Notes: generated from the letters alone by a model not told the origin. A stretch of DNA of 64,000 nt from Chloroflexota bacterium (GCA_964291655.2 OZ219801.1:448001-512000), one strand, 5' to 3'. Shown: positions 1-64,000, counted from the stretch's first letter. Numbers and translations are program-made.

Positions 1-2
1 CG

Positions 3-2021
<2,019 letters not shown>

Positions 2022-2046
2022 TGGAAGAGCAAGACTTGCGTTTGCT

Positions 2047-2865
2047 ATGAGCGTCGTCCAAGAACGAGCTAGGGTCATTTTCAACGAGCCCGTTGCTGAC
2101 GGTCTCTTGATAGTCCGGCTGCACTCGCCGCAGATTGCCGCGCAGTGCCAACCCGCGCAATTCGTCCACGTGCGTTGCGGTGACGGCATCGATCCGCTCC
2201 TGCTGCGTCCCTTCAGCATGCTGACGGTTGACCGGGAAGCGGGCACCCTCGACATCCTCTATCAAGTGGTCGGACGCGGCACGGAAATTCTCCAGCACCG
2301 GCGAGCCGGCGATGAAATCCTGCAGCTTGGGCCCTTGGGCAAGTCCTTTACCACGCCGACCAACCAGAGCAATCTCCTGATGATTGGGGGCGGCATCGGC
2401 ATAGCGCCGTTAGTCTTTTTGGCGGAGACGATGATTGCGCGGGGCTACACCGTCACATTGCTGGCAGGCGCCCGCACCGCCGCCCGCCATCTCCCTGCCG
2501 AATACGTGCCGCCGGAAGTGGAGTACGTGCTGGCAACCGAAGATGGTTCGGCAGGCCATCACGGTCACGTTACGGATCTCATTGCCGATTACTATCTCTG
2601 GAGTGACGCCGTCTACGTCTGCGGGCCGTGGCCAATGATCGCGGCAATAGACGCGGCATATCAAGCACGTGCTTGGGGCTGGAACAGCAAGAAGCCCATC
2701 CAAGTCTCGTTGGAGAACCAGATGGGCTGTGCCATGGGGGTCTGTCTCGGTTGCGTCGTCACGACACCACGCGGCTACCAGCGCGTCTGTCGCGACGGTC
2801 CAGTGTTCCCGTTGCGCGACTTGCATCGAGAAATCGCCTCTCGACCGGAGCAAAGAATCGGATAG
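2047..2865 (+). CDS. pyrK: Dihydroorotate dehydrogenase electron transfer subunit
   Basis: RPFS FAD motif, GPLG, GGGIGIAP, CGP and the 2Fe-2S motif MGCAMGVCLGC...CRDGPVF; follows carB; start set at ATG 2047. Confidence 0.93.
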   Translation: MSVVQERARVIFNEPVADGLLIVRLHSPQIAAQCQPAQFVHVRCGDGIDPLLLRPFSMLTVDREAGTLDILYQVVGRGTEILQHRRAGDEILQLGPLGKSFTTPTNQSNLLMIGGGIGIAPLVFLAETMIARGYTVTLLAGARTAARHLPAEYVPPEVEYVLATEDGSAGHHGHVTDLIADYYLWSDAVYVCGPWPMIAAIDAAYQARAWGWNSKKPIQVSLENQMGCAMGVCLGCVVTTPRGYQRVCRDGPVFPLRDLHREIASRPEQRIG

Positions 2866-2988
2866 CACGAAACCGTGGGACTGCCAATCTGTGCTGTCGT
2901 TCCGAGTGGGAATTAGTCAACCATGCCTTCGACCGTGCGACGTTATTGGGCACGCCAGATTCCTCGTTCTGCTCAAGAACACAGCAGA

Positions 2989-3015
2989 TGGATTCCCGCT
3001 TTCGCGGGAATGACG
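2989..3015. repeat. Palindromic REP-like repeat, family D (GGATTCCCGCTTTCGCGGGAATGAC)
   Basis: ATTCCCGC-N4-GCGGGAAT hairpin; related copies at 22697-22723 and 41206-41232. Confidence 0.8.
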
Positions 3016-3096
3016 GGCGAGGCGTCACCTCTTTCTAAGCGCCTGGACTCGGTTAGCAAGGGCTTGCAGGGCACGTTCGAGTTTCGTTAACAAGCC

Positions 3097-3121
3097 GTAG
3101 CGCGGGGGCTTGTCCCCCGCT
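3097..3121. repeat. Palindromic REP-like repeat, family C (GTAGCGCGGGGGCTTGTCCCCCGC)
   Basis: GTAG-tailed hairpin; identical copies at 22643-22667 and, inverted, at 18475-18498. Confidence 0.85.
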
Positions 3122-3240
3122 TCTTGGCCCACGAGTAAACACGCTCTTGGAGAAGGTGCTTGGAGTGCCGAGAATGTCAAGTCGCAAGCACCTCTGGACA
3201 TCCAACTTCAGAACGCCGATCACGTCAGGCACCGGGACCT

Positions 3241-4380
3241 TCAGGACATCGAGAACTTCAAACAAACAGGTGTCGGCACCGAGGCAACGTGTCCAGTGGG
3301 AGTCAACTCCCCTGTCTTTTCATCGATGCGGAACGTGACGATTGAGTCCGTATCCTGGTTTGCCGCCAGCAAGAACGTGCCCGTCGGATCGATGACAAAA
3401 TTGCGCGGTACTTCGCCGAGCGTGGATTGGTGACCGATGAGCGTGAGCGTGCCGTCTGCATCGTTCACCCCGTAGATGACAATGCTGTCATGTCCGCGAT
3501 TGGAGCCATAGACAAATTTCCCATTCGGGTGCACATGCACGTCGGCGGTATGGCTTGTTGGCTCGAAGTCCGGCGGCAGTGTTGGGATTGTCTGCAGCTC
3601 AGCCATCGCGCCGCGTTCTTGATCGTACGCGAAGACCGTTACTGTGTTACCAATTTCATTAATCACGTAGACAGTGCGACCGTTGGGATGAAAGTCTAGG
3701 TGACGCGGCCCGGCGCCTGGATGCACCGCAGCAAACGGCGGGTCAGCCGGCGGCAGCTTTCCGTTCTCCAGGTCCAGCCCATAGACGAGCACCTGATCAA
3801 GTCCTAGATCACACGCCAGGGCAAAGCGGTTTGCGGGATCGGGCGTGAATGAGTGCCCATGGGGCTCTCCTTGACGATCAGGATTCACACTCGAGCCGAC
3901 ATGCTGCACCCAGTCCGTTGCCGGACCCAAGCGCCCGTCCTCCGTGATAGGCAGGATCGCCACACTTCCGCCCGTGTAGTTTGCAGTAATAACGTATTTG
4001 CCGGTCTGCTCTACGCTCACGTGGCAGGGACCAGCGCCCTGGGACGACTGCCGGTTGATGAATTCAAGCCCGCCGGTCGCGTGGTCCACCGCAAACGTGC
4101 TCACCGCGCCACCAGCGTGCCCGTCAATCTCAGAAACCGCGTTCACCGCATACAGCACGGGGAGCTCCGGATGGAGCGCGAGATATGATGGATTCGGCAC
4201 GTCCGGCACCGCGTGCACCAACTCCACGGCACCGGAAGTCATGTCCATGCGGCAGACGTAGATTCCTTCCGCGCCGCCGCCAAGATCGGTTTCACCCGTA
4301 AACGTGCCGACATAGATAAATCTCGACTCTGCAGTTCCTGCGCTCATCGTAGCTGCCTCTTTTATCAATTCTCCGGCCAT
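3241..4380 (-). CDS. pgl: 6-phosphogluconolactonase / lactonase-family beta-propeller
   Basis: YVGTFT, NPSYLAL, ANYTGGSV, RQGEPHGH, DLGLD, GAGPRH, SNRGHDS, PRNF, ANQDTD motifs. Confidence 0.92.
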   Translation of the reverse strand: MAGELIKEAATMSAGTAESRFIYVGTFTGETDLGGGAEGIYVCRMDMTSGAVELVHAVPDVPNPSYLALHPELPVLYAVNAVSEIDGHAGGAVSTFAVDHATGGLEFINRQSSQGAGPCHVSVEQTGKYVITANYTGGSVAILPITEDGRLGPATDWVQHVGSSVNPDRQGEPHGHSFTPDPANRFALACDLGLDQVLVYGLDLENGKLPPADPPFAAVHPGAGPRHLDFHPNGRTVYVINEIGNTVTVFAYDQERGAMAELQTIPTLPPDFEPTSHTADVHVHPNGKFVYGSNRGHDSIVIYGVNDADGTLTLIGHQSTLGEVPRNFVIDPTGTFLLAANQDTDSIVTFRIDEKTGELTPTGHVASVPTPVCLKFSMS

Positions 4381-4696
4381 TTGTATTCACTCATCAATGT
4401 TACCCTAGCGCGATACCGCATGGGGACGCAATGCGCCATATGAAATTGCCGCCGGCACTTAGCTCATCGGCGCAGAAGAGCGCTCAGGAGACCAAAGTAG
4501 AAAGGATAACGAAACTCAAGCCCGGCTTCGGTTAGAGGTTGTCAAGTGATAGGTGAAGGCGCGGCCGATCAAGCCGCTGCAGCCAGTGTTGATCACACGC
4601 ATCCAAGCCTCCCTGGATGTCTGTCCTGCGTTACAGGCCCGCCAGCAACGAAGTGCATTTCTTCCCGTCATTACTGGCATGAATGCCTATGCCGGA

Positions 4697-4726
4697 TTGA
4701 GGGCAGCAACCTGAATCTGTTATAAT
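4697..4726 (+). promoter_or_regulatory. Sigma70-type promoter (TTGAGG-18 nt-TATAAT, extended TG), probably giving a leaderless mRNA
   Basis: TGTTATAAT at 4718-4726; GTG start 7 nt downstream at 4734 with no RBS. Confidence 0.6.
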
Positions 4727-4733
4727 ACATAGT

Positions 4734-5659
4734 GTGAATGACCCGCGCACACTCCGGCCAATTGAAGCCCTGGCCGAATCCGGCACTCTGCTTAATCGGC
4801 GTATCTGGCTAATCCTGCTGCCGATCGGGCTAGACTTGTTCATCTGGTTTGCACCGCGTGTCCTGCTTGGGGCCGAGCTGGTCCCTCTGGTAGATGGATC
4901 AGCCACCGCGGTCGAAGCAGGTGCTGACCCGGAAACCCCGACCGTGTTGTCATTTGTCCGACAATCAAACCTGCTTTCCCTGATCTTGGGCGTGTGGGTG
5001 CCTTCGATCGGAGTTTCCGCAGCCGGTGATGAATCGGGTACAACCGTAGTCTTGGAGTCGTTTCCTCAGCTAATCCTTGCCTTCGCGTTGCTTTTCCCGG
5101 TGAGTCTCGCGCTGGGCTGTACCTACCTTGCGTTGATCGCATCTGAGGTGCAACAACGGACACTTACGTGGGAGATGCTCGTGCCGCGGGTGATGCGCTT
5201 GACCATGCGGCTAGCCGGACTTGTGGGGATCTTGCTCTTGGTGACGGTGATCCGTTTACCATTGCAAGTGTGATGCTCTCCGTGATCCCGTTGCTAGGAT
5301 CCTTGCTGTTCCTCTTATCCATGATTCTGCTGCTTTGGATTATTTTCTATGTGTTCTTCATCGTGGATAGCATTGCGCTGGTTCGCCAAAGGCTTCCGAA
5401 AGTAATTCGGCTTACGTTGGACCTAATCCATAGCAATCCGTGGTCGGCTATCGGCTTCTTATTCCTTTACTGGCTCATCGTATTTGGCACCAGCATCATT
5501 TGGAGTGTACTGCTTGACTTGGCGATCTTTGGCATAGGAATTGGACGGATTATTGCGACTATTGGCAACGCCTACGTAGGTACGTGGGTAACGATTGCAG
5601 TGTTCATGTACGTTTGGAATCGTCTGCTCATTTACCGGGAGGAACCTACTTCCCCATAG
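4734..5659 (+). pseudogene. Multi-pass membrane protein split by a 1-nt frameshift near 5251
   Basis: Two overlapping hydrophobic ORFs (4734-5273 and 5168-5659); adding one C at ATC|CG (~5251) joins them as ...VTVIPFTIASVMLSVIP...; could be a sequencing error. Confidence 0.7.
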
Positions 5660-5708
5660 CAATCTAAAGAGTCTTGATCTATGAGAATTGTTTCTTGAAA
5701 GGATGTTT

Positions 5709-7676
5709 ATGGCAAAGAAGATCCTGGAAAACGAAGGCGGCACCGCAACCATTGTGGCCGAAGCAGAGCCAACCGCCGCCGACCTAAATGACTATACTGC
5801 CGCCGACATCCAAGTTCTCGAAGGTCTGGAGCCGGTGCGAACGCGGCCGGGCATGTTCATTGGCAGCACCGACGTCCGCGGTCTGCACCACCTCGTCTAT
5901 GAAGTGGTGGACAACAGCGTTGACGAAGCGCTCGCCGGCCTCTGCGACCGAATACTCATCACGATTCATGCGGATTGCAGCGTCACGATCGAGGACAATG
6001 GCCGCGGCATTCCGGTGGACGTTCACGAAAAGACCGGTGTTTCCGCTTTGGAGACCGTGCTTACGCGGCTGCACGCCGGAGGCAAGTTTGGCGGCAAGAG
6101 CTACAAGGTCTCAGGCGGCCTGCACGGCGTTGGCGTCTCTATAGTCAATGCTCTCTCGCTGAAACTCGTTGCCACCGTCTACCAAGCTCCCTACATCCAT
6201 GAGCAAGAATATCGGAACGGCGCACCCCTCGGGAGGGTCGAACGCGTTGGCAAGACCGATCGCAACGGCACCACGATCCACTTCCTCCCTGACAGCGAGA
6301 TCATGGAGACGTTGGACTATGAATTCAACACGCTGGCGCAGCGTTTCCGTGAAATTGCCTACCTCTGTCCCGGACTCCGCATTGAATTCCGTGATGAGCG
6401 GACGAGCAAAGAACTGACATTTTACTTTGAAAGCGGCATCCGCGCATTCGTGCACCAGATGAACCGCCGGAAGACCATCATAAACAACGAGGAAATCTTC
6501 TTTTCCGGTTCTGCCAATTCGCTGCAGTTGGAAGCGGCGATGCAATACACCCAGAGTTACGACGAGCGCATCTACGCATTTGCCAACACCATCAACAACG
6601 TTGACGGCGGCACCCACCTCACAGGTTTTCGTTCCGCATTGACACGCACCTTCAATGACTATGCTCGCAAACAAAACCTCTTGAAGGAAAAAGACCTTTC
6701 CCTCACCGGAGACGACGTGCGCACCGGACTGACAGCCGTCATCAGCGTGCGCCTTACGAATCCCCAATTCGAGGGGCAAACCAAGGCAAAGCTTGGTAAT
6801 TCGGAAGTGCGCGGCTTTGTCGAAACGACAGTCAATGAGAAACTCGGCCAATTCCTGGAAGAGCATCCCAGCGAAGGCAAGGCCATCATCGAGAAGTGCC
6901 TCAACGCTGCCCGCGCGCGCATAGCTGCGCAAAAGGCCCGGGACATGGTGTCGCGCAAGGGCTTCCTGGATGTCTCGACACTTCCGGGGAAACTCGCCGA
7001 CTGCTCGGAGCGCAGTATGGAGAATGCAGAGATTTTCATCGTGGAGGGTGATTCGGCAGGCGGCAACGCAAAGCAAGGCCGGGAACGCCGCTTCCAAGCC
7101 ATTCTCCCGCTGCGCGGCAAGATTCTCAACGCGGAGCGCACGAACCTTGACCGCATGCTGTCCAATACGGAAATCCGCGCACTGGTTACCGCCTTAGGCA
7201 CAAGCATCGGCGAGACGTTCGACATATCGAAACTGCGGTACGGCAAAGTCATCATCATGACCGACGCCGATGTTGACGGCGCCCACATTCGCACGCTTCT
7301 GCTTACGTTCTTTTTCCGTTATATGCGCGAGATCATTACGAACCAGCGGCTCTACATCGCCCAGGCACCGCTCTACCGGGTTGCGCGCAATCGCGATGTG
7401 CACTACGCGTGGAACGACGATGAGCGCGACCGCATTCTCAAGCAATTCAACCGCACAAACATCGCCATGCAACGATACAAGGGTCTGGGTGAAATGAACG
7501 CCGACCAGCTGTGGGAAACCACCATGGATCCGGCCCGCCGTAAGCTCCTGCAGGTCCTGCTGGAAGACGAGGCTGCCGTCAGTTTGGTGTTCGATCGGCT
7601 CATGGGAGACGACCCACAAGCCCGCAAGCGTTTCATCCAAGCGCACGCCAAGGAAGTGCAACACCTCGACGTATAG
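5709..7676 (+). CDS. gyrB: DNA gyrase subunit B
   Basis: EVVDNSVDE, DNGRGIP, SGGLHGVG, EGDSAGG, PLRGKILN, MTDADVDG, RYKGLGEM. Confidence 0.96.
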   Translation: MAKKILENEGGTATIVAEAEPTAADLNDYTAADIQVLEGLEPVRTRPGMFIGSTDVRGLHHLVYEVVDNSVDEALAGLCDRILITIHADCSVTIEDNGRGIPVDVHEKTGVSALETVLTRLHAGGKFGGKSYKVSGGLHGVGVSIVNALSLKLVATVYQAPYIHEQEYRNGAPLGRVERVGKTDRNGTTIHFLPDSEIMETLDYEFNTLAQRFREIAYLCPGLRIEFRDERTSKELTFYFESGIRAFVHQMNRRKTIINNEEIFFSGSANSLQLEAAMQYTQSYDERIYAFANTINNVDGGTHLTGFRSALTRTFNDYARKQNLLKEKDLSLTGDDVRTGLTAVISVRLTNPQFEGQTKAKLGNSEVRGFVETTVNEKLGQFLEEHPSEGKAIIEKCLNAARARIAAQKARDMVSRKGFLDVSTLPGKLADCSERSMENAEIFIVEGDSAGGNAKQGRERRFQAILPLRGKILNAERTNLDRMLSNTEIRALVTALGTSIGETFDISKLRYGKVIIMTDADVDGAHIRTLLLTFFFRYMREIITNQRLYIAQAPLYRVARNRDVHYAWNDDERDRILKQFNRTNIAMQRYKGLGEMNADQLWETTMDPARRKLLQVLLEDEAAVSLVFDRLMGDDPQARKRFIQAHAKEVQHLDV

Positions 7677-7832
7677 GTGTTCCTGTCTTATACTTATGCC
7701 ACGAACGCCGACTGGGAACGGCCGCGACGTGCCGACGTGCGGCAGGTCACGCAAGCAAACTCCCATCCTAGCTCGGTGCACGACCACAAGGATTCAAAGA
7801 GGCATCCTTAAGGAAGTGGAGCCGGCGCGGCA

Positions 7833-9134
7833 ATGAGCATCGTCCCCGACAATGCCCAGTTTGTGTTGCTCAGTTTCGAGGGCCCTGACCGGTACTCGCA
7901 AGCCGGGGGACTCGGCACTCGCGTCACCGAGCTTGCGCGCGCGCTCGCGCAGGCTGGCTTCACCACCCACCTGATCTTCATTGGCGATCCCAACTTGCCT
8001 TCTGTAGAAACTCGCGAAGAAGGCAATCTGCACCTCTACCGCTGGTGCCAGTGGATAAGCCACGCACACCCCACGGGCGCTTACGAGGCTGAATGGGACA
8101 AACTCGTTGACTTTGCTAGCAGCGTTCCTTGGTTCGTAACGGACCGCCTTGTACGGCCCGCCGCCGACCAAGGTCGGATCACCGTTGTGATGGCGGAAGA
8201 GTGGCACACGACGGAAACGCTGTCACGGCTCAGCGACTCTCTGCACTTCAACGGCCTGCGCCAGCAGTGTGTGCTGCTGTGGAACGCTAATAACGAGTTT
8301 GGGTTCGGCCACATAGACCTCCCTCGTCTCGGCTTTATTGCCACCATCACCACAGTGAGCCGGTTTATGAAGCACCGGCTATGGGATTGGGGACTAAATC
8401 CACTCGTATTGCCCAATGGCATTCCCCGCCGCTTGTTGGAAAAAGTGCCGCAAAGGCCGGTAACAAAGCTTCGCAAGGGCATGGCCGCGGACTACTTGCT
8501 TCTAAAGATGGGGCGATTCGATCCGGATAAGCGATGGCTCCAGGCAATAGAAGCTGCGGCCCAACTAAAGCACGCCGGTCACCGTGTACGCTTCATTGCG
8601 CGAGGCGGCCTTGAACCCCATGGAGGTGACGTGCTGCACCGCGCCAGGGAATTGGGATTAGTGGTGCAAGACATCCATAGCGACAACTCGGACTTGGAAG
8701 GTGCGCTCAATGCGATTCTCGCGGCTGAAGAAGCGGATGTATTGAACCTCTGTGAATTTGTGCCTGAGGCACTGCAACGCGTCTTCTATTCTGCCGCCGA
8801 CGCAGTACTCGCCAATAGTGGCTATGAACCATTCGGCCTGGTGGGGCTGGAGGCGATGGCGTGCGGCGCCGTGGTGGTTACGGGAACTACCGGCGAAGAC
8901 TATGCCGTGCAACTGCACAATGCCCTCTCTGTCGAGACTGACGACCCTGCAGAACTGGCCAGCTACCTGCAACTCATCCACAATCAGCCTGACGTAATTC
9001 GTCAGATACAGCGCCACGCGCGGCAGACGGCGGCTCTCTTTACCTGGGATTCGACCATAAGAGACCTCGTGGGGAAGGTGGAGTACCTCGCTACCAAGCA
9101 AGGGATTCACCTGCAGAGCGAAGCAGATGGCTGA
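7833..9134 (+). CDS. Glycosyltransferase family 4 (glycogen-synthase-like)
   Basis: AGGLGTRV N-terminal motif, GRFDPDK, YEPFGLVGLEAMACG. Confidence 0.88.
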   Translation: MSIVPDNAQFVLLSFEGPDRYSQAGGLGTRVTELARALAQAGFTTHLIFIGDPNLPSVETREEGNLHLYRWCQWISHAHPTGAYEAEWDKLVDFASSVPWFVTDRLVRPAADQGRITVVMAEEWHTTETLSRLSDSLHFNGLRQQCVLLWNANNEFGFGHIDLPRLGFIATITTVSRFMKHRLWDWGLNPLVLPNGIPRRLLEKVPQRPVTKLRKGMAADYLLLKMGRFDPDKRWLQAIEAAAQLKHAGHRVRFIARGGLEPHGGDVLHRARELGLVVQDIHSDNSDLEGALNAILAAEEADVLNLCEFVPEALQRVFYSAADAVLANSGYEPFGLVGLEAMACGAVVVTGTTGEDYAVQLHNALSVETDDPAELASYLQLIHNQPDVIRQIQRHARQTAALFTWDSTIRDLVGKVEYLATKQGIHLQSEADG

Positions 9135-10332
9135 ATACCTGGTCATCTACGTAATCGCACATCAACCACGGCGAGTACGTTTACCCGCCAGAGCAATCCC
9201 ACCCGGGACCGCGCCGGAGGACATGGCGCCGTTCCTCTTCGATGAGAAGATGAATGAGCGCTATTTTCGCAAGGTGGCCCGCTACAGCTATAGGCCCGCC
9301 ACAGATCTGTGGTTGCAGCTTCTCGATAGCGGCATCAAGCTCTGCTTCGGTGTCTCAATCTCGCTGATCAGGCAAGCGAAACTGTGGGAGCCATCCGTCC
9401 TTGACGGCTTCAAGCGCATCGTTGCCCACCCCAATACGGAGTTGATTGGCGTCGATCCCTATCACTCGTTCCTCATGCTGATCGATTTGCCCGAGTTCAC
9501 CGCGCGAATGCACTCCATGGCAGACGAGCTTGCCGGTATCTTTGGCAAGCGACCCACCGTGACCGACACGACCGAAATGCTCGTCTCGGAGACGATTGTC
9601 AGCGCGGTAGAGAGTGCCGGCTTTCATGGCGCTCTGATGGATGGCAGGGAGTGGATACTAGACTGGCGCCAGCCCACGAATCTCTACTATCACCGACCGG
9701 CGGTAAAGCTGCTTGCGCGGCACTATGAACTGAGCGATGACGTCGGCTACCGCTTTTCGCAGCGCCAATGGGCGGGGTGGCCGCTCATGGCGGAAGACTA
9801 CGCGCATTGGGTCCGGAGTGCGGAAGGCCAATTTGTGATGGTCGGCTGGGATTTCGAGACGTTCGGGGAACACCAATATTACGACAGCGGTGTGTTTGAG
9901 TTCATGCAGGCGCTGCCGCGGTACCTGCAACGCGAGGGCGTTACCCCCGCAACGGCTACGGAGATGATCAACGCCTACGGCAACCAGGCTCATCAGCTTG
10001 CGCTTCCGCCATTTCCCAGTACGTGGGCGGGGTCGGGCGGCGCCGAATTCTTCCTGGGAAATGAGCCGCAACGCGCGCTCTTTCAACTAATGACCGCCTG
10101 CTACCACAAGGCGCGATTAACCGGCAACGAAACACTGGTCGATCTCGCACTCTGGCTTACCCAGTCCGATAATCTCCACCTGATCAATTGGTGGGGGCGA
10201 TGGGGATCAGAGGCAGAGGTATCCGTCTACTTCATGCCCGACGAATGGTGGAGCCTGGGCGTGGATGGGATTATCTGGGAGCAGCAGTGCGTCTACAAGA
10301 ACTTCCTAAGCGCACTTGACAGCTATCTCTAA
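9127..10332 (+). CDS. Glycoside hydrolase family 57 (alpha-amylase-like)
   Basis: HQP, PYHS, TEM, LSDDVGYRFS, DFETFGEH, STWA, LTQSD GH57 motifs; overlaps the upstream GT4. Confidence 0.88.
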   Translation: MAEYLVIYVIAHQPRRVRLPARAIPPGTAPEDMAPFLFDEKMNERYFRKVARYSYRPATDLWLQLLDSGIKLCFGVSISLIRQAKLWEPSVLDGFKRIVAHPNTELIGVDPYHSFLMLIDLPEFTARMHSMADELAGIFGKRPTVTDTTEMLVSETIVSAVESAGFHGALMDGREWILDWRQPTNLYYHRPAVKLLARHYELSDDVGYRFSQRQWAGWPLMAEDYAHWVRSAEGQFVMVGWDFETFGEHQYYDSGVFEFMQALPRYLQREGVTPATATEMINAYGNQAHQLALPPFPSTWAGSGGAEFFLGNEPQRALFQLMTACYHKARLTGNETLVDLALWLTQSDNLHLINWWGRWGSEAEVSVYFMPDEWWSLGVDGIIWEQQCVYKNFLSALDSYL

Positions 10333-10451
10333 CCGTACCTAATAGCGCCGGCACGAAGAAGCCGGAGCGAACCGCAGGTTTAGTGCTGGGAATTCCTGCC
10401 GAATTATGTGTGAGTCGTGGTACGTGGATCCGCTTGTAAGAGCCACGGCTC

Positions 10452-11912
10452 TTACAAGCTCATGCGTTCGTCCGCACGGGCCTTCCACTTGGCGTAATTC
10501 GGTGACTGTAGGAGCGCTTCGTTGGTTTGGACTACCAATTGACCGTTCTGACCCCGCGGGTCACCGCGCTGCTCGTTAACTTGGGCAAGGAGCGCACGTA
10601 ACTCCTCAATGCGCCCATTGGCTCCGGCATGCCCGGCCAGATTGCGGCACTCTTGCGGATCCTCGGCCAGGTTGAAGTAGCGTTCCCTGCCCGTATGGTG
10701 AAACCAGGTGTATTTATCTCGCTTCGTCGCGATAAACTGCATGCCTTGGTCCCAGCCATGAATTCTGGTCTGTTCCCCTTGCAGGTACTCGCGCCATTCA
10801 GTTGCTTCGCCTCGCGCGAGCGGCAGAAGGCTTTTACCGTCGACCGATTCAGGGATCTCCACCCGCGCGGCTTCGAGCACCGTCGGCATGAGATCGCGTA
10901 GTTCAATAATCTCGTCGCAAGACCCGCCACGCTCCTCATCCCACGTGTCCGGATACTTGATGAAGAACGGGATACGCGCGGAGCCGTCGTTGGAGTAGCC
11001 CTTGCGCCACAGACAGTGGTCGCCGAGCATGTCGCCATGGTCAGAGGTAAAGATGAAGAGGGTGTTGCGCAAGGCCTCGCGATCGCGCCAACTACATTCA
11101 TACAGGAATCGGCCCACCTGATGATCGATGAATGTGATGCTGCCGTAGTAAGCCGCACGTGTGCGGTGCACCTGCGCCTCAGGGGCCCGGCCCCGCCAAG
11201 CAGTGGTGCTGGCAATCGGCTCATCGAATTCCGCAGCCCAGTCGCCCATAGGCGGCATTGGGATATCGGGGTTGTCCTTGTACATATCGAAATAGACCGG
11301 CGGAGGATCGTAGGGGGCATGGGGACGCGTGAACGACATCCATAGAAAGAACGGGCACGTAGGATCGCGCCGCTCGATGAACTTGACCGCTTCGCTCACC
11401 GTCCAATGGGTGGCGTGCAGGTGTTCCGGCAGGTGGCTTGGCCGGCCCATCAAGCTGTTCCACTCAAGGCCATGGTCCAGGTCACCGATCTTGCCGGCTG
11501 TCTCCTCGCGCAGCCAAGCCATGTAGTCTGTCCAGAGACCACGGCCCGTGCTATCCTGCACGGCTTCATAAAACCCGTAGAGCGCACGTCGGGGAAACTG
11601 GTCCGACTTGCCTATGCTGGCAGTGTGGTACCCAGCCTTCATCAGCTCACCCGCCAGCGTCGCCGGAAAGTCCAAGGCGTCTTGGCCGGCGCCACTGCCA
11701 AGCCGTCCGTGATTCCACTGGTCCATGCCCGTCATCATGGCGGCCCGCGACGGCAAGCATGACGGTGAACTCGTATAGCACCGCGTGAATTTCACGCCAC
11801 GCCCGGCGAGCTGGTCGAGATACGGCGTTTCCAGGACCGGATTCGCGTACCCAATGCAGTCCGACCGTTGCTGATCGGTAATGATTACAACGATATTCGG
11901 GCGCTTTGGCAT
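10452..11912 (-). CDS. Sulfatase (Cys-type arylsulfatase/choline-sulfatase-like)
   Basis: PNIVVIITDQQR, CLPSRAAMMTG (CxPxR), PHAPY, SDHGDMLG. Confidence 0.93.
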   Translation of the reverse strand: MPKRPNIVVIITDQQRSDCIGYANPVLETPYLDQLAGRGVKFTRCYTSSPSCLPSRAAMMTGMDQWNHGRLGSGAGQDALDFPATLAGELMKAGYHTASIGKSDQFPRRALYGFYEAVQDSTGRGLWTDYMAWLREETAGKIGDLDHGLEWNSLMGRPSHLPEHLHATHWTVSEAVKFIERRDPTCPFFLWMSFTRPHAPYDPPPVYFDMYKDNPDIPMPPMGDWAAEFDEPIASTTAWRGRAPEAQVHRTRAAYYGSITFIDHQVGRFLYECSWRDREALRNTLFIFTSDHGDMLGDHCLWRKGYSNDGSARIPFFIKYPDTWDEERGGSCDEIIELRDLMPTVLEAARVEIPESVDGKSLLPLARGEATEWREYLQGEQTRIHGWDQGMQFIATKRDKYTWFHHTGRERYFNLAEDPQECRNLAGHAGANGRIEELRALLAQVNEQRGDPRGQNGQLVVQTNEALLQSPNYAKWKARADERMSL

Positions 11913-12140
11913 GGCTTGTTCCTCTTCCCAATGCAGTGGGTCAAATCTGCAATTTAGATAAAATCAGTGTAGGCGACCGGCTTCCAATTCCACTCAGATT
12001 AACTGGACCGTCAATGGAATCTGTTTGCAGCCATGATAGACCGGCACCCTTACTCGAGTTATGTGGGGCCTAATGGGTTCTCGCTAGCACAATAGGCGGC
12101 TAAGTCCCACTCGTGCCGGGGCAGTACGGGTATTCGGTTC

Positions 12141-12500
12141 CCGTTCGTGCCGAACTCTTCGCCGAGCTTCTTAGCCGAACTCTTTCTTGTACACTCACTC
12201 ACCGTTCGTGCTGAGCCCGTCGAAGCACTTTAGCCCCGTTCGTGCGAGCACACTGCCCCCGTTCGTGCTGAGCCTGTCGAAGCATGAACGGGGTAGTGGA
12301 AGAGCGTCCCGCGCTACCATCCACCGCCGTTTACCCTTCGACTATGCTCAGGGCGAACGGCTTCTACTCCACACCACTCTCCCTCTTCCGTTCGTGCTGA
12401 GCACACTGCCCCCATTCGTGCTGAGCCCGTCGAAGCACTTTAGCCCCGTTCGTGCTGAGCACACTGCCCCCGTTCGTGCTGAGCCTGTCGAAGCATGAAC
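12141..12500. repeat. Cluster of REP-like repeats, family A (CCGTTCGTGCTGAGCCTGTCGAAGCA and its inverse)
   Basis: About 8 full or partial units; an ~88-bp block duplicated at 12202-12289 and 12412-12500; inverted unit at ~12334-12360. Confidence 0.9.
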
Positions 12501-12531
12501 CATATCAGTAGATTCAACTGATCATCTGTCG

Positions 12532-13764
12532 TCAAGCCGAGGCCGCCTGCAGCTCTTGCGCCACAAAATCTCTTATGTCAATCCACTCGCCATTGCGCCG
12601 GATCGACTCCTCCGCCGCCAAGCAGATTACGGTGCTTTCCATACCGGCTTCCGGAGTTGCCGTCGCCGGTTTGTCGTGGGCGACGCAGTCCAGGAAACGA
12701 AAGGCCTGGGTCAGGTCACCGGAATGTCCCGGCATACTGCTATCACGGCTGACGTGATAGACGGCCCGATCATTGAGCGGCCGGCGACCGTAGACTTCCA
12801 CCGACCCGCCCTTGACGATTATGCGTCCGTTCGCGCCGACGGCGTCCAGCACCGCGACAGGTCCGGTGGAAGGCGGGGAAAAGAGGCAGAGCTGCAAGCA
12901 GCCCTTCGCGCCGTTCTCGTACTCTACCAGCACCCAGGCGTGATCGATAATGTCGTTGTTTTCCGTCAACACGTGCTGGCCGCCAATGCCCATCACGCGT
13001 GCGGGTTTCGAGTCTACAAACCAGTTGAAGAGATCGAAGCTGTGGCAGTCTTTTTCATTAAGCGCGCCGCCGCTCTGGGACTGGCTGTAGCGCCACGGCG
13101 TCGGCGCAAAGGGTGGGCGAATCGTGCGAGACAATACCATCTGCGGCTGGCCGATCTGGCCGCTTGCCACAATTTCGCGGCCTTTGGTCACCGCCGGATT
13201 GGAACGCTCGTTAAAACCCATAAAGCACTTGCCGCCGCTGCGGTGGGCGGCGTCCACGATTGCCTGGCAGTCCGCTACCGTGGTGGCCAGCGGCTTGTCA
13301 CAGAGCACCCAAGCTCCGGTTTCCAGCGCTGCGACGGCGATCTCCCGATGGGTGAAATTGGCGCTGACCACAACGACGGCGTCCAGATTGGCTTCGTCCA
13401 GCATCTGGCGATAGTCGGTATAGGCTACCGGTGCATCCCGCCCGAACTCTTGAGTGAGGACTTCATTGGCTGTCGCCAGGTGATCTTCCTGTACGTCGCA
13501 TACGGCCACGACATCGGCCTTCAGGTCCCGCGTTTCTACGATCCCGTACTCCTCGAGACTGCGTGCGTATTGCTTGTACATCTCTTCCGGAAACGCAATA
13601 TCCCGGGATTCCCGCAGCTCGGTGCCCCAGTACGAGGTCCGCTTGGCATGACTCCAGTGCCGGTCTGCGCCCAAGTATGCACGGCGGTCAACTTCACTGA
13701 TCCACCGCAGGTAGTTCTGCCCGCGGCCGCCAATACCGACGACGCCGACGCGAATTGCGCTCAT
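12532..13764 (-). CDS. Gfo/Idh/MocA family oxidoreductase
   Basis: GVVGIGGRG Rossmann motif, LCDKPLA, GFNER, GGALNEKDCHSFD. Confidence 0.9.
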   Translation of the reverse strand: MSAIRVGVVGIGGRGQNYLRWISEVDRRAYLGADRHWSHAKRTSYWGTELRESRDIAFPEEMYKQYARSLEEYGIVETRDLKADVVAVCDVQEDHLATANEVLTQEFGRDAPVAYTDYRQMLDEANLDAVVVVSANFTHREIAVAALETGAWVLCDKPLATTVADCQAIVDAAHRSGGKCFMGFNERSNPAVTKGREIVASGQIGQPQMVLSRTIRPPFAPTPWRYSQSQSGGALNEKDCHSFDLFNWFVDSKPARVMGIGGQHVLTENNDIIDHAWVLVEYENGAKGCLQLCLFSPPSTGPVAVLDAVGANGRIIVKGGSVEVYGRRPLNDRAVYHVSRDSSMPGHSGDLTQAFRFLDCVAHDKPATATPEAGMESTVICLAAEESIRRNGEWIDIRDFVAQELQAASA

Positions 13765-13857
13765 GCTATAGATTCCTTAAATCCATGATATTGTGTTGCG
13801 GACAAGAGGATGATCCCATCTGAGAAGATAGCTTCAATGGACCGCCGCGAGGCTCAA

Positions 13858-13883
13858 CCGTTCACCCTGAGCCTGTCGAAGGG
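13858..13883. repeat. Family A repeat
   Basis: CCGTTCACCCTGAGCCTGTCGAAGGG. Confidence 0.8.
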
Positions 13884-13928
13884 CAGCACGAAATATGATC
13901 TTCGCTTCGCCAGTCGCCTTGCCCGTCG

Positions 13929-14043
13929 GAGACCATTGCATAACCCTAGCGGAACCGCGAGAATTCCTTTCCCCCGACAGGAGAGGGCGAGAGCCTGCCC
14001 CGTACGTGATGCAGGGGTGAGGGTGAATATCCTGCAATCTCTC
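13929..14043. repeat. Composite MITE-like element (GAGACCATTGCATAACCC end plus family B palindrome)
   Basis: First ~45 nt nearly identical to 62013-62058; contains the CCCC..GAGAGGG..GGGGTGAGGG palindrome. Confidence 0.65.
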
Positions 14044-14188
14044 CTATCGTAAATCGATAATGCTCCGATGCGTCTTGACACTGCGCAACGCAAAGGGCCA
14101 CTGTAGCAAAAAGACCCCTCACACCGATCCTCTCCCCAAGGAGAAGTAGGTTCTCCCTCTGCCGGTGGGGGCTATCATGGGTCTCCTG

Positions 14189-15016
14189 TCAGGAGAGCGG
14201 CTTCTTGCCTATGGCCTCTCCATAGGCAAAGGAGAAAAGAGCGCCGGGATGCTCCTTCCACCTATCATAGGCAACTTTCAAATTGTGAACCAACTCTTCC
14301 GACGACGCCCCGTATTTTATGGCCGCTTGCGCTATTTCGGGCGACAAGAGCCACTGGCTGACCACGCGATAGATGGCAGCGATTCCCTCGGGAGAGGTGT
14401 AAATGCTACTGGATGCGCTCATTTGAACGTCGGCGAACCCGGCCTCCTGGAAATGTCCCTTCAATTCCTTGCCCATCTGAGGGTGCCCATCATCTGCTTG
14501 CAGCAGGTCTTCGAACATGTCCCACGACCTTCGCAGGATGCCGAAGTCGGGATACGCAAAGGCCGACTCGCAGATCATTTCACGGCAGGCTATGATGCCG
14601 CCGGGCTTCAGGACGCGTTTGATCTCGGACAGCACGGCCGCGGTGTCCGGAACGTGCATCAGCACGCTGCGACAGTGAGCGACATCAAAGAAGCTGTCCT
14701 CGAACTCGAGATCGGTTACGTCGCCAACGTGAAATGTAGCGTTATCTTGACCCTGCGACGCGGCCATAGACCGAGCCAGTTCGATCAGAGACTCTTCCAT
14801 GTCCACGCCGTGCATCTCGCCAGGCGCAACGGCTTTGGCCAAGCCCACCGATATGGCGCCAGGTCCACAGCCAAAGTCCAGCACGCGAAGGCCAGGTCTG
14901 AGATAGGGGAGCAGATACTCCGCATTGGCTTCCGCCGTTGATCGCAACTGAGTCTCCAAAATCTCTTTGCCGTAGCCCATTGTGTAATCAGGCGTCGCCG
15001 ATGTTTGGAAAACCAT
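14189..15016 (-). CDS. Class I SAM-dependent methyltransferase (UbiE-like)
   Basis: VLDFGCGPG motif I, GVD, FDVAH, RVLKPGG; start uncertain (15016 or nearby). Confidence 0.88.
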   Translation of the reverse strand: MVFQTSATPDYTMGYGKEILETQLRSTAEANAEYLLPYLRPGLRVLDFGCGPGAISVGLAKAVAPGEMHGVDMEESLIELARSMAASQGQDNATFHVGDVTDLEFEDSFFDVAHCRSVLMHVPDTAAVLSEIKRVLKPGGIIACREMICESAFAYPDFGILRRSWDMFEDLLQADDGHPQMGKELKGHFQEAGFADVQMSASSSIYTSPEGIAAIYRVVSQWLLSPEIAQAAIKYGASSEELVHNLKVAYDRWKEHPGALFSFAYGEAIGKKPLS

Positions 15017-15414
15017 AGTAGCGTTTGCTTCGACCTCCTCTTCAACAACAGCCTTGGGACATGCGCCTGCAGTCTGGCTGCAATTCGGGCAAAAGAGCAC
15101 GCCGCCCACTCCAACTCAAAAGTCTCGGAGCGGTAAGCAGCTCATCCTGTGAAGACATCCGCCTCATCGTCCAACGGGACATATCCGCAGATTCGGGCGG
15201 TCTCAGCAACAATGGTGAGAAATGTCGCGGGGATACTCGGGCTTTCATGACGGCCAACTCAGGCAACAGACTCGGCAAGGCCACAGAATCTCTGTCGACA
15301 ACCATAGTGAAAGCTAGTATCTCAGAATTGGCCTGCAAAGTCGATCCTGCCGTCGCAGACAGCCATCGGAATCTCTTGCACAACCCTTGCGTAGTCCCCC
15401 TGCAGTCGAGAGAA

Positions 15415-15450
15415 CCTCCTTCTCCCTGGGAAGAGGGCCGCATTGAGGGG
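15415..15450. repeat. Family B palindromic repeat (BoxC-like CCCTCTCCC..GGGAGAGGG..GAGGGG)
   Basis: Similar to copies at 18605-18641, 25601-25928 and 63522-63540. Confidence 0.65.
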
Positions 15451-15587
15451 AATCTTCACCTCTCCGGCCTAAGTTCATTCCCTCGTCAGAAATTCGCATG
15501 GGTCACCTAAGGAACATCTCCGCAGGATTGTTCTCTGCGGAGATGTCACTCATTGATCAGCAATTGCAGGAGAAGCCGGCTTGGCTC

Positions 15588-16973
15588 CTATCCCTGGTGC
15601 CTGCCCGTCTCCTCCAGGCGCGCGACCCACATGGCGTCCAGTTCCCGCGCTACCTCTTCCACCGACTTGGTGCCTTCCCAAATTTGCGGCAGCGCCTGGC
15701 GCGCGCTTTGGTCGAAGAATCTGCCGTCCCAACTGCCGCCAAAGGGCACCACGGCGAAGTCAGGATTCTGCAAGAAGCGCGTGCGATTTTCCGGCTTGGT
15801 GAGATACTCATTCCAGAAGAACTCATTGGCCGCGATCAACGCAGACGGAGAACCCGACGGGAACGAAATTGCCCGCGCCATCCCCCACTCGCCGCCGTCG
15901 AAGTTTGTAAACCATTTCAGCACCTCCCAGGACGCATCCTGGGCATCGGACGTGCTAAACATTGAGGCGCCGCCGGAGCCGAAGAACGTGTATCTGCCTT
16001 CGGGTCCCTGGGGCATGAGGCCGACGTCAAAGTCAAGCCCTTCTACGCTCGCCAACCGCACAGCGGCCCACTCCGGCAGGAATGAGATTGCGATCTTGCC
16101 TTGGGCAAAGCCATTATTCCAGCCCAGCGCCGGGTAGGGATGGGTGCGGTCCTTGAGCATCAGGTCGGCGATGAATTGCAGGGCGGCAATTGACTTGGGG
16201 TCGGTGATCACCGACCGCGTATTGTCATCGGCGAGAAAACCACCGCCAAACGACCGCAGCACGTGATCGATGCGCACCAGCCTGAACTCAACGCCCCACG
16301 ACTCCGGCTCGCCGTCATTGTTGGCGTCTTTCGTCAGGACACGCGCCATCTCGCGCAGGTCGTCCCATGTCCAGTCTTCGCCCGGTTCGTCTAATCCGGC
16401 CTCCGCGAGCAGTGTCTTGTTGTAGTAGACGCCCTCGGTGGCATGGTTCCACGGCAAGGCCCATTGCCCGCCTTCCGGCACGCGGTAAAACTCGGTGACA
16501 CGCGGATAGTAGGCCGCGATGTCGAAGTTCGTATCTGCCTTGATGTGGTCATCCAAGTTTACCAGCACGCCCTCGGCCGCATAGGTGAAGTGGCCGCCGG
16601 ACATGTGCAGCACGTCGGCGTTGGCGCCCGCGGCGACAAATGTGGCGATTTGCTGCTGATAATTCGTGCCCGCCTCCGCAATGATCAGCTTAATCTCGAT
16701 GCTCGGATTCTTTTCATGGAAGTTTGCCAGCCACGCATCCATGGCGTCGACGCTGCGCCCGGCAAAGGGGCCGATTAAGAACTCAACCTCGGTCGGCTCA
16801 GCCGGTGCGGGCGCCTCTTGCTTGGCCTCTTCTTCCTTCGGCGCCATGGCTTCTTCTTCCGCAGCCGGGACCGTGGCAACAGTGCCGCACGCCGCCAAGC
16901 CCAATATACCTAACGTGCCACCAAAGCCCTGCAAGAGCCGGCGCCGACTCAAGCCAACTGAATCCACCTTCAT
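15588..16973 (-). CDS. Sugar ABC transporter substrate-binding lipoprotein with Tat signal
   Basis: SRRRLL twin-Arg motif, LAAC lipobox, ALPW, YYNKTLL.EAG, WTWDD; GGAGGA RBS before ATG 16973. Confidence 0.9.
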   Translation of the reverse strand: MKVDSVGLSRRRLLQGFGGTLGILGLAACGTVATVPAAEEEAMAPKEEEAKQEAPAPAEPTEVEFLIGPFAGRSVDAMDAWLANFHEKNPSIEIKLIIAEAGTNYQQQIATFVAAGANADVLHMSGGHFTYAAEGVLVNLDDHIKADTNFDIAAYYPRVTEFYRVPEGGQWALPWNHATEGVYYNKTLLAEAGLDEPGEDWTWDDLREMARVLTKDANNDGEPESWGVEFRLVRIDHVLRSFGGGFLADDNTRSVITDPKSIAALQFIADLMLKDRTHPYPALGWNNGFAQGKIAISFLPEWAAVRLASVEGLDFDVGLMPQGPEGRYTFFGSGGASMFSTSDAQDASWEVLKWFTNFDGGEWGMARAISFPSGSPSALIAANEFFWNEYLTKPENRTRFLQNPDFAVVPFGGSWDGRFFDQSARQALPQIWEGTKSVEEVARELDAMWVARLEETGRHQG

Positions 16974-17080
16974 GCTCGTATCCTCCCGTACGCTATGCAC
17001 TTCGCTAGAACAGCAACTCTGTCTGCCAAGCAGCCCGCGGGGACTACTTAGCCGAGCTGCATGAGTTGCAGTTCCGCGAC

Positions 17081-17089
17081 ATTATAACA
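17081..17089 (-). promoter_or_regulatory. Extended -10 promoter element for the binding-protein gene
   Basis: TGTTATAAT on the minus strand, ~110 nt upstream of the start. Confidence 0.5.
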
Positions 17090-17542
17090 TACACTGTCCG
17101 CCCAGATAGTCCAGCCTCTAGGTAGTAAAGGCCGAGGTAAGCATACGGGGCAAACTTCCGCCAATGAGCATCCTCTAAAACTGCTAAGACCCATCGTTAC
17201 CCCAGACCGCTTCAAGCTCATTGGACATGAGCACCAAGTGGACGGCAAATCACACCGGTTCTCTATAGAGCAGCTTCACCAATACACCTCCAGGCTGCCG
17301 CGCTATACTGTGATGAACCCCCTCTCGACCCTACCCAAGCAGATTGGCTGTCATATAACCACGGGTGGGGACAGCATAGGGAATCTATCGGGTATTCTGT
17401 GGCATGTGCGACTGAGAGTTCGCATTTGCCAGTGGACAATACCAGGACTCAGACTACTTAAGCACGAGTATGCGGGAAACTGAACGGGAGCACAAAGCAA
17501 GGCCGCCGGAAAGAGCCAGCCATGAGTAAGGCGGAGCGCTAG

Positions 17543-18418
17543 ATGACCCTACTCGCGTTGCTGCTCGTGCTGGGAGCTGCCTTGGCGCATGCCACGTGGA
17601 ATCTGCTCCTCAAGCGCAGCGGCATTCCGCTCATCTACACCTGGAATATTACAGTTGCGGGCACGCTCGTCACTCTGCCGGTAGCCGCCTACTTTCTGGC
17701 TCGCGCCGAGATTTCGCTCACCGGTTGGGGTTTCTTTCTGGGTACGGCGATCATTCACGCGTTCTACTTCACATTGCTTGCGCAAGCTTACGAACACGGC
17801 GACATGTCGCTCGTCTATCCCCTTGCCCGCGGCATGGGCGTGGCGCTCACTCCCATCGGTGCGGTGCTCATACTGGGCGAGCACATCACCCTGCCGCAAG
17901 GGCTTGGCATTGCCGGCATCGTGCTGGGACTTCTCATTCTTCAGATCCCACCTGATCTCTCTCGGCAGACCCTGGCCGCGCACTTCCGACCGGCGGCCGG
18001 GCTCGCCTTTGCCGTAGTAACCGGCGTCACTATCGCGACCTATTCGCTGTGGGACAAAGTGGGAGTCTCCCACGTGCCGCCGTTGCTGTACGTCACCGGC
18101 GCCTTCCTCGGTCCGGCAATATCAATGTCGTGGATGCTCCGCCGCCGCGTAGGCACGTTGCTTGCGGTGTGGCGGGCGCATCCGGCCACCATGGGCGCCG
18201 GGGCGGTGCTCTCTCCACTGGCCTACAGTCTCGCGCTGGTGGCACTCTCAATCGGCCAGGTGAGTCAAGTGGCGCCATTGCGGGAAGTAGGGGTGGTTAT
18301 CGGCACGGTACTTGGCATCATTGTTTTGCGCGAGCAATCGCCGGTGCCGCGCATTGGGGGCGCAGTCGTAATCGCCCTGGGGGCTATCGTTCTGGCGTAT
18401 AGCAGTGTGACGTTTTAG
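17543..18418 (+). CDS. EamA/DMT family transporter
   Basis: HATWNLLLK, AYEHGDMSLVYPLARG, YSLWDK, APLRE; about 10 TM segments. Confidence 0.92.
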   Translation: MTLLALLLVLGAALAHATWNLLLKRSGIPLIYTWNITVAGTLVTLPVAAYFLARAEISLTGWGFFLGTAIIHAFYFTLLAQAYEHGDMSLVYPLARGMGVALTPIGAVLILGEHITLPQGLGIAGIVLGLLILQIPPDLSRQTLAAHFRPAAGLAFAVVTGVTIATYSLWDKVGVSHVPPLLYVTGAFLGPAISMSWMLRRRVGTLLAVWRAHPATMGAGAVLSPLAYSLALVALSIGQVSQVAPLREVGVVIGTVLGIIVLREQSPVPRIGGAVVIALGAIVLAYSSVTF

Positions 18419-18474
18419 CACACAAATATCCTTGCTTTGATATGCAAGGTCAGCGGCACTCCAGAAGCGAAGAG

Positions 18475-18498
18475 GCGGGGGACAAGCCCCCGCGCTAC
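18475..18498. repeat. Family C repeat (inverted)
   Basis: GCGGGGGACAAGCCCCCGCGCTAC. Confidence 0.85.
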
Positions 18499-18604
18499 GT
18501 CTTGGCTTGAAGCCGGACAGTCTCTAGATGCCAAAGCCGACAGGCGAAAAGATCCCCTTGGCTAAGAATTCCCCTGCGCAACTTCGGCAGTTGGCGCAAG
18601 AGTA

Positions 18605-18641
18605 CCTCCCTCTCCTCGGGGAGAGGGCCGGGGTGAGGGGG
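18605..18641. repeat. Family B repeat (uninterrupted copy)
   Basis: CCTCCCTCTCCTCGGGGAGAGGGCCGGGGTGAGGGG. Confidence 0.8.
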
Positions 18642-18667
18642 ACCCTTCAGGCACTAAAGCCGCAGCG

Positions 18668-19534
18668 CTAGTCGCCGGAACGCTCTGTCTGTGCTAGAAC
18701 GGCGTCAAGCGCCTCTTTGGCGGTGCCCACCGCTACGTCCCAGTCCTGGTTGCGAAACTCGTCATCGAAGATCTCGATGGCGACGTAGCCGTCGAAGCCG
18801 ATCTCCGCAATTGCCTGGAACCAACCCGTCAGATCGATGACGCCCTTACCCGGCAGCACGCGGTCCGTGTCTTCCAGGGTCATCACGTCGGCATGGGGCG
18901 CGTCATTTACATGCAGGTGCACGATGTCCTCCGCACGCAATGAGCGGATCTGCGATAGATCGCCGCCGCTTGTGAAGTAGTGGAACGAATCTAGGATCAA
19001 GCCGACGTTGGGCCGGCCGGTTTCGCGCAGCATCGCTATAGTGTCCGGCACGTTGTTGAGGAAAGCGTGTGGTTCCTCCAGCTGGAACGTGCGCAGGCCT
19101 ATAAACTCCAGACCGATAGCAATGCCGTGGGGTTCCGCTCGTTCTGCCAGAATTGCCACGCGATCTCTCAGAATGCGCCGGGCCTCGTCAGGCGGCAGCG
19201 ACATGCGATTCGGAAAGAACGATCCCGTGCGCTGACACCCCACCGACGCCGCCAACGCGCAGTTTTCCGAGAACTGGTCGAGCGCCTGCATGAACTCAAC
19301 CTCCGGAGAGAAGAGTCCTGCCGGAATGAAGCCCATGTAGGCCGGTGATGTTTCAAATTCAGCGAAGAATTCGCGCACCGCCGCAGCGGAGGTCTGCTCG
19401 GCCCGCGCTCGCACTTCAGCAAACGAGGCGTCTACACCTGGAAACCCAAACCGCTGCGAAAGCGAGAGGACGTCTTCAAATGAATAGCCCGGTTTCAATA
19501 TAGACCCATGCATCGACGGTTGCGGTAAAGTCAT
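18668..19534 (-). CDS. Sugar phosphate isomerase/epimerase (xylose-isomerase-like TIM barrel)
   Basis: GLEFIG, LDSFH, HLHVND, RVLPGKGVIDL, AIEIF. Confidence 0.88.
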   Translation of the reverse strand: MTLPQPSMHGSILKPGYSFEDVLSLSQRFGFPGVDASFAEVRARAEQTSAAAVREFFAEFETSPAYMGFIPAGLFSPEVEFMQALDQFSENCALAASVGCQRTGSFFPNRMSLPPDEARRILRDRVAILAERAEPHGIAIGLEFIGLRTFQLEEPHAFLNNVPDTIAMLRETGRPNVGLILDSFHYFTSGGDLSQIRSLRAEDIVHLHVNDAPHADVMTLEDTDRVLPGKGVIDLTGWFQAIAEIGFDGYVAIEIFDDEFRNQDWDVAVGTAKEALDAVLAQTERSGD

Positions 19535-19589
19535 CTTCAGAATCTCCTAGGTAATCTTGCGGTTCTCCGGGTGTTCGCTAGCGCCCTCC

Positions 19590-20561
19590 TCAACGTTCAG
19601 CGGAAGAGTCGAACGCCCAAAACTGTTCTTCTTCGAGCACTTCGTCAGGTATTGCCGGCCAACCTGCTGTGCCTATCCGTGTCGCATACCTGTCGAGTGC
19701 GCGCTGCTTTGCTGCCGGGTCGGTCACGGGAACCCGCCGGTCGAGAGGCGGTTGCTCCTCCTCCAATGCCTGCGCGTATGCGAACACCTGCGCCTCCCGA
19801 GGCGCGACTTCCCGCAGCGACCGCGCTATCAGCCGCCCGGCTGCCGCCACCGTTTCGTCCGCGCTCGCAGGTGAAGGCAAGTATATCTCTGCGGGGTTCA
19901 GTTCAACAAGTATGTCGTTCAGGTCGTGGAGGATCGCATTGAAGGAATACGGCACGCCTAGACCGGAACGAAGCATGCGATACGGTGTGATGCCGGCATC
20001 GAAGAGACCGTCCTTCTCGGTAAACGGCGAACGAACCACGTCATCCGGCGCATCTTCTGTCAATTCATGCAACACGCCATCCGGATACGAGAGGAAGACT
20101 GCATCATCCCGTTTCATGCCAAGTGCATTCTCCGCTGCGTGGAGCGCCACGTCTTGCAGGACAGCCGCTGCCTGCAAATACTGTTCCGGCGTCGGCGCAG
20201 CGCTATCGGAAAGGCCGGCAAGCTCTTGCGCTGCGTCGGTCTGGGCATCGCCGTTGGTGACGTAAACGATGACGACGCGCTTGCCTTGCGTGACTGCTAG
20301 TCTGATCGTCGCGTATGCCGACACTACCGCATCTCCGGGACGCGCGGCGAACACTACCACGTCTGCCTTGGCGATTGGGTCGGTGTCAATAACAGCGGGA
20401 GCGGCAGGCACGAAATCAGCAGCAGGTTGAATCTGCGGCTGTGAACGCACAGAGTCATAGAGACGACCCATGCGCTGCGAATACGTTTCCGCGGCACAAC
20501 CGACCAGCAGCACAAGAAGCGGCAGACACAAGAGCCGTCGCACCACAAGCCATGCCATCAC
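19590..20561 (-). CDS. PIG-L deacetylase-fold lipoprotein with degenerate active site
   Basis: LLVGC lipobox; VYVTNGD and FLSYPDG PIG-L motifs present, but HPDD reads RPGD and the second His motif is missing. Confidence 0.7.
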   Translation of the reverse strand: MMAWLVVRRLLCLPLLVLLVGCAAETYSQRMGRLYDSVRSQPQIQPAADFVPAAPAVIDTDPIAKADVVVFAARPGDAVVSAYATIRLAVTQGKRVVIVYVTNGDAQTDAAQELAGLSDSAAPTPEQYLQAAAVLQDVALHAAENALGMKRDDAVFLSYPDGVLHELTEDAPDDVVRSPFTEKDGLFDAGITPYRMLRSGLGVPYSFNAILHDLNDILVELNPAEIYLPSPASADETVAAAGRLIARSLREVAPREAQVFAYAQALEEEQPPLDRRVPVTDPAAKQRALDRYATRIGTAGWPAIPDEVLEEEQFWAFDSSAER

Positions 20562-21358
20562 ATTCTTCCTACCAGCTCGATGAGGTTTTCGCCTCGATAG
20601 CAGACCGTAGTACCGTTTCGGCGTACGCTACGCACCCCATCGCACGCGTGAGCATCGGCATATTCCGGGGAGGTGTACTGCAAGCACAATTCGTACGGCG
20701 GGGCAAAGACAAGAGGGGGTACAGATTGCCCTTGACGCACTGCCAGCGCTGCGGCTCTATGTATCCTGGCGTGCTGATCTGAAGAAGGCAAGAGCCTGGC
20801 GGCGTGCCTGCCCAGCCCGGTCTTTACCGGCACTACCTCAACCTCAGGACCGAGCAGAGTGCGCGCCTCGGCGCACAATTTGTCGTCACCGACCACTAAT
20901 CCTACCGGTATGCCGTAGACGCCGGCACACGCGGCGCTCAACCCAAGTTCACCAATCGCGACGTTATTCAGCCAGACGTCGCTCCAGCGGGATGAACTCA
21001 CGGTATGGTCCCGGAATGCGTGCAACCTCCCCTGTGCGGCGTGGTAACCCAGGCAGAAGTATAGGTCAATGTCCGGTTCCAGGACCGCATGTTGGGGATA
21101 GGGTAAATTTCCCATGTAGACGTGCGCGCGGGGGTCAAGCTGCTCGACGATCATGTTCATACTGCTGCCGTGGTTATCGTGGACGATGACGTCGGTTGCG
21201 CCGCCGTCAAATGCTCCCGCCACGGCAGCGTTGACTTCCGCCATCACCAATCTTCGTCCCTGTTGATACTGCCGACCCCCAATGTGGCGGGAAATCTGCT
21301 CGCGCAGCGCAACGCCGGCCAGCCCTTCCATGTCAACGCTCAAGTATACGCGCGCCAA
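20558..21358 (-). CDS. dppA: M55 family D-aminopeptidase (DppA-like)
   Basis: YLSVDMEG, DNHG, GYHA, HT, IGE, GDD, VKTG. Confidence 0.9.
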   Translation of the reverse strand: MARVYLSVDMEGLAGVALREQISRHIGGRQYQQGRRLVMAEVNAAVAGAFDGGATDVIVHDNHGSSMNMIVEQLDPRAHVYMGNLPYPQHAVLEPDIDLYFCLGYHAAQGRLHAFRDHTVSSSRWSDVWLNNVAIGELGLSAACAGVYGIPVGLVVGDDKLCAEARTLLGPEVEVVPVKTGLGRHAARLLPSSDQHARIHRAAALAVRQGQSVPPLVFAPPYELCLQYTSPEYADAHACDGVRSVRRNGTTVCYRGENLIELVGRM

Positions 21359-21541
21359 TGCTTGCCTCCGAGGATCCTACGCACCAGTCTAGTATCGCCT
21401 ACGCAGCCAATCTGCGCTACACTATGGAGGTAAGCTTTAGCTTAGTTTCAGCGCGCCAGCGCGCGCACTCGACCTCGCAGCTCGTCCCGATCGGGCCCCT
21501 TCTCGTTATTTCATCCTCAAGCGCACATTGGTTGCAGTTAA

Positions 21542-22561
21542 ATGATTACCCCCGTTAGCCGCGTACGCACGTGCATCATTGGCGCCGGCGCCACAGCCCG
21601 GAAGCATATAGTCGGCTGGCAGGCAGTGAAAGATTCTCACGTTGTTGCCGTGGTTGACATGGACGAGGCGCGCGCGTACGGCTTAGCCCAAGAGTACGGG
21701 ATCGACACTGTCAGTACAGACTACTCCGCAGTTATTGCACGGGCCGACATAAACATCGTTTCATTGTGCACCTCGTTGGCACTGAACGGACCCATCGCTC
21801 TTGACGCCATAGAGAACCACAAACATGTCTTCTGCGAGCGCAACACCACCCACGTCTTGGGCGAGTGTGACACGCTCTTGGCATCGGCACGCCGCAACCG
21901 GGTCGCAGTGGGCATGAGCTTCCCTCGCCGCTACTCGCTCAGCTTCACGCGCATCCGTGAGATGATGGATGAAGAGACGCTCGGCCGGCCGGTAATATAC
22001 CGCGTGCATTGTCTCATGCCTGCCCCAAGCAGCTCGTCCGAACGCAGGGAAACGCGAGACACGAAAGTCTTTCTCAACCTATTTGCAGACCACTACGATC
22101 TCTGGGCATGGCTCTTCCGCAGCGACGTCGTCCGCGTGAATGCTCGCGGCTTCAGTTGGGCGAACTTTGAGTCGGACCAGCGCAAAAGGCTAGGCACCGC
22201 ACCTGATTCCGGCGTGGCACTAATCGAATACAGCTCCGGCGACATTGGAGTCATTACCGCTTCTTGCAGTATGCAGGCGGGGTTCAAGCCCTTCCTAGCG
22301 CAAGAGGAAGAGCTCATCGGGCCACAGGGTGTACTCACCAATCTCCAACCCAAACAATTCAGGCACATAGACCATCGAGGCAAGGCGCAAGAATTCGAAT
22401 TTCAGCCCCATGATGCGTATACCGCGGCAATACAGGATTTCGCTAGCCGCATACGTCGCGGGGAACCGCCTCGCGTCTCCGGCGATGATGGCAGACGCGC
22501 GCTCCGCGTGGGACTTGCCGTCACGGAATCTATGGAATCGGGTGAAACGGTCGAGTACTGA
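21542..22561 (+). CDS. Gfo/Idh/MocA family oxidoreductase
   Basis: IIGAG Rossmann motif, KHVFCE, C-terminal P.VSGDDG...L...A..ES. Confidence 0.85.
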   Translation: MITPVSRVRTCIIGAGATARKHIVGWQAVKDSHVVAVVDMDEARAYGLAQEYGIDTVSTDYSAVIARADINIVSLCTSLALNGPIALDAIENHKHVFCERNTTHVLGECDTLLASARRNRVAVGMSFPRRYSLSFTRIREMMDEETLGRPVIYRVHCLMPAPSSSSERRETRDTKVFLNLFADHYDLWAWLFRSDVVRVNARGFSWANFESDQRKRLGTAPDSGVALIEYSSGDIGVITASCSMQAGFKPFLAQEEELIGPQGVLTNLQPKQFRHIDHRGKAQEFEFQPHDAYTAAIQDFASRIRRGEPPRVSGDDGRRALRVGLAVTESMESGETVEY

Positions 22562-22642
22562 GTCAGGTTTGGCAGGGTCATTGCAAGTTATTGTCATCAT
22601 GTTTCAGGGCCAATCGTCATTGCTATGAGAATAGACCTTACT

Positions 22643-22867
22643 GTAGCGCGGGGGCTTGTCCCCCGCTGCTGACAGGGCGCATGCGGTGCTGGCGGATGGT
22701 TTCCGCTCTCGCGGGAATGACGGATTTACTTTGAAAAGGCCCTGCAAGTTTGGCCAGAACCTTGCAAGAGGCCGTAACATAAGAGCTTTACTAGAGGAAT
22801 GAGTATACCGCCACAAAGCGCAGGAAACTGCCCTCTGCTCGCGCTTCGACAAGCTCGGCGCTAACGG
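22643..22867. repeat. Intergenic cluster of family C (22643), D (22697) and A (22843) repeats
   Basis: Direct sequence matches to copies elsewhere in the window. Confidence 0.8.
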
Positions 22868-22970
22868 TTAGTATTTCTCGCACTTATTGTGGAGGACTCC
22901 GAACACTCCCCGCACGCCCAAAACACTCTCCCTACACCACCAGCAACACCTAGAGAGCGAGAACACGCTT

Positions 22971-23765
22971 ATGTCAATGAATGAGTCCCGGCCGCATGTA
23001 ACTTTTACGATGCTCTTAGATGGCTTTCGCGGTCTCGGCCTTACCGATGGCGACACGGTCATCGTCCATTCGTCCCTCTCTCGCTTTGGGTATGTCGAGG
23101 GCGGCGCTGACACTGTCGTGGACGCGCTGCTCGCCGCAGTTGGGGCTGAAGGGACGGTAGCAGTGCCTACCAGCCCAGTGATCTGGACGGGAGGATCGCA
23201 CTTCCATTACATCAAACACAACCCCATACTCGACCTGCGGGTCACCCCTTCAAAGCTCGGCGCTATCACGAACGCACTCCGGATTAGGCCGGAGGCACGG
23301 CCGTCGCTCTCCGCGTGCCACACGCTGCACGCGATCGGCGCGCGCCGGGACTGGCTGCTCGCCGGTGCGGAAACCGCCGTCTATCCCACCGGTCCCGGCA
23401 CTCCGTGGCACAGGAATTGCACGAGCGGCGGCAAAGTCTTGCTCATCGGCATCGGCCAGAATAGCAACACCACAATCCACACCATCGAAGAGGCCGGTGG
23501 CGCCCCGATCTTGAGCAGTGAAGTCTTCTATCCCATGGTGATAGACCTGGAAGGGCGCATTATCACCGTGCCCACGCGCGCCCACTTGCCAAACCATCCC
23601 CGTGCCTTCGAAAAGATGGATGCCGTCTGCCAAGAACACGGCATCATGCAGGTGGGGAAGATCGGCAACGCCACCCTCCGGCTTATCGCGGCCAAGCCGT
23701 TCCTCGAGCTTGGCATTGCCATTCTTGAAAAGGACCCGCTCTTCTTGCTAGCTCACAACCCGTAG
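22971..23765 (+). CDS. AAC(3)-family N-acetyltransferase
   Basis: VIVHSSLSRFGYVEGGA, VLLIGIG, NTTIHTIEE, GKIGNA. Confidence 0.88.
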   Translation: MSMNESRPHVTFTMLLDGFRGLGLTDGDTVIVHSSLSRFGYVEGGADTVVDALLAAVGAEGTVAVPTSPVIWTGGSHFHYIKHNPILDLRVTPSKLGAITNALRIRPEARPSLSACHTLHAIGARRDWLLAGAETAVYPTGPGTPWHRNCTSGGKVLLIGIGQNSNTTIHTIEEAGGAPILSSEVFYPMVIDLEGRIITVPTRAHLPNHPRAFEKMDAVCQEHGIMQVGKIGNATLRLIAAKPFLELGIAILEKDPLFLLAHNP

Positions 23766-23923
23766 TGCACCGCGGAAGAGGGTATGGTTTCCACTGCTGG
23801 TCAAGGCTGCCTCGTGCCCCAGTCTGTGCTATGATGTAATGGCTAGCAGCGAGGTAGGAATTAGCGGACTTTACTTCCGTTATTATTGATGCAGTTTTCC
23901 GCACGCGCCTGCCGGAAGAGGGA

Positions 23924-24382
23924 ATGACCTTGGCAGCACCACGTTCGCAACTGGCAACTTCCAATGCAAAACGGCTTCTCCGGTCGTCCGGCCGCCGCTT
24001 CACGCGGCAACGCGAAGCCATTCTGAAGATCATTCGCGACCAGCCCGGGCACCTGGGGGCAGATGAAGTCTTCCAGATTGCGCGTCAACGTGGGCATCGC
24101 GTCAGTCTTTCCACGGTGTACCGCACGCTCGATCTCTTGCGGGAGCAAGGCCTGGTCGAGGCTGCGAACTTACAGCAAGACCACCGCCACTTCAAAGCTG
24201 CCGGTGATGGGGAACATCACCACCTCGTCTGTGTTTCGTGCGAGGAAGTCATCGAGTTTAGCAGTCCGCACATTGACCGTCTCAAAGAAGCTCTGCAAGA
24301 TGAGCACCGCTTCACAATCAGGAACGTGGAACTTGAAGTCGGTGGGCTCTGTTCGAATTGTGCGGCTTCTTCCACCGGGTAG
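23924..24382 (+). CDS. Fur-family transcriptional regulator
   Basis: TRQREAIL, SLSTVYRTL, HHHLVCVSC, CSNC. Confidence 0.93.
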   Translation: MTLAAPRSQLATSNAKRLLRSSGRRFTRQREAILKIIRDQPGHLGADEVFQIARQRGHRVSLSTVYRTLDLLREQGLVEAANLQQDHRHFKAAGDGEHHHLVCVSCEEVIEFSSPHIDRLKEALQDEHRFTIRNVELEVGGLCSNCAASSTG

Positions 24383-24427
24383 CTTTCGCGAGAGGGCTTC
24401 TCCAGATTCGGAGCACTGTGCCAAGCC

Positions 24428-24606
24428 GTGCTTCGACAAGCTCAGCACGAACGGATTGTTGGCTCTTCCACTCCCCGGTTCTTCCATTTCCCAGGTCTTC
24501 CGTTCGCCGGTTCTTCCATTCCCCGGTCTTTCGTTCCCCGGCTTTTCCCATTCGCCGGCTTATCGGTTCGCCGCCTTTTTCCGTTCGCCCTGAGCCTGTC
24601 GAAGGG
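24428..24606. repeat. Inverted pair of family A repeats flanking a ~16-bp-period pyrimidine-rich tandem array
   Basis: 24428-24454 and 24581-24606 in inverted orientation; about 7 units like TTCCATTCCCCGGTTC between them. Confidence 0.8.
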
Positions 24607-24786
24607 CAAGTCTGCACCGAGCAATGTATTCTATGAGATGAGTTCGAGCAGTGTTCGTGCGAGCACAGCACGTATAACCAGTGGCATGCGCGCCAAATCG
24701 CGCGGCAGCGAAAATCCTGTTCTTCCCTGCAAGAGATTTTCCCCAAGCAACTGTTGACCGTCGCAGTCGAAAGCCGCAAACGCGCG

Positions 24787-25515
24787 CTATCCACCGGCGA
24801 TCTTTAGAGCCCGTTCGTGTGCAGCCAGTTCTACGGCGTCATCGAGCGGAGGCAGCGATGTGACGCCGTACCGCCGTTTCAGGGCTTGCAGGATCAGATG
24901 GTCGGCAAAGGCCGGGTTCTTTGGCAGCAATGAGCCGTGGAGATAGGTGCCGTAGGCGTTCTTCCACTGTGCGCCTTCAGTCTGGTCCGCACCGTTATTC
25001 CCGTATCCACTTACGACGGTAGCGAGGGCAGCCTCCGGATCGCGGAGATACGTCCGTCCGCCGTGATTCTCAAAGCCAACGAGTTTTTGCCGTTTCCACG
25101 TTGTGACGATATTGCCAATGCACCGTTGGCTGTCGGCGCCGGGGTGGGACGTATGCGCCGGCAGCACCTCGATGCCGCGCAATTCGGCGCCGGTGTGGTC
25201 GCGATAGTACTCGCCAAAGAGCTGATACCCGCCACACACCGCCAGGGTGACAAGGCCGTCGCCAATCGCCTCCCGCAACACTGGACCCTTGGTCTCCACA
25301 AGGTCCTGAGAGGCCAGATACTGCTCCCGATCTTGCCCGCCGCCGACCAGAAGAATGTCGAGCTCTGCGGCATGGCGTAGCGGCCCGGGACCAATGTTCC
25401 GCAGCTCCACGTCAAAACCACGCCACCGGCAGCGACGTTCCAGGCAGATCACGTTGCCACGATCTGCATACATGTTCATAAGATGCGGATAGAGATGCCC
25501 TATGACAATCTTCAT
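24787..25515 (-). CDS. gatD: Lipid II isoglutaminyl synthase glutaminase subunit (CobQ-like)
   Basis: HLYP..MNMYADRGN, GGGQDREQ, CGGYQL, GFENHGGRT, YLHGSLLPKNP. Confidence 0.93.
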   Translation of the reverse strand: MKIVIGHLYPHLMNMYADRGNVICLERRCRWRGFDVELRNIGPGPLRHAAELDILLVGGGQDREQYLASQDLVETKGPVLREAIGDGLVTLAVCGGYQLFGEYYRDHTGAELRGIEVLPAHTSHPGADSQRCIGNIVTTWKRQKLVGFENHGGRTYLRDPEAALATVVSGYGNNGADQTEGAQWKNAYGTYLHGSLLPKNPAFADHLILQALKRRYGVTSLPPLDDAVELAAHERALKIAGG

Positions 25516-25617
25516 GCAAGGCACTCCCTGGAGAAACTTGCACAGCCGGGACCGGCAAGCGAGGATGCCCTTGCACAGCCGGGGCCGGCAGGCGAAGAGA
25601 CTCCCTCTCCCTGGGGA

Positions 25618-25905
25618 TGTATAGACCGGGTACATGGGTTACACATGTTCGGGCTCATAGGTAACACCATAGAACGAGGGGATTTTCGTAGTATGCGATG
25701 TCCTTGCCTTGAAAGTTAGATCCACTCAATATCCTTATGCACACTGTTTGTTTCTCTGGCACAAGCTGACAGGCTGAAAGTGAGTGCACTGTGTCGCCAG
25801 TCTCTTTTCAAACCCGGACCAACCCAAAGCTCTCGTAGGTGTCAATCAGTAAAATGTGTAACCCATGTCTCCGAACAACTGTTACCTATGTCCCCGGTCT
25901 CTACA
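25618..25905. mobile_element. Non-autonomous IS481-type MITE (288 bp)
   Basis: TGT...ACA ends; ~50-bp imperfect terminal inverted repeats (TGTATAGACCGGGTACATGGGTTACAC vs TGTAGAGACCGGGGACATAGGTAACAG); flanking GGGGA duplication; no transposase. Confidence 0.85.
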
Positions 25906-25970
25906 GGGGAGAGGGCCGGGGTGAGGGGCCATCTTCACTGATCCAACTCTTTTCCGCCCATTGACCATAG

Positions 25971-27389
25971 TTACGCAAGGGATTCCTCCCAGAAGTGGCG
26001 AACAAGCCCTCGCTCAGCCCAGACCTTGCGCAATTCAAGCATTCCGGTATATGTGGCAAGGATGAAAAGCGTCCCTTCCACAGGCGTGGCGTCAACGGCA
26101 TAGTCGAACGCATGCGCGATGTTGCCCCTCGCAGTAATGTTGCCGCTCCCAGCGTACTTCAAGCGCACCGCCATGTCCTCCGCGCGGCGGCCGCCGGTTG
26201 TAACCGTGGCGTTTGCCAAGCACTCAAAATCAACGTCCCAAATCCACGAAACATCATGCCCGTCAGCCGCGCGATCTTGGAGAATTGCAAGCACGTGCAA
26301 CGGCCCGTCCTCGGCGGCCAGTAGCCGCAATACTTGATTTGCTCCGATAGGATTCTTTATAAGAAGCAGCCACACTGTCCGCCCATCAGACTCTACAACC
26401 TCAGCGCGCCCAAAAGCGGAGACTGTCGCGCTGAGACCCTCGGAAACCGTATGTTCAGGCACCTCAAGGTACCGGGCCGCCGCAGTGGCGGCGAGCGCAT
26501 TGTAGACGTTGTAGAGCCCCGGCACACGCAGATGTACCCTCAGCTCCGATTCCGGCACTGCGATGGTGAGGTCCGCACCGGCAAAGCCATGCAAGACAAC
26601 CTTTGTCGCCCGCACATCGCGATGAGGTTGCCGCCAGCCGCACGCAGGGCAGGCAAACTCCCCAAGGTGTCCGTAGTAAGCAGCGGCATACTGCAATGGC
26701 TCTGCGTCATGCGGGCAGTAATGTGAGTCAGCAGCCAATTCAATACCATCCCGCGCCACGTCAGGATCATCAAGGCCAAAATAGCCCACCGGACCAACGT
26801 AGGATTCACCCAAGCTGGCAACTAACGGATCATCCCCATTCAAAAGCAACGCCGTGGCAGAATCCAACTGTGCGAATGCGGAGCGCAGGCCTGCGGCAAT
26901 TGTCTGCACCTCGCCGTAGCGGTCGAGCTGATCGCGAAAAAGATTTGTCACGACAATGCAGGCGGGCCGATGCTGGCGGAGTGCTTGTACAATTGCCGCC
27001 TCGTCCAGCTCCAAGACGGCAACGCTGTCCGGCGCAAGACGCAGTCTGCCGTGCCATCCGGTGTGTTCGAGAAACAGGCTCAAGACACCGCGTGTCAGGT
27101 TAGACCCTGTAGCGTTGTGCAGAACTGAGCGGCCGCCAACGGCAAGAATGTTGCGCAGCAATGCGGCAGTTGTCGTCTTGCCGTTAGTGCCGGTGACGAA
27201 GACGGTGCCCGCCGGCACTTGGCTCAGCAAGACTCCAAGTAAGTCCGGTGCCAGGTGCTCCGCCACCAGTCCCGGGAGCGCCGTGCCCCCGCCCCGTTGC
27301 AGGCGGCGCGAAAACACGCCTGCAATCTTGGCTATCAGAATCGCGATGGTCCGACGCAATGGGGAGAAAGAGTACCGTCGGTCATCCAC
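25971..27389 (-). CDS. murT: Lipid II isoglutaminyl synthase Mur-ligase subunit (DUF1727)
   Basis: GGTALPG, TGTNGKTTT, NLFRDQLDRYGE, CPHD..CPAC zinc finger, LIKNP, DGHDVSWIWD. Confidence 0.93.
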   Translation of the reverse strand: MDDRRYSFSPLRRTIAILIAKIAGVFSRRLQRGGGTALPGLVAEHLAPDLLGVLLSQVPAGTVFVTGTNGKTTTAALLRNILAVGGRSVLHNATGSNLTRGVLSLFLEHTGWHGRLRLAPDSVAVLELDEAAIVQALRQHRPACIVVTNLFRDQLDRYGEVQTIAAGLRSAFAQLDSATALLLNGDDPLVASLGESYVGPVGYFGLDDPDVARDGIELAADSHYCPHDAEPLQYAAAYYGHLGEFACPACGWRQPHRDVRATKVVLHGFAGADLTIAVPESELRVHLRVPGLYNVYNALAATAAARYLEVPEHTVSEGLSATVSAFGRAEVVESDGRTVWLLLIKNPIGANQVLRLLAAEDGPLHVLAILQDRAADGHDVSWIWDVDFECLANATVTTGGRRAEDMAVRLKYAGSGNITARGNIAHAFDYAVDATPVEGTLFILATYTGMLELRKVWAERGLVRHFWEESLA

Positions 27390-27575
27390 ATTCTTCGTCC
27401 ATATCCCACGGCAACCGGCGTAGGCGGGTACCTTATGCGCACCGCAAGAATCCTAATCTGACTGCCGGCTACGGCGTCGTCGCTCTGCTCTGGCAATAGA
27501 ACTGACATTGCCGCAGAGACAATTGATATTGCAGTACGGGATTCGTGTTGAAGAGAGTCGATAGACCGCAAGCGC

Positions 27576-27905
27576 CTAAAAGCGCTCGAACCGCTCAACA
27601 TCTAGCACGAATACGACGGCTCCACCCACCTGCACCTCAACCGGATAGGGCATGTAGAACTCGCCCGGCTCCATTGCAGGCGGCACAGGGTTGACATACT
27701 GCATGCGGGTCGTGCAATTTCGGCGGACAACCACCAGTACCTCGCTGACTTTCTCTTCCTCCACGCCCACCAGCACCGTGGCGTTGCCATGCCGCAAAAA
27801 GCCACCGGCAGTATTGATGCGCGTCGCGCCAAAGCCGGCTTGCACCAGGTTGTCTATAAGGTTTCCCGCGTCCTCGTCTTGGACAATCGCCACGACGAGT
27901 TTCAT
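27576..27905 (-). CDS. darA: Cyclic di-AMP receptor, PII-like (DarA/PstA)
   Basis: MKLVVAIVQDED, TAGGFL..GNAT, PVEVQVGGA. Confidence 0.9.
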   Translation of the reverse strand: MKLVVAIVQDEDAGNLIDNLVQAGFGATRINTAGGFLRHGNATVLVGVEEEKVSEVLVVVRRNCTTRMQYVNPVPPAMEPGEFYMPYPVEVQVGGAVVFVLDVERFERF

Positions 27906-28135
27906 GTTTTCGTCCACGCTGCAAAACTCCTTGCCGAGGAACTCTCCTAACCAAATGGGGCCGTGGCTACGAGTATGGAGTTCTTCCTAAATTGATTTCT
28001 CTTCAGCTCTGCCCAGCACATCTACCGTCCCAAGGCAGTGCCTCGCTTTCCCGACCTTCGATGTTCCTCAAGTGCGCTGGCGAAGAATCAACCACATACC
28101 ACGCCGCAACATCGTAGTATTGCAACGCACCCCTG

Positions 28136-29215
28136 CTAGCGCAGACGCTCAATGAGGGCATCCGCCACCCCAGACGTGCCGGCTGCGGTTGGGTCATTGC
28201 GGTCGGGCTTCATGTCGTAGGTGACGTGCTTGCCTTCCGCGATGACGTCCGCGAGCGCAGTCTCCATCCGTTCCGCGGCCTCGCGCTCGCCAATGTGGCG
28301 CAGCATCATCACCGCCGAAAACATCTGGGCCATGGGATTTACCTTGTTCTGGCCGGTGTATTTGGGCGCACTGCCGTGAATTGGCTCGAAAAGCGCCATT
28401 TGGTCGCCGATGTTGGCACCGGGAGCAACACCCAGACCTCCAACCAGCCCGGCACAGAGATCGGACAGAATGTCGCCGTAAAGATTCGGCATGACCATAA
28501 CGTCGAATTGTTCCGGCCGACGCACCAGTTGCATACAGGTAGCATCCACGATCATGTCCCAAAATTCGATTTCGGGATAGTCTTCCGCAACTTCACGTGC
28601 CACACGGAGGAAAAGGCCGTCCGAGTGCTTTTGAATGTTCGCCTTGTGAATTGCGGTAACCGTCTTGCGTCCATTCGCCCGGGCGTACTCGAAAGCGAAC
28701 TTTACAATGCGGCGAGAACCCTCTACGGTAATTGGCTTAATCGTGATTCCCGCGTCCATTGGAATCTGACTACCGTGATGGGCACGGATGAAGTGGATGA
28801 GCTCCAAGGCACTCCCAGTGCCTTCCTCAAACTCAATTCCCGCATAGAGGTCTTCGAGGTTCTCACGCACTACCACAATGTCAATCGCATCAAAGCGCGT
28901 TTGCACACCGGTATAGCTCCTGCACGGCCGCAAGTTGGCGTAGCACTTCAGTTCCTTGCGCAACGTGACGTTTAGGCTGCGAAACCCTGTGCCCACGGGA
29001 GTCGTAATCGGCCCCTTGATTCCCACTTTATTCCGTCGCAATGAATCTATGACTGATTGCGGCAGCAGTTCGCCGGTCTTCTCAAAGACGTGCAGACCCG
29101 CTTCTTGGACGTCCCACGAAATGCCGACATCCAACGCCTCAACGACGCGGCAGGTTGCTTCCGTAATCTCTGGACCGACGCCATCGCCCGGAATCAGCGT
29201 AATTGTATACCCCAC
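28136..29215 (-). CDS. Isocitrate/isopropylmalate dehydrogenase family (NAD-IDH-like)
   Basis: PGDGVGPE, KGPITTP, RENLE, HKANI, PNLYGDILSD, FEPIHGSAP. Confidence 0.92.
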   Translation of the reverse strand: MGYTITLIPGDGVGPEITEATCRVVEALDVGISWDVQEAGLHVFEKTGELLPQSVIDSLRRNKVGIKGPITTPVGTGFRSLNVTLRKELKCYANLRPCRSYTGVQTRFDAIDIVVVRENLEDLYAGIEFEEGTGSALELIHFIRAHHGSQIPMDAGITIKPITVEGSRRIVKFAFEYARANGRKTVTAIHKANIQKHSDGLFLRVAREVAEDYPEIEFWDMIVDATCMQLVRRPEQFDVMVMPNLYGDILSDLCAGLVGGLGVAPGANIGDQMALFEPIHGSAPKYTGQNKVNPMAQMFSAVMMLRHIGEREAAERMETALADVIAEGKHVTYDMKPDRNDPTAAGTSGVADALIERLR

Positions 29216-29606
29216 TCAGTTTTCTCCTGTCTCTAGTTACCGATGTCCCGCACAATCTACGCAGAGTCCTCAGCAAGGGTGATCTGGTTAAGCATTGTGC
29301 ACTCAAAGTAGCTGCGTCTATTCATTGTCGCAGCCAATCCAACAGAATCGCCCGACCTTCATTCAGCACACCCACTGCTGCGCGTGGGCAGCAGTGGGTG
29401 CACCATTGGCGACACATTAGCTGCACTTGCTCATCGCGGCCGGGAATGAACTCACGAAATGGACGATTGCTATTCCTAACTCGCATTATATACTGAGACT
29501 ATGTGGTTCGCCATTGACGCGAGCGGGAGATACCATCGCAGGTAGGCTCGCCGCCGGAGCAAGAAATCCACCTACACGTGGCGTGCGACAATTGGAGCAC
29601 CTTGCC

Positions 29607-30065
29607 ATGAAGCAGAAACTCACATGGGTCTTTGTCCTCGGCTTTTCCGGGTTAATTGGCCTTTTTCTTCTTGTCCTCACTGCGCCGCGCAACCACGTTT
29701 ACGATCCACGCATTGACGAGAGAGACACGGAGATTGTGACCAAGAGGCCCCAGGATATCATGGATGACATCCTGGCTCAGGCTGAGGGTCTGCCCAAACA
29801 AGACTTGGAGATTTTCGAAGTCGACGCTTCCCCGCCCTCGTGGGTCCGCTATTACCCCATACGACGCTATACGGTCACGCGCGTGCGCATTCGCGCCAAT
29901 GAACCGATTTGGCTCGACGCATTTATACCGGAACCAACCTACGAGTACATTATGACGGTTGATGTCGAGTATGCTGATCGGGACACGCGCGAAATCACCG
30001 TAAACGTTACGCGCCCTGGGTTATTCACCGGCTTTTCTATTCGTACGTCGCTCTTCAGCCCGTAG
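29607..30065 (+). CDS. Hypothetical protein with N-terminal membrane anchor
   Basis: GGAG RBS before ATG 29607; hydrophobic N-terminus. Confidence 0.6.
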   Translation: MKQKLTWVFVLGFSGLIGLFLLVLTAPRNHVYDPRIDERDTEIVTKRPQDIMDDILAQAEGLPKQDLEIFEVDASPPSWVRYYPIRRYTVTRVRIRANEPIWLDAFIPEPTYEYIMTVDVEYADRDTREITVNVTRPGLFTGFSIRTSLFSP

Positions 30066-30226
30066 GGACCCCGGCAAGGGGCTAGTCCCGGCAGTCGCAG
30101 GATTTGCCGTCATTGACCGCCGCATCAACTCTGATTCCCATTGGCGCCGCCAGCGTGTTAATAGACTGCCGCCGGTTCAAGAGGCCAGTTCGACAACGAG
30201 CCGCGTCTGCTGCCCTGATGCGACAC

Positions 30227-30349
30227 TTACCGTTCAGTGACCCGTTTTGCCTGGTGTACGCATCCTCTATACAATTGAGACGGAATATCAAGAAAGCCGA
30301 CCCAAGCGAAGCTGACTGACTTTCTTTGTTTGTTTCGAGCGCGCTTCAT
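30227..30349 (-). CDS. Candidate 40-aa small protein (MKRARNKQRKSVSFAWVGFLDIPSQLYRGCVHQAKRVTER)
   Basis: AAAGGAG RBS 7 nt before the ATG; below the ORF-track length cut-off. Confidence 0.3.
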   Translation of the reverse strand: MKRARNKQRKSVSFAWVGFLDIPSQLYRGCVHQAKRVTER

Positions 30350-30523
30350 AGCCGGTCTCCTTTAGAACGAAGGGTAACCGGATTCAACCTCGGCAATCCG
30401 GGAGTCCACGTCTCTGAGACGGACTTGGTAGGAATGAAGTCCCATGCCGTTTGACCCTGGTCACTCTGTCCTTGGAGTGTACAATTCCGCAACATCCACA
30501 TAGAGGGAGCGTCGACAGATCAA

Positions 30524-31225
30524 ATGCAAGCGATTATTCTCGCCGGGGGGCTAGGAGAGCGACTGCGGCCGTACACATCCGACCGCCCCAAGACCATGGT
30601 AGAGGCCTGCGGTGTCCCAATTCTCGCATATCAGCTTGCGTGGCTTAGAGACAGTGGCGTTTCGCGCTTTGTCATTTCGTGCGGCTACCGGCACGACGTT
30701 ATTCAGGATCGCTTTGGCGATGGCGGAGCAATTGGCGTTCAGATTGAGTACGCGATTGAGTACGAGAAGCTCGGGACAGGAGGCGGGCTGAAGCTAGCGC
30801 TTGGGATGGCAGATTCTTCCGACCCATTCATCCTTGCGACGAATGGCGACATTCTCACGAGTATGGACATATCTTCGCTCGTGGACGTGCATGTGGAAGG
30901 CGAAAACACTGCTACGCTTTCGCTGACGCAACTGCAGAGTCCATATGGCATCGTCGAATCGAACGACGCGCACAAGGTGACCGCATTCCACGAGAAACCG
31001 CTCTTACCCCATTGGCTGAGTGCCGGCATCTATGCGCTGTCACCAGCCATCAGGGATCTGTTGCCGGACAAGGGTGATCACGAGCGGAGCACGTTTCCCC
31101 ACATTGCCCAAGAAGGCAAACTGGGCGCCTATAGGTCGCATGCATACTGGCGCGCGATCGATACGGCCAAAGACCTATCTGAAGCCGAGATCGAGCTAGC
31201 GGAGAACCCACTCCCCCATGTCTGA
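30524..31225 (+). CDS. Sugar-phosphate nucleotidyltransferase
   Basis: ILAGGLGERLRPYT..PK, LGTGG, NGD, FHEKP. Confidence 0.92.
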   Translation: MQAIILAGGLGERLRPYTSDRPKTMVEACGVPILAYQLAWLRDSGVSRFVISCGYRHDVIQDRFGDGGAIGVQIEYAIEYEKLGTGGGLKLALGMADSSDPFILATNGDILTSMDISSLVDVHVEGENTATLSLTQLQSPYGIVESNDAHKVTAFHEKPLLPHWLSAGIYALSPAIRDLLPDKGDHERSTFPHIAQEGKLGAYRSHAYWRAIDTAKDLSEAEIELAENPLPHV

Positions 31226-31955
31226 GCATCCACCAACCGGTAAGAGCACAGGCTTCGACTATGAGGCCTGGAAAGAAGAGGTCGACAACGAGACTCTCAA
31301 GCAGTCTATGCAGGTCTACTACGACCAGCGCGCCGGAGAATACGTAGACTGGTTTCTCCGTACAGGGCTCTACGATCGACCGGAAACAAACGAGCCCTTT
31401 CTCAGTGGCTTGCGGAAACTTGAGGAGGATTTGGCCGCATTTGGTGAAGGGAGCATTTTGGAAGTCGCTTGCGGAATTGGCTGGTGGACTTCACTGCTGG
31501 CCCAGTCCGGTCTGGACGTTACCGCGCTCGACTACGGACCGCACATGTTGGCAGAGTGCCGCAAGCGCCTAAGCCTGAACAACACCCATGCCACGCTCGT
31601 GCGCGCCAGTGCCTACGAGCTGCCGTTTGCAGACAGTTCCGTTGATGGCTGCTTCTTCGGCTTCTTTTTCAGTCATGTGCCCCATGACGACGTCTCTCCC
31701 TTCCTCAGCGAAGTGAGGCGCGTGGTGCGCCCCGGCGGGAGCGTTTGTATATTCGATTCAAGCTTACCGTCACTCGACGATGTTGAGACCGAAATACAAC
31801 AGCGACCTCTGCGAGATGGTTCCCTCCACCCCGCCCTGAAGGTTTACTACGGCGCCAGGGGGCTCGCTCGTGTACTGGAACCGTTCGCTGAGCAGCTCTC
31901 CATCAAGAAGGTAGAGGGCCTCTTCATCACTGCGCACTACCGGTCGCGGGGCTGA
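31218..31955 (+). CDS. Class I SAM-dependent methyltransferase
   Basis: ILEVACGIG, LPFAD, RVVRPGG. Confidence 0.88.
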   Translation: MSEHPPTGKSTGFDYEAWKEEVDNETLKQSMQVYYDQRAGEYVDWFLRTGLYDRPETNEPFLSGLRKLEEDLAAFGEGSILEVACGIGWWTSLLAQSGLDVTALDYGPHMLAECRKRLSLNNTHATLVRASAYELPFADSSVDGCFFGFFFSHVPHDDVSPFLSEVRRVVRPGGSVCIFDSSLPSLDDVETEIQQRPLRDGSLHPALKVYYGARGLARVLEPFAEQLSIKKVEGLFITAHYRSRG

Positions 31956-32018
31956 GGATTGCGCAGAGAGCACGACAATGGTGTGAACTTTCAGCCTCGT
32001 ACGTGAACGCTCCGGCCG

Positions 32019-33818
32019 CTATACCGCAACAGGCGGAAGACGCCAGGCCGAGAGCCGGTTTTCCTCGTCAAGCACGACCAAGAGATTGCCGTCGTTTGCC
32101 ACGGCGAAATCGCGGATGGGTACCAGTGGGCTCACTGTCCCCAGTATGCTGCCGTCGTACTTGACGACAACCAGACGAATGTTCTCCGACAGACCGATGA
32201 GATAGTCGAAGTTGGCCACAATCTGAGACACGGGCATGGCGTCTTGCGCCCACAACTGACGGCCATTCTGGTCGAAAGCCGTAATGCCTTGTACACCGCC
32301 GACGTAGATGATGTCACCGGGTTGGGATACCGCCAAAGTGCGTCCACGGGCCGCCGCCTGCCACTCAATTTGCTGCGAGGCGATGTCGAATTGGCTCACG
32401 TGCCTATCGGTGAGAACAATGAGCTTTCGATCGAGATTGGCAAGCGCGACGCTTACGACCGGCTCAAAGAAATCTGAGCCCATCTGTTTCTCGCCGCGCT
32501 CATTGAGCACCAATACGTGAAACCGACCTTCGCCGACCGCTCCCAGCGCAATTCGCGTACCGTCTGATGAAAGGTGTGAGCTGTTCACGCCAAGCGATGG
32601 CGGAGTAACCCACGCGAGGCCGGACTGGTGGAAGCCGAAAGCCTGTCCAAGGCCTTCTGCATTGGACGTGGCGGCAACCATGAATGCACCGTCATGGCTG
32701 ATCTCTGCTCTCTCCAGAATGACGTCATATGCGTCTAAGGAATCACGCCAGCTTACCTCTCCAATCCCGCTGAGTGCCTGCGCGCCAATTCCTGCCGCAA
32801 AGATGTTCTCTCCTTCGCGGGTTACCGCCAGCGCAAACGTGGGCAGTGAGAAAGACTGCGTCCACTCGTGCGCGCCGTGCCCTGTTCGGCGCTGTATCAC
32901 ACCACTTGTGTCGCCGGCAAGGATGACATTTCCTTCAGGGGACACTGCAATGAAGTGCGCCGACAGTTCCAAGTCGGAAAACCAGGCTAACTCACGCCAC
33001 GTATGGCCCTGCACCGGCGCAACCTCGGCAGCGCGGAATTCATACACGGTATCTTCGTGCACGGCTGCAGCGACTCGGAGCTCCCGCCACTGTGCCGCCA
33101 CCGCCCGCGCCTCCGCCGCAACGCGGAATGGCCCCAACCAGACCGTGGGCACTTCGTCCTGCTTGATCACAGCACCTTGTAATGCCGCTGCCTCTTGCAC
33201 CTTTTGGGCCTCTTCAAGGCTGGCAAACGGTCCCAGCACTACGCGAGAAACTGCCGTTGGCTCCGCTGAAATCTCGATTCGACCTGCTTGAATGAGGAGG
33301 TCCTGCAGCGTTGGGCCATCCTTCAAGTTGGTATTGGCAATGAAGTATTCCAGTTGAAAATGCGCCTCGGAGAGCTGGGAATAGGCCGCAGCCAAAGCAG
33401 CATCCTGCTCCGTATCGATGTAGCGGCGAAATCCCGCTGCCGCCCGCGCAAGAGGATCAATAGCATCCAGCAAGCCATCCGAAACTTCCTCGGTGCCATC
33501 TGCACTAACATCGACGACTTGCTGGGCCAACAAGTGAATCTCAGGAATGAGAAAGTCAAGAGCTACACGATATTTGCTCGGGGTCAGCGATTGACGCATG
33601 AACGCCAGATTGTTGATGTTGAGGCGCCGGACAATGAGAATAGCATCGCGCGAGATTTGCTCGATGCGCTCATCCGACTGGCGGGCAACTTCCTCAGGCG
33701 TCTGAATCGAAGGGGTCTGTGAGGGAAGGGTACTACATCCGAGAGCAAGTACTGCAACTAATGAACAAAGTGCAATCGCTCTCAAAGCTTGTCGCGATAG
33801 GATCATGGCGGGAACCAA
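32019..33818 (-). CDS. Lipoprotein with helical domain, SPOR-like domain and WD40/PQQ-type beta-propeller
   Basis: ALGC lipobox; two VxLGPF....EA SPOR-like repeats; AVSPEG/DG propeller blades. Confidence 0.65.
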   Translation of the reverse strand: MVPAMILSRQALRAIALCSLVAVLALGCSTLPSQTPSIQTPEEVARQSDERIEQISRDAILIVRRLNINNLAFMRQSLTPSKYRVALDFLIPEIHLLAQQVVDVSADGTEEVSDGLLDAIDPLARAAAGFRRYIDTEQDAALAAAYSQLSEAHFQLEYFIANTNLKDGPTLQDLLIQAGRIEISAEPTAVSRVVLGPFASLEEAQKVQEAAALQGAVIKQDEVPTVWLGPFRVAAEARAVAAQWRELRVAAAVHEDTVYEFRAAEVAPVQGHTWRELAWFSDLELSAHFIAVSPEGNVILAGDTSGVIQRRTGHGAHEWTQSFSLPTFALAVTREGENIFAAGIGAQALSGIGEVSWRDSLDAYDVILERAEISHDGAFMVAATSNAEGLGQAFGFHQSGLAWVTPPSLGVNSSHLSSDGTRIALGAVGEGRFHVLVLNERGEKQMGSDFFEPVVSVALANLDRKLIVLTDRHVSQFDIASQQIEWQAAARGRTLAVSQPGDIIYVGGVQGITAFDQNGRQLWAQDAMPVSQIVANFDYLIGLSENIRLVVVKYDGSILGTVSPLVPIRDFAVANDGNLLVVLDEENRLSAWRLPPVAV

Positions 33819-33847
33819 ATAGACAACACAATGCGGTTTATATGACG

Positions 33848-34675
33848 CTAGAAGCCATCTTCCACCATCATCAAATCGTCATGATCGACCGCTTCCTTTT
33901 CGAGGTCGGCCCAGTCATCGGCATCGCCGAACTCATCCGCCGCATCGCTCTTCAGCGAAACTGCTGAATGTCGAACGAAAGCCAGCCTGCCGCTCTGCGC
34001 GCGACTCTGACTTGGGAAGGAGTGCTGCCCGGCCAGGCTCGAGTGTTGATACGTCTCCTTTATCACGATGAAAATGTCACCACTCTGAATACCCACCACC
34101 GCGGCTGCAAAGCGATTACCGGATTCAATCAAGAATGCAAGCCGTTGCGAAAGCGCAGCGCCCAATTGCCCCAATGGCACCCCATTGCGGCTTACGACCC
34201 GTATGATGCTGCCATGTTGTTGGAGACGCAATGGATCTCCTGGCAAGGGCAGGGCACTACTCGGCTTTCTGGGAAGCGGAAGCAACTTGACTATTGTCGT
34301 CTTGCCGGATTCTGCAATGAAGATGTCCGCAGGGACATGAGGAATGTCGTCAGCGCTAGCAATCTCAGGGGTAGCGCACAAAGAGGACCGGAGCCGTTCC
34401 AGATTTCGCCCGGCAATTGCGTTAACAGGATCCAGCTCCAGCGCTCGCCGGTAGACATCTTTCGCTTCATGCAACAATCCCATCTCCCACAGCGACTTGC
34501 CGAGACGATTGTGCGCGTCAACATCATCCGGGCAGAGTTTCACGATCGAGCGATTAATCTTTTCGGCTTCAGCCCAACGCTGATGAGCGGCGCATTGAAT
34601 CGCTTGCTGCTCCCAATACCGCTTGAACCGGCTTCGGTCAGTGCTAATGACTTGTGACATGTCTCTTGGCCTCAC
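33848..34675 (-). CDS. Tetratricopeptide repeat protein with a HIRAN-like C-terminal domain
   Basis: AHNRLGKSL...ALELDPVN TPR; LGQL...LSQRL..LI..GN.F pattern; acidic tail. Confidence 0.75.
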   Translation of the reverse strand: MRPRDMSQVISTDRSRFKRYWEQQAIQCAAHQRWAEAEKINRSIVKLCPDDVDAHNRLGKSLWEMGLLHEAKDVYRRALELDPVNAIAGRNLERLRSSLCATPEIASADDIPHVPADIFIAESGKTTIVKLLPLPRKPSSALPLPGDPLRLQQHGSIIRVVSRNGVPLGQLGAALSQRLAFLIESGNRFAAAVVGIQSGDIFIVIKETYQHSSLAGQHSFPSQSRAQSGRLAFVRHSAVSLKSDAADEFGDADDWADLEKEAVDHDDLMMVEDGF

Positions 34676-35183
34676 TCAGGACAGGTATGAACGACACACA
34701 GGTTTACAAGAATCAGCATGGCGTGCATGCCAAATGGAGGAGAACTTTGCCACGGACACACTACTCCCCCGGGAATTGCAGGTGGGAGCAACGATTGCCA
34801 GCGGCGATGCTATAATTGACTTGAACTAGAGGGTAGTTACAAGTCAATTCACGAATCTACTATAGCATAAGATTTCGTTAAATCACTACTTTAAGCGTAG
34901 AAACCACCCAAATCTCAAGAAAATTCCTCTACGACCCGATTCAACGTAGAAGTCCGCTGACGAATTCCTTGGCTAGATGACCATGCCCATGGCTGTCGGC
35001 GTCAGATTCTCGGCCGGCAGAGATTCAGCAGGAGTGCAGACCTGTGAACGACGGGGAAGTCCTATAGTCCTATCGCCTTCAGCCGCTTACCCAGCCTGCG
35101 CAAGCGCCCTTTCACCCAAGGGCTAGTTTGAGATCCTAGTCTCCCCTATCACGTAGACCATCCGACACGAAGAACTTGAAGCG

Positions 35184-36197
35184 ATGCTCAAAGACACGAA
35201 TGACAAGCCGGAAACACGCACAGAGGAATCACTCGATGCCCCACTGTCCGTGAGCGTCCTCATTCCGACCTGGAACGGCAGAGACCTGCTGCGCGCCTGC
35301 CTGGATTCTCTTTTGCAGCAGACCCACCGAGATTTTGAGGTGGTTGTGGCCGAAAATGGTTCTGTCGACGGTACAAGAGACATGCTAGAGCAGGAATATC
35401 CGTGGGTACGAGTCGTGGCCCTCGACCGGAACCTAGGTTTCGCTCGCGGCGTGAAAGCGGCGTTCGACGTTGCTACAGGAAACCTGATCGTCCTGCTAAA
35501 CAATGATACGGAAGCGGCGCCAACCTGGCTTGAAGAGCTTGTGGCCGCGGCACACGGCCATCCCACTGCAGCGTCATTTGCATGCAAGATACTCCTATTT
35601 CAGGATCGTAGACGCCTGCACTCTGCTGGAGACTACTACGGCTGCGACGGCGTGCCGGGAAACCGCGGAGTATGGGAGCAGGACGGACCGGACTATAGCG
35701 AACGCGGCTGGGTGTTTGGCGCACAAGGGGCGGCTTGCGCCTACCGCCGGAGCCTCTTAGACACTATTGGCTTCTTCGACGAAGACCTTGTCTCTTATTG
35801 CGAAGACGTTGACCTAAACTGGCGCGCTAATCTTCGCGGATTTCGGTGTCTCTATGTTCCAGAAGCCCAGGTCTTCCATCACGTCTCTGCGACCGGTGGC
35901 GGGGCGCTTGCCAGCTACTATTGCGGACGAAACTTCATTGCTGTCGCAGTGAAAGACGTCCCCGGGTATCTCTGGCGGCGATACTGGAGACGGATAATTG
36001 GACAGCAGTTAGCCATTACTGTCGAAGCCTTGCGCAACTTTCGAGGTGAAGCGGCGCGCGCACGCCTGCGGGGACAGCTTGCAGGTCTCGCCCTCATCCC
36101 CTCCATGCTACGCAAACGCCGCGTCGTCCAGGGACAGATAACGGTTGATCTGTCAAAGATAGAAGAGTTGATGGGTCCGTGGATATTGCCGCTCTGA
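35184..36197 (+). CDS. Glycosyltransferase family 2
   Basis: VLIPTWN, ENGSVDG, NLGFA, LLNND, EDVDL. Confidence 0.92.
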   Translation: MLKDTNDKPETRTEESLDAPLSVSVLIPTWNGRDLLRACLDSLLQQTHRDFEVVVAENGSVDGTRDMLEQEYPWVRVVALDRNLGFARGVKAAFDVATGNLIVLLNNDTEAAPTWLEELVAAAHGHPTAASFACKILLFQDRRRLHSAGDYYGCDGVPGNRGVWEQDGPDYSERGWVFGAQGAACAYRRSLLDTIGFFDEDLVSYCEDVDLNWRANLRGFRCLYVPEAQVFHHVSATGGGALASYYCGRNFIAVAVKDVPGYLWRRYWRRIIGQQLAITVEALRNFRGEAARARLRGQLAGLALIPSMLRKRRVVQGQITVDLSKIEELMGPWILPL

Positions 36198-36547
36198 CAA
36201 TAGACTGCCGGACAATGCATGCTGACGCTTGGTACATGAAATGCGCCCTTTAGATGAAAAGCCTAATTGGCGGGGGTGTACTGCGAACAGTACAGCCGGC
36301 GGCATGAATAACAACCGCGTAAATCTTGAATGGTGCGGCAATGAGCGCTTGCTTGATAACGGAGACCGGCCGCAATAGAGGATGCAACTCCACTCGACCG
36401 CACTCAATCCACCTCTCACTGCCCCTATGTCTAAGCATTGGCCCCACCATCGTCGCCCGGAGAAAATTCGTACAATAGGAGTCAAGAGAGGCAAGCAGCT
36501 TTCAGTAAGTCATTGAGCAATCGCAAGACAAGGGAGTGAAACCGCCG

Positions 36548-36922
36548 ATGAAGTACCTAAAACGTCTTTTGTTCGAATCAGGCAATGACGCTGACAACGT
36601 CAAAGACGCCGATCCAACCGCCGATCCTAATCTTTTCTGGTACTACGTGCGCTGCAACAGATGTGGCGAATCTGTTGCAGTGATGGCGCGCAAGGGCTAT
36701 GACCTTGTGGAGGAATTCGAGGAATCCAGCAACAGCGATGCTCCGGTCGGGTATAGCCTATTCAAGGATGTCATGGGACGTAGCGACACATGCTTCCAAC
36801 AGATGCGCATCGAGATTCACTTCAGCACGAGCTACGAAGAGCAGAGCAGGCACATCGAGGGTGGACAGTTCATCACTGCTGCGGAGCACCGTGCCGGCAC
36901 GAACGGAGAAGAGCAACTTTAA
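36548..36922 (+). CDS. Hypothetical protein with CxxC motif
   Basis: YVRCNRCGE; coding-like composition. Confidence 0.65.
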   Translation: MKYLKRLLFESGNDADNVKDADPTADPNLFWYYVRCNRCGESVAVMARKGYDLVEEFEESSNSDAPVGYSLFKDVMGRSDTCFQQMRIEIHFSTSYEEQSRHIEGGQFITAAEHRAGTNGEEQL

Positions 36923-37195
36923 AAGGAAGTACCGGTGGCTGCGAATCCCAAAGTGCATTGCCGGCGCAAAGCTTTGCACGCCTCAGCTTCCCGTGGAAGG
37001 GACTTTCAGCCACTATTGCGCAGGGGTGACTTTGCGATTGCCTAACCTTGCTTCTCTGCAATTCTGCGCCCATCACAACGCACATTGCTTCGCGTTGCCG
37101 CCCGTCACATCGCGAATTCAAGGTCAATCGGCAGGCCAAGTTTACAGACATGATCGGCAAGGGAGTCTCCGGCGAATGAGAAAAGAGCACCAACG

Positions 37196-38632
37196 GTGAG
37201 TTTGGGACTACCGGCCGGTCTCCTGCGCAGCGAAGCTTTGGGCCGCATCTCCTGGACGGTCCTCTTTTTGCTCATTGCAATTCTGCTGGGCATCGCTATC
37301 GGCTGGGGAGCGGTAAACTACTCGCCGTTTACGCTTCTCTTTCTCCTGGTGGGCCTAGTTGGGAGCGTTGCCGTTGCCTTCTCCCCGGGTCTAGCAGTCA
37401 TCGGGTTAATGGCAATCATCTGGTTACTTCCCTTCGGCACCTTGCCGTTCCGCGTTGGCTTTCGCTTCAGTTTCCTAGACCTTGCAACCGGCGCGCTGCT
37501 CTTTCTGTTCGCATGGCAAGTGTGCACACATCGTCTGCGTTTGCCAAGCCGCCTATCGGTAGTTGCCGTTGCGCTCTACGTCCTCCTCTTGCTAGTTGCC
37601 GCCGGCAACGGTCTGCGCTTTGGCATGTCTGAAGATGCCATCACGTATTCAATTAAATTGGCCTCGAGCGCCTTAATGTTCATCATGCTCGTCACGTGGT
37701 TGCAAACTGTGCAAGCAGCTCGACGCGCGGCCACGTGGTTTCTTGTATTCGCCGCCGGCCAGGCCATGATAGGTGTCGTTCTTTACTTAATTCCCACAGC
37801 TTATTCAATCAAGATACTCTCTCAGTTTGGGCGAATAGGCTATCCGGTTGGGGGCGGCGTGCTGCGATACATAGCCGACACTCCCTTGCTACGCGCGACG
37901 GGAACGAGCATCGATCCTAACATGCTGGGCGGTGCCTTGGTATTCGCCATCGCCTTTGGCGTGGCGCTATGGGCCAGCCACCCACGAAGATGGTGGTTGC
38001 TCGGCCTGCTTGGCCTTTTGCTGCTCTGTCTTCTTTTCACGCGTTCGCGTGCCGCACTCCTTGGGAGCGGCGCGGCAATTGTGGTTCTTACAACCCTCAG
38101 ATACCGGTGGCTGTTTTGGCTCTATCCTCTTGGCGGCATTACGATCGCCGCTCTGCCTCAGACTCGTGCCATGCTCCTGCATCTCTTATCGGGATTGCGC
38201 GCACAGGATCGTGCGGCAGCGATGCGTTTGGATGAGTATTCTAAGTCATTTAACCTCATTCAAGATCATCCATTGCTGGGCGTGGGATTCGGGCCGCCGC
38301 CCACCATCGACACCTTCGTCGGCGTATCGAGCATTTACTTGCAACTGGCCGAATTGGGTGGACTTGTCACGCTCGCCGCCTTCAGCCTGGCAGTTGGGGC
38401 AGCGCTCTGGAGCATGTTGCAAGGATGGCGTAGAGGCTTGACACCGGACAGTGAATGGGTGGCGCTCGGCGCTCTCGCAGGCCTGTTGGGAGCGCTCGTA
38501 ACCGGACTGTTCGACCAACACTACGTCGTCTATCCTCACATGGCAACACTATTCTGGCTAGTTGCCGGGCTTGGCGTTGCCGCCGCTTGGGTTAGGCAAG
38601 ACTCCAAACACTCTACTGAAGACACCTTGTGA
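37196..38632 (+). CDS. O-antigen ligase/polymerase family membrane protein
   Basis: RATGTSIDPN, FTRSR, HPLLGVG, AELG; many TM segments. Confidence 0.88.
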   Translation: MSLGLPAGLLRSEALGRISWTVLFLLIAILLGIAIGWGAVNYSPFTLLFLLVGLVGSVAVAFSPGLAVIGLMAIIWLLPFGTLPFRVGFRFSFLDLATGALLFLFAWQVCTHRLRLPSRLSVVAVALYVLLLLVAAGNGLRFGMSEDAITYSIKLASSALMFIMLVTWLQTVQAARRAATWFLVFAAGQAMIGVVLYLIPTAYSIKILSQFGRIGYPVGGGVLRYIADTPLLRATGTSIDPNMLGGALVFAIAFGVALWASHPRRWWLLGLLGLLLLCLLFTRSRAALLGSGAAIVVLTTLRYRWLFWLYPLGGITIAALPQTRAMLLHLLSGLRAQDRAAAMRLDEYSKSFNLIQDHPLLGVGFGPPPTIDTFVGVSSIYLQLAELGGLVTLAAFSLAVGAALWSMLQGWRRGLTPDSEWVALGALAGLLGALVTGLFDQHYVVYPHMATLFWLVAGLGVAAAWVRQDSKHSTEDTL

Positions 38633-38721
38633 TGCTATGATTATTTCAAAGGCCTCCTCTTCCACGAGGACCCTAAGCGAGTTGGATCAAATGGAATTTC
38701 ACGTGAGCCCTGCAACAACGC

Positions 38722-39828
38722 ATGAAGATCGGCATTGATTGTCGCCTCCACTACTACAATCGCACAGGAATCGGCCACTATATTCGAAACCTGATTCGGG
38801 AGTTTCCGGAGTCCGCCAATACTGAAATGGAGTTAGTCCTACTCCAAAGTAGACGGGAACGCGAAGCACTCCTGCAAGCCCCCCGAATGCGCTGCCGTAG
38901 AGTCTTTACTCCTGCCCACCATCCCGTGGAGCGGTGGTTCCTGGCAGCGGAAATTGCGGCTCAGCGGCTAGACGTACTGCATAGCCCTGACCACGTGGCA
39001 CCGAAACGGACAGGGTGGGAGAGCGTGGTTACCATTCACGATCTCTGCTTCTTGGCTCATCCGGAAGCCTACGATTCTGCCAGTCTTCTCTACTACACCC
39101 AGGTTTTTCGCACACTACCTCGTACAGCCAAGGTTATCACGGTATCGGAATTCACCCGGCACGAAGTCCTAAACCGCATCTCCATCGCACCGGAAAAGGT
39201 TATCACCGTTTACGAGGCAGTGGATCCGGCTTACTATACGCGCACAGAGGCTGATTGCGAACACATCAGACGTCGTCTTGGTATTTCTGAGCCGTATATC
39301 CTCGTAGTTGGCACCATTGAAGCACGCAAGAATCTGGAACGAGTAATTGAGGCATATGCCGTGCTGCCTCGCCGAGACCGTCCCCAACTCGTCTTTGCCG
39401 GCGGCCGGGGCTATCAATATGAAAATGTCCTCGAGGCAGTCCAGGGGCATCGCCTTCAGGACCAGGTCAAGTTTCTCGGTTTCGTGGACGACGCCGAGCT
39501 ACCGATGCTTTATTCCGGCGCGGTCTGTCTCCTGTTCCCATCTCTCTACGAAGGATTTGGGTTGCCCATACTTGAGGCGATGGCGTGCGGCTGCCCTGTC
39601 ATCACCTCAAACTTCGGCAGCATGGCAGAAGTTGCTGGGGATGCCGCCATCCTCGTAGATCCAAACTCCGCCGCAGCGATTGCGCAGGGCATCTCGTCTC
39701 TCTTGAGTGACACGGCGCTGCGCGACGGCATGAACGCCAGAGGGCACGCACGCGTGAAGCAGTTCTCGTGGCGCACTGCGGCTCAGCAAACGCTTGCCGT
39801 CTACCGCGAGGCTGCAGGACCACACTGA
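38722..39828 (+). CDS. Glycosyltransferase family 4
   Basis: TGIGHY, TIHDL, GTIEARKN, SLYEGFGLPILEAMACG. Confidence 0.93.
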   Translation: MKIGIDCRLHYYNRTGIGHYIRNLIREFPESANTEMELVLLQSRREREALLQAPRMRCRRVFTPAHHPVERWFLAAEIAAQRLDVLHSPDHVAPKRTGWESVVTIHDLCFLAHPEAYDSASLLYYTQVFRTLPRTAKVITVSEFTRHEVLNRISIAPEKVITVYEAVDPAYYTRTEADCEHIRRRLGISEPYILVVGTIEARKNLERVIEAYAVLPRRDRPQLVFAGGRGYQYENVLEAVQGHRLQDQVKFLGFVDDAELPMLYSGAVCLLFPSLYEGFGLPILEAMACGCPVITSNFGSMAEVAGDAAILVDPNSAAAIAQGISSLLSDTALRDGMNARGHARVKQFSWRTAAQQTLAVYREAAGPH

Positions 39829-41036
39829 TGCGAGTCCTCTTCCTTACGCCGCAACCGCCCTGGCCGCCTCACGCCGGCCCGGCAGTCCGCAACTATCAAC
39901 TCATCTCTGGCGCTGCTACCCAACACCAAGTGTATGTATTGTGCTTTGGCGACTCCGACACTGATCTAACAGCACTGAACGAGATTTGCAGTTGGGCAGG
40001 ATGGGTAGCCCGGCCCCATTCAACTCTTCGCGACCGCATACTTCACCTGCTACGGAGTTCGGAGCCGGATCTCGCGTTTAGGCTCCAGAGCGAGGCCTTT
40101 GCAGAACGCTTGCGTTTCATTCTGGCACATCAGCACTTCGATCTCATTCAATTCGAGGGCTTGGAAATGGTCCCTTATCTTGCCTGGGCACGAAGGGAGA
40201 GTCCGAACAGTCTGCTCGTTCTCGACGAGCACAATGCGGAATATTTGCTCCAAGAGCGCATATCAGCCACCTCCCAGAGCTTAGGGCGCTGGTACTCTCG
40301 CATCCAAGCCCGCAGACTGCGCCAGTATGAGTCGAATGCGCTCGCCTCGAGCGACGGCTGGATCACCGTTTCCAAAGTTGATGAAAGCCACCTGGAACCC
40401 CTCTCCAGCGGCAAACCGCATACGGTCATTCCTATCGGCGTTGACCCTGAGAAGCAAGGCGCCCAGGGCGTACCCCTCGCGCCTTTGCCGCGCCTATTTT
40501 TCGCAGGAAAGCTGGACTATCGACCGAATAGGGATGGCTTGCGCTGGTTCTGCACCAAAGTCTGGCCGCTCATTCGATCTGAAGTCCCAACCGTGGAATT
40601 CATCGTGGCCGGATCCGGTGCCAGCCCTGAAAGGCGCTGGCTCCGCCAGCCGGGGATACAGTCACTGGGCTACCTGGACGACAGAGAGTTCGCGCAAGCC
40701 CTCGGCAGCGCGTGGGTCTCGGTGGTACCGGTTCAGGCGGGAAGCGGCATGCGCGTAAAAATACTCGAGTCTTTCCTATGGGCGAAGCCGGTTGCGACCA
40801 CAAGTATCGGCATTGAGGGTATAGAAGCTGCACCCGGCGAGCACGTGCGCATTGGCGACACCCCGGAGGACTTTGCCGGACATGTAGTCGATCTCTTACG
40901 CGATCGTCTCTTGGCGCAAGAGCAAGGCCTGGCAGCCAAGCGACTTGCGGAGGAACTCTACGATTGGCGCCGCTTCACGCCTCGCCTGCTCGATTTTTAT
41001 GGGCGCCTGCATGAGTCACGTGATGGGTATGTCTAG
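39828..41036 (+). CDS. Glycosyltransferase family 4
   Basis: HNAE, GKLDYRPN, GSGMRVKILE, GIEG. Confidence 0.9.
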   Translation: MRVLFLTPQPPWPPHAGPAVRNYQLISGAATQHQVYVLCFGDSDTDLTALNEICSWAGWVARPHSTLRDRILHLLRSSEPDLAFRLQSEAFAERLRFILAHQHFDLIQFEGLEMVPYLAWARRESPNSLLVLDEHNAEYLLQERISATSQSLGRWYSRIQARRLRQYESNALASSDGWITVSKVDESHLEPLSSGKPHTVIPIGVDPEKQGAQGVPLAPLPRLFFAGKLDYRPNRDGLRWFCTKVWPLIRSEVPTVEFIVAGSGASPERRWLRQPGIQSLGYLDDREFAQALGSAWVSVVPVQAGSGMRVKILESFLWAKPVATTSIGIEGIEAAPGEHVRIGDTPEDFAGHVVDLLRDRLLAQEQGLAAKRLAEELYDWRRFTPRLLDFYGRLHESRDGYV

Positions 41037-42063
41037 AGTCTCACTGATAATCACGGTGTGGAACGAGGAAGCGGCCCTGCCAGTCCTACTGAGATCGCTC
41101 GTAGCACAGGACCGCCAACCGGACGAGATCGTCATCGCTGACGGCGGGTCAACCGACGGTACAGTCCCTTTGCTGCGGGACTTTGCGGCAGCGCGACAGC
41201 ACTCTGTCATTCCGGCTTCCGCCGGAATCCAGTCTCACATCGTCCTGCTTGAACTACCAGGCGCCAACATTGCGGAGGGTCGTAATGCCGCCATTCGCGC
41301 CGCCACCGGTGACATTATCGCTGTCACCGATGCCGGCGTTACGCTGCCTAATTACTGGCTTGAAGAGTTGGTGCGTCCGTTCGAGGACCGGCCGGATGTA
41401 AACATGGTTAGCGGCTATTCGCGGCCGGACCCTCGTACACGCTTTGAGGAACTGCTGGCCGTGACGACGCTTCCTCTGGTAAGCGAAATCCGTGAAGCAT
41501 CCTACCTTGCGTCAAGCCGCACCGTGGCATTTCGCCGTGAATTGTGGGGGAAAGCGGCTGGGTATCCAGAGTGGCTTGACTACTGCGAAGACGTAGTCTT
41601 CGACTTCAATTGTAAAGCGGTTGGCGCCCACGTTGTGTTTCAGCCGGCGGCGAGCGTGCGCTTTCGACCGCGCCCGCACCTCAAGGCATTCTTTCTGCAG
41701 TACTATCGCTATGCCCGGGGTGACGGCAAAGCAAACTTGTGGCCGGGCCGCCACGCGCTCCGCTACACTGCTTATGTTCTCGGGTCCATTCTGCTTTGGC
41801 GCGGCAGGCAGAATCCACTGTGGTGGGCGCTGCTCGCGTTGGCGATAGTTGCGGGCTCCCGCAAACCGCTCCTTCGTGCACTCACAGATCCCGCATCAAA
41901 AAACAAGAAGAGCCTTGTCTCTTCGTTTGGTAGTATCTTGCTCATACGTGTAGTGGGCGACATTGCCAAAATGCTTGGGTATCCGGTAGGAGTCTGGTGG
42001 CGATGGCGACTGCGTCAAGGACGGCGCCTTCGTCAAGGACGGCGACTGCGTCGAGGCCAATGA
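41029..42063 (+). CDS. Glycosyltransferase family 2 (contains an in-frame repeat insertion)
   Basis: ITVWNEE, ADGGSTDGT, GRNAAI, TDAG, ED. Confidence 0.9.
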   Translation: MSRVSLIITVWNEEAALPVLLRSLVAQDRQPDEIVIADGGSTDGTVPLLRDFAAARQHSVIPASAGIQSHIVLLELPGANIAEGRNAAIRAATGDIIAVTDAGVTLPNYWLEELVRPFEDRPDVNMVSGYSRPDPRTRFEELLAVTTLPLVSEIREASYLASSRTVAFRRELWGKAAGYPEWLDYCEDVVFDFNCKAVGAHVVFQPAASVRFRPRPHLKAFFLQYYRYARGDGKANLWPGRHALRYTAYVLGSILLWRGRQNPLWWALLALAIVAGSRKPLLRALTDPASKNKKSLVSSFGSILLIRVVGDIAKMLGYPVGVWWRWRLRQGRRLRQGRRLRRGQ

Positions 42064-42974
42064 AAGCAATGGGTACGGCTCCTATCGAACTCTCCATCAT
42101 CGTTGTCACCCACAACGTCGTGGCGCTGCTGCGCACGTGCCTCGCTTCGATCTATGCCAGCGACTTTGCGGATCGGTGTGAGGTGTTCGTGGTGGATAAC
42201 GGCACTGACGAGTCACTTGCAATGGTGGAGGACGATTTTCCGGCAGCGCAACGCATCCTGGGATCGCCGCACATCGGCTTCGCGGCGGGAAACAACCTTG
42301 CACTCGCGCGGGCACGCGGTCGCTACGTTCTCTTGCTCAACCCGGACACAGAACTCCCGCCTTCTGCACTCTCACAATTGCACGCCGTCATGGAGAAAAA
42401 TCCGCAGTGGGGCATTGTTGGGCCGAGACTCGTTCGCGCCGACGGGAGCTTGGATCTGGCCTGCCGACGTTCATTTCCAACACCTTGGAATGCGCTCATG
42501 AAGGCTTGCGGTCTCGCGAAGCGGTTTCCCAAGTCTCGTGTAACCGCCGGATACAACCTCACGTATCTCGATCCCAATCAGTGCTATCCCTTGGATGCGG
42601 TAGTCGGCGCATTTATGTTCATACGCCGCGACGCGCTGGCTGAGGCCGGCCTGCTGGATGACTCGTTCTTCATGTACGGTGAAGACCTTGACCTCTGCTA
42701 CCGCATAAAGCAAGCTGGATGGCAAGTATGGTATTGGCCGGCGGTTGCAGTGCGCCACCTGAAAGGCGAAAGCAGCCGCCAACGTCCAGGCCGAATGACA
42801 TTTGAGTTTTTTCGCTCTATGCACTTGTTCTATGCCAAGCACCAAGCGCCCCAAAACCCTACTGTCTTGAATGTCCTCGTATTCTCAGCAATCTGGACTT
42901 TCTTTTTCGCAGCAATGCTCCGGGTATGGGCGCGACGAGATTCCCACCACGCCCCGCGGCTTTCAGCGTTCTAG
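42060..42974 (+). CDS. Glycosyltransferase family 2 (rhamnosyltransferase WbbL-like)
   Basis: VVDN, GFAAGNN, LLNPD, GAFM, FFMYGEDLD. Confidence 0.9.
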   Translation: MKAMGTAPIELSIIVVTHNVVALLRTCLASIYASDFADRCEVFVVDNGTDESLAMVEDDFPAAQRILGSPHIGFAAGNNLALARARGRYVLLLNPDTELPPSALSQLHAVMEKNPQWGIVGPRLVRADGSLDLACRRSFPTPWNALMKACGLAKRFPKSRVTAGYNLTYLDPNQCYPLDAVVGAFMFIRRDALAEAGLLDDSFFMYGEDLDLCYRIKQAGWQVWYWPAVAVRHLKGESSRQRPGRMTFEFFRSMHLFYAKHQAPQNPTVLNVLVFSAIWTFFFAAMLRVWARRDSHHAPRLSAF

Positions 42975-42987
42975 GAGGGAGGGGGCC

Positions 42988-44394
42988 ATGACACTCAAGG
43001 GAGATCTGCGCCTCATCATTGTGCCGCTGTGGCTCATTCTTGACGCTTTGGCGATCGGCCTCGCCGTACTTTGTTCCTATTACGTGCGTTTCACGTTAGG
43101 TTGGCCGCCACCGGAGGAAGCTCATTCCCTGCAGATGTATTACCGCCTATGGTTACTCATAACCGTGGTATACATGGGCACCATGCTCATTAATGGGCTT
43201 TATCGCTCCCATCAACACGTACCGGCGGAAGAATACCTCCTCAAGATTCTGCCTGCCATTGCGCTGGGGACGGTTGTAGCGGTCGGTTTATCCGCTTTTT
43301 TCGGGCGCACAGGATTCGAATACTCCCGGTTGCTCATCGGCTATGCGGCGATTCTGAGCGTCTTCTTCCTCACATTCGAGCGGGTGCTTGTTTCCTTCGC
43401 TCGCGGCGTGCTGCACCAGCGAAACATGGGGACGGTGCGCACACTCATCGTGGGACACGGGGTCGGCAGCGCAATCGTTGACGTGCACTTCCAGCGCCTT
43501 CAGCAACTCGGCTATGAAGTAGTCGGAATCCTGGATGACGACCCCGACGACAACGTCCTTAAACTCAGCTACCCCTTGCTTGGCGAAATCGACCTACTCC
43601 CGATCGTCATCTCTCAGTATGACGTGAAGGAAGTTATCATTACGTTGCCTGCACTCAATACGGTTGAATTGCTGCGCATTCTTGACCTGTGCCCCACGGA
43701 GAACGTACACATACGAGTGCATCCGGATCTCTTTCAGTTCCTGGTCACAACCATCCAAGTAGACGAGATTTCCGGCCTGCCACTTCTCACTGTTAAGGAA
43801 CCTCGTCTCGCCGTTTGGCACCGCATGGCAAAGCGCTCGTTGGATCTTGTGGTCGCTGCCATTACATTGATCGTGCTCTCCGGACCGCTGCTGCTCGTTG
43901 CCCTCTTGATCCGTCTTGACTCGGCAGGCCCCACCTTCTTCATCCAGGAGCGGGTAGGACGAGACGGCAAAGCATTCCCAATCATCAAGTTTCGCACGAT
44001 GGTGGCAGATGTTGCCGCCCAAGAAGGCCGCGACTGGACCGTGCCCAATGACCCGCGACGCACTCGCTTGGGCAAGTTCCTCAGGCGGTTTTCCGTAGAT
44101 GAGCTACCCAATCTGATCAACGTTCTCATCGGCCACATGAGCCTGGTCGGACCTCGTGCGGAACAGCCGCAGTATGTTAGGCAATTCAGCGCCGAAATTC
44201 CACGCTACATGGAACGGCACCGCGAAAAGGCCGGCATGACCGGTTGGGCGCAAGTCAACGGCCTGCGCGGCGACGTGCCCATCGATCAACGCACGCAGTA
44301 CGACCTCTATTACATCGAGAACTGGTCGATTTACTTTGATATTCGCATCCTCCTACGTACGGTAATTGCCGTATTTAGGCAACCGGCCTATTAG
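42988..44394 (+). CDS. wcaJ: Undecaprenyl-phosphate glucose phosphotransferase (WcaJ-like)
   Basis: KRSLD, QERVG, KFRTM, DELP, MSLVGPR, GMTGWAQVNG, DLYYIENWS. Confidence 0.9.
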   Translation: MTLKGDLRLIIVPLWLILDALAIGLAVLCSYYVRFTLGWPPPEEAHSLQMYYRLWLLITVVYMGTMLINGLYRSHQHVPAEEYLLKILPAIALGTVVAVGLSAFFGRTGFEYSRLLIGYAAILSVFFLTFERVLVSFARGVLHQRNMGTVRTLIVGHGVGSAIVDVHFQRLQQLGYEVVGILDDDPDDNVLKLSYPLLGEIDLLPIVISQYDVKEVIITLPALNTVELLRILDLCPTENVHIRVHPDLFQFLVTTIQVDEISGLPLLTVKEPRLAVWHRMAKRSLDLVVAAITLIVLSGPLLLVALLIRLDSAGPTFFIQERVGRDGKAFPIIKFRTMVADVAAQEGRDWTVPNDPRRTRLGKFLRRFSVDELPNLINVLIGHMSLVGPRAEQPQYVRQFSAEIPRYMERHREKAGMTGWAQVNGLRGDVPIDQRTQYDLYYIENWSIYFDIRILLRTVIAVFRQPAY

Positions 44395-44482
44395 TGCTGT
44401 CAATCCTGAAAGCGAATTCTGCCGTGGCACTTCCGCACAACTCAACCGGAAATGAAATCTAACATCAGACAAAGGGTGAAAC

Positions 44483-45562
44483 ATGAGAGTTACTGACATC
44501 ACGCATCGTCTCTACCGTTGGCCCCGCCGGAAGCCAATCCGAAACGGCATGTTCACGTACACCGACGTTACGCTCTCCGTGGTGGAAATTGAGACTGATG
44601 CCGGCCTCACCGGTCTTGGATTAGGTGGTGTCAATCCTTCCCTCCTAGAGCAATTCAAGCCCCTGCTCATCGGCGCAGACCCCTTCAATGTGGAACGACA
44701 CTGGCATGCACTGTGGGTGCCGAAACTTGTAGGAAGGCGCGGCACAGAGACGCGCACCATCTCAAGCTTGGACATCGCCCTTTGGGACCTGGTCGGCAAA
44801 GCAACAGACAAATCCGTGCACCAATTGCTTGGCGGCTATGCAGAGCGTATCCCAGTCTACATCGCTGGCGGCTACTACGAGGAAGGCAAGGGCCTCAAAG
44901 AGCTGGCGGACGAGATGGCAGAGAACCTGCGTCTGGGCGCGCGGGCGGTAAAGATGAAGATTGGCGGCGCGCCGATTGGTGAAGACGTGGAACGCGTGCG
45001 CGTCGTCCGCGAGACGGTGGGGCCGAATGTGGAAGTGATGGTAGACGCGAACAATGCCTATCCTGCTCACGAAGCCATCCGCATAGCGGCGCAGATGGAG
45101 AAGTACGACATCTACTGGTTTGAGGAGCCGGTGGGCGCAGACGACTATGCGGGCTGTGCCCGCGTGGCCCAAGCAACGACAATCCCCATTGCTACCGGCG
45201 AGAACGAATACACGCGCTACGGATTCCGCGACCTGATTCAGCACCAAGCAGCCAGCATCCTCAATGCCGATGCCAATATCTGCGGCGGGGTTACGGAGTT
45301 TCGCCGCATTGCCGCGCTTGCCGCCTCCCATGATCTGGTGATCGCGCCCCATGGATCACAAGACGTGCACATTCACCTAGTTACCGGCATCCCCAATGGG
45401 CTGATTCTCGAATATTACCGCGACACCGTGGACCCCATGTGGGGCAAGACGTTCAAAGAAACGCTCATGTTGGACGCGGACGGCATGCTCGCGCCGCCGG
45501 ATAGACCGGGTTTTGGCATAACGCTCAATGAGGACGCTTTGGCGGAATTCCGGGTGTCGTAG
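44483..45562 (+). CDS. Mandelate racemase/muconate lactonizing enzyme family
   Basis: DIALWD, KMKIG, VDAN, WFEEP, TGENE. Confidence 0.92.
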   Translation: MRVTDITHRLYRWPRRKPIRNGMFTYTDVTLSVVEIETDAGLTGLGLGGVNPSLLEQFKPLLIGADPFNVERHWHALWVPKLVGRRGTETRTISSLDIALWDLVGKATDKSVHQLLGGYAERIPVYIAGGYYEEGKGLKELADEMAENLRLGARAVKMKIGGAPIGEDVERVRVVRETVGPNVEVMVDANNAYPAHEAIRIAAQMEKYDIYWFEEPVGADDYAGCARVAQATTIPIATGENEYTRYGFRDLIQHQAASILNADANICGGVTEFRRIAALAASHDLVIAPHGSQDVHIHLVTGIPNGLILEYYRDTVDPMWGKTFKETLMLDADGMLAPPDRPGFGITLNEDALAEFRVS

Positions 45563-45744
45563 CACCCAAAACCTAGGCAAATCATCTAATTCGCGGATAG
45601 TCGCAATGCCGCGTGAATCTCGATCAACTGCCAAACGTACCCGGCCTTTGTGCCTTTGCCGCCACTGCGATGCGGTAAGATGTGTACAGTGAACTGCGCC
45701 GCCGCGTCCGTCCTTTAGCAAAGAGAAAGCGAGCATCTGAGCCA

Positions 45745-46629
45745 ATGACTGTCTTTCAAAAGCCGGGGAACTGGTACAAGGGCAATCTCCACACCCACTC
45801 CACGAATTCTGACGGCCTCTATCCTCCGGAGATGGTGTGTTTGTGGTATTGGACAATGGGCTACGACTTTCTTTCAATCACCGACCATCGTTCGCTCACA
45901 CTCTTTGAGGAGCCGCCGGCCCGCAGTCCCGTGCTCATCCCGGGTATGGAACTCAATGGCGACGACGCCCGCGCCGGAGGCGGCTACCATATCGTCGGAC
46001 TCGGTCTGCGCGACATGCTCGTACAACCGCCGAACCTGGATGCGCAGGGCGCAATCGATGCGATTCGGACGGATGGGGGTCTGGCCGTGCTGGCACATCC
46101 CTACTGGCTGGGACACGTAACCACTGACCTGACGCACCTTGAAGGCGCCCTCGGACTCGAGGTCTTTAACTATGGGACGCAAGTGAGTATCAACAAGGGC
46201 GACAGCACGTATCTCTGGGACGGACTGCTCGACCGCAAACGACCGCTCTTGGGCTTGGCCGTAGACGACGCCCACTGGAAGCTGCCTGATGCCGGCGGCG
46301 GCTGGGTTATGGCCAAAGCGGATTCGTGCACATCGGAGACAATCCTGGCTGCGATTGCAAGTGGAGACTTCTACTCCTCCCAAGGGCCGGAGATCTACGA
46401 CTTTCGCCTCGAAGACGGTGTGGCCTCCGCCAAGACTTCACCGGTCCGCACAATCGCCTTTATGTCCGAACGCTCGCATGGACAAGCAATCAGATCGCCA
46501 CAGGGCGATCCCATCACATCCGCCCACTATTCGCTGCGAAACGAGCATACCTATTTGCGCTTAGAGTGCGTTGACTTTCAAGGGCGCCGGGCGTGGAGCA
46601 ATCCCATTTGTCTTGAAGGAGACGCGTAG
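45745..46629 (+). CDS. PHP-domain (CehA/McbA-like) metallohydrolase
   Basis: KGNLHTHSTNSDG, ITDH, AHP, DDAH, AWSNP. Confidence 0.88.
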   Translation: MTVFQKPGNWYKGNLHTHSTNSDGLYPPEMVCLWYWTMGYDFLSITDHRSLTLFEEPPARSPVLIPGMELNGDDARAGGGYHIVGLGLRDMLVQPPNLDAQGAIDAIRTDGGLAVLAHPYWLGHVTTDLTHLEGALGLEVFNYGTQVSINKGDSTYLWDGLLDRKRPLLGLAVDDAHWKLPDAGGGWVMAKADSCTSETILAAIASGDFYSSQGPEIYDFRLEDGVASAKTSPVRTIAFMSERSHGQAIRSPQGDPITSAHYSLRNEHTYLRLECVDFQGRRAWSNPICLEGDA

Positions 46630-46646
46630 CTTAAGGAGAGAATTGC

Positions 46647-47783
46647 GTGAAAATCGTAAACCTTAACATCCATCCCGTAGCCGTTTCCCGGCAATACGCC
46701 ACGCTGACCTCCGGCGGCCAAGAAGGCCGGAAGAATCCTGGCGCCGCTCCCGTGGAACTGTCCTATTTCTACATCCTCGAAGTAGAAACCGACGCCGGCA
46801 TCGTGGGCATCGGCGAGATCTCCGACATCGATCCAAAAATGCGCATGGTCGATGGGTCTCCAATGGAGATTGAGAATGTTGCCGGTAAACTGAACTCACT
46901 TCTCGTCGGACGGGACCCCAGCGACTTGGAGCGGCTCTCTTTGGAGGTGCGCACCGGCGGTCTTATAGACTGCGCGATCGACACTGCATGCTATGACATT
47001 ATGGGAAAGTCCTACGGAACTTCCGCCACCACCTTAGCCGGCGGGCACTTGCGGAAGAGCGTTTGGGTATCCTGGGTTGCCTACATTCGTGAACCCGAGG
47101 CCATGGTTCCCGAGATTCAGGAGAAACTAGCGCAAGGCTTCGACGCTTTCAAGTTTAAGGTTGGCAGAGACATTGATCTTGACGAAGCGCGCATCAAGCT
47201 ATTTCGCGAAATCGGCGGCTACGACTTGAACCTAAAGCTCGACGCCAACGCGGCTTGGGACGTTGATGAGGCCATTACCTTTATGCGCCGCCTGGAGAAG
47301 TACAACATTTCCGGCGTGGAGACGCCAATTGACAAAGAAAACGTTGCCGGCATGGCTCAGGTTCGCAAGGCCGTTGACACGCCGATACTGGAGCACGTTA
47401 GCACGCAGGAATACGCCCTGGAACTTGTCCGCCATGAAGCCGTGGACGTCTTCAACGTTTCCACCGTGGGATGCGGCGGTATCTACCGTGCGAAGAAAGT
47501 AATCGCTATTGCCGAAGCCGCCGGCTTGCACGCGCTGCTTGGCAGTACGGTGGAGCTCGGCGTCGGCACAGCGGCGCAACTCGCACTCGCCGCTTCTTCG
47601 TGGCGTATTGACTGGCCTTCGGACCTCATCGGGCCGCTCATGTACACCGATGACGTGCTCGTGGAGCCCTGGGAGTGGGACAACGGCTACCTGCGCGTAC
47701 CATCAGGCGCCGGTCTCGGCGTTACCCTCGACCCCGCCAAGCTCGAGTCGTTGCACAATCCGCTGCCACCGTCGCGGCAATAG
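46647..47783 (+). CDS. Enolase superfamily (muconate cycloisomerase-like)
   Basis: GIGE, KFKVG, LDAN, ETP, GSTVE, GLG. Confidence 0.88.
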   Translation: MKIVNLNIHPVAVSRQYATLTSGGQEGRKNPGAAPVELSYFYILEVETDAGIVGIGEISDIDPKMRMVDGSPMEIENVAGKLNSLLVGRDPSDLERLSLEVRTGGLIDCAIDTACYDIMGKSYGTSATTLAGGHLRKSVWVSWVAYIREPEAMVPEIQEKLAQGFDAFKFKVGRDIDLDEARIKLFREIGGYDLNLKLDANAAWDVDEAITFMRRLEKYNISGVETPIDKENVAGMAQVRKAVDTPILEHVSTQEYALELVRHEAVDVFNVSTVGCGGIYRAKKVIAIAEAAGLHALLGSTVELGVGTAAQLALAASSWRIDWPSDLIGPLMYTDDVLVEPWEWDNGYLRVPSGAGLGVTLDPAKLESLHNPLPPSRQ

Positions 47784-48006
47784 AGACGTGCGGGGTTGCA
47801 CTGACGGCCGTGCGGACGCATTGCACTAAACCTTGCGCAACAGTCGGACATCTATTCAAAGTAAGCCCGAATTACCGTTCTTGGTGAGTTGCCTTGCCTG
47901 AGCTCGCCGAAGTGTCGAACCATGGACTACCTGAATACTGCGAGTCCCAAGGCTATCGACGGTCCCATCTCAGCAGGCTGCGCGCAATCCGCATGCAAAC
48001 CCTCTG

Positions 48007-48036
48007 TTGACACTTCCGCCTCGCCATTGCTATCCT
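48007..48036 (+). promoter_or_regulatory. Sigma70 promoter for rplU-rpmA
   Basis: TTGACA-18 nt-TATCCT with extended TG. Confidence 0.65.
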
Positions 48037-48042
48037 AAGCAA

Positions 48043-48088
48043 TGCAGGGCAGCACTGACCCTTGGGTAGGTGCGCATTCGGCCCTGTA
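48043..48088 (+). promoter_or_regulatory. Structured 5' leader of rplU (L21-leader-like position)
   Basis: TGCAGGGC/GCCCTGTA outer stem enclosing a GCAC..ACCC TT GGGT..GTGC hairpin. Confidence 0.4.
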
Positions 48089-48134
48089 TCATGAATACCT
48101 AAGAAGTCGTGCATCTATATAAACGAGGAACATC

Positions 48135-48446
48135 GTGTTCGCAGTCGTTGAAATCGCCGGGAAGCAATATCGGGTTAGCCCCGGAGACCGTATCGCAGTT
48201 GAGAGACTGGATGCAGAACCCGGCAGTGAGATTATGCTGGACTCTGTTCTGTTGGCATCCACAGATAATGGCGTTACCGTCGGCACTCCGGTGATTGACG
48301 GCGCCAGCATCAGCGCACAAGTGATCGCGGAAGAGAAGGACAGCAAGGTGCTCGTGCTCAAATACAAGCGGAAGAACCGCTACCGGCACCTCTCAGGTCA
48401 CCGGCATACCCGCACTATTCTGGAAATAGACTCCATTAACACGTAA
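48135..48446 (+). CDS. rplU: 50S ribosomal protein L21
   Basis: [22 protein letters not shown]. Confidence 0.96.
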
Positions 48447-48519
48447 AGCCAACAACCGAAACGAGGGGTCTCGAAGGTATTCCCGCGTCCCTCCAACGAA
48501 AACGAGGAGTAACGAACAA

Positions 48520-48777
48520 GTGGCACAAAAGAAAGCCGGCGGCAGCAGCCGCAACGGTCGGGATAGCGCAGGCAGACGACTAGGCGTCAAGCGCACCGAC
48601 GGGGAATTAGTGCGCGCCGGAAACATTCTCGTGCGCCAGCGCGGCACCCCAATTCGCCCGGGCGAGAACGTCGGTATCGGCAAAGACCACACCCTCTTCG
48701 CCAAAGTTGACGGCGTTGTCCGCTTCGAGACCTTCGGCCGCGATACCAAGCGCGCCATCATCGTTCCGCTCGGCTAG
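48520..48777 (+). CDS. rpmA: 50S ribosomal protein L27
   Basis: [28 protein letters not shown]. Confidence 0.97.
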
Positions 48778-48848
48778 CGCCAGCACACAATCGCAACACG
48801 CAACATTGCCACGCTAAAGCCGAGTACTGCCTCGCATAGACAATTCTC

Positions 48849-48920
48849 GGGCCGGTAGCTCAGTGGGAGAGCGCTGCGTTCGCATCGCAGAAGTCGGGGG
48901 TTCAAATCCCCCTCGGTCCA
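48849..48920 (+). tRNA. tRNA-Ala (anticodon CGC)
   Basis: Cloverleaf: acceptor GGGCCGG/TCGGTCC with G3:U70, D stem GCTC/GAGC, anticodon stem CTGCG/CGCAG with loop TTCGCAT, T arm GGGGG-TTCAAAT-CCCCC; CCA not fully encoded. Confidence 0.96.
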
Positions 48921-48967
48921 CCTCAATCGCCGATTCTCTAAACTTTGTGCACATGTCACATCGGCAA

Positions 48968-50149
48968 CTATTTATGCGTAGCCTCTATACAAGAATCCTC
49001 TGTGCGTTCGATGGAAAAGCTCAGACCATTCAAGCCCCCAGTTGATAGTCCCGCTGCTCGAGAATTCTCTTCCCAACTAATAACCTCAGCCGCGAAGCCA
49101 AGGGTCTGCAACACCCGCAGGATCCGTTTAATAGTGATATAAGGAGCACCAGACCCAATGTAATTGCGCTCTAGTAGGCTAAACTGCTCGGTGAGGGAGT
49201 TGTGCAATCGAAGACATTCATACTCGTCTTGACATAGCAATACCACGACACAGTCGGTGATTGCGAATGGCGGCCCTAGTGGAACATAGGCTATTTTGTC
49301 CTGTCGCGGTTTGCCAACTCTATGAATCAGGACTGCAGGACCAGTAATCGAGCGGGTTCCAAAGGGGACTTGCCTTTCCGACTCTCGCAACCGGTAATCC
49401 TGTAGCTCGGTTGAGTGTACCAGCGGTATGCTCTCTCCCGTCTCAACACTTGGTAGGTTATGAGTTTGAAGTGTTCCGCGTAGCAACCCAATTGTAGGCC
49501 CGGTCACAGTAAGGAAAGGCTCAATCTGAGTCTTGTTGTTCTGGGTTGTAGGGCCGCGTTTTAGATACGCGATAGTTACCTTTAGGCTTACTCCAGGAAA
49601 CTTTGCTGTCTCTTCTAGGACTGCCCGGAACTCTCCGATCTGATTTAGTGCAATTCTAGCATCTTGGTCCCGTTCAGCATGAGATGCCCCTGCAGGCAAG
49701 AGAGTCACAAGACTTCCGTCTGGACTGAGGTACTGCGACGCGATCAGAACGAAAGCCATCGCCGGACTGCAACGCATTCTTAGCCCATTTAGAAGAACCT
49801 CCACTCTCGTCCCGCCACGAGCCGAAAATGGGGGATTCAAGACTGCCAGGTCGACTTTAGCCTTGATTTTCTCGAGATTGGAGAGAGAGTGCCTACTAGA
49901 GTTTTCCAAGAAGTTGCACTGAGCCAAAGTCCAATCGGTTCTGACCTGCGCGAGACTTGCAACTCTATTTCTGCTGATATCACATCCAAAAAATGTTGCA
50001 TTGGGCCACCGTTGCTTGGCGGCAGCCAAGAGTTCACCAGTACCTACAGCGAAGTCCGCGATTGTTCTCGGTTCGCCTTGGCACAGCTGATCCGCAACCT
50101 CAACTAACTTTGCCGCAAGGTGAGGGGGAGTATTGAATTCATCAATCAA
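48968..50149 (-). CDS. N6-adenine DNA methyltransferase (gamma-class order) with C-terminal TRD-like region
   Basis: FNTP (motif X), IADFAVGTG (motif I), GCDI, LNPPF (motif IV), LLP; likely TTG start at 50149, 1 nt after the upstream stop. Confidence 0.85.
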   Translation of the reverse strand: MIDEFNTPPHLAAKLVEVADQLCQGEPRTIADFAVGTGELLAAAKQRWPNATFFGCDISRNRVASLAQVRTDWTLAQCNFLENSSRHSLSNLEKIKAKVDLAVLNPPFSARGGTRVEVLLNGLRMRCSPAMAFVLIASQYLSPDGSLVTLLPAGASHAERDQDARIALNQIGEFRAVLEETAKFPGVSLKVTIAYLKRGPTTQNNKTQIEPFLTVTGPTIGLLRGTLQTHNLPSVETGESIPLVHSTELQDYRLRESERQVPFGTRSITGPAVLIHRVGKPRQDKIAYVPLGPPFAITDCVVVLLCQDEYECLRLHNSLTEQFSLLERNYIGSGAPYITIKRILRVLQTLGFAAEVISWEENSRAAGLSTGGLNGLSFSIERTEDSCIEATHK

Positions 50150-50150
50150 C

Positions 50151-51086
50151 TTAATTCCAAAGCGGGCTGAGCTCGTATATTTGAAGCAAGCCCGTTCCAA
50201 TTGATCGATTCGCCCTGGGAATTGGGTGGTCGTAGACTAGCTCAATTCGCTCTGGGTCCAGAATGGCTAGCATTACTGCCCCTAGGGCGTGAGGACGAGT
50301 ACCTAAAGGCGCAACCTTTAGTCGCGCATTGTGGCAATCGACTGCAATGTCCTTCAATGCATACATGAGGCTGAACGGACAATTCGCGATGGCGAATCGA
50401 ACATTCTGCCATATTGGGCTATCCTCGAACGGAGCTCTATTTCCAAGGTAGGAATGGAAGGGATAGTCCGGTCTGAATCCTGGCGAACCTACGATAGGAA
50501 GAACTCGCTCATAGGGAATCTCTATCTGGTTTAGCGCATAGGCTAGACGAGCACCTTCGAATCCAAGTATCGGCACAAAGTAAACGTCGTCAGAGTCGCG
50601 CGGTTCTGTAAGGCGCGCAAAGCCGGGCAAACTTGAAATCCCCATGATCCTCTCACTAAGATCAAATATTAGTGAATCTGCACTAGCTCCACTAGGAATG
50701 TATCCGAAAGGTTCAACGTAAACGGCATGGACATTTACACCATGCAGAATTGCGCGCTTCAGGACAACGGCCCAAATGTGGTAAGGCAACCCAGTGATGT
50801 TCAAATAGAGTTCTTTACCGATTTTCCCTATTAGGGCTTCCAATTGAGTTGCACTCCTCAACTGAACAGTCGACGAGATCGCACCCACTGTCTCAAAAGC
50901 CATGCTGCCTTTGTCAACGCACTCTACGAATCTGGCACTGAATTCCCGCTCTTCCCACTCCGAAGGATGCTTGGACCTAGGCTCAACTGAATTACTCCAC
51001 AAATAAACGGAATCTGGACTTAGATACAGTTCGTGCCATCCGCATAGTGTCCGTGTATAGAGTGGCCGCTCTTCAAATGGAAGCAT
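50151..51086 (-). CDS. Conserved hypothetical protein of the putative defence operon
   Basis: Alpha/beta motifs YLNITGL, YVEP..Y, LPGF, ILGFEGAR, PGF, APLGTRPHALG, VYDHP; overlaps the upstream ATPase. Confidence 0.75.
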   Translation of the reverse strand: MLPFEERPLYTRTLCGWHELYLSPDSVYLWSNSVEPRSKHPSEWEEREFSARFVECVDKGSMAFETVGAISSTVQLRSATQLEALIGKIGKELYLNITGLPYHIWAVVLKRAILHGVNVHAVYVEPFGYIPSGASADSLIFDLSERIMGISSLPGFARLTEPRDSDDVYFVPILGFEGARLAYALNQIEIPYERVLPIVGSPGFRPDYPFHSYLGNRAPFEDSPIWQNVRFAIANCPFSLMYALKDIAVDCHNARLKVAPLGTRPHALGAVMLAILDPERIELVYDHPIPRANRSIGTGLLQIYELSPLWN

Positions 51087-52956
51087 AGTAGCCCTCGAAC
51101 ATCTGAAGCTGCTCAGGAAGTTCCTCCTCGATTGAGCGACCAGTGTTTGCCAGAATGTGCCTGATAGTGGAGCGAGGACGATCTACTAAGCCTTCTAAGA
51201 CTTCAATTTCGAGTTGCATCTTCCTCTTTCGACGGTGGCTGTATACGAAGAACGGCGCAAAGACAGGGTGTAACCAGTAGTCAAATTCCTGAGTCGCGGC
51301 CTGCTCAATCAACTTTGTGCCGGACTTCCTTACGAGTGCTACGTGCATTACGGCACTGCTGAGTAGCCCACTTTGCCGACAGGTGTAGCTAATTGAACTA
51401 GGTTTCAGGTAGAATTGATTGACTTCTGGCGTGTGACCTTCAGGGGTGGATGCCATTACGCTAAAGACACGACCCAGACCAAGCACCAGCTTGGTTAGTT
51501 GTGCTCCATACGTGGAAACACCTTCAAGTTCTTTGAGAGCACGGGTGCCCACGGCTTGCGCAGCTTCAGTTTGTGAGTCTGCAGGGACTGTCTTGAGTTC
51601 CTGACCTCGTTGATCGGGATTATGTTTTAGACTTTCATAGACAAGCTCTAACGCGTATCGAATGTTGCTATTTGAAATAAGAAGAAATGTATCCCAACCA
51701 CAATATTGCTTTCTGATGCCGCGCCTCCCTCTGCGTATCGTGTACAGCAGGGAGTGCTTGTAGTTTTGGTACCTCGTGTGCCACTTGGTAGGGTTAACTC
51801 TAAGCTCGCTCAATTCGGAACCCAGCGTAGTTCCTTGTGCCTTTGACCAGAAGAGAAGAAAATAGGCCTGAAGACTTGGCAGTTGATCTAGTTCTTGGAG
51901 TTGTTGCTCTGTTAAGACAGTTTCGCGTTTCAATGCCCGTATCTCGGATTCAACGCCAAGATGGCAGGCTTCGTCTTCTTCAGACATTCCGGGCAATAAG
52001 TCGACTACCTTGATGGGTTCCGTTCCAAGTCGCTTTGCTAAGAGATCGAGCCTACCTTGACAAGCCTTAGTGGCAAAAGACCTAAAGTAATCTCCTTCAA
52101 GTGGATCCTCAATCTCAATGAGTTCGTAATCTGCCGGATACATGAGTTGTTCGTCCGCATTCAAGGTCGTCTTAACTTTCCACCCCAGTTGCCTTACTCC
52201 TACCTTGAATGTGTAGGCGTCTCCGGCGTGCTTTATCAGCGTATTCACTACACGCTGTTGATATTCAAGATAGTTCTCATACTCGTCGATGAGAAGAAAG
52301 AAGACCTTACCATTGAAGTCCGGAAGCCCTCTAACGGCCCCAATCAATTGCTCAATTGGTGCTCCGAGCATGGAAAGTCCACGTGGAACTTCATCAGCCA
52401 CATTGTTGATGGCAGCTTCAAAATCCACAAGCGTCATGCGGACCAATTGAGCTAGCCTTCGAATGCTGCGCACTGACTCGCCAATTCTCAAACTTCGAGC
52501 CACCAATTCAAGTTCTTCTTTTGAAATTCCTACTACTGTACCAGTTTCATTCTCAAACCACTCTAGAAAGTCCATCAAGCTCAAAGTGATAGTCAAATTC
52601 AGATAATGACCAAACAGCCGTGACCACCGGTCTTCCGTCAATTCGTCCCCGCTAAAGGCGGTTACGCGATTGGTGTCGACACGATGATACAGCCCGAAGA
52701 ATGGCCAATTCCTAGGATCCGCAGACTGCCTCAGCGCCGATTGACCCGCATATGATAGACCCTTCAAGGCGGTGGTCTTTCCCGTTCCCCGTCCACCCAA
52801 TAGAAAGCAAGGCCTGTTGGTCTGTAACGCCGGAAAGTACCTTGGTTCCGCGAACAACTCGTACAGTTCCTCCCCAAGCCATTCGGCCCGAGTTGAGCCA
52901 AAAAGCTGGTACAGAAGGGTGTGGAGGCTTACTTCTTCCTGATGAGCGGATTCCAT
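51073..52956 (-). CDS. ORC/CDC6-like AAA+ (P-loop) ATPase
   Basis: Walker A GGRGTGKTT, Walker B LLIDEYEN, NIRYALEL, C-terminal YWLHPVFAPFF..S.RRKRK; start 52956 or 52971. Confidence 0.85.
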   Translation of the reverse strand: MESAHQEEVSLHTLLYQLFGSTRAEWLGEELYELFAEPRYFPALQTNRPCFLLGGRGTGKTTALKGLSYAGQSALRQSADPRNWPFFGLYHRVDTNRVTAFSGDELTEDRWSRLFGHYLNLTITLSLMDFLEWFENETGTVVGISKEELELVARSLRIGESVRSIRRLAQLVRMTLVDFEAAINNVADEVPRGLSMLGAPIEQLIGAVRGLPDFNGKVFFLLIDEYENYLEYQQRVVNTLIKHAGDAYTFKVGVRQLGWKVKTTLNADEQLMYPADYELIEIEDPLEGDYFRSFATKACQGRLDLLAKRLGTEPIKVVDLLPGMSEEDEACHLGVESEIRALKRETVLTEQQLQELDQLPSLQAYFLLFWSKAQGTTLGSELSELRVNPTKWHTRYQNYKHSLLYTIRRGRRGIRKQYCGWDTFLLISNSNIRYALELVYESLKHNPDQRGQELKTVPADSQTEAAQAVGTRALKELEGVSTYGAQLTKLVLGLGRVFSVMASTPEGHTPEVNQFYLKPSSISYTCRQSGLLSSAVMHVALVRKSGTKLIEQAATQEFDYWLHPVFAPFFVYSHRRKRKMQLEIEVLEGLVDRPRSTIRHILANTGRSIEEELPEQLQMFEGYYASI

Positions 52957-53828
52957 CCCATCCCTTCCCATCGAAATAGCGGTAGCGTCGCGTCAGGAAC
53001 AGATCCATGCATCGCTATAGCCAAGCCCAACCTATGAAATCCCTGCCAGTCATCTACTGACTTGCCATCGGTGTCGGGGATACCGGCCCTCGCCGAAGCC
53101 CTTCTTACGACTTCTAGGTACTCTTCCCCTCTACCTGCTGGCCACAGAATTGAATTCTCTTCCACAGCTGAGTACTCACGTGAGATGAGCTGTCCAGGCG
53201 ACAGATTCAATCCCTTGCACTCTCTTATGATTGCTTCGCGGCCATATTCAGTTGAGAAAGCTGGCGCGTAGAAAATAGGGACCCCACTTTCCGTCAAGTT
53301 CTGAAGGCCTAAATCTTCCCACATAGTTATCATTTGCTGACCAGTTCCAACAAAGTCATCTACGAGGACAAGTGGGCAACCCCTTGTCGATGCAGTGTCT
53401 GCTGCTTCCTTGGCTGCAAGAAGCTGATTTTCATCCAAACCAAGAATTTGACGTGCTTTTCGAACAAACACTCGGCCACTGTCAGCAATGCTGTCTGTCT
53501 CTCCCTGAATCGGTGCAACCAACGCTGAAGAGAGGAACTCTTTCCAATCCAGGGTGAGTTGTACTGGGTTGCGAGGATCGAGCATTGACATGCTAATGCG
53601 CTGAAAACCAGCTAGGAAAGCAGCATCAAGTAACTCCTCTCCAAAGTACATGAACTGATCCAAGAGGTGAACTGCAACTTCCCGTTCGCGCTCATCAAAA
53701 TTCGACAACCACCTGTCTGGACTTAACTCGCTTTTGAGCGGCCAAAGGCGAACATTCACCAAGAATTCTGCCTTTGCCTTGACCCATTCCGACGACCGGG
53801 CTATAGGAGCTATAGGGGTCAAATCCAT
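52929..53828 (-). CDS. Phosphoribosyltransferase-like protein (conflict-system type)
   Basis: PRPP-binding motif LVLVDDFVGTGQQ; WLSNF, DSG and VPD motifs. Confidence 0.82.
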   Translation of the reverse strand: MDLTPIAPIARSSEWVKAKAEFLVNVRLWPLKSELSPDRWLSNFDEREREVAVHLLDQFMYFGEELLDAAFLAGFQRISMSMLDPRNPVQLTLDWKEFLSSALVAPIQGETDSIADSGRVFVRKARQILGLDENQLLAAKEAADTASTRGCPLVLVDDFVGTGQQMITMWEDLGLQNLTESGVPIFYAPAFSTEYGREAIIRECKGLNLSPGQLISREYSAVEENSILWPAGRGEEYLEVVRRASARAGIPDTDGKSVDDWQGFHRLGLAIAMHGSVPDATLPLFRWEGMGWNPLIRKK

Positions 53829-54374
53829 AAGGTCTAGCCGATTTCTCCAGTGTTGCTTCCCAGCATTGTCAGAGGGTTGGTCTTTAGATCATGACTGGGA
53901 AAGCTTCATAAAACATCGCAACAACAGTTTATCGAAGGAGTTCTCTGAACCGCAAGTCCAGTGTTTTGATCCACGCTGGGACCACTGGTACCCACTACCC
54001 GCGAACGCTAGTTTAGAATTTGAACCTGACTTCCATTACAAACAGTCGGTCTTACATCTGCTGCCTGCGCAAAAACGAAATCTCAAACTTGTGGCAATAC
54101 AACACCAATAGACAGGCATCGCCGCTTGAGGGAATTCACCAGCAGTGGTCGCACACACTCCCACGGGTTGCGCTAGGACCGCGTGCCATTGCCTAAGAGC
54201 CTTCCCACAATCGGACCATCGAACAGCCGATCCTATCCTCGAATTGTCCGAAGCTTCGCTGCCGAATGAGGTTAGGTTCGTGGCCGTAACCAGCCGGCCA
54301 AATTTCTCCTGTGCCCTGCGAGAGGATTGCTCTCCAATCTGCTGGGGCGAGAATTCATCAGGATTGAGCAGCCT

Positions 54375-54560
54375 TTCCAGGACAAATATGCCCAAAGCTA
54401 TTTCATAGACGAGGTGAATCCAGGTGCCGTACTGCCGCTCCAGAGTGTGGGAGGTGCAGATGCCAAGCAACACGGCATTGATGAAGATAACCGCAACGAT
54501 GCCTATTTCAAAGGCACGCTCATTCGTTATGCGCTCAGCGAGTTGTGTCAACCTGTTCAT
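54375..54560 (-). pseudogene. N-terminal fragment of a bacterial voltage-gated ion channel (S1-S2 only)
   Basis: FEIGIVAVIFINAVLLG..TS...IALGIFVLE, followed by unrelated sequence with no S4 or pore. Confidence 0.65.
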
Positions 54561-55069
54561 TGCTGGGCGTCTGCGTTCTTCTCACGGTTTCTGCGGGATC
54601 CATGGGCACTCAAGGCTGGGCACAACTGGGATTGCGAAAGCCTTGCTTTAAAGGAGCGATTGCAACCAGACCTGCCATGAGACGTCTTCTGCGCCGGAGG
54701 ACGACTTTCTAATCTCCTGTACCGTGCGCGTCAGCACTATGCCACGCCTTGCACTACCCAGGGTGGTAGGTAAGAAACCCCCTCTTTAGGCGAGATGATC
54801 CCTCTCACTGGAGTATTCAGACCGGGTAGATAGGTACTAGGAGTCCGGCAAGGTTACGCTAATTCTTCCCCGAGGGGAAACGTCTAAATCCACTCCTTCC
54901 TCCCGCTCTAACAACGCTGTTCTAAGCTTACCTTGTGCTAGAGTATAGATAGTTTTCACATAAACTCTCTCCAGGGACCCCTGGGCCCTAGACATGCGTA
55001 TACGCTTGCGGCGCAAAGCGCGAGCCGGCTACAGTAGCAAGCCGGAGGAATCCACGCGCCGCAATAGGA

Positions 55070-57481
55070 GTGGCTTCGTTGAAACGCCTCATTGGGCTCA
55101 TACTCGGTATTCTCTTGGCGCTGCTCGCGCTGAGTGCGGTTTTCGCCGCCGACTGTAAGTTCGTGCCGGGCTTCATGACAATGCGCGAACTGATCGGGTA
55201 TGAGGTATTCGACGAGTGTTTGGAGGCGGAGGTGCCACAGGACCGAGAGGCGCTCGTCGCCCTATTCAACGCCACGGGCGGCGAGAATTGGAAGTACAGT
55301 GGCAAGTGGCTGAGCAGTGCGCCAGTTGGAGAGTGGCACGGCGTTACGGTTGACGCAAGGGGACACGTAATAGAACTGCGCCTCCAGCGGAACCAGTTGA
55401 GCGGGGAGATTCCGCCGGAGTTGGGCGGCCTCACCAGCCTCACCTCACTGTGGCTCAATAACAACCAGTTAAGCGGAAATATTCCGCCGGAGCTGGGAAA
55501 TCTAACCAACCTGAGAGAACTGAGGCTCCTGCGGAACCAGTTAAGCGGGGAGATTCCGCCGGAGTTGGGCAACCTCACCAACCTGATGGACCTGAGGCTC
55601 AACCACAACCAATTGAGCGGAGAGATTCCGCCGGAGTTGGGCAACCTTGCCAGCCTCACGGATCTGCGCCTTGACTGGAACCAACTAAGTGGGGACATAC
55701 CACCGGAGTTGGGCAGCCTTGCAAACCTCGCGGAACTGCGCCTCCAGAGAAACCTGTTGAGCGGGGATTTGCCGCCGGCGTTGGGTAACCTCGCTCGCCT
55801 CACCACGCTGTTGCTCGACAACAACCGGTTGAGCGGGGCAATACCGCCGGAGTTGGGTCGCCTCGCCAACCTGAGATGGATGTTCTTCCATGAGAACGCG
55901 CTGAGCGGAGAAATTCCGCCGCAACTCGGTAGCCTCACCAATCTGAAAGCGCTGTCCCTCGAGGCAAACCAGTTGAGCGGGGAGATTCCGCCGGAATTGG
56001 GCAGCCTCGCCAAGTTGGAATGGATGTGGCTCTACCGGAACCAGTTGAGCGGAGAGATACCGCCTGAGTTGGGCAACCTTCCGAGGCTCACCTCGCTGTG
56101 GCTCAACCACAACCATTTGAACGGGGAGATTCCGCCAGAATTGGGTAACCTCGCCAACCTGAGCTCGCTGAGGCTCGGGTACAACCAGTTGAGCGGAGAG
56201 ATACCGCCGGAGTTGGGTAACCTAACCTACCTGAGAGAACTGAGGCTCGGCGAAAACCAACTGAGTGGGGAGATTCCGCCGGAGTTGGGCAACCTCGCGA
56301 GCCTCACCTCGCTGTGGCTCCACGGGAACCAATTGATCGGGGAGATTCCGGGCAGTCCGGTTCCGGTTCGTGTCGCGCCGGCGGTCACGCCCCAGGACTC
56401 CCCGGTTCCGCTCGCAGTCGCACTCCAGGAAGTATTCGGCGGACGGGAATTCGAGCAGCCAATCGAGATTGGCGCGTACCCGCTTGGGCCAGCCGACGGA
56501 GCTGGTCCCGGCGTGTTCGTAGCCGAGCGGGAAGGCCGTATCCTGCTGCTGCACCCGGATGGCGACGAGGCCGTCGAGTTGCTCGACATCACTGACCGCG
56601 TAACGATGGAGGGCAACGAGGAGGGCTTGCTCAGTGTCGCGCTTGACCCACGGTTCGAGGAGACCGGCCACCTCTGGCTCTTCTACTCAGTGCAGGGTGC
56701 GGTGCCGTACACAACGCGGCTCTCGCGATTCACGGTGGATCTTGCTGACCTGCGACGCGTGCATTCGGACTCCGAGCTCGTGGTCATAGAAGTCGAAAAG
56801 CCGTACGCAAACCACAACGGCGGCAGTATCCGCTTCGGGCCTGACGGGATGCTGTATCTCGGGTTGGGCGACGGTGGATCGGACCGCGATTCCCAAAATC
56901 TCGAGACCCTGCTGGGCAGTGTCATTCGCATCGACGTCCGTGAGGCCTCAGAAGCCTCGCCATACACCGTCCCGCCCGACAACCCGTTTGTCGATGTACC
57001 GGGGGCGCGACCCGAGATCTGGGCGTATGGGCTCCGCAACCCGTGGCGTATGGCGTTCGATCCGGCAACCGGCGTGCTGTGGGCGGGTGATGTGGGACGA
57101 TCAGACTTTGAGGAGATTAACCACATCGAGGCTGGTGGCAATTACGGCTGGAATCGGCTCGAAGGCTCGCACTGCAACAGTCCCGCAACGGGGTGTGATC
57201 CGGCCGGCACCATCCTGCCCGTGGCGGAGTACGGCCACCACCTCGGTTGCTCGGTCTCGGGCGGCGTGGTGTACGGGGGGGAGGCCATCCAGGCGCTCGT
57301 CGGGCACTACCTCTTCTCGGACTTCTGCCGCGGGCAACTGTGGGTGCTTCCTCCGAATGGCGGCGCCGTGGTTGAGATCGCCGACATCCAGCGGCCAGTT
57401 TCGTCATTCGGCACCGATGCCGATGGCGAGGTGTACGTGCTCACCTTCTGGGGAACCGTGTTCCGTTTAGCGCTCCCGTAG
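55070..57481 (+). CDS. Secreted leucine-rich-repeat protein fused to a PQQ-dependent sugar dehydrogenase (GSDH) beta-propeller
   Basis: Signal peptide; LRRNT-like cap (ALVALFNATGG..W..W...EWHGV); 14 x 24-aa LRR; EEGLL, NHNGG, GDGG, GLRNPWR, GNYGW. Confidence 0.9.
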   Translation: MASLKRLIGLILGILLALLALSAVFAADCKFVPGFMTMRELIGYEVFDECLEAEVPQDREALVALFNATGGENWKYSGKWLSSAPVGEWHGVTVDARGHVIELRLQRNQLSGEIPPELGGLTSLTSLWLNNNQLSGNIPPELGNLTNLRELRLLRNQLSGEIPPELGNLTNLMDLRLNHNQLSGEIPPELGNLASLTDLRLDWNQLSGDIPPELGSLANLAELRLQRNLLSGDLPPALGNLARLTTLLLDNNRLSGAIPPELGRLANLRWMFFHENALSGEIPPQLGSLTNLKALSLEANQLSGEIPPELGSLAKLEWMWLYRNQLSGEIPPELGNLPRLTSLWLNHNHLNGEIPPELGNLANLSSLRLGYNQLSGEIPPELGNLTYLRELRLGENQLSGEIPPELGNLASLTSLWLHGNQLIGEIPGSPVPVRVAPAVTPQDSPVPLAVALQEVFGGREFEQPIEIGAYPLGPADGAGPGVFVAEREGRILLLHPDGDEAVELLDITDRVTMEGNEEGLLSVALDPRFEETGHLWLFYSVQGAVPYTTRLSRFTVDLADLRRVHSDSELVVIEVEKPYANHNGGSIRFGPDGMLYLGLGDGGSDRDSQNLETLLGSVIRIDVREASEASPYTVPPDNPFVDVPGARPEIWAYGLRNPWRMAFDPATGVLWAGDVGRSDFEEINHIEAGGNYGWNRLEGSHCNSPATGCDPAGTILPVAEYGHHLGCSVSGGVVYGGEAIQALVGHYLFSDFCRGQLWVLPPNGGAVVEIADIQRPVSSFGTDADGEVYVLTFWGTVFRLALP
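55367..56353 (+). repeat. 72-bp tandem coding repeat (14 plant-type LRR units)
   Basis: Recurring AACCAGTTGAGCGGGGAGATTCCGCCGGAGTTGGG. Confidence 0.95.
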
Positions 57482-57809
57482 TGGTGATGCAGGCCGTAGC
57501 TGGCGCAATGTGGGGGCCGTAACATGACGGCGCGTGGGATACTGGCGCTGATCGCGCTCGTCGCCCGCTACGTATAAGGCTTCGCCCCTCGAAGGGCAGA
57601 CCCTTGTTGCAATTGGCGCAGAAGCCTCTCTTGTCTGTGCACTACAAAGAGACTGGTCTCCGGTCTGCTGAGGCAAAGGTCTATTCCATAGTCCAATAGC
57701 TTCCTCGGCATTGGGTCGTGGCGGCGTCCGCAAAATGACTCCTGGTCGCAAATCCTAACGCGCAGTCGGCATGCCACAAACATAGTACGCACCACCCAGA
57801 CCCTTTATC

Positions 57810-57883
57810 GGGCCGGTAGTTTCGCGGGAGGTGGCTGCGTTCGCATCGCAGAAGTCGGGGGTTCAAATCCCCCTCGGTCCACC
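57810..57883 (+). pseudogene. Degenerate tRNA-Ala copy (attR-like)
   Basis: Same length as the tRNA; first 10 nt and last 50 nt identical, D-arm scrambled (GTTT/GGTG cannot pair). Confidence 0.85.
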
Positions 57884-58076
57884 CGCATAGGGCACCAGTT
57901 CCTATGTGCTCTCAGGCTCTGCACACGCTGGCGCTTAGAGATTCCGCGTTCTCGGCCCTAGAGCCAACGCAACTGTATTGCTGCACTGTTGGGCGTGCCA
58001 CAGTTCTGGCACTTTCCCACAATCGACCTTACGGTCAGTTTAAGCGGCCCCCGGCAATTGTCCTTCGCGCCGATGA

Positions 58077-60545
58077 CTACTGTGCCTGCTCGCTGCGCTG
58101 ATACACAGCCTCCATCTGCTGGTCGAGATCGGCTGCCATTTGTCGCAAGTTAGAGCGCAGCCGCACGTTTTGGTACGAGCCCCAAATTGTCATCAAGGGC
58201 GGCACCACCAAAATCGATACGATCAGCGAGTAAAGAATCGTGATGGCCGCGGTGATAGCGAACTGTTGGGACGCCAACAGTGGGGAAGCGATGAGCACAC
58301 CAATGCCGAGCCCCGTCGTCAAAGCCGATCCCAGCAGCGCCGAGCCGGTGGTGGCGAGCGTACGGATGGCCGCCTGTTCCGGGTCCCGCCGGCGGCCGTA
58401 TTCTTCGCGGTAGCGGTGAATCACATGGATGGTGTAATCAACCCCGATGCCGATGGAAAGCGCCGTAATGATTGACGTGATGATGGTATAGGGAATGTCC
58501 AGCAATGCCATCGTGCCCAGCACTGAGATGAGCACGAGGAAGGTCGGCCCCACCGCGATGACGGCCAGTGCCGGCTGCCGCACCGTCAACCAGAAGAATA
58601 TAGCCAGCACGCCAACCGCTACTGCAACGGTCGTGCCGATGGACTCCGTCTGCCGGTCCCTGATCGCGTCCGTGACCGCAAAAGAGACAATTGTCTCAGA
58701 AGTCGCCGTGATGGCGTCGTCATCGCCAAGCCAGAGAGCTTCAATGTCTCCCTGGAGTGCTCTGGATGCCGCGGGATCTCCGGTGAAGGCCTCGAATTGG
58801 AGCAATATTGCGTCAATCCCGCCCGGGTCGTTGACCAAAAGATGCGCGAGGGAGGGCTCTTGCGACCCCAGTCTGTCCAGAATCATCTGCATGAGTTCTG
58901 GATCAAGTTCCACGTCGGCGCTGGCTTGACTGAAGAGCGCGGCCAGTTCCGGGTCGTAGTTGTCCCCCGGCTCTCCGCTATCGTGAATCCAGTCCCGAAG
59001 CAGCAGTTCATACGATGTCCGGATTGGTCCCGCCGCTGCGCTTGGACGCAGAGACTCGTTCTCAAAGGCGGTAGTAAGGTCCTGCAGGTTGAGCAACGAG
59101 CGAGTCTCCGTCGCCTCAGCTCTTACCAGCACACTGACGATCTCCGTTGAACCTCCAATCGCCGCATCGAGAGTATCGATATCTGCCATCACACTCCCAT
59201 CACTGGGCAGGAGGTCACGGATACTGAATTCCGCTTTTAGTCCCGTGGCCGCAAATCCAAGGGCAATCGTTGCCACCGCCACGACGAGGAAGTAAGGCAC
59301 GGGAGCGCGGGTGACCTCCCGCCCCAGCCCCTCGGCCAACCGCTCCACACCGGGAAACGCCGTCGAAATCAGGCGGGGCTGGCGTAACGTGCCGCGTACC
59401 TCGCGGCGGCGGTCGAGGATCGACCGTCCCGCCGGCAGCAATGTCAGCATCACAATGAGGCTTAACCCAACGCCCAGTCCCGCGATGATGCCGAAATCGC
59501 CGATGATATTTATCGGAGAGAAGAGTCCCGCCAGCAGGCTCACGATTGTCGTCACCGCAGCCAGCACCAGCGGGATCGTGACGTTACGCAGCCCCGTCCG
59601 GACTGCCAAAGTGACCGTCTCGCCGGTTACGCGCTGCTCACGATAGTGCGAAACAGTCTGAATGGCGTAGTCCACAGTGAGGCCGATGATGATTATTGGC
59701 ACCATGGCCGTGAGCGCATTCGGCGGTCCCACGAGACCCAGCCCGTTCGGCCCGAGCAAGCCCTCCACCCCGATGATCCAGATCAGTGCGATAAAGAGCC
59801 CCAAAATCGTGAGCAGCAGGTCTGAGATCGAGCGCATGAACACCAGGAGCAGAATCGCGATTAACAGAAACGCCAAACCAATGAGCGGCAGCATCCCTGT
59901 CTCTGTGGCCTCTCTGGACTCGTCCTCAATCACCGTATACGATACGCTGCTCACGGCCAGCGGCCCTTCGTCCGCCACCGCGAGATCGTAAACTCTCCGT
60001 TCCGCGTCCACGAGGCGGTCGTCGTCGGTATTCCGCAAGCGGATGGTGCCGATTGCTACCGGCGAGCCGTCCGTTTCGGCGCCGGTCATCACCGATAGTG
60101 CCTCTCCAATTATCGGAATCGCCTGGGCAGAATTAATCTGATCCTGGGTGACTGAACCGAGGTTGTCCACCTGGAGCGCGGCCATAACGAGCAATGAAGG
60201 TGCGATGACGGGATCTACCGGGGCCAGCAAGTCTGACACGGCTGGATCGTTGGCAATGTCATCGAGCAGGCTAGCCATTTGAGTGAGCCCCTCCGGCGTG
60301 AGGGCATTCCCACGGAAGAGGAGCGTTACTACTCTGACGTCACCGGAGTCTCCAAAGAGATCCTCGATCTCGGCCATCGCCCTGGTAATCGCGCTCCCTT
60401 CAGGCAGCGCCGACGCTGTTGCCGCGGGAGGTTCTCGTAGCCCAATTCCCGCGCCCAGCGCAACGGTGAGGATAAGGAGCACGAAGAGCGTGATCCAAGG
60501 GCGAACCGTAACCAGCCAACTCAACTTGCCGAGTATGTTGTACAT
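58077..60545 (-). CDS. MMPL/RND family transporter
   Basis: Two halves with IGLTVDYAI and IGIGVDYTIH, AAVTT / SALTT, two extracytoplasmic loops. Confidence 0.9.
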   Translation of the reverse strand: MYNILGKLSWLVTVRPWITLFVLLILTVALGAGIGLREPPAATASALPEGSAITRAMAEIEDLFGDSGDVRVVTLLFRGNALTPEGLTQMASLLDDIANDPAVSDLLAPVDPVIAPSLLVMAALQVDNLGSVTQDQINSAQAIPIIGEALSVMTGAETDGSPVAIGTIRLRNTDDDRLVDAERRVYDLAVADEGPLAVSSVSYTVIEDESREATETGMLPLIGLAFLLIAILLLVFMRSISDLLLTILGLFIALIWIIGVEGLLGPNGLGLVGPPNALTAMVPIIIIGLTVDYAIQTVSHYREQRVTGETVTLAVRTGLRNVTIPLVLAAVTTIVSLLAGLFSPINIIGDFGIIAGLGVGLSLIVMLTLLPAGRSILDRRREVRGTLRQPRLISTAFPGVERLAEGLGREVTRAPVPYFLVVAVATIALGFAATGLKAEFSIRDLLPSDGSVMADIDTLDAAIGGSTEIVSVLVRAEATETRSLLNLQDLTTAFENESLRPSAAAGPIRTSYELLLRDWIHDSGEPGDNYDPELAALFSQASADVELDPELMQMILDRLGSQEPSLAHLLVNDPGGIDAILLQFEAFTGDPAASRALQGDIEALWLGDDDAITATSETIVSFAVTDAIRDRQTESIGTTVAVAVGVLAIFFWLTVRQPALAVIAVGPTFLVLISVLGTMALLDIPYTIITSIITALSIGIGVDYTIHVIHRYREEYGRRRDPEQAAIRTLATTGSALLGSALTTGLGIGVLIASPLLASQQFAITAAITILYSLIVSILVVPPLMTIWGSYQNVRLRSNLRQMAADLDQQMEAVYQRSEQAQ

Positions 60546-60859
60546 GTCAAACCTTTTGTCCAGACTAACTGCGCAGGGGCTCGAGTGCTGCCTCCTGGAA
60601 CTGCATCGATTCTCTGCAATGCCAGGTCGACACACCCTGCTCTTGCGGTCTTCTGTACTGGGATTGATTCAATCCAATGATCAACCTGTGACTCAGAGTA
60701 GAGAGCGCTCTCGTCCTTCGCTTCAGGGGTAGATGCGGCGAACCAGTTCATTTGGGCCTAAGGCCACGCTTTGCCGTCGAAATTGCCCTCGATTCCACCC
60801 TGTGCTACTATGCGTGACAGCCTACAATAATAGCATGTTCAATGGAGTAAAGAGGCGTC

Positions 60860-61618
60860 ATGAGTACAGCAGATACCAGCGCGCAACCTGGAGCCAAAGC
60901 TGCCGGCCTGGCCATCATGGCGGGTATGGTTCTGACTCTCGTCGCATCACTGTTGTTTCCCGGGGGACCGATTATCGATTCCGTGGATCAAACGGACTTT
61001 CCGGCCGCCGCCGCCGCATTGGCTGCCAATCCTATTCTGGCGCATGCGATGACTCTTTTGGTGATCGTCGGCATGTTACTTTACAGCTATGGTTTCATTG
61101 AGCTATTGCGCCTTCGGGGGCAGGGAGCAGGTTTTGGGGTCTCGGTTCTGCGGTTTGGTCTAGTGACGAGCCTGTTCAGTTGGGGCGTATTCATCGTTGG
61201 TTTTGGCGTGAGGCATAGCGCTATATACCTCATGCAACAGGGCGTGAACGCCGGAGAAGGCACGGAACTGCAAGCAGAATTCGCAACCCTTGCCGTGTCC
61301 AGCCATATCACCATGATGGGAGTGCTGCTGGCATTTATGGTCGTAAATCCAATTGGGTCCGCTCTGGTTGGGTTTGGCCTCGCGGCGAGGTTTAGCAGCA
61401 TGAATATCTATAAGCTGGCCTCCTACGGGCTGGTAGTCATCGGACTAGCTGGCTTCATAAACATGGCACTAGCGCTGCTTCTCTCCGATCCGGACGTCGT
61501 GCTGCATCTCACGGTCAGCCAGCTCTTGCTGCTTGTTGGATCGGTCTGCCTATTTGTCATAGGCGCGGGATTGTACGGAGGCCAAAGCGAACTCGTTGCA
61601 GAAGGTTCCCCGAGTTAA
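60860..61618 (+). CDS. Hypothetical multi-pass membrane protein
   Basis: About 6 hydrophobic segments; GAGG RBS. Confidence 0.75.
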   Translation: MSTADTSAQPGAKAAGLAIMAGMVLTLVASLLFPGGPIIDSVDQTDFPAAAAALAANPILAHAMTLLVIVGMLLYSYGFIELLRLRGQGAGFGVSVLRFGLVTSLFSWGVFIVGFGVRHSAIYLMQQGVNAGEGTELQAEFATLAVSSHITMMGVLLAFMVVNPIGSALVGFGLAARFSSMNIYKLASYGLVVIGLAGFINMALALLLSDPDVVLHLTVSQLLLLVGSVCLFVIGAGLYGGQSELVAEGSPS

Positions 61619-61672
61619 ATTCGGTCGCCTCTCCGATTCAGCCGTATGCGCTTGCCAACAGAATCCGGTCTT

Positions 61673-61707
61673 GAATGCGGGCACCCTAGGGTGCCCGCAT
61701 TCTTTTT
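61673..61707 (+). terminator. Rho-independent terminator
   Basis: Perfect palindrome GAATGCGGGCACCC-TA-GGGTGCCCGCATTC followed by TTTTT. Confidence 0.75.
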
Positions 61708-62012
61708 GGAGCACAGCTCCCACTGCAGTGGCCGCTGTACGGTACAATTCAATCCACCTTGCTCCCGAGATTCTACTTGATGGCGCCTGTTGCCTACCAA
61801 CACATGCGAGTGATTCTGTCGCTTCCGCGGCATCTGCCAATTCCTTTGGCACGTCCGCTTAGCGATTCTGTGAAGTGATGTGCCGGCTGCCTCCTGTGAG
61901 AATTGTCAGTCTGAGAGCATACGGACAGACAAACCTGCTCATCTGCCCTCAGGCTCCAATGAGATCGGTCCCACCACTGCTGGCAGGCCAGTTAGACCCA
62001 CCACTCCCACAG

Positions 62013-62095
62013 GAGACCATTGTAAAACCCTAGCGGAAGCGAGCGAGTTCCCTCTCCCGGACGCTGCTGAGTGAGGGTCCATTGAATCGAGTCTC
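62013..62095. repeat. Composite MITE-like element copy
   Basis: GAGACCATTGTAAAACCCTAGCGGAAGCGAGCGAGTTCCCTCTCCC matches the 13929 copy. Confidence 0.65.
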
Positions 62096-62103
62096 TACGC
62101 AGC

Positions 62104-62145
62104 AAAGCTAGACCCCGCGCCGGGTGGTGGTTTAGCGCGGGGTCT
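62104..62145 (-). terminator. Hairpin, probable terminator for a minus-strand transcript
   Basis: 11-bp stem AGACCCCGCGC/GCGCGGGGTCT. Confidence 0.5.
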
Positions 62146-62688
62146 TGGGGATAGTGGATTGGGCGGAATGCTAAGTTAGTGATGCATCAGACATCCGTAA
62201 TGAGCGTTCATCCAAACGATCTCGGCGGCTGTCTTCGTGGTTCGACTTCCAGTTAAAGGCAGTACCTCGTCTGCGTCGATCCACTGCATGCCCAGACAGC
62301 ACAATTCGCATGGTTCTTTTCTATCAACACTTCATACAATTCATACTATCATTACAGTGTCCCAATTGTAGCATAGGTGTGTTATCCGTGCCAAGTCGAC
62401 TCTCCACTCGTGGATAGAGGCTGTCATTTGAACTACTATAATCATACCTGAGCTTGAGTCAACTTGAGGGCCGTTGTGGTACTTACAACTATGAAATCGC
62501 GGTGCAACAGACCTGGAATGCTTGAGCCGTAGACTGGAAACGCGATAATCGCTACCATAGCGTGGAATGTGTGCTGGGACATAGTTGAATTGCATAGAGC
62601 TGTTCAGTCTCTGTTAAAGATTGCGGCGGGTAGGCTTGCTCAACAAACGCGAGATTCGTAATTGGACGATTCAACTAGGAATGTGCCA

Positions 62689-63381
62689 ATGACTGCGGCT
62701 GGGCTGCTTGGCGCATTGGCAACTGCATCCTGCGGCGCGTACGGTGTCACCGTGGACCAGACCATAGTCTTCTGGAATGGCGCAGCAGAACGAATATTGG
62801 GCCATACATCCCGCGAAGTACTCGGTCGCCGATGCAACGAGGTCGTTGATGGACTGGCTCAGGGCGCCCTAACTCCGCAGTGCTTGAAGGGGTGTCCCTC
62901 AATTCGCTATTTGCGGTCCGGCTTGGTGCCCGCCACCTCGCGGCTGCGGGTGCTTTGCTCCACCGGCGAGCGCAAGTGGGTCAATGTAACGCCGATGGTG
63001 GTGGCCGGCATTCTCAAAGACGCGCCCCTGCTAGTCCACCTCTTCAATGAAGAAGGAGAAGCGGAAGAATTCACAGAGTCTCACGAAACACTGCGGAAAT
63101 CGCTGATAGCGGGTGGTGCTGACATCCTTTCGTACAATCCTCCCAACCCCGATCCTCCCCCATTGGCGCAAACTCTGACAAAACGCGAGCAAGAAGTGCT
63201 GCGCTTGGTCGCGCTTGGCTGGGACACGACAAGAATTGCCGGAGAGCTGGGAATTAGCCGGCACACGGTGCGCAACCACATCCGCAATCTGCGGCAGAAA
63301 CTCAAGGCAACCTCCAAGCTGGAAGCGGTGGTCACCGGCATTCGCCTCGGCATCCTGCCAGTCTGCGAACTTTCGCCATAA
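62689..63381 (+). CDS. PAS domain plus LuxR-type HTH transcriptional regulator
   Basis: IVFWNGAAERILG PAS motif; LTKREQEVL...IA.ELGIS.HTVRNH...KL. Confidence 0.92.
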   Translation: MTAAGLLGALATASCGAYGVTVDQTIVFWNGAAERILGHTSREVLGRRCNEVVDGLAQGALTPQCLKGCPSIRYLRSGLVPATSRLRVLCSTGERKWVNVTPMVVAGILKDAPLLVHLFNEEGEAEEFTESHETLRKSLIAGGADILSYNPPNPDPPPLAQTLTKREQEVLRLVALGWDTTRIAGELGISRHTVRNHIRNLRQKLKATSKLEAVVTGIRLGILPVCELSP

Positions 63382-63382
63382 T

Positions 63383-63448
63383 GGGCGCGGGCTATCACCC
63401 TTGAGGGCACAGGCTATCGCCCTTGAGGGCGCGGACTATCGCTCAAGG
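63383..63448. repeat. 22-bp tandem repeat (about 3 copies)
   Basis: GGGCGCGGGCTATCACCCTTGA / GGGCACAGGCTATCGCCCTTGA / GGGCGCGGACTATCGCTCAAGG. Confidence 0.7.
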
Positions 63449-63535
63449 GGACTTCGACTTCCGCAGAGAACTCAAGCCTCCAGAGACCTTTGCGTAACCC
63501 CGGCCGGATGCGCAAGAAATACTCCCTCTCCTTGG

Positions 63536-64000
63536 GAGGGTGTCTCAAAAATAGATCTACTGGATATATACTGGTGTGAAGAGAAGCAAGGTGAGGTGGT
63601 GGGATAGTTTGTAGAGAGGTAGTGACGATGCCGTTGAGACCGTTTAGTCGTGAACAGGCCTGGCTGTTGCCGCCGACGCTGGACGAACTGATCCCGGACG
63701 ACCATCCTGTCAGGTTTGCGGCAGCGTTCGTGGACAGCCTCGATGCTGCGGCCTGGGAGGCGATGGAGATTGACCTGCAAGGCGATCCGCGTGGCGCCGG
63801 GGCCTACCATCCGCGCGCGCTGCTGGGCGTATGGGTCTACGGCTTCATGACCGGCGTGCGCTCGAGCCGCAAGCTGGAGGCAGCCTGCCGGGATCAGGTA
63901 CCGTACCTGTGGCTGGTGGGGATGCAGCAGCCGGACCACAACACGCTGTGGCGCTTCTACAAGGCGCACCGCGACCGGATGCGGATGCTGCTCAAGCGCA
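63536..64000 (+). mobile_element. IS1182-family insertion sequence (left end; transposase from 63628, truncated by window edge)
   Basis: End sequence GAGGGTGTCTCAAAA; ORF MPLRPFSREQAWLLPPTLDELIPDDHPVRF...YHPRALL...GVRSSRKLE...PDHNTL.RF. Confidence 0.9.

Follow-up and report, generated by a model that had tools for sequence, protein, structure and literature searches.

A four-gene operon of a PRTase, an ORC/Cdc6-like ATPase, a CARF6-family protein and a putative DNA adenine methylase in Chloroflexota: a candidate methylation-linked defence system

Related systems and the place of this locus

Phosphoribosyltransferases (PRTases) have several precedents as effectors of bacterial immunity. Passages of PMC9122126 describe a PRTase defence effector in retron type III-A, as well as protection against T7 and lambda by a DprA-PRTase system, and the same passages describe the mode of action of the PRTase effectors of retrons and ShosTA as unknown. 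ShosTA and PsyrTA are named as further precedents in part of bioRxiv 10.1101/2022.05.11.491447, and a portion of PMC13712802 lists PRTase-CE among the parts of type III-A1 retrons. Gene 1 of the operon considered here, which lies in a window of 64,000 nucleotides (the whole stretch of Chloroflexota DNA that was analysed), belongs to the same PRTase family (PADLOC PRTase_III-A, 8.4e-14). As in DprA-PRTase, where DprA is the Rossmann-like protein that holds the enzyme (passages of PMC9122126), the PRTase is predicted from a structural model to be held by a Rossmann-like partner, here CARF6. In contrast to retron type III-A and DprA-PRTase, the operon contains neither a reverse transcriptase nor DprA, its partner protein is CARF-like, and it adds an AAA+ ATPase and a methylase. 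Pfam found no RT domain in the five proteins scanned, so the locus does not class as a type III-A retron.

The combination of a DNA methylase with a large P-loop ATPase, without a dedicated endonuclease, is reminiscent of BREX, DISARM and MADS. However, PglZ, BrxC, BrxL, DrmA/B and the other mad genes are missing from the operon, which has only four genes; its putative effector is a PRTase, and only this family has the CARF6 partner. In PADLOC, mad2 (2.3e-12) and mad8 (2.6e-4) were matched weakly, and no BREX or DISARM model matched. The sensors of type III CRISPR and CBASS (Csm6, Can2, Card1, Cam1, Cap4) give the closest, though weak, matches to the modelled fold of gene 3, but Cas10 and CD-NTase are absent from the operon, and gene 3 carries no fused nuclease or pore domain. 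Classical restriction-modification of types I-III was considered and rejected, with no endonuclease or HsdR/Res by the methylase among the four proteins and orf174. The view taken in the initial annotation, that the gene set matches no canonical RM, BREX, DISARM or retron architecture, thus agrees with PADLOC, in which no such model was matched.

The closest catalogue entries are the sibling Pfam models PF24389, PF24390, HD-CE (PF24391) and wHTH-Calcineurin_assc (PF24408) together with the PADLOC CARF6 models; genes 1-3 are full-length, high-scoring members of this set, and relatives with HD-CE or calcineurin plus wHTH occupy the slot that the PRTase fills in the window. According to the initial annotation, operons of a PRTase and an ORC/CDC6-like ATPase had already been singled out by computation as conflict systems; this agrees with the catalogue entries, as the PF24389, PF24390 and PF24391 models match these genes. 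The kind of operon is already catalogued but experimentally uncharacterised, and neither experimental work on the family nor a written description of it was found in the literature searched. The label "uncharacterised" given to the system at the outset thus stands as regards experiments; it does not stand as regards families, gene 3 being a CARF6 protein.

The operon and its island

All four genes lie on the minus strand, between two copies of a tRNA-Ala gene:

48849..48922, plus strand: tRNA-Ala(CGC) (ARAGORN), left border of a variable hotspot
48968..50200, minus strand: gene 4, putative gamma-class N6-adenine DNA methyltransferase, 410 aa ORF
49068..54269, no strand assigned: low-GC inserted segment with the operon, 5.2 kb, 92% identical to loci L001/L025, GC 0.48-0.52
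50151..51086, minus strand: gene 3, CARF6-family protein, predicted PRTase partner, 311 aa
51073..52971, minus strand: gene 2, ORC-CDC6-like AAA+ ATPase, 632 aa ORF
52929..53828, minus strand: gene 1, PRTase-CE phosphoribosyltransferase, putative effector, 299 aa
57810..57883, plus strand: second, degenerate tRNA-Ala copy with an altered D-arm, 90% identical, closing the repeat-bounded interval on the right

From gene 1 to gene 4, successive ORFs as listed overlap by 43, 14 and 50 nt, and they overlap or abut whichever starts are chosen. Gene 2 probably starts at M6 (position 52956), giving 627 aa, because its homologues are 627 aa long. For gene 4 the most likely start is the TTG at 50149, giving 393 aa, because in the DNA sequence this codon lies 1 nt past the gene 3 stop, the homologues start at residues 18-20 of the 410 aa ORF, and ORF residues 1-16 have a pLDDT below 50 in the AF2 model. 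The initial annotation had described four co-oriented genes that overlap or abut, are more AT-rich than their flanks, follow directly on tRNA-Ala and show no evident nuclease or helicase gene. Each of these points was recovered: the ORF list gives four minus-strand ORFs, the interval 49000-54000 has a GC of 0.48-0.52 where the left side has 0.54-0.62 and the sequence from 55000 on 0.59-0.65, the tRNA gene was located as listed, and Pfam, PADLOC and NCBIfam found no nuclease, helicase or PLD domain in any of the four proteins or in orf174.

The repeat-bounded island described at the same time is right in so far as tRNA-Ala copies stand at both ends, but it is composite, and only 49068-54269 is a shared mobile segment. 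Compared with L001/L025, the flanks of this segment are only 76-83% identical. The closest relative, G080, lacks the segment and carries other cargo at the same site, and the second tRNA-Ala copy is present there though the operon is absent. The rest of the repeat-bounded interval holds an LRR+GSDH gene at host GC. Within the genus the tRNA-Ala flank is conserved in 17/17 genomes with differing downstream content, and the operon occurs in 3 of these 17, at a hotspot occupied by different cargo in other genomes. The operon does not in general lie next to a tRNA (one within 550 bp in 4/87 loci). Integrases make up 6 of the 148 nearest flank ORFs, and the four-gene operon is, as judged by sequence comparison, a horizontally moving unit.

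The four gene products and a predicted PRTase-CARF6 complex

Residues 38-297 of gene 1 match Pfam PF24390 (PRTase-CE) at 1.2e-43, and its PRPP loop reads V156-D157-D158-F-x-G-x-G-x-Q, a pattern (VDDFxGxGxQ) kept in 54 loci and also across 51 rows. Gene 2 matches Pfam PF24389 (ORC-CDC6-like) over residues 23-587 (2.1e-132, model positions 2-571 of 571), a family found in all of its 678 homologues. Its Walker A (G59..K65-T-T) and Walker B (D229-E230) are kept as GGRGTGKTT and IDEYE in 59 loci; binding of DNA by this ATPase may be expected from the family name. Across 54-61 homologous loci, conservation of the active-site motif positions of genes 1, 2 and 4 reaches 95% or more, or 80% or more at a few. 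The PRPP-binding motif and the Walker motifs, which the initial annotation had taken as intact, are thus both present and conserved among homologues.

Gene 4 matches N6_Mtase (5e-6) and MTS (3.3e-7) in Pfam and MTase_II (9e-16) in PADLOC, with the motifs D49-F-x-x-G-x-G and N122-P-P-F125; D74 is also invariant among homologues. The AF2 model (pLDDT 88.9) has a two-domain fold that matches M.TaqI (TMq 0.53) and CamA (0.55) over its full length, its C-terminal part being a target-recognition-like domain. By motif I, motif IV and the separate target-recognition domain, the protein is classed, from sequence and model, as a gamma-class, M.TaqI-like N6-adenine methylase, and the invariant NPPF and M.TaqI-like fold agree with the NPPF adenine MTase named in the initial annotation. 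Its profile matches M.BseCI and HsdM, but METTL5 equally well (1e-9), because of which DNA is put forward as the presumed substrate, an assignment helped by the swapping of methylase classes in relatives.

Gene 3, listed earlier as an unknown protein, turned out to be a CARF6-family member: it matches PADLOC PDLC01913 "CARF6" over its full length (5.5e-94), with no Pfam family, and its 742 homologues are annotated "hypothetical" throughout. The best Foldseek PDB matches of its AF2 model (pLDDT 87.5) are the CARF proteins Csm6, Cam1, Csa3, Can2 and Card1, with probabilities of 0.9-1.0 but E-values of 3e-3 to 4e-2 and TMq of about 0.3. The CARF assignment is thus a putative one, drawn from the PADLOC model name and weak Foldseek E-values (best 3e-3). 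CARF proteins normally sense cyclic oligonucleotides. No cyclase (Cas10, CD-NTase) was found in the operon or among the top 25 families of the 148 flank ORFs, and its absence from the operon counts against the CARF component of the defence reading given below.

Structure prediction supports binding of the gene 1 PRTase to the gene 3 CARF6 protein. The modelled pair scored 0.92 against 0.01 for the best of 3 controls, past a mark reached by 58/80 solved complexes and 2/110 mismatched pairs, a calibration that applies only roughly because alignments made for this analysis were used. At least 76% of the contacts were common to the runs, and the partner had a pLDDT of at least 82. No PDB relatives of either protein were found by sequence, so the result is unlikely to reflect memory of a solved complex. 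Furthermore, many invariant gene 3 residues fall within the modelled PRTase interface.

Conservation, variants and interpretation

The four-gene synteny, raised in the initial annotation as a point to check, is conserved: the genes stand in one order in 7/7 genome loci (Chloroflexota, Bradyrhizobium, Roseomonas, Planctomycetaceae), and in 80 metagenome loci the ATPase adjoins gene 3 in 70/70 and the PRTase is adjacent in 44/44, with ATPase, CARF6 and methylase as its neighbours in all 44. The methylase lies directly downstream in 60/64, upstream of the PRTase in 2 and is absent in 2, a comparison that supports it as a core part of the four-gene operon. The four genes also show correlated pairwise distances (r = 0.66-0.87, 47 loci), and by this measure they co-evolve.

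In variants, that is, relatives that keep the PF24389 ATPase and PADLOC-CARF6, the CARF6 gene follows directly on the ATPase in 9/9 loci examined. The slot upstream of the ATPase, or fused to it, is filled by PRTase-CE, TIR, HD-CE or Metallophos, and the methylase slot by gamma, beta, Dam or C5 classes. Examples are TIR fused to the ATPase with an N6_N4 methylase (G179), a Dam-class methylase with a calcineurin-like phosphoesterase and wHTH (G178, G770), a C5 methylase with HD-CE (G475) and an N6_N4 methylase with PRTase (G675). That four unrelated DNA-methylase classes occupy one slot points to DNA methylation as such as the activity under selection, and swapping of both effector and methylase is typical of a methylation-linked defence system. 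The role of effector proposed earlier for the PRTase gains from this comparison, its place being taken in relatives by TIR, HD or calcineurin-like effectors. No methylase was identified among the ORFs scanned beside variant loci G798, G593, G545 and G690; the methylase is not universal across the wider ATPase plus CARF6 family, which counts against the defence reading.

We read the operon, with a probability of roughly 0.55, as the PRTase-type member of a modular, ATP-dependent and methylation-linked anti-phage or anti-plasmid family built on an ORC/Cdc6-like ATPase and CARF6. The M.TaqI-like methylase would place m6A in a specific motif of the host's own DNA as a mark, and the ATPase would bind DNA and undergo an ATP-driven switch upon unmarked incoming DNA. 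The CARF6 protein would keep the PRTase complexed and relay the switch, perhaps under the influence of a small nucleotide ligand. Once freed or activated, the PRTase would attack the nucleotide or PRPP pool without cutting DNA and so stop the invader, or the infected cell, from replicating.

Nucleotide signalling offers an unlikely alternative, in which the variable enzyme (PRTase here, TIR in relatives) would make a messenger after infection, CARF6 would sense it and the ATPase or CARF6 would execute the response. The putative CARF fold of gene 3 and its CARF6 assignment favour such a scheme, TIR and PRTase enzymes are both able to make nucleotide products, and a PADLOC CARF6 model with a transmembrane extension (PDLC01924), matched weakly in variant loci, would suit a sensor-effector; dUTPase or Nudix extras could even clear the signal and set a threshold. 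The window operon would, however, be left with no recognisable killing domain and the retention of a DNA methylase of any class with no explanation, HD-CE and calcineurin-like phosphoesterases in the effector slot resemble degraders rather than signal makers, and the tight modelled PRTase-CARF6 complex is easier to reconcile with an effector that stays bound than with a messenger that diffuses. It is less probable that the operon serves DNA or nucleotide modification instead of immunity, with PRTase, methylase and an accessory dUTPase, ThyX, Nudix or PfkB making an unusual base or maintaining the pyrimidine deoxynucleotide pool for a mobile element. An extra dUTPase, Nudix or ThyX gene does lie at the module edge in 29/87 loci (dUTPase 17, TM1382-like Nudix 8, ThyX 6), and records of Moraxella and Acinetobacter have a dimeric dUTPase gene at the head of the operon. 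ThyA and DHFR occur once each among the nearest flank ORFs, a PfkB kinase adjoins a PRTase variant, the linked dUTPase is a second copy in G407 and G477 (with ThyA elsewhere in G407), and the operon has no nuclease. The window copy and 58/87 loci nevertheless lack the accessory gene, TIR, HD and calcineurin-like enzymes in the PRTase slot beside the same ATPase and CARF6 fit one biosynthetic pathway poorly, and the module was found on only one viral contig and in no genuine phage record, unlike phage base-modification pathways.

Lowest in probability among these alternatives stands a module for plasmid or island maintenance or competition, acting by addiction or by exclusion of rival plasmids rather than against phages. 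Relatives of gene 3 occur on 149 plasmid records (132 conjugative, 129 Klebsiella), and the pKPHS2 variant (methylase, PRTase-CE, ORC-CDC6-like, gene-3-like) adjoins repA; modules of a methylase plus a toxic partner, as in restriction-modification, can act as addiction systems. Most examined loci, on the other hand, are chromosomal or metagenomic with no plasmid genes in the range covered, and the idea overlaps the defence reading, with the same parts and a different target only.

The frequent dUTPase, Nudix and ThyX genes have no account in the defence reading. Both dUTPase and Nudix reactions give dNMP + PPi. As improbable as signalling is the proposal that PRTase-type members act via deoxyuridine and thymidylate metabolism, as a methylation-gated, nuclease-free immunity resembling induced thymineless or uracil stress. 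The ATPase would see unmethylated DNA, upon which the CARF6-bound PRTase would be freed and would upset the dUTP/dTTP balance or destroy (d)NMPs by pyrophosphorolysis. Accessory dUTPase, Nudix or ThyX enzymes would either supply this PRTase reaction or protect the host from it, and the CARF-like protein would be an effector-holding adaptor with no need for a cyclic oligonucleotide. These accessory genes are in any case a concrete biochemical lead.

If protective, the operon would be a compact four-gene system spread across many phyla, including the Klebsiella plasmids. It could reveal how methylation self-marking is coupled to interchangeable non-nuclease effectors (in relatives PRTase, TIR, HD or phosphoesterase), which task a CARF-like protein has in a cyclase-free system, and how PRTase effectors, also those of retrons and ShosTA, act. 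Synteny counts, the swapping of effectors and methylases, the accessory-gene association and a testable PRTase-CARF6 interface are what is added here to the family names.

Known defence genes, enrichment near which the initial annotation had raised as a check, are only modestly present: the 148 nearest flank ORFs include 3 type I methylases, 2 CapP/M78-like proteins and 2 HipA. Such genes are sparse among them, which counts against the defence reading. An annotated anti-phage dGTPase stands ~5 kb from the module on the Moraxella plasmid pNP7-2.

The operon and its four proteins

The operon consists of four minus-strand open reading frames (limits as in the ORF list), and the initial annotation, which described co-oriented genes that overlap or abut, is borne out in this respect:

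53828..52929, minus, gene 1, PRTase
52971..51073, minus, gene 2, ORC/CDC6-like ATPase
51086..50151, minus, gene 3, CARF6-family protein
50200..48968, minus, gene 4, DNA adenine methylase

Gene 2 probably starts at M6, because its homologues have a length of 627 aa, and the most likely start of gene 4 is a TTG at 50149, one base past the stop of gene 3, as judged from the DNA, from homologues starting at residues 18-20, and from the disordered N-terminus of the model. The operon is also richer in AT than its surroundings, as had been noted from the sequence, with a GC fraction of 0.48-0.52 compared to 0.54-0.62 leftward and 0.59-0.65 further right. Internal promoters and terminators were rejected, since sites fitting the consensus of a sigma-70-like promoter or an intrinsic terminator were fewer than in shuffled sequence.

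Gene 1 belongs to Pfam PRTase-CE (PF24390, 1.2e-43) and also matches the retron-type PRTase_III-A models of PADLOC (8.4e-14), while gene 2 covers the whole Pfam model ORC-CDC6-like (PF24389, 2.1e-132); for both proteins, a PDB sequence search returned no relative with a solved structure. Gene 3 matches PADLOC PDLC01913 (CARF6 family) end to end (5.5e-94); a Pfam search assigned it to no family, a PDB sequence search gave no useful match, its family (742 matches) is annotated solely as 'hypothetical', and the ESM Atlas held 'hypothetical protein' clusters only. The best PDB matches found by Foldseek for its AlphaFold2 model (51 homologues, mean pLDDT 87.5) are the CARF proteins Csm6, Cam1, Csa3, Can2 and Card1, with probabilities of 0.9-1.0, weak E-values (3e-3 to 4e-2) and TM-scores of ≈ 0.3; in structural terms, the predicted CARF assignment is weak. 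Gene 4 is a gamma-class N6-adenine methylase with modest matches to N6_Mtase and MTS (Pfam) and to MTase_II (PADLOC). Its family of 73 members shows no variation in motif I (D49-F-x-x-G-x-G), D74 or motif IV (N122-P-P-F125), and both domains of the model (pLDDT 88.9) match M.TaqI (TMq 0.53) and CamA (0.55). The catalytic half by itself resembles METTL5 and HemK too; DNA is therefore an inferred substrate.

Conservation of the unit and exchange of its parts

A genome collection scanned with gene 3 yielded eight loci, of which L008 was left out (weak 62-residue match). The remaining loci belong to four Chloroflexota/Dehalococcoidia MAGs, Bradyrhizobium, Roseomonas and a Planctomycetaceae MAG, and 7/7 have the complete set of four genes with unchanged order and strand. 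The synteny is near-strict in the metagenome collection, from which the best 80 of 151 relatives of the gene 3 alignment were kept: within these best 80, the ATPase lies directly upstream of gene 3 in 70/70 loci (upstream sequence of 400 bp or more), the PRTase upstream of the ATPase in 44/44 (upstream sequence of 3 kb or more), and the methylase directly downstream of gene 3 in 60/64 (downstream sequence of 500 bp or more). Among the exceptions, L069 and L072 carry the methylase upstream of the PRTase, and no methylase was found in L068 and L101. Over 54-61 loci, conservation is at least 95%, with a few positions at 80% or above, both for the PRPP loop and the Walker A and B motifs, which had been read as intact in the window, and for the motifs of the methylase, NPPF included. 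Pairwise distances (47 loci) correlate with r = 0.82-0.87 within the PRTase/ATPase/CARF6 trio, and with r = 0.66-0.72 between the faster-evolving methylase and the other three.

Binding of the PRTase to CARF6 is supported by a complex predictor run on alignments of 51 rows each, with both proteins taken from the same loci: the score is 0.92, and the best of three controls reached 0.01. The 0.92 mark is attained by 58/80 solved complexes and 2/110 mismatched pairs, a yardstick that is rough here as the alignments were custom-made. Between runs, at least 76% of contacts recur, and the partner has a pLDDT of at least 82. On the PRTase side, the modelled interface is formed by the N-terminal helical part (about residues 58-100), and on the CARF6 side by residues 4-13, 127-133 and 201-236, which hold many invariant positions (P8, T11, Y129, P202, G203, P209, F210, C236). 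Judged by the model's confidence, the two proteins would form a complex.

A search for PF24389 ATPases, together with inspection of the neighbours, uncovered variant loci. Behind the ATPase, every variant locus examined has a gene matching the PADLOC CARF6 models; the remaining genes vary.

Gene content of the variant loci, by genome
G179: TIR fused to ATPase; CARF6; N6_N4 (beta-class) methylase
G178, G770: Dam (D12) methylase; calcineurin-like phosphoesterase with Pfam 'wHTH-Calcineurin_assc'; ATPase; CARF6
G475: C5 cytosine methylase; Pfam 'HD-CE' (PF24391); ATPase; CARF6
G675: N6_N4 methylase; PRTase; ATPase; CARF6
G477: dUTPase, then the same four-gene arrangement as in the window
G690: PfkB kinase; PRTase-CE; ATPase; CARF6; methylase none identified
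G798, G593, G545: calcineurin-like phosphoesterase; ATPase; CARF6; methylase none identified

In G690, G798, G593 and G545, no ORF contains a [DNS]PP[YFWH] motif; the family searches covered part of the ORFs. PDB searches with three large neighbours of variant loci left two without a match and identified one as ThiC. The TIR-ATPase variant of G179 (C1:499000-513000, locus L124, 5636-10100) occurs within the window's genus, away from the tRNA-Ala site.

As in many defence systems, the position of the PRTase may be regarded as a slot for effectors. The accompanying slot is filled by four unrelated methylase classes, which points to selection for DNA methylation as such and not for a particular chemistry, and this exchange of classes is an argument for DNA as the substrate of gene 4 and for its role in self-marking. 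Furthermore, the sibling names and neighbouring accessions of ORC-CDC6-like, PRTase-CE and HD-CE suggest that the Pfam curators built these models from exactly this operon family.

Unexpectedly, extra deoxyuridine/thymidylate genes were detected by tblastn at the module edges in 29 of the 87 loci; 63 of the 87 extend 600 bp or more past an end of the module. They comprise a trimeric dUTPase (17 of 87), a Nudix hydrolase like TM1382 (PDB 3e57, 9.3e-37; 8 of 87) and ThyX (6 of 87), all but one within ≈ 500 bp of the module and most of them co-directional. Pfam was also applied to 148 ORFs, those nearest to the module in the flanks of 61 loci; dUTPase was the commonest family (14/148), followed by phage integrase (6), ThyX (4), dimeric dUTPase_2 (3), N6_Mtase (3), ThyA (1) and DHFR (1). 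Known defence genes are sparse among these 148 ORFs. On plasmid pNP7-2 of Moraxella osloensis and in an Acinetobacter record, the operon begins with a dimeric dUTPase. In genomes G407 and G477 the module-linked dUTPase is a second copy, and G407 has a ThyA elsewhere in addition to the linked ThyX. The Bradyrhizobium copy is edged by both a dUTPase and a ThyX gene. That unrelated enzymes with the same products take the same position implies that the activity is under selection. The window's copy is without dUTPase, Nudix or ThyX gene; in its genome, dUTPase and ThyX occur once each, both elsewhere.

The tRNA-Ala site and the wider distribution

The surroundings of the operon in the window comprise the following features:

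48849-48922, tRNA-Ala(CGC)
49068-54269, inserted segment shared with loci L001 and L025
54036-54560, minus, 174-aa ORF upstream of the operon
55070-57481, plus, 803-aa leucine-rich repeat protein
57810-57883, second tRNA-Ala(CGC) copy, 90% identical to the first

The second copy, still called by ARAGORN, is probably a pseudo-tRNA because its D-arm is degenerate; the same extra copy is carried by G080, a genome devoid of the operon. The tRNA-Ala flank is present in 17/17 genomes of the window's genus, and the operon in three (G270, G405 and the window's own genome, G000). The site is a variable hotspot: it contains an 871-aa helicase in G179, an IS transposase in G406, an RCC1-repeat gene in G161, almost nothing in G188, and an M78 peptidase + DUF3892 pair in G080, the closest relative (flank 95% identical). 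Left out were G401 (69% complete) and G402 (contig end), both uninformative at the hotspot, and G123 (weak partial match, no adjoining ATPase). In G080 (L015, 6206-7176), the M78 (ImmA/IrrE-like) peptidase and the DUF3892 gene replace the operon and may represent another small conflict or toxin-antitoxin-like pair.

The inserted segment is 92% identical between G000 and L001/L025, while the flanks are 76-83% identical, which points to recent transfer; no integrase was found in the insert. The repeat-bounded island proposed initially is composite: only 49068-54269 is the shared mobile segment, and the rest of the inter-tRNA interval holds a leucine-rich repeat and glucose/sorbosone dehydrogenase gene of host-like GC. 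In the product of this gene, ≈ 12 tandem leucine-rich repeats of 24 residues (period of 72 nt) are joined to the beta-propeller of a glucose/sorbosone dehydrogenase (PF07995, 9.2e-51), and the long antisense ORFs across it are repeat artefacts. The 174-aa ORF appears to be a remnant of chimeric origin: over ≈ 114 N-terminal residues it matches a gene that every relative in the genus conserves at another place, and its tail matches short fragments adjoining the module in L001/L025. The tRNA setting does not extend to the family, and tRNA adjacency was rejected as a family trait, a tRNA lying within 550 bp in only 4/87 loci.

Within 401 genomes sampled from the window's phylum, the gene 3 profile matches five, two of them weakly, and full-length PF24389 occurs in 5/401, as compared to 9/401 sampled from the phylum of G407. 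Relatives of gene 3 reside on 149 plasmid records, 129 from Klebsiella and 132 conjugative; most of the listed Klebsiella records share identical match values. On pKPHS2 (L111, CP003224.1, 2626-7702), a methylase, PRTase-CE (2.9e-50), ORC-CDC6-like (6.8e-117) and a gene-3-like gene adjoin repA in a distant variant of the operon. This type is found in 4/5426 complete E. coli genomes, in all four cases on plasmids of laboratory transconjugants, and RefSeq annotates its genes as three 'hypothetical proteins' and an 'N-6 DNA methylase'. A phage-borne system was rejected, as only one contig of the viral collection scanned carries the module, which is complete there, and the two records labelled 'phage' that carry it contain genes of chromosomal type, efp and cstA among them. 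In one of them, L112 (CAKLQF020000018.1, 'Acinetobacter phage MD-2021a'), efp, cstA, kamA and tRNA-Val surround the module; it is likely a bacterial contig despite its label.

Known systems and possible function

The view that the gene set has no canonical RM, BREX, DISARM or retron architecture withstood membership tests: canonical RM, BREX, DISARM, MADS, retrons, CBASS and type III CRISPR were rejected because their signature genes are absent, and the locus also fails the test for cyclase-CARF signalling. DS-41 (DefensePredictor) was likewise rejected, gene 2 matching NCBIfam DS41_1 at the P-loop only (16.5 bits, cut-off 370). The locus has the definable features of the ORC-CDC6-like/CARF6 family, and as this family is present in model libraries, the operon belongs to a known, computationally catalogued kind. 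In the library searched, no description of, or experiment on, the operon family was found, and an earlier description may exist; no paper there combined 'PRTase' with 'Cdc6', or 'PRTase' with 'CARF' and 'Cdc6', 'PRTase-CE' occurred in one retron survey only, and the word 'PRTase' is absent from Kaur 2020 (PMC7159879). To comparative-genomics defence specialists the operon will be unsurprising; yet it is compact, widespread and experimentally open, and offers a concrete modelled interface between PRTase and CARF6 as well as a biochemical lead.

Precedents exist for its components. PMC9122126 reports PRTase defence effectors in retron type III-A and in a pairing of DprA with a PRTase that acts against T7 and lambda, and describes their mode of action as unknown; ShosTA and PsyrTA (bioRxiv 10.1101/2022.05.11.491447) are further cases, PMC13712802 lists PRTase-CE with type III-A1 retrons, and bioRxiv 10.64898/2026.10.19.760177 proposes an ORC-CDC6-like component as the DNA sensor of another predicted system. 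For the operon, a methylation-linked, ATP-driven conflict system is favoured somewhat above even odds (≈ 0.55). The methylase would mark self DNA, the ORC/Cdc6-like ATPase, a putative DNA binder, would sense unmarked DNA, and CARF6 would hold and control the PRTase, which in turn would damage the nucleotide or PRPP pool. The sparse defence genes in the flanks and the missing methylase in some variants count against this reading, as do the structurally weak CARF assignment and the dUTPase link, for which the scheme has no explanation.

A messenger pathway, with CARF6 as the sensor, is unlikely. Even less probable is a module for base or nucleotide modification, for which the dUTPase, Nudix and ThyX genes at the edges of some loci speak, and against which their lack next to the window's copy counts. 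Plasmid maintenance or competition has the smallest chance; relatives reside on conjugative plasmids, but most loci examined are chromosomal or metagenomic.

Two neighbourhoods stand out as side observations. On pNP7-2 (L110, 12489-14894), genes for a PfkB kinase, for 7-cyano-7-deazaguanine synthase and for a dGTPase annotated as anti-phage lie ≈ 3-5 kb from the module, making its surroundings a nucleotide-centred defence neighbourhood. Just upstream of the Dam/calcineurin variant of G178 (L125), a gene for SRAP, an abasic-site-shielding, SOS-associated peptidase, is located at 2508-3245; together with the dUTPase link, this single case hints at uracil or abasic-site stress.
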